From the NCBI GenBank assembly GCA_964016885.1, contig OZ024748.1, positions 60,078,001-60,142,000 of the forward strand: DNA of 64,000 nt, given 5' to 3'. Position 1 is the first letter of the stretch. Every line of letters starts with the position of its first letter. Shown piece after piece: positions 1 through 64,000 of this stretch. Source of the stretch: Eledone cirrhosa (taxonomy: Eukaryota). A program made the position numbers and the translations under genes. The notes under the pieces are model-generated. The model worked only from the letters and a program-made list of their open reading frames with translations, was not told where the DNA came from and did no database searches.

Positions 1-506
1 AGTCTTATTTCTCACTAACAACCACATAATAGACTCTTATTGAAAATATTTCACCGATCCTGCTTACCAAAGTTTTTTTTATATTTAGAATATCTTGCGA
101 CATCTATTTGTAGAATAAAGAATGAAAAGTTTTGTCTTTTTCTGCTGGAAATAGTTTATCTAACTTATAGAACTGACGTGAAACCAAGAACCAAGTTTTC
201 GGTTGACATTCTTGTGCCAGGTATTTTAAGATGTTGCCTGTTTATTATCTCCAAGAAAATTTCTTCAGATTCTAAACTAGGAATATATTTGAATACCCCG
301 AGGCAGATAATACTCTGTATGAGGCTGTTGACCTTTTGTTTGCAAAACTATCTACATACTCGTAAACAAATACAAATATACACACGCAGATATACCCAGA
401 CAAACATACACATATACATGTATATATATGCTTATATATATACAGACAACCAAATACATATAGAGAGGTACATATGCATAAAGAGATATACATGCATAAA
501 CACATA

Positions 507-507
507 A

Positions 508-588
<81 letters not shown>
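507..588. repeat. (TA)n microsatellite, representative of dozens of long (TA)n/(CA)n runs (e.g. 14108-14745, 33650-34150, 46925-47530, 59856-60660, 63200-64000)
   Basis: Direct sequence; these runs generate the [12 protein letters not shown] pseudo-ORFs. Confidence 0.99.
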
Positions 589-598
<10 letters not shown>

Positions 599-1024
599 AT
601 AAAAGCATACAGGTGTATATACTTACATACAGATACACACACACTCACAAATATATACTGATCTCATACGTAGTAAAAACATTAAATAGCCTAAAATGTT
701 ATCGTCACTAGCGTTTAATTGCAAGCCGCCCGAGTCACCGGATTGGCATAAATCTCAAAAGGTCGAACGAGATGCTTTCCGGCAATCTGCTTCCTGAGAT
801 CAAACGCAGTTGTAATCTATGTGGCTGCTTGAGCTAATCAATCGCATTATTTAACACTATCTCATGGCACAGGATTATGTTTAGCGGTCTGCACTCTATT
901 GCAAGTATTACGGTCTGGTCTCCGGTTTCAAGCGCATATTGTCTATATTCTTCCTTCTTTCCATCGTATTGTTCCTAATGGTAGCCTTGAAAAGTGTCAT
1001 GGGCGTTGCACTTGCTTCTACGAG

Positions 1025-1122
<98 letters not shown>

Positions 1123-1868
1123 AGTATTTGCTCTACGGTTCTTATATATTTGATATATATTTATCCCTCTTTGGATTTTAGTCTTCAAATTTATTATTAT
1201 TACTATATATATATATATATATATATGGAAGGTAAACTATCGGACCATTGAGTACATTGTAATTCTAAAGAAATGTAAAGATCTCAAGCACAGAAATAAT
1301 TAACCACAGTCGATTGCTATAAGTATCAGCTTAGAGAAGTGTCTAAAAATAACCCCACAGGAAAAATGGGGTCAGCAGGCGCTATGAGAGATCAAAAGTG
1401 TGTAACTCTGAAATACTAATTCTTACAAAGCGTTTTTTAAGCATTGAGCTAAAGGGCTTCTAGCAACAACTATCTAAAGCGAAACCTAAACTAATAGCTT
1501 ATAAACAACATTTCAAAGGTAAACTAAAAATTGAGTGAGGTCAGCTGGAATTTAATAGGGACGGAGTTCGATTCTTCGTAGCACCTGTTGATTATCTTTT
1601 GGTCAGTCTTTAATGGTATTTTTACACGATTTTCATAGTTATGACTTATAGCAAACGACTGCGGTTATAGTTATTTTCATCGTTTTGGATTTCTACTTCT
1701 TTTAAGAATCTATATATCAAAAAAGGTGCGTCCATGCGAAAAGTTGCTATAAAATAATTTATAAAAAGGGGGAAGACCCTTAAAGACAGATAAAGAAGCT
1801 TTGGGATAATTTAAAATTTGAAATTTCTGTGTCCCAATGACAATAGTAGACACCTATACGCAATAATA

Positions 1869-2421
1869 ATTGTTTCTACTATTGACACAAGGTCAGCAAT
1901 TAACCCAGTGTATTACATGTACTTTATTTTATCGACCCCGTAAGGATGAACGGCAAAGTTAACCCCGGCGGAATTTGATCTCAGACCATAAAGGGCCGTA
2001 ACTCTGTTCTGCAAATCATGGCGTCTGACCATCTACCAATACTGACAATCCACCGCCCTAAATAATAATATTTTTTTCTACTTTTAGCACAAGGCCAGCA
2101 ATTTCTCAGTGCATTACCGGTACTTTATTTTATCGACCCCGTAAGGCTGAAAGACAAAGTTAACCTCGGCTGGATTTGAACTCAGATCATAAAGTGACGT
2201 AACTCTCTGCCGCAAATCATGGTGTCTGACCCTCTACCACCCTAAATATTAATAATTGTTTCTAATTTAGGCATAAGGCCAGCAATTACCCAGTGCATTA
2301 CTGGTACTTTATTTTATCGACCCCGTAAGGATGAAAGGCAAAGTTAACCTTGACGGGATTTGAACTCAGACCGTAAAGGGACGTAACTACGCTAGAAAGC
2401 ATGGCGCCCAACCCTACCGAT
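1869..2421 (-). mobile_element. Three tandem copies of a tRNA-derived SINE (octopus-type)
   Basis: Units ~1869-2058, 2071-2243, 2254-2421 share cacaaggccagcaatt...gtactttattttatcgaccccgtaaggatgaaaggcaaagtt...tttgaactcag. Minus strand shows a B-box-like gagttcaaat. Confidence 0.85.
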
Positions 2422-2923
2422 TATTATTATTATGGTAATATTCATGGGAATGCACATATTTCAAACATATATATATATATATTTATAACTTTGATGAAAC
2501 CATTATGTTTCCTTCTTAAGTTTACTTTCCCCACCAATTAAATGTAGACATTAAGCAGTGCCTACTGTCACCCTGTTTGAATTGATCACTTCTATACCAT
2601 TGTGTGTTCTTCATAATTATCTGAAGAGGCCATTTTCCAATATGTCAGAACTTTCCGATTACTGAACCAACCATTCTATGATGTATGTTTGTTCTTACGT
2701 GCTTTCACCCACTTTACCTTTTTCCTCTATCTATTAGTCTCTTCCCGCATCTTTCTTATATACAGTAACCTCTACCTCTCTCTCTCTCTCTCACTCTCTC
2801 TCTCTCTCTCTCTCTCACACAATCACTTTATCTGGATATCTGACCTAGTAATATTAATAATAATAATAAAAATGATGTTGATAATGATAATTATTATTTT
2901 TATAAGAGTAATAATAATGATAA

Positions 2924-2973
<50 letters not shown>

Positions 2974-3058
2974 CACACACACACACACATATATATATAT
3001 ACATATATATATATTTTTATATATACAAATATATACATATATACATACCTATATATAT

Positions 3059-3097
<39 letters not shown>

Positions 3098-3245
3098 CAT
3101 ACATATATATATATGCATACATACAAATATATATGCATATATATACATACACATATACATACATATATGCATACATATATATATACATACATATATATAT
3201 ACATACAAATACATATACATACATACACATATACACACATATATG

Positions 3246-3307
<62 letters not shown>

Positions 3308-3495
3308 CACACACATATATATATATTTACTTACGCATTCAATATCCGCCTATCTTACAATTTATCTCTCTATCTATCTATCTATATATCTATCTATCTA
3401 CCCATCTAAGACTCTATTTCTTTCTATATATACCATACTTTCTATTTACCTTCTCTCCGTCTTTAATACGCTCTTTGTTTCTTTGTTCGTTTGTC

Positions 3496-3546
<51 letters not shown>

Positions 3547-4067
3547 CATATTGCAGTTATCCATTCTCATCATTCCTTTATATACCAGAAACCTCTATGT
3601 AAGGCGTCTTTAAGTAAATTGCATTTCAGATAATGATACAAGAACAACACCCAAGAGATTTGGGACGAGCAGTTCGTTTGAACTATATCGGAACAGTTCG
3701 GCTAAAGTAGTCTTTCGAAAGTCACTTAATTAAAGTCCTCTTGGAATTGTGGAGGTATTTCTATGACGTCTTGCCAATAAATTTCTAAACAGGATATATT
3801 GAGAAATATTTGGAGAATATAAGGTCAGCAATCTACTTGACATAACTCAGCAATATTTCAAATATTGGAACTATTTTTTTATACGCCTTCTCTTTAAATT
3901 GTACCGATGACATTCAATGATATACAGTGAAATATTTTATAATGGACCATTCTACTATTTTTTCTATTTCACCTGTATTAAGAGAAATAACAGAAAAAGG
4001 AAACAGCAACAAAAGTCTAACAAACCATCTATCCTCTACAAAATAATATTACTTTCTTTTGTTTGGA

Positions 4068-4109
<42 letters not shown>

Positions 4110-4167
4110 TTTACGCCTTTCTATACACTTTCCGTAAATCCCCGTGATTAGTTTATATCCCCCCCCC

Positions 4168-4219
<52 letters not shown>

Positions 4220-4276
4220 ATATATATATTATATATATATTATATATATATGTATATATATATATATATATATATA

Positions 4277-4429
4277 ACGAAGGAAATGTGGTAAGGAACC
4301 AGGTGGACCATAACGCACCAAAGTACTCAATACTTGAGGTAGTAGAGTGGGTAATAGGAACCAGTAAGACCCCGACAGCTGAGCTCAAGCCGTTTCGACG
4401 GCTACAGCTGTCGGGGTCTTACTGGTTCC

Positions 4430-4432
<3 letters not shown>
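4277..4432 (-). mobile_element. Short repeat family B (PLE pLTR-like; 3' half of an HHR-like motif, fold-back end)
   Basis: aacgaaggaaatgtggtaaggaaccagg...gctcaagccgtttcgacggcta recurs at ~23232-23420, 30156-30322, 45953-46086, 48987-49183, 53600-53737, nearly always between (TA)n runs. Confidence 0.75.
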
Positions 4433-4467
<35 letters not shown>

Positions 4468-4569
4468 GTATATATATGTAATATATATATATATTATATA
4501 TATATGTATATATATGTAATATATATATATATATAATATATATATGTATATATATGTAATATATATATA

Positions 4570-4624
<55 letters not shown>

Positions 4625-4648
4625 ATATATATATATATATATTAAATA

Positions 4649-4733
<85 letters not shown>

Positions 4734-5053
4734 ATGTGTTCATTTACTTGTAATGAATTATATATGAGACAATGAAGTTACATCATGATGCGTATGTGTG
4801 TTTCATGTTTTCATTCGGCAGTAATTCATAATTGACATGCATACTTGCTCTTGAATGTACATGCTGCAACATGTATGCACGTGCATGTATGTCGTCGTGT
4901 ATGTATCTATACATGTTTGTATATATGTGAGGGCACGTATATACGTATGTATATATGTATATATACACACACATATATATATGTATGTTTGCATGTATGC
5001 ACGTCCGTATATATATATGTATATACGTACGTACGTATGCCTGCATATATATA

Positions 5054-5127
<74 letters not shown>

Positions 5128-5134
5128 CATATAC

Positions 5135-5173
<39 letters not shown>

Positions 5174-5211
5174 GATATGTATATATGTATATATATACAT
5201 ATATATATATG

Positions 5212-5268
<57 letters not shown>

Positions 5269-5318
5269 ATATATACATATATATATATATATGTATATGT
5301 ATATATGTATATATATAC

Positions 5319-5383
<65 letters not shown>

Positions 5384-5761
5384 GTATTTACGTATCGAGA
5401 GAGAGAAAAAATGGGGAAGATAGGTGATACATATAGTATGTGTATATATAGGTGTAAGCGCACTTAATCCCTTTCTATCACTCTCCCCTCTCCTACCGAC
5501 CACATGGAGATATATGTATGTATATTGCTTCCACCCCCTCACTGACCAGCAGCTGGCTATCTGGCCATTGCTAAATCTGACCTTAAAAAAAACCACTCCC
5601 CACAAACAATTCCTCATTCACTACCAGAAAGGGATACACAGCAGTCCACTTGCTGCTACCAAGATGAAAACTACTATGAAATCCCACAATGAATTTTATA
5701 CTTGAATTTTCAAACTTCAAATTTTAACTCTTCTTATTATTAAATTTTCTTAATATTAATC

Positions 5762-5809
5762 AACATTTGAAAAGATGGCTTTTGCAGACTCATCGAAACC
5801 GGTCATTTT
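5762..5809 (+). ncRNA. Minimal type I hammerhead ribozyme motif, U3:A8 core
   Basis: aacat-TTGAAAA-gatg(gcttttgcagact)catc-GAA-accggt-C-atttt. Stem II gatg/catc, palindromic stem III ACCGGU, GUC triplet, stem I with one mismatch. Confidence 0.65.
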
Positions 5810-5947
5810 TTATACCCTTTATTCTTTCCTTACCTTATAAAATTATATGTTTTTTCACAAAAAAGTATTCTGTCTCTTATATATTCCATGTGCCATTACC
5901 AACCTCAATTTTCTCTATAACCTTCGTTTTGTGTAGAAACTTACACT

Positions 5948-5986
<39 letters not shown>

Positions 5987-6372
5987 ATTATACATACACA
6001 TATATACTTACACACACACACGTATATACATACACACACATGTGTGTGTGAATGTATGTTGTGTGTGTGTGTATGTGTGCGTGTGTGTGTATAAGACAAA
6101 GACATGCAGCTCGACGGAATGGTACTCAACGTTATAGACTTTCCTTATTTCTTCGTCTCAGCAATATTTTTCGTTGTTTTCGTTTTGGTCAGATTCTTAA
6201 TTAGAACAGATACATATCTCATACTTGTACCTCTCGTATATGTATCCATCTACATATCTATCTATCTATATATCTATCTATGCATATTTATATAGTTATC
6301 CTTCAACCTATCTATCTATATTTATATATTTATCTTTCTATCTATCTATCTATCTTTCCATCTATCTATCTA

Positions 6373-8031
6373 AAGCGGTGTCGGCCTACGCCGATGACGT
6401 GACAGTAATGGTGTCGACGGCCTCCGAAATCGAGGCGGTCGGCACCTTACTGGAGGAGTACGAAAGGTTCACAGGGGCTAAGCTGAACCGGGACAAGTCG
6501 ATCGCTTTGCAACTCGGCACGTGGAGGGGCAGACCGATGCCCTCCGATGGCGTCGTCGGAAGCTGGACGGAGGGCCCGGTGAAGTTGCTCGGGGTCTGGT
6601 TCGGACCGGACCTCCAGGTGGAGAAAAACTGGGCGGAGGTTACGAACAGGGTGTTTGCACTGACCCAGAAGTGGGCCAGTTGCAAACTAACCCTGAAAGG
6701 TCGGGCGGAGGTGGCGAACACCTATATAGCGTCCGTCATCTACTACAGCCTGACCGTAGTGCGCTGCCCAAGGGAAACCCTCACCAAGATGGAGCGCGCG
6801 CTCTTCCAATTCCTTTGGAAGAGGCGGGCTCCTATGGTGAGGAGATCCATCTGCTGTCAACACCCTTCGAAAGGAGGGCTGGGGATGCCGTGGCTAATGA
6901 TGCGTAAACACGCATTAAGGCTACGGCACCTCTACGTATTCCTCACCGGTCAACCGGTGTGGGCCTCGTTTGTGAGACGAACCTTTCCCAGACTCGTCTC
7001 ACTCACCGAGCTGCAATCCTGGGTCAAGCAGAGACCGAGAAAACTGGGCGCCTGGCACACTCAGTGTGCCCAGGCGCTCACCGCCCTCTGGCAGGCGGAT
7101 CCGGTTATCATTGGAGACTCCACCGCAACATTCTATAGAGGGCTGGTACGCAGCAGGTGCGACGACGCCCTCGGAGAAGCCCTAGACATGAAGGAGGACG
7201 GACTGGCCAGCCTGTTCGGTAGGACATTCAGCCCAGGACCTATGGACAACTTCCAGAAGTCCCTGGCCTGGCAGTGCTACCGAGGGGCTCTACCCGTTCG
7301 AGAAAAGCTCTACAGACACGGGCGCCCGGGTAGGGACCCCGCCAAAAAGATCTGTCCCAGATGCGTGTGCGACGAGGAAACCGTTGCACACGCATTGGTA
7401 CACTGCTCGGGCGTAGCCGATCTGTGGGGCTATGTCGAACAACTGCTGTCAAGGGTGGGACCGATCCGGTTGACCACCGAGTCTATTGTAATGATCAAGC
7501 CGCCTCCCCCCTTCATAGATGAAGGAGAGGCGGTGTTTCTGTGCGTAATAGCCATGGTGAAAGAAGTTGTATGGTGGACGCGTCTGAAAGGACTGAGGTC
7601 AGGCACCTTTCTCTCTGGCCAACAACTGGTCCGTTTCTTCCGATATCATTTCGGAAGAAGGATCAGGATGGAGAGAGAGGTGCTCCACCCCAGTCGTTTT
7701 TATGAAAGGTGGGTGAAAGTGGCGAGAATGGCCCGTGTGAATGGGCCTTCTCTTTACATAAGCCTGTAGGTGGAAAAGAGGAAGGAACGAGGGAGCACGC
7801 CCTCTCTGTGCTCCTGAGGAAAAGGGTTGCACACTTTTTTCGTGGGTGTGTGCGACCCCCCAAGGCGCCTCCTCTCTATTGAGGATTTTGTTATAAATTT
7901 TATTTTTTGTTATATTTTATTTTATTTTTATACTTTGTTATTGCCTCCTCCTTATTGAGGGCGCCTTTTTGTGTAAACTCCCCCCTTTGTACTTGTCCCA
8001 CTTTTGATGCCCTGGTGGCAAATAAAAGAAA
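6373..8031 (+). mobile_element. 5'-truncated L1/Tx1-clade non-LTR retrotransposon (ORF2 C-terminal half plus 3' UTR)
   Basis: Open frame 6373-7769: AYADD, KLLGVWF, GGLGMP, CPRC...ETVAHALVHC zinc knuckle; AATAAA near 8021. GC-rich against flanks and bounded by (ATCT)n on both sides. Confidence 0.93.
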
Positions 8032-8035
8032 CATA

Positions 8036-8039
8036 TCTG

Positions 8040-8118
<79 letters not shown>
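8036..8118. repeat. (ATCT)n microsatellite between the two Tx1 copies
   Basis: Direct sequence. Confidence 0.98.
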
Positions 8119-9238
8119 GTGACCAGGGGCGTAGTCACACTAGTCAGGAAGGACGAGAATAAGGAGGATGGCATAGGCAACTTCCGGCCCATAACTCTGC
8201 TAAACACAGAGTTACAGATTTTGGCCAAGGGGTTTGCAAAGAGGCTGGCGCTTGTCGTCGAAAACCTGGTGGGAGAGGCGCAGAAATGCGCAATCCCGAC
8301 CAGGTTCATACACGAAAACCTCCACCTCATGCGATACATCATAGAGAGGGTAGGGTGTAAACCCGGCTTCGTTGGGGCCCTCATCAACTTGGATCAGTCT
8401 AAGGCTTACGATATTGACCATCGTTACCTAGATGCGGTGCTCGAGGCGGCAGGTTTCGGACCCGTGTTCAGGGGCTGGATTGCTGCAATGCACAACAGCA
8501 ACATCTGCTAAAGGGTCGAGGTGAACGGCTACATCTCGGAGCCGTTCCATATCACGCGATCCATCCGACAGGGATGACCTCTCTCCTCCCTTCTGTACGT
8601 ACTGACTCTCGAGCCATTACTGCGGAAGTTGGAGCTATTGCAGGGCAACCCTTTAGAACCGGGACTGCAGAAAGCGGCTTAACAGTAATGGTGTCAAGCA
8701 CCTCGCAAATCGAGGAAGTCGGCACCTTACTGAAGGCATACGAAAGGTTCACAGGAGCGAAGCTGAACCGGGACAAGTCTGTCGGTTTGCAACTAGGATC
8801 GTGGAGAGGCAAACCGATGCCTTCCGATGGCGTCGTCGGACGCTGGACGGAAGGACCGGTGAAGCTGCTCGGGGTCTAGTTCAGTCCGGACCTCCAGATG
8901 GAGAAGAAGTGGAACGAGGTGACGGCCAAGGTGTTTGCGCTCACCCAGAAGTGGGTAGAGTGCAAACTATCCTTGAAAGGTCGAGCGGAGGTGGCGAACA
9001 CTTTCATAGCGTCCGTCATCTACTACCGCTTGACCGTCGTGCCTTGTCCAGCCAAAACTCTCACCAAAAGGGAGCGCGCGCTCTTCCAATTTCTATGGAA
9101 GAAACTGGCTCCTTTGGTGAGAAGATCCATCTGCTGACAACACTCTTCACACGGAGGGATGGGGATGCCGTGGCTGACAATGCGCAAACACGCGCTCAGG
9201 CTGCGGCATTTCCACGTATTCCACACCGGACAACCGTG
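8119..9238 (+). pseudogene. Second, degenerate Tx1-clade ORF2 fragment
   Basis: RGVVTLVRK, NFRPITLLN, DQSKAYD, IRQG*PLS motifs, then a segment (8681-9237) paralogous to 6402-6959. Contains stops, frameshifts and a deletion over the YADD region. Confidence 0.9.
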
Positions 9239-9242
9239 AATA

Positions 9243-9282
<40 letters not shown>

Positions 9283-9285
<3 letters not shown>

Positions 9286-9572
9286 TAAGGCGGGTAAAAT
9301 TCCCGAGATCCATGGACGAGTTCTCTCCAGCGGTCTCTGTCCGTCATTATCGCTGCCATGTCCTGCATCTCCAACAGACCAGTGTCTGTCCTTAGGGCAT
9401 CAACATACGTTAACCTTGGTCTTCCTCTTCTAGTGTGTCCGGTGTAGGGGCTCCCAAAGGAGTACTAAGTGCAATGTCAACTCTGGATGTCGGTGAGCAT
9501 GTCCAGCTAACCTCAGTCTCCTCTGTGTCACTTTTGAGCTGACTTTTGGGATACTCCCATACAGCTCTGAGT
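9283..9572 (-). mobile_element. RTE-clade LINE 3' fragment
   Basis: Near-identical to 51822-52042, which translates [12 protein letters not shown]...LLWEP...[13 protein letters not shown]...DRDRWRELV, a typical RTE C-terminus. Confidence 0.85.
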
Positions 9573-9582
9573 TTATATATAT

Positions 9583-9671
<89 letters not shown>

Positions 9672-9677
9672 ATTTTA

Positions 9678-9720
<43 letters not shown>

Positions 9721-9723
<3 letters not shown>

Positions 9724-11021
9724 TAAAATAACAGATTCAAGTTTAAACAAAGAATCGCTGCTTTCACCCTTAATGGGATCTTCTGAAACTAACAAAGTCA
9801 ATCTGTAAACGCAGAAGTGCATATTTCAAAAAACGTTGCAAACGGAGGAAGACAGGAAGACGATACTTTGGTTCGTGGAAACGTTCCCTTCAGAAAACAT
9901 ACAGGTAATATATACTTACCTACGCAAATAAGTAATGGTATAAACATAACATATACTTAGCTACCACATCAAGACGTAAAATATCCACGTATAGATCGTA
10001 CTATCCGTTAGGGTATAATGTGGGGCTGTAATACAGGAAGGTTTTGTGCAATTTATGTTTACAAGCCGAAATTGCCTCAGATTTTTTGTTTAAGATGCGT
10101 TCTGTGGCGTAGAGTATTTCCAGGACCTCAGCGGCGCAGAGGTCACATGGTCTTTTATTTCCGTTATACGATCTAGCCCTAGCTAAGATCTCCCAGTGTA
10201 ACTTATATTGGGTGTGGTTGTCTTTTAGACTCCAGATATAAGCTGAAAGTGACGTCATATTCCTTCTTAGAGAGTAACGAAAAGAATGGGTATGCATGTA
10301 AAGACGTTGCTTGAATCTATTGGCGGTTAACCCTATGTAGGCCCTACGGGACGTGGGTGTTTCAACCTTACATTTGTAGACAATGTTACTAGAGAGGCAT
10401 TTCCCGGAAAGGGGGCAATCAACCAGATTCCTACAATTACAGTTAGTACTAACTACAGGGTTGCACGTGTTCCTACGGCTAGGTAGTTTAGCTAAATTTG
10501 AAGCTGTGATGTTATGTGCAAGGTTAATAGACGTAGAGTAAGAAATTTTAATAGTATTTCTATTAAAAATTTTAGTATATTTATGTGTAGGGGGAGAATG
10601 CTTCGTAATAAGGGATAGAAAGATCTTAGCTAATGGTGTGGCCACCTCCATATTATATGGTGGGTTATACCATATAATGCGACGGGATCTATTTCTTCTA
10701 GGTCTATTCTCGTACTCTGTATATGCTACCTTATCGCAAATCCACTCCGAGCAAGAGCTTCATTGTAATAAGTGGAATGGTCGTTGAAAATATGCTCGTT
10801 AGTAGATAGACGGGAAAGCCTCAACGTAACGTTTCTTACCAGGTTCTTGGTTACGCTGGCAGGATGGTTGGAATGCTTACTTATGTAATTAAGCGTATCA
10901 TTCGGCTTTCTATACGAATAATACAACCCATTCGATAAATTGAGGGTAACGTCGAGGTAATTAACGACCGAGAGGTTTGCCTCAACCTGTATAGAGCGGT
11001 TGAAGCCTTTAAAGAAGGCTG
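9721..11021 (-). mobile_element. 5'-truncated Penelope-like element (RT C-terminus/thumb, Cys-rich linker, GIY-YIG endonuclease, 3' pLTR with HHR)
   Basis: VNYLDVTLNL..YRKPND..SNHP (10726-11021); frameshift near 10740; IIWYNPPYN..NCNC..CPLSGKCL..IVYKC..YIGLT..FKQRLYMH..CDLCAAE..LNKKSE (10001-10725). Confidence 0.93.
9740..9790 (-). ncRNA. HHR motif in Penelope pLTR (family G, CAGAAGA core)
   Basis: Minus strand agttt-CAGAAGA-tccc(attaa)gggt-GAA-agca(gcgattctt)tgtt-T-aaact. Confidence 0.7.
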
Positions 11022-11102
11022 TCTCTACGGTTCTCATATATTTGATATATATTTATCCTTATCGAGCACTCTTTGGATTTTAGTCTTCATATTTATTATT
11101 AT

Positions 11103-11143
<41 letters not shown>

Positions 11144-11462
11144 GTAATAATAATAAATTTGAAGACTAAAATCCAAAGAAGGCTCGATCAGGATAAATAT
11201 ATATCAAATATATAAGAACCGTTCATTGCCAGAGAACTTCTCCATGAACCACCTAATAGAATGTTAGTCTACGAGTTCATTTATACCATAAACGTGGTTT
11301 TGTCTTTGCGTGTAATTGTTTTCCTCGCACCAAATAATGACGTATTATCTTCGTTTTTTCCCGTTCTTTGCCAGGGAACGTTTCCACGAACCAAAGTATC
11401 GTCTTCCTGTCTTCCTTCAATTGCAACGTTTTTTTAAATATTTACTTCTGCGTTCACAGATT
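11022..11462. mobile_element. Rearranged and inverted pLTR pieces of the Penelope element
   Basis: 11373-11462 is the reverse complement of ~9802-9890. 11022-11105 and 11141-11222 are inverted copies of the pLTR tail also seen at 1122-1205, 21528-21615, 23027-23067, 36517-36595. Confidence 0.85.
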
Positions 11463-12244
11463 TTCCAACCATCATTGGTATTTCATCGCATTAAAAATCA
11501 GATACCTCAGGTTGGTGCGAGCAATAACTAAAAAAAGTTATTGGGACCAGTAAATCGCGTAAAGCGAGGGGGACAAGTAAACAACCGCTTTACGCGAATT
11601 ACTGGTCCCATTAACTCTTTTTAGTTATTGCTCGCACCAACCTGAATTATCTGATTTTTAATGCGATGAAATACCAATGATGGTTGGCAAATCACTGACG
11701 AAGGACTATTTTTATCATGTGTAACCCATGTGCAAATCACGCAGTATTCTTCTTTCTTCTCATGTTTTTTATATATATTTACCTCGGCTGCGTTTGTCTG
11801 TTTCTCTCTTACTGCTTCCCCGCTCTCTCTGTTTCTCTCACCTTCTTTCGCCCCCTCTGTCAGTTACACCTTCTCTCGACTGACCTCTTCCTCACACTTC
11901 CACTCACTCACTCTCTATTTCTCCCCTTCTCACTTCCTCCCGTTTGGCTTGTGTGGTTCTCTTCTTGCTTACATCTCACACACATCGACACGACGGTCTG
12001 TACCTCTCTCGCTCATGAAATCCACCCAGCTGATGCTGACCGGACAACCATGTTGCTTGTTTATTTTCCTATCTTCGGTTTGCTTTTATCCTTCTATGTT
12101 GTTTACTTGTCCCCCTCGCTTCACGCGAATTACTGGTCCCAATACCTTTTTTTAGTTAGTGCTCGCACCAACCTGAGGTATATGATTTTTAATGCGATGA
12201 AATACCAATGATGGTTAGAAAATCACTGACGAACGACTATTTTA

Positions 12245-12248
<4 letters not shown>
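11461..12248. mobile_element. Fold-back element plus direct partial repeat, PLE-terminus-like
   Basis: 11465-11567 is inverted at 11586-11687 and repeated again at ~12100-12248 after a pyrimidine-rich segment. Confidence 0.7.
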
Positions 12249-12298
<50 letters not shown>

Positions 12299-12352
12299 TG
12301 TATGTATATATATATATAGATGTATGTATATATATATATATATATAGATGTA

Positions 12353-12398
<46 letters not shown>

Positions 12399-12454
12399 TG
12401 TATGTATATATATAGATATGTATATATATATAGATATATATAGATATAGATATG

Positions 12455-12488
<34 letters not shown>

Positions 12489-12569
12489 GATATGTATATA
12501 CAGATATATATAGATACATATATATATATACAGATATGTATATATATATATATACAGATATGTATATAC

Positions 12570-12604
<35 letters not shown>

Positions 12605-12608
12605 TATG

Positions 12609-12674
<66 letters not shown>

Positions 12675-12676
<2 letters not shown>

Positions 12677-13031
12677 TAAAGAAAAAGAGATGAAATCGAA
12701 AATGCAACTGGAGTCTTATTTTTTTTTTAAATATATATATTTATTTGGTTCCTTTACCGGTTTCGCAGTTCTTCTGCTTTTCAAAAGGTGAGTTGAGATG
12801 GAGGGTCTGTGGTTTTTCTCACATGATGTGAGAAAAACCACAGACACTCCATCTCAACTCACCTTTTGAAAAGCAGAAGAACTGCGAAACCGGTAAAGGA
12901 ACCAAATAAATATATATATTTTTTAAAAAAATAAGACTCCAGTTGCATTTTCGATTTCATCTCTTTTTCTTTATACTTTCACTCGTGTAGGACACCTCGG
13001 TTATTTTTCATTTTGTAAAAAAAAACCTCAC

Positions 13032-13036
<5 letters not shown>
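12675..13036. mobile_element. Family A: ~150-bp-arm palindrome carrying two HHR motifs
   Basis: Near-perfect inverted repeat 12675-12975 centred at 12825. Other copies at 41636-41815, 47527-47677, 59390-59520. Confidence 0.9.
12862..12899 (+). ncRNA. Minimal type I HHR, U3:A8 core (mirror copy 12751-12788 minus)
   Basis: cctt-TTGAAAA-gcag(aagaa)ctgc-GAA-accggt-A-aagg; all three stems pair; GUA triplet. Confidence 0.8.
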
Positions 13037-13127
<91 letters not shown>

Positions 13128-13197
13128 TTAAATATGTATATAATTTGGTATATATATTATTATATATATATAATACACACACACACACACACATATA

Positions 13198-13244
<47 letters not shown>

Positions 13245-61798: not shown

Positions 61799-61842
<44 letters not shown>

Positions 61843-61920
61843 CAAATGCATATATATATATATGTATGTATCTATCTCTCTCTCTCTATATATATATATA
61901 TACATATACAAATGCATATA

Positions 61921-61966
<46 letters not shown>

Positions 61967-62074
61967 ATAAGCATTTATATATGTATATCATATACATATA
62001 CAAATGCATATATATATATATGTATATATATATGTATATATATATATATATATATAAATACCTATACATACATT

Positions 62075-62121
<47 letters not shown>

Positions 62122-62174
62122 GCATTTATATATGTATATGTATAATATATATACATCCATACATATATACATAC

Positions 62175-62261
<87 letters not shown>

Positions 62262-62270
62262 TATATAATA

Positions 62271-63190
62271 TAGTGAAAACTGGAACGGGAACAGAAACAG
62301 AGAGCCAGTACAAACACAGGTTTATTAGTTTCACGCTTTTGAGAGTGGTGGTCGGGGGGGCGACGTTTCGGGTATAAACCCTTCTTCGGGAGAAAAGTGG
62401 GTGGGAAGAGAGTTCCTAGGTTGTGTGGGGGAGTGGTGGAAGGGGTACAAATAAAAATAAATGTAAACATAAAGATCAACAAGTGGTTGAAGGTTGTGGG
62501 GCGTATAGGGGTGGTGGCGGGTGGAGTAGGGAGAGGGAGGCGGGGGGTCCGATCGGGGAGGGCTGAAGGTGGTTTTTGTGTATGTTTGTAGGTGTACGTG
62601 TTGTGTGTGTGTGTGTATGTGAGAGTTGGGGGTAGAACGAGTTCCATGTTCAGGAAAAGGTGTGTGTGTGGTGTGTAGATCGGTGTGTGCATGCGTGTGG
62701 ATGGGGAGGTTTCAGATGGGTGGGGAGGGGTGGGGGAGGAATCCTGAGGTTGAGTGTGTGTATATGTGGGGGTACGCACGTGTGTGTTGGTGTTTATATG
62801 TGGTGTGGATGTAGGTGGCGTGGTTCGAAAAAAATTGTGAGTGTATGTCCGTGGGTAAGTTCCTAAGATAGTTACGGGGAGTGTGCGATGAGTGGCCGGA
62901 TATTATTCATGTTATGGAGTGGATAGCTAGAACGATGACCGGTGGTGTTTAATCCGTTGGTTGTGGTGGTCGGAAGTAGGGAGCTGTGGGGTGCGTATGC
63001 AACAGGAAGTGGTCAGAGGGTCAAGGCAGGATGAAGGTATAGCAGTAGAGGAGAATGACAGGTGGAGAAAGTCAGTGTGCGGTGAGGACTGTGTGTCTGT
63101 GTGTGCGGATTGCGATGGACAGGGGAGAGGATGGGTTGTTGTTGAAAGTTGGAGTGTGGAGGGTTCATATGGGGGGGATGGGCTGTGTAT
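62271..63190 (-). mobile_element. Degenerate Penelope-like 3' remnant with HHR-like terminus (62360-62391)
   Basis: Minus strand CCGAAGA-a-gggt(ttat)accc-GAAACGTC followed by AATAAA; C-rich UTR; [10 protein letters not shown] resembles a GIY-YIG R..H helix. Confidence 0.55.
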
Positions 63191-63225
63191 TAGTAGAATA
63201 TATACATATATATATGATATACATA

Positions 63226-63257
<32 letters not shown>

Positions 63258-63762
63258 CATATATATGTATATATATATATATATATATATACATATATAT
63301 GTATATATATATATATATATATATACATATATATGTATATATATATATATATATATATACATATATATGTATATATATATATATACATATATATGTATAT
63401 ATATATATATATATATATACATATATATGTATATATATATATATATACATATATATGTATATATATATATATACATATATATGTATATATATATATATAT
63501 ATACATATATATGTATATATATATATACATATATATGTATATATATATATATAGACATATATATGTATATATATATATACATATATATGTATATATATGT
63601 ATATATATATATATATATACATATATATGTATATATATATATATATATACATATATATGTAATATATATATATATATATACATACATATGTATATATATA
63701 TATACATATATATGTATATATATATATACATATATATGTATATATATATATACATATATATG

Positions 63763-63794
<32 letters not shown>

Positions 63795-63797
63795 CCA

Positions 63798-63910
<113 letters not shown>

Positions 63911-63955
63911 CATATATACATATACATATATATATATATACATATATACATATAC

Positions 63956-64000
<45 letters not shown>

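What the first reader, a model, noticed from the sequence alone, without database searches (positions are those of the whole stretch)
9740..9790. Penelope pLTR ribozyme with A4 core (CAGAAGA), U-U closing of stem II and a 4-bp stem III
Seen: ~210 nt downstream of the GIY-YIG stop, with the same core in solo copies (22382, 36447, partial 21625). Position 4 is A, pair 10.1-11.1 is U-U, stem III agca/tgct has a 9-nt loop, and the triplet is CUU/CUC/UUU. Fixation across copies shows it is the family state. This ties the HHR elements physically to a PLE. Whether this variant cleaves is unknown.
Basis: partly seen in the sequence, partly recalled or inferred. Interest (0 to 1): 0.75.

Follow-up and report, generated by a model that had tools for sequence, protein, structure and literature searches.

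The report
Jumping gene with crippled hammerhead ribozyme
A very abundant Penelope-type jumping gene carries a self-cutting RNA motif whose normally fixed fourth core letter is changed in about 19,000 copies, which likely switches cutting off, so the family offers a natural test of whether these elements need to cut their own RNA.

Summary
Real. Minus strand 9740-9790 is a type I hammerhead fold 215 nt behind the endonuclease stop of a 5'-truncated Penelope-like element. The element belongs to the Hydra clade, not Penelope proper. Two of the three flagged oddities are ordinary there: U-U at 10.1/11.1 (14 of 26 published rows; 20 of 43 relatives here) and a 4-bp stem III. The long loop III is shared with the nearest sister family. 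What is unusual is A4, plus a CUU triplet. A4 is fixed: 18,902 exact copies, two subfamilies, no other letter shown in runs of six other organisms. It is derived: the sister family and 42 of 43 relatives have U4. Mutational scans predict little cleavage. Roughly 3,000 copies (estimate) begin at the first base of helix I, mostly after an extra G, which suggests capped, uncut RNA starting at the ribozyme. No 5' ends pile up at the scissile bond, but the U4 sister family shows none either. A 228-copy passenger spread with stem II broken. Best reading: a disabled ribozyme kept as promoter/leader sequence. Cleavage is untested.

The parts
9740..9790 (-). Type I hammerhead fold in the 3' pLTR; A4 core, U10.1-U11.1, 3-bp stem II, 4-bp stem III with 9-nt loop
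9779..9785 (-). Core CAGAAGA; A4 at 9784
9786..9792 (-). 5' strand of stem I; TTAGTT initiator-like motif (consensus recalled); inferred RNA start at A 9790
   Evidence: junction peak with extra G in other copies
9746..9762 (-). Stem III AGCA/TGTT here (TGCT in the family); AGC repeat allows a second register AGCGA/UUGYU with a 4-nt loop
9716..9739 (-). 3' end of the copy (+69 from C3, the first of two end sites), followed by (TA)n
9791..10000 (-). 3' UTR, shortened by an internal deletion of about 697 nt near 9887
10001..11022 (-). 5'-truncated ORF: end of the RT region, CxCX5C linker (10415-10441), GIY-YIG-type endonuclease with CxxC and CxH; frameshift near 10720-10730
11023..11105 (+). Inverted 'tail' arm closing the insertion against (TA)n
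11146..11462 (+). Piece of a neighbouring insertion of the same family (long-UTR version), ending at a palindrome
22327..22456 (+). Short copy of the older (T-run) subfamily, A4, CUU
36422..36590 (+). Two-armed solo copy; long arm starts at the first base of helix I after GG and carries most of the tail
21529..21688 (+). Two-armed solo copy: inverted tail plus an arm starting inside the core
56259..56300 (+). Fragment starting at stem III

Best explanation
The motif is the pLTR hammerhead of a Hydra-clade Penelope-like family in which a derived U4-to-A change has likely crippled self-cleavage, and the sequence is likely kept because it overlaps the start and leader of the element's RNA. Shown: a 3.25-kb unit with a 709-aa RT-EN frame; the motif in both pLTRs of tandem copies, 198 nt before the ATG; two copy end sites at +69 and +156, both 3' of the scissile bond (+40/41); a sharp peak of copy starts at -5 with excess G. 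Inferred: Pol II starts at the first base of helix I; the capped RNA is used uncut; reverse transcription starts internally at +69 or +156 and either runs off at the cap (the solo copies at 36447 and 21625) or copies the whole unit from the downstream pLTR; insertion is into (TA)n. Cleavage is not needed for this, so A4 could be fixed.
For: A4 is fixed: 29 of 29 copies picked by the endonuclease alone (30 loci, 1 without the motif); 18,902 exact 30-mers against 684 with another letter, and 25 of 30 of those inspected are fold-back junctions, not substitutions; 100 of 100 listed copies of an older subfamily (6,766 matches); no other letter listed at that place in contigs of six other organisms. 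A4 is derived: the sister family (52% aa, same 100/100 clade) has CUGAUGA and GUA; 42 of 43 metagenome relatives have U4, 1 has C4; all 26 Hydra rows of File S2 have ctga. Low activity is expected: in a full pairwise scan all single and double mutants of the CUGA turn were low except the C3/G8 swap (PMC9901934, passages). The triplet is CUU, seen in 0 of 43 relatives (filtered set). Uncut templates: of 30 copies that run into the ORF, 17 extend through the upstream motif and 0 start at the scissile bond; 3,519 copies have a non-T before helix I, 60 G / 23 C / 17 A in the first 100, and 26 of 30 inspected are true junctions, against 236 at the scissile bond (tail-bearing only), 14 of 30 junctions. 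A non-coding passenger of about 1 kb with stem II broken has 228 exact copies. In the anole element, catalytic mutants did not affect insertion in vitro (PMC11167929).
Against: No cleavage or RNA data. The U4 sister family also shows no pile-up at its scissile bond (0 at +38/39, 3 at +35 to +37, of 77), so missing cleavage-site ends do not show that A4 is dead. All other core letters and all three stems are unchanged between the two subfamilies: 0 differences in 52 columns against 28 in 275 upstream (about p 0.025 for the 37 columns not fixed by my search patterns). The anole motif cleaves only with protein, so solution rules may not hold. The broken-stem lineage is non-autonomous and shows only that the fold is not needed in cis. 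Some junction Gs (about 6 of 20) could come from the opposite arm. Folding is weak evidence: 7.4-10.5 kcal/mol above the ensemble against a median of 4.4 for 43 relatives, but several U4 relatives score 7-10 and a natural U4 copy scores 7.4 against 7.7.
Confidence: 0.6

Rival explanations
1. The A4 form still cleaves, slowly or only when the element's protein binds or two copies pair, and this residual activity is under selection.
For: Core and stems unchanged across subfamilies whose upstream UTR differs by about 10% and across runs of six other organisms; stem III keeps pairing with a flipped 15.2-16.2 pair relative to relatives; natural U4C keeps a viroid infectious (PMC3088659); protein-assisted cleavage in the anole element.
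Against: Loops and the 15 nt behind the motif are as unchanged as the stems; no rescue of CUGA mutants in the pairwise scan; no A4 among 43 relatives or the other hammerhead families scanned in 930 kb of this genome; competing folds pair the core halves or shift stem III.
Confidence: 0.25
2. A4 was favoured, not just tolerated: cutting would remove the capped 46-nt leader, so turning it off raised the supply of mRNA and template; or A4 serves another signal (it creates a TTTCAG acceptor-like site).
For: The motif lies at the inferred RNA start; the family is very large (18,902 exact 30-mers; 481 tail-to-leader junctions); natural U4 copies with stem I intact are rare (161) and formed no clear lineage among 30 inspected.
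Against: The U4 sister family is also large (4,437 matches to a 34-mer); one family is one event; no spliced form was looked for in RNA.
Confidence: 0.12
3. The likeness to a hammerhead is chance or an assembly artefact.
For: No Rfam hammerhead match; this copy alone scores only E 0.096 with the Hydra model; fold z-scores near zero.
Against: Same place in the pLTR as in relatives, better-preserved copies at E 0.001-0.0035, about 19,000 copies on both strands, other organisms' runs.
Confidence: 0.02

Closest known systems
Hydra clade of C-terminal EN+ PLEs and their hammerheads (Craig et al. 2021, PMC8557442; passages, Files S1 and S2, rows of S4/S7 and Fig. S7 text)
   Same: RWR/RWK, DKT, CxCX5C linker, CxxC and CxH, (TA)n target, single frame of about 700 aa, hammerhead near the 3' end with frequent U-U and 4-bp stem III.
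   Different: A4, G15.2-C16.2 with CUU, 9-nt loop III (1-3 nt in File S2), 3.25-kb unit with a UTR of about 930 nt; not Hydra-1_Obim, whose hammerhead differs. Their descriptor needed CUGANGA and would miss A4.
Poseidon of Anolis carolinensis, PAc (Frangieh et al. 2024, PMC11167929; parts 1-2 of 4 read)
   Same: Two internal RT start sites giving a tail; hammerhead upstream of them; uncut RNA as template.
   Different: Canonical core that cleaves with protein; frame starts inside the hammerhead; 87-nt tail here.
Minimal PLE hammerheads (Cervera and de la Pena 2014, PMC4209133; parts 1-2 of 4 read)
   Same: Type I motif in pLTRs, many solo copies, low activity, core variants (U3-A8).
   Different: No A4 in the parts read; theirs lack or shorten helix III and keep G10.1-C11.1.
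Natural core variants U4C and U10.1-U11.1 (Perreault et al. 2011, PMC3088659; part 3 of 8 and passages)
   Same: U-U is known and the best-tolerated mismatch; position 4 can vary in nature.
   Different: Only U4C is named; figure 5 and supplements S6-S7 could not be seen.

Membership tests
Hydra-clade PLE | C-terminal EN after RT in one frame | tested here: met
   709-aa frame in natural copies, aligned end to end with about 700-aa relatives; Pfam gave no family
Hydra-clade PLE | RWK motif and DKG changed to DKT | tested here: met
   RLRWRA (K to R) and SDKT
Hydra-clade PLE | CxCX5C linker; CxxC and CxH instead of CCHH | tested here: met
   CNCRNRVDC, CDLC, CKH
Hydra-clade PLE | (TA)n insertion, pLTR, inverted arm with tail | tested here: met
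Hydra-clade PLE | RT tree placement against named Hydra, Nematis, Neptune and Poseidon references | tested here: inconclusive
   The tree held only Hydra-like rows, with no named references from other clades; placement rests on motifs
Type I hammerhead ribozyme | Three stems around a junction, stem I open | tested here: met
Type I hammerhead ribozyme | C3, G5, A6, G8, A9, G12, A13, A14, A15.1-U16.1, H17 | tested here: met
Type I hammerhead ribozyme | U4 of the CUGA turn | tested here: not met
   A in 18,902 exact copies
Type I hammerhead ribozyme | Stems covary within the family | tested here: inconclusive
   No variation between subfamilies; strong covariation in 32 relatives, 10 of 11 pairs, on an alignment that does not hold this family
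Type I hammerhead ribozyme | Self-cleavage after H17 | not testable with these tools
   No RNA run was laid (0 contigs from two RNA or guessed-RNA runs)

The most novel reading that the evidence does not exclude
PLE hammerheads sit at the very first bases of the capped transcript and act as self-decapping brakes; this family disabled its brake with one U-to-A change, possibly by a flip of the TTC-T-GAA palindrome that its own inversions still use, and then made tens of thousands of copies.
Probability: 0.2. Interest if true: 0.75.

Novelty: new variant of a known kind. Interest (0 to 1): 0.45.

Why it matters
What PLE hammerheads do is called unclear in PMC8557442, which even asks whether they only parasitise the elements. 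Here an autonomous, very successful family has a core change predicted to be crippling, next to a sister family with a canonical core in the same genome. Two short transcripts and one substitution test whether cleavage matters. If A4 cleaves, it is a core state that a full mutational scan did not rescue. The extra-G peak also places the RNA start at helix I, which makes cleavage a decapping event and explains the many solo motifs. Searches that demand CUGANGA miss such families.

Tried and rejected
Rfam: no hammerhead family matched. Pfam: no hit on the window frames or the full protein. A U4 subfamily as living ancestor: the 684 non-A matches are mostly fold-backs at the TTCAGAA palindrome (25 of 30); the 161 with stem I intact looked like scattered changes. 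Apparent 57-75% 'sister' frames at L410, L411, L412 and L415 were frameshifted or older copies of this family at DNA level; motifs found there had A4. Cleavage-site ends as proof of inactivity: weakened by the sister-family control. Misfolding by A4: only 0.4 kcal/mol against a natural U4 copy. Two A4-like hits in metagenome loci (L151 inside the frame, L167 second-ranked; U3-A8, weak stems) were dropped as chance; the count of 43 comes from 77 loci with a filter for stem III starting AC or AT, and holds near-duplicates. An initiator at a fixed place in relatives: not seen (18 of 61 with the motif, scattered). RNA evidence: two RNA or guessed-RNA runs laid nothing, which is no proof of absence. 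Literature on natural A4: searches (0 papers) showed none in the listings; one search found nothing linking the start site to the hammerhead. The 2017 paper on small PLE hammerheads and the 1998 viroid U4C paper are not held; my memory that U4A did not cleave in the latter is recall only. PMC3376415, PMC6155905, PMC6431247, PMC3846280, PMC11014351 and bioRxiv 10.64898/2026.07.22.740005: passages only, nothing on A4.

Full report
Observation. The minus strand of 9740-9790 reads as a type I hammerhead: stem I AGTTT/AAACT, core CAGAAGA, U10.1, stem II CCC/GGG, U11.1, GAA, stem III AGCA/TGTT with a 9-nt loop, H17 = U. It lies 215 nt behind the stop of a truncated frame. Copies lie at 22327-22456, 36447, 21622 (starts inside the core) and 56259. 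Rfam does not match it. A model built from 32 metagenome relatives finds the 22380 copy at E 0.0035 and this copy at E 0.096.

The element. The window is part of a 3.0-Gb genome. The endonuclease part gave 76,961 first-look candidates; several of the 150 scored have 713-codon open frames. Natural full copies hold a 709-aa frame with RWR, SDKT, CNCRNRVDC, CDLC and CKH, the marks of the Hydra clade in PMC8557442. The unit is about 3.25 kb. In tandem copies the motif stands in both pLTRs, 198 nt before the ATG. The usual 3' UTR is 909-948 nt (21 of 29); the window copy has lost about 697 nt. Copies end at +69 or +156 from C3, next to (TA)n, like the two internal RT starts of the anole element (PMC11167929).

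What is ordinary. File S2 of PMC8557442 lists 26 Hydra rows: 14 have U-U at 10.1/11.1, 23 a 4-bp stem III, all ctga (counted by eye). Of 77 metagenome loci, 43 gave a scored motif: U-U in 20, U4 in 42, C4 in 1, A4 in none; triplets GUA 32, GUU 5, GUC 5, AUA 1 (filtered, with near-duplicates). U-U is also in PMC3088659. The nearest sister family in this genome (52% aa; same clade at 100/100) has CUGAUGA, U-U, a 4-bp stem III with an 8-nt loop and GUA. Only A4 and the G15.2-C16.2/CUU remain special.

A4 is fixed and derived. 29 of 29 copies chosen by protein have it. The exact 30-mer occurs 18,902 times; 684 have another letter. 25 of 30 of these are head-to-head junctions at the palindrome TTC-A-GAA, which reads TTC-T-GAA on the other strand. 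An older subfamily (6,766 matches) has A in 100 of 100 listed. Contigs of six other organisms' runs cover the place and list no other letter (the two runs and three are thin). The sister family and all outgroup rows of the tree have U4; the motifs of P0001 and P0006 are unknown.

Does it cleave? Not testable here. Against: in a pairwise scan, all CUGA mutants but the C3/G8 swap were low and not rescued (PMC9901934); predicted folds pair UUUCA with UGAAA or shift stem III into a second register, though the energy contrast is weak; a non-coding element of about 1 kb that borrows this 3' end has two changes that break stem II and 228 exact copies, with shared marker letters in 28 of 30 inspected (7 of the 30 share another 3' continuation and may have moved as part of another repeat). 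For: 0 majority differences in the 52 motif columns between subfamilies against 28 in 275 upstream (150 young and 43 old copies of 207; two upstream columns define the classes and part of the motif was fixed by my patterns; about p 0.025). Loops are as fixed as stems, which fits a signal in the sequence as well as a ribozyme.

Where the RNA starts. 3,519 copies have a non-T before AGTTTCAGAAGATCCCG; the first 100 show 60 G, 23 C, 17 A (hand count). 26 of 30 inspected are junctions at the first base of helix I, so about 3,000 in all (estimate). An extra G at a junction is the expected trace of a copied cap (established for other retroelements; recalled). About 6 of 20 Gs could come from the opposite arm, and some Cs are the other arm's G. 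At the scissile bond, 236 tail-bearing copies have a non-T; 14 of 30 are junctions, 6 of them through the stem I microhomology. Like for like, that is about 1,050 against 110-175 (estimates). In a sample not picked by these patterns, 7 of 217 start at -5/-4, none at +40/41 and 4 at +39 or +42. Of 30 copies running into the frame, 17 extend through the upstream motif and none starts at the bond. The control matters: the U4 sister family also starts near the 5' edge of helix I, sometimes after G, and shows no peak at its bond. So inserted copies come from uncut RNA in both families; this says cleavage is not needed for insertion, not that A4 is dead. That the pLTR holds the start site is in print for Penelope (PMC8557442); a start at helix I was not found.

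Mechanism. Inferred: transcription starts at helix I; the leader holds the motif, two RT start sites and the ATG; RT starting in the leader runs off at the cap and makes the solo motifs; RT starting in the downstream pLTR makes long copies; two cDNAs from both ends of a cut (TA)n join by short homologies and give the fold-backs. A working hammerhead would cut off the capped 46 nt. U4 to A likely removed this with no cost, and the sequence stayed because it is promoter and leader. Confidence 0.6; residual cleavage 0.25; selected loss or new signal 0.12.

Novelty. The clade, the pLTR hammerhead, U-U and the 4-bp stem III are known. A family-wide A4 was not found; two key papers were not held, and figures and supplements of PMC3088659 and PMC4209133 were not seen and may list such a variant. 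Earlier scan notes on this genome describe Hydra elements and twin hairpins at the RT starts, none on A4. New variant of a known kind; interest 0.45.

Noticed in passing
G000-wide; L098-L127; window 36422-36590: Fold-back junctions are concentrated at the TTC-A-GAA palindrome in the core (about 570 estimated) and recreate a CUGAAGA core on one arm, without stem I.
   Followed up: partly
L290-L319: Non-autonomous element of about 1.05 kb: about 780 nt of unrelated sequence plus this family's 3' end with broken stem II, between (TA)n runs; 228 exact copies.
   Followed up: partly
L416-L445, L424; window near 16690-16750 (decayed): Sister Hydra family with canonical core, 8-nt loop III, 4,437 matches to a 34-mer; its copies also start near helix I.
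   Followed up: partly
window 18500-18552 (-), 18752-18809 (+), 44729-44781 (+): Another hammerhead family with C at position 4 (CCGAAGA / CCGAGGA) and a long stem II.
   Followed up: no
window 12748-12791, 12859-12902, 47601-47644, 41740-41783: U3-A8 hammerheads (TTGAAAA core); their loop II holds the CAGAAGA hits, which are unrelated to this finding.
   Followed up: partly
window 36090, 24559, 35881, 30849, 31066, 31496, 55740: Further canonical CUGA hammerheads of at least four families.
   Followed up: no
L079 tail, +70 to +120 and +157 to +175 from C3: GCTC...GAGC stems just behind both copy end sites, as earlier notes on this genome describe.
   Followed up: partly
window 9783-9800 (-): A4 creates TTTCAG after a pyrimidine-rich run, an acceptor-like site; a donor-like GG|GTGAAA lies in stem II and a TTTTAG in the tail. 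No RNA test.
   Followed up: no
window 11461-11691: Near-perfect palindrome of about 230 nt (MITE-like or fold-back) beside the element.
   Followed up: no
window 6201-9150 (+): Broken non-LTR elements with RVT_1 and zf-RVT matches below the curated cut-offs.
   Followed up: no

Follow-up and report, generated by a model that had tools for sequence, protein, structure and literature searches.

A hammerhead motif with a U3-A8 core pair in a short dispersed repeat, likely of Penelope-like origin, in Eledone cirrhosa

By its sequence, the 38-base motif at 12862-12899 is a genuine copy of a small RNA motif of the hammerhead type, in which U3-A8 takes the place of the C3-G8 core pair. We regard it as highly probable that this is a minimal U3-A8 hammerhead that likely belongs to the terminal repeat (pLTR) of a Penelope-like element, that the swap was inherited from a single event, that the RNA would cleave weakly as a dimer, and that most of the short stubs carrying it are likely inert. 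The window, that is, the whole 64-kb stretch analyzed, has a GC content of 29%. The (TA)5+ microsatellite makes up 18% of it, retroelement fragments are scattered through it, and an assembly gap of 200 N lies at 20206-20405.

The motif consists, in order, of a stem I strand (CCTT), the core TTGAAAA, stem II (GCAG-AAGAA-CTGC), GAAA, CCGG, TA, and the second stem I strand (AAGG). The identical 38 nt were found at 12751-12788(-) and in the solo stub at 47604-47641(-). The marks of a minimal type I hammerhead, namely the core YUGANRA, GAAA, U16.1-H17, and a Watson-Crick 3-8 pair, were present at 12862, 12751, 47604, and 5762. All four share UUGAAAA and GAAA, with the triplet GUA in the first three and GUC at 5762. 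In the three intact copies of the repeat, here called family A (12862, 12751, and 47604), stem I has 4 bp, within the ~3-5 bp expected of such motifs. Stem II (GCAG/CTGC) has the expected G10.1-C11.1 closing pair and length of at least 4 bp, with a predicted pairing probability of 0.8-0.94 in family A, and the palindromic helix III is ACCGGU. The coordinates and UUGAAAA cores given in a preliminary description of this DNA (12862, 12751, 47604, 59430, and 5762) were all confirmed on the sequence. Its statement that stems, GAAA, and palindrome were kept holds for 12862, 12751, and 47604, and only in part for 5762, where stem I runs for two pairs and then meets a mismatch; in the 59430 copy, which it called degenerate, stem II and the palindrome are damaged. 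Rfam hammerhead models miss minimal variants. They gave no match to 12836-12915 (80 nt) at E up to 10, and hammerheads were absent among the 150 of 483 Rfam matches in the window that were listed, nearly all of which were microsatellite or hairpin artefacts. A candidate microRNA precursor at 12785-12865 was rejected, as it lay below the gathering score and is explained by the inversion described below.

Table 1. Hammerhead-related features in the window.
Feature	Position	Strand	Remarks
Flagged motif (minimal type I hammerhead of family A)	12862-12899	+	Core 12866-12872; U3 12866, A8 12871; cleavage predicted 3′ of A17 (12895)
Right arm, long-form family A stub	12826-13034	+	~59-nt 3′ tail 12976-13034, ends in (TA)n
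Left arm, inverted short-form family A stub	12672-12824	-	Tail-less
Hammerhead motif in left inverted arm	12751-12788	-	Identical to flagged motif
Solo short-form family A stub	47528-47677	-	Intact U3-A8 motif 47604-47641; (TA)n on both sides
Long-form family A stub	41637-41815	-	Motif 41743-41780 with U3G8; two of the four stem I pairs lost
Family A copy, older and decayed	59391-59517	+	Core TTGAAAA retained at 59428-59434; damage in stem II, palindrome, and cleavage triplet
Sixth, distant family A relative	22607-22644	-	E 6e-6; overlooked by the preliminary description
Singleton hammerhead-like motif (5762)	5763-5808	+	U3-A8 core 5767-5773; stem II GATG/CATC; CCGG; GUC triplet
Family B copy	31375-31706	-	
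Family B copy	55610-55950	-	
Family B copy	56018-56231	+	
Family B copy	26520-26765	+	
Family B copy	35745-35865	+	

Family A is a stub of 150-210 nt that begins ~40 nt upstream of the core in all copies, and the window holds six copies at 5 loci (Table 1). The motifs at 12751 and 12862 were considered as two events and this was rejected: they lie in the two arms of a single inverted insertion centered at 12825, with 4 differences over the first 150 nt, and therefore count as one event. The ~59-nt tail is found on the right arm only. (TA)n lies on both sides of this palindrome, of 47604, and of 59430, and on the 5′ side of 41743. A covariance model built from the six copies, which match it by construction, found no further copy in the window, where the next match had E 0.47. 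In public sequencing runs, stub 3′ ends near 12975 and near 13034 were both present, and both run into (TA)n. The 3′ part of the stub was matched there by 2,465 contigs (X1) and 1,932 raw reads (X19), counts that cover this part only, since the ribozyme part was skipped as repeat, and whose depth does not equal copy number. In two other organisms, it was matched by 7 and 30 contigs.

Position 3 is U in 6/6 family A copies, and position 8 is A in 5/6 and G in 1/6. The preliminary description had named a CUGANGA family consensus with random decay as the case against its own reading; C3 was found in none of the six copies in the window, and U3-A8 is the local state of the family and not decay from CUGANGA. 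Given this pattern, family A was counted as one inherited swap rather than several, and the swap likely arose once, in an ancestor from which we infer that all six copies took it. The one G8 copy, at 41743 (core TTGAAGA), had been called a possible intermediate or decay product. A tree of the six copies had no supported branch, so the reading of this copy was drawn from pairwise distances only. Its distance from the young copies is 4-6 of 74 sites, compared with 13-14 of 72 for the 59430 copy and 25-26 of 74 for the sixth copy (22607-22644). Both of these most distant copies retain U3 and A8, and G8 in 41743 is thus likely a later A-to-G change. It is accompanied by two broken stem I pairs, which leave 1 bp before the mismatch, short of ~3-5 bp. 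The intermediate was rejected on these grounds, and the sequence of 41743 likely reflects decay. U3G8 is not always decay, as a published alignment gives it for a Saccoglossus family (supplement of PMC4209133). The sixth copy has lost G5 and A13 and carries one both-sided change in stem I and one in stem II, the only such changes among ten pairs; this covariation, drawn from 6 related rows, was not significant (37/500 shuffles).

To gauge the role of chance, sites with T3/A8, a palindrome of 4 nt or longer, and a stem I of 2 bp or longer were counted in the window and in local dinucleotide shuffles (n = 400). This strict descriptor was matched by 4 window sites and by no site in the 400 shuffles, and the loosest descriptor had 8 sites against a shuffle mean of 1.2. 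The family A pattern had 0 matches in metagenome contigs. The general U3-A8 pattern matched there 100 times at 99 loci, with stem II in 19 and both stems in 0, and 72 times in viral contigs, with stem II in 3 and both stems in 1 (L055), which is probably a chance match.

The singleton at 5762 has the core TTGAAAA, GAAA, and TC after CCGG. The motif is non-random, its descriptor class having been seen in none of the 400 window shuffles, and it lies ~150 nt upstream of (TA)n, a position like that of a terminal repeat. It probably represents an old copy from a different family. The family A covariance model gave it only 12.7 bits (E 3.9), which excludes close kinship. The preliminary description had spoken of two unrelated families; unrelated can mean here only that 5762 has no clear similarity to family A outside the core, so that an independent origin of its swap is no more than putative. 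Of ten flank tests, one gave a hint of kinship (a local 3′ alignment, 8/1000 shuffles), and the other nine were not significant. The same hint would fit a possible, though doubtful, alternative, in which 5762 resembles the motif by chance or descends, distantly and after long decay, from the family A lineage, leaving no second family with a U3-A8 of its own. This alternative has to contend with the shuffles, the terminal-repeat-like position, and the low family A model score, and draws on the single copy in the window and on the poor fold: stem I has 2 bp before a mismatch, short of ~3-5 bp, stem II is present in the sequence with a predicted pairing probability of 0.00, and neither the monomer nor the dimer is predicted to fold as a hammerhead. 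In addition, prokaryotic DNA does contain the core together with stem II and GAAACCGGT but no stem I (19/100 matches).

Folding predictions for family A favored a dimer. Two molecules paired through the ACCGGU duplex reached -22.5 kcal/mol, compared with -15.0 kcal/mol for two monomers, and the dimer of the bare motif reached -20.3 kcal/mol. Helix III within one molecule was unfavorable (+0.7 vs -4.7), and the probability of stem I in monomers was 0.13-0.27. A dimer through a palindromic helix III is the accepted mode for such motifs (PMC4209133; PMC6765202). In the predicted folds, U3 also pairs with A17, which lengthens stem I and competes with U3-A8. A transcript of 12740-12910, running through both arms, was predicted to form a single hairpin (-149.5 kcal/mol) with both hammerhead stems at probability 0.00, so the flagged copy would likely be silent unless transcription starts near the center.

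From these elements we propose the following course. A high-copy Penelope-like element would carry the U3-A8 type I hammerhead in its pLTR and leave short stubs in (TA)n. The swap, once arisen in the family A ancestor and passed to every copy, would keep the tertiary 3-8 pair. With this pair in place, weak cleavage after A12895 is predicted for two copies on one transcript, paired via ACCGGU in a double-hammerhead fold, and a protein of the element might assist. Most stubs would likely be inert, and for the flagged one a transcript covering both arms is predicted to trap the motif in a hairpin with its antisense copy.

That positions 3 and 8 pair in active hammerheads, as the earlier reading had it, is established (PMC3088659), and rescue by a swap is reported for a Penelope-like hammerhead (PMC11167929). 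The further step, that the double change implies selection for activity, is reasonable and remains unproven in view of A/T pressure, of rescue by G3:C8 only, and of dispensable cleavage. Past selection on the hammerhead fold is likely. Unlikely, in our view, is a rival reading with the same Penelope-like origin that departs from ours in function alone. In it, the motif stems from a real hammerhead, drift under A/T pressure has fixed U3-A8 as a tolerated and almost inactive state, and the family spreads without cleavage, the sequence being retained as a hitchhiker or a protein-binding fold. The direction of the changes agrees with drift, as C3 to U3 and G8 to A8 are both transitions from G/C to A/T in a window of 29% GC. 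Picks of two G/C core positions give 3 and 8 in only 1/15 of cases, which is a modest bar, and the predicted U3-A17 pairing would act as a trap. The young family A copies, on the other hand, have all other core positions and the stems intact, and the distant relative at 22607-22644 has both-sided stem changes, not significant as noted. Published data fall on both sides. A deep mutational scan that covered all double mutants of a type III hammerhead showed rescue by the G3:C8 swap alone (PMC9901934), and insertion of the Penelope-like element Poseidon in vitro was not stopped by hammerhead catalytic mutants (PMC11167929). Conversely, activity in vitro is cited for U3-A8 (PMC3088659), and both changes are seen together again at 5762 and in two families of Schistosoma (supplement of PMC4209133).

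As to the carrier, family A is likely a high-copy stub from a Penelope-like terminal repeat, with (TA)n as its insertion site. Penelope-like elements have a linked telomerase-like RT and GIY-YIG reading frame; next to the family A copies in the window there is neither a reverse transcriptase or endonuclease frame nor any other coding sequence, and we infer the Penelope-like assignment from the form of the stub. Such elements are described as having an inverted copy at the 5′ junction, a tail at one end, and (TA)n as target (PMC8557442), and the first two of these traits were found in the arms 12672-12824 and 12826-13034. The tail is longer than described there (~59 nt vs 30-40 bp). The flanks of family A agree with the (TA)n target preference of the Neptune and Naiad clades, a weak sign because (TA)5+ makes up 18% of the window. 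The common start ~40 nt upstream of the core in all copies, none of which has coding sequence, would also suit another short non-autonomous repeat with the same hammerhead, such as a dispersed retrozyme monomer or a SINE-like element. We hold this to be improbable, given the 5′ inversion and one-sided tail and the absence from the window of tandem units, by which non-LTR retrozymes are recognized. The distinction from a retrozyme is in any case small if, as a 2026 preprint argues (10.64898/2026.07.22.740005), animal retrozymes themselves derive from Penelope-like elements.

Least probable, and hardly to be expected, is a model in which U3-A8 would be a convergent gate, acquired independently in family A and 5762, with U3-A17 holding the family A ribozyme shut until released by a dimer or a protein; if true, a very high-copy element would tune its own cutting.

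The window contains a second hammerhead family (B) with a canonical CTGACGA core and an ATGCAT palindrome, in which C3 occurs in 4/5 and G8 in 5/5 copies. In its 35801 copy, U3G8 goes together with three both-sided changes in stem II, and stem I is intact; this copy may therefore belong to a separate subfamily. A remnant at 9720-11052(-), without link to family A, has Atlas neighbors at 0.95-0.97, some clusters of which have GIY-YIG (23-26%) and HTH_animal (17-45%). We take it to resemble a Neptune-type Penelope-like element, the clade label coming from motifs. The endonuclease-like frame at 10004-10759 had no Pfam match and no related viral locus. The 3′ end of the remnant has a hammerhead-like stretch of non-canonical form, with CAGAAGA, a short stem, and GAAA but lacking UH, that is also present at 22324-22451(+). 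Two broken reverse transcriptase fragments of non-LTR retrotransposons lie at 6201-7769(+), with weak RVT_1 and zf-RVT matches, and at 8026-9236(+); they are ~84% identical over 555 nt. Fragments at 57163-57952(-), with a 112-nt inverted match (57088-57199/57867-57977), presumably resemble a mariner-type transposase. Other long inverted repeats, with arms 80-98% identical, were found at 18458-18851, 11459-11693, 11027-11222, 30594-31392, and 39115-39647, and are possibly further inverted retroelement insertions or MITEs. Another short dispersed repeat (~190 nt) with hairpin-forming ends lies inside (TA)n at 4183-4490, 30103-30410, 45860-46152, 48985-49235, and 53600-53790; the hammerhead descriptor had no match in it.

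The U3-A8 core had been presented as a surprise, which it is not: the variant is already in print, including for Penelope-like hammerheads. Natural U3-A8 covariation was published in several examples in 2011 (Perreault et al., PMC3088659), and Penelope-like hammerheads with U3-A8 followed in 2014, with ~1,300 matches in Schistosoma (Cervera & De la Pena, PMC4209133). The discovery value of the present family is small, as both variant and setting were known. Its contribution is a further animal genome with a canonical C3-G8 family (31534 and 55778) next to one with U3-A8, a convenient natural pair for the question of whether Penelope-like hammerheads must cleave. Searches limited to CUGANGA, and Rfam, overlook an abundant family.

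One system for comparison is the Poseidon element PAc, whose hammerhead was reportedly studied by Frangieh et al. in 2024. It resembles family A in having a minimal hammerhead in the terminal repeat and a genomic tail signature, and its dominant template is uncut RNA, which matches family A stubs that span the cut site; it differs in its C3-G8 core, its known full element, and its biochemical testing (PMC11167929). The animal non-LTR retrozymes of the 2026 preprint (10.64898/2026.07.22.740005) are, like family A, non-coding, Penelope-like-derived, and equipped with a type I hammerhead, but they are defined there by tandem units, whereas family A copies in the window are dispersed or inverted. 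The hammerheads of Perreault et al. show the same 3/8 covariation and, in the accessible part of that paper (PMC3088659), are not tied to Penelope-like elements or dimer-type motifs. The Cercyon hammerheads of Schistosoma mansoni (PMC4209133) share with family A the minimal type I form, U3-A8 for C3-G8, and a palindromic helix III. They also occur mostly as single, dispersed motifs, with opposite-strand pairs 100-700 bp apart. In the supplement, the Sm(4) core is given as UUGAAAAA and carries a mark for linkage to an element, and the Sm(3) core is given as UUGAUAAA; the Sm(4) core begins with UUGAAAA, as the family A core does. Unlike Cercyon, family A has no linked reading frame in the window and no extra base after A9; it has a 4-bp stem II and the 6-nt palindrome ACCGGU. 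In the lack of the extra base and in the form of stem II and palindrome, it is nearer to the hammerheads given for Marsupenaeus, mosquito, and Drosophila than to those of Cercyon.
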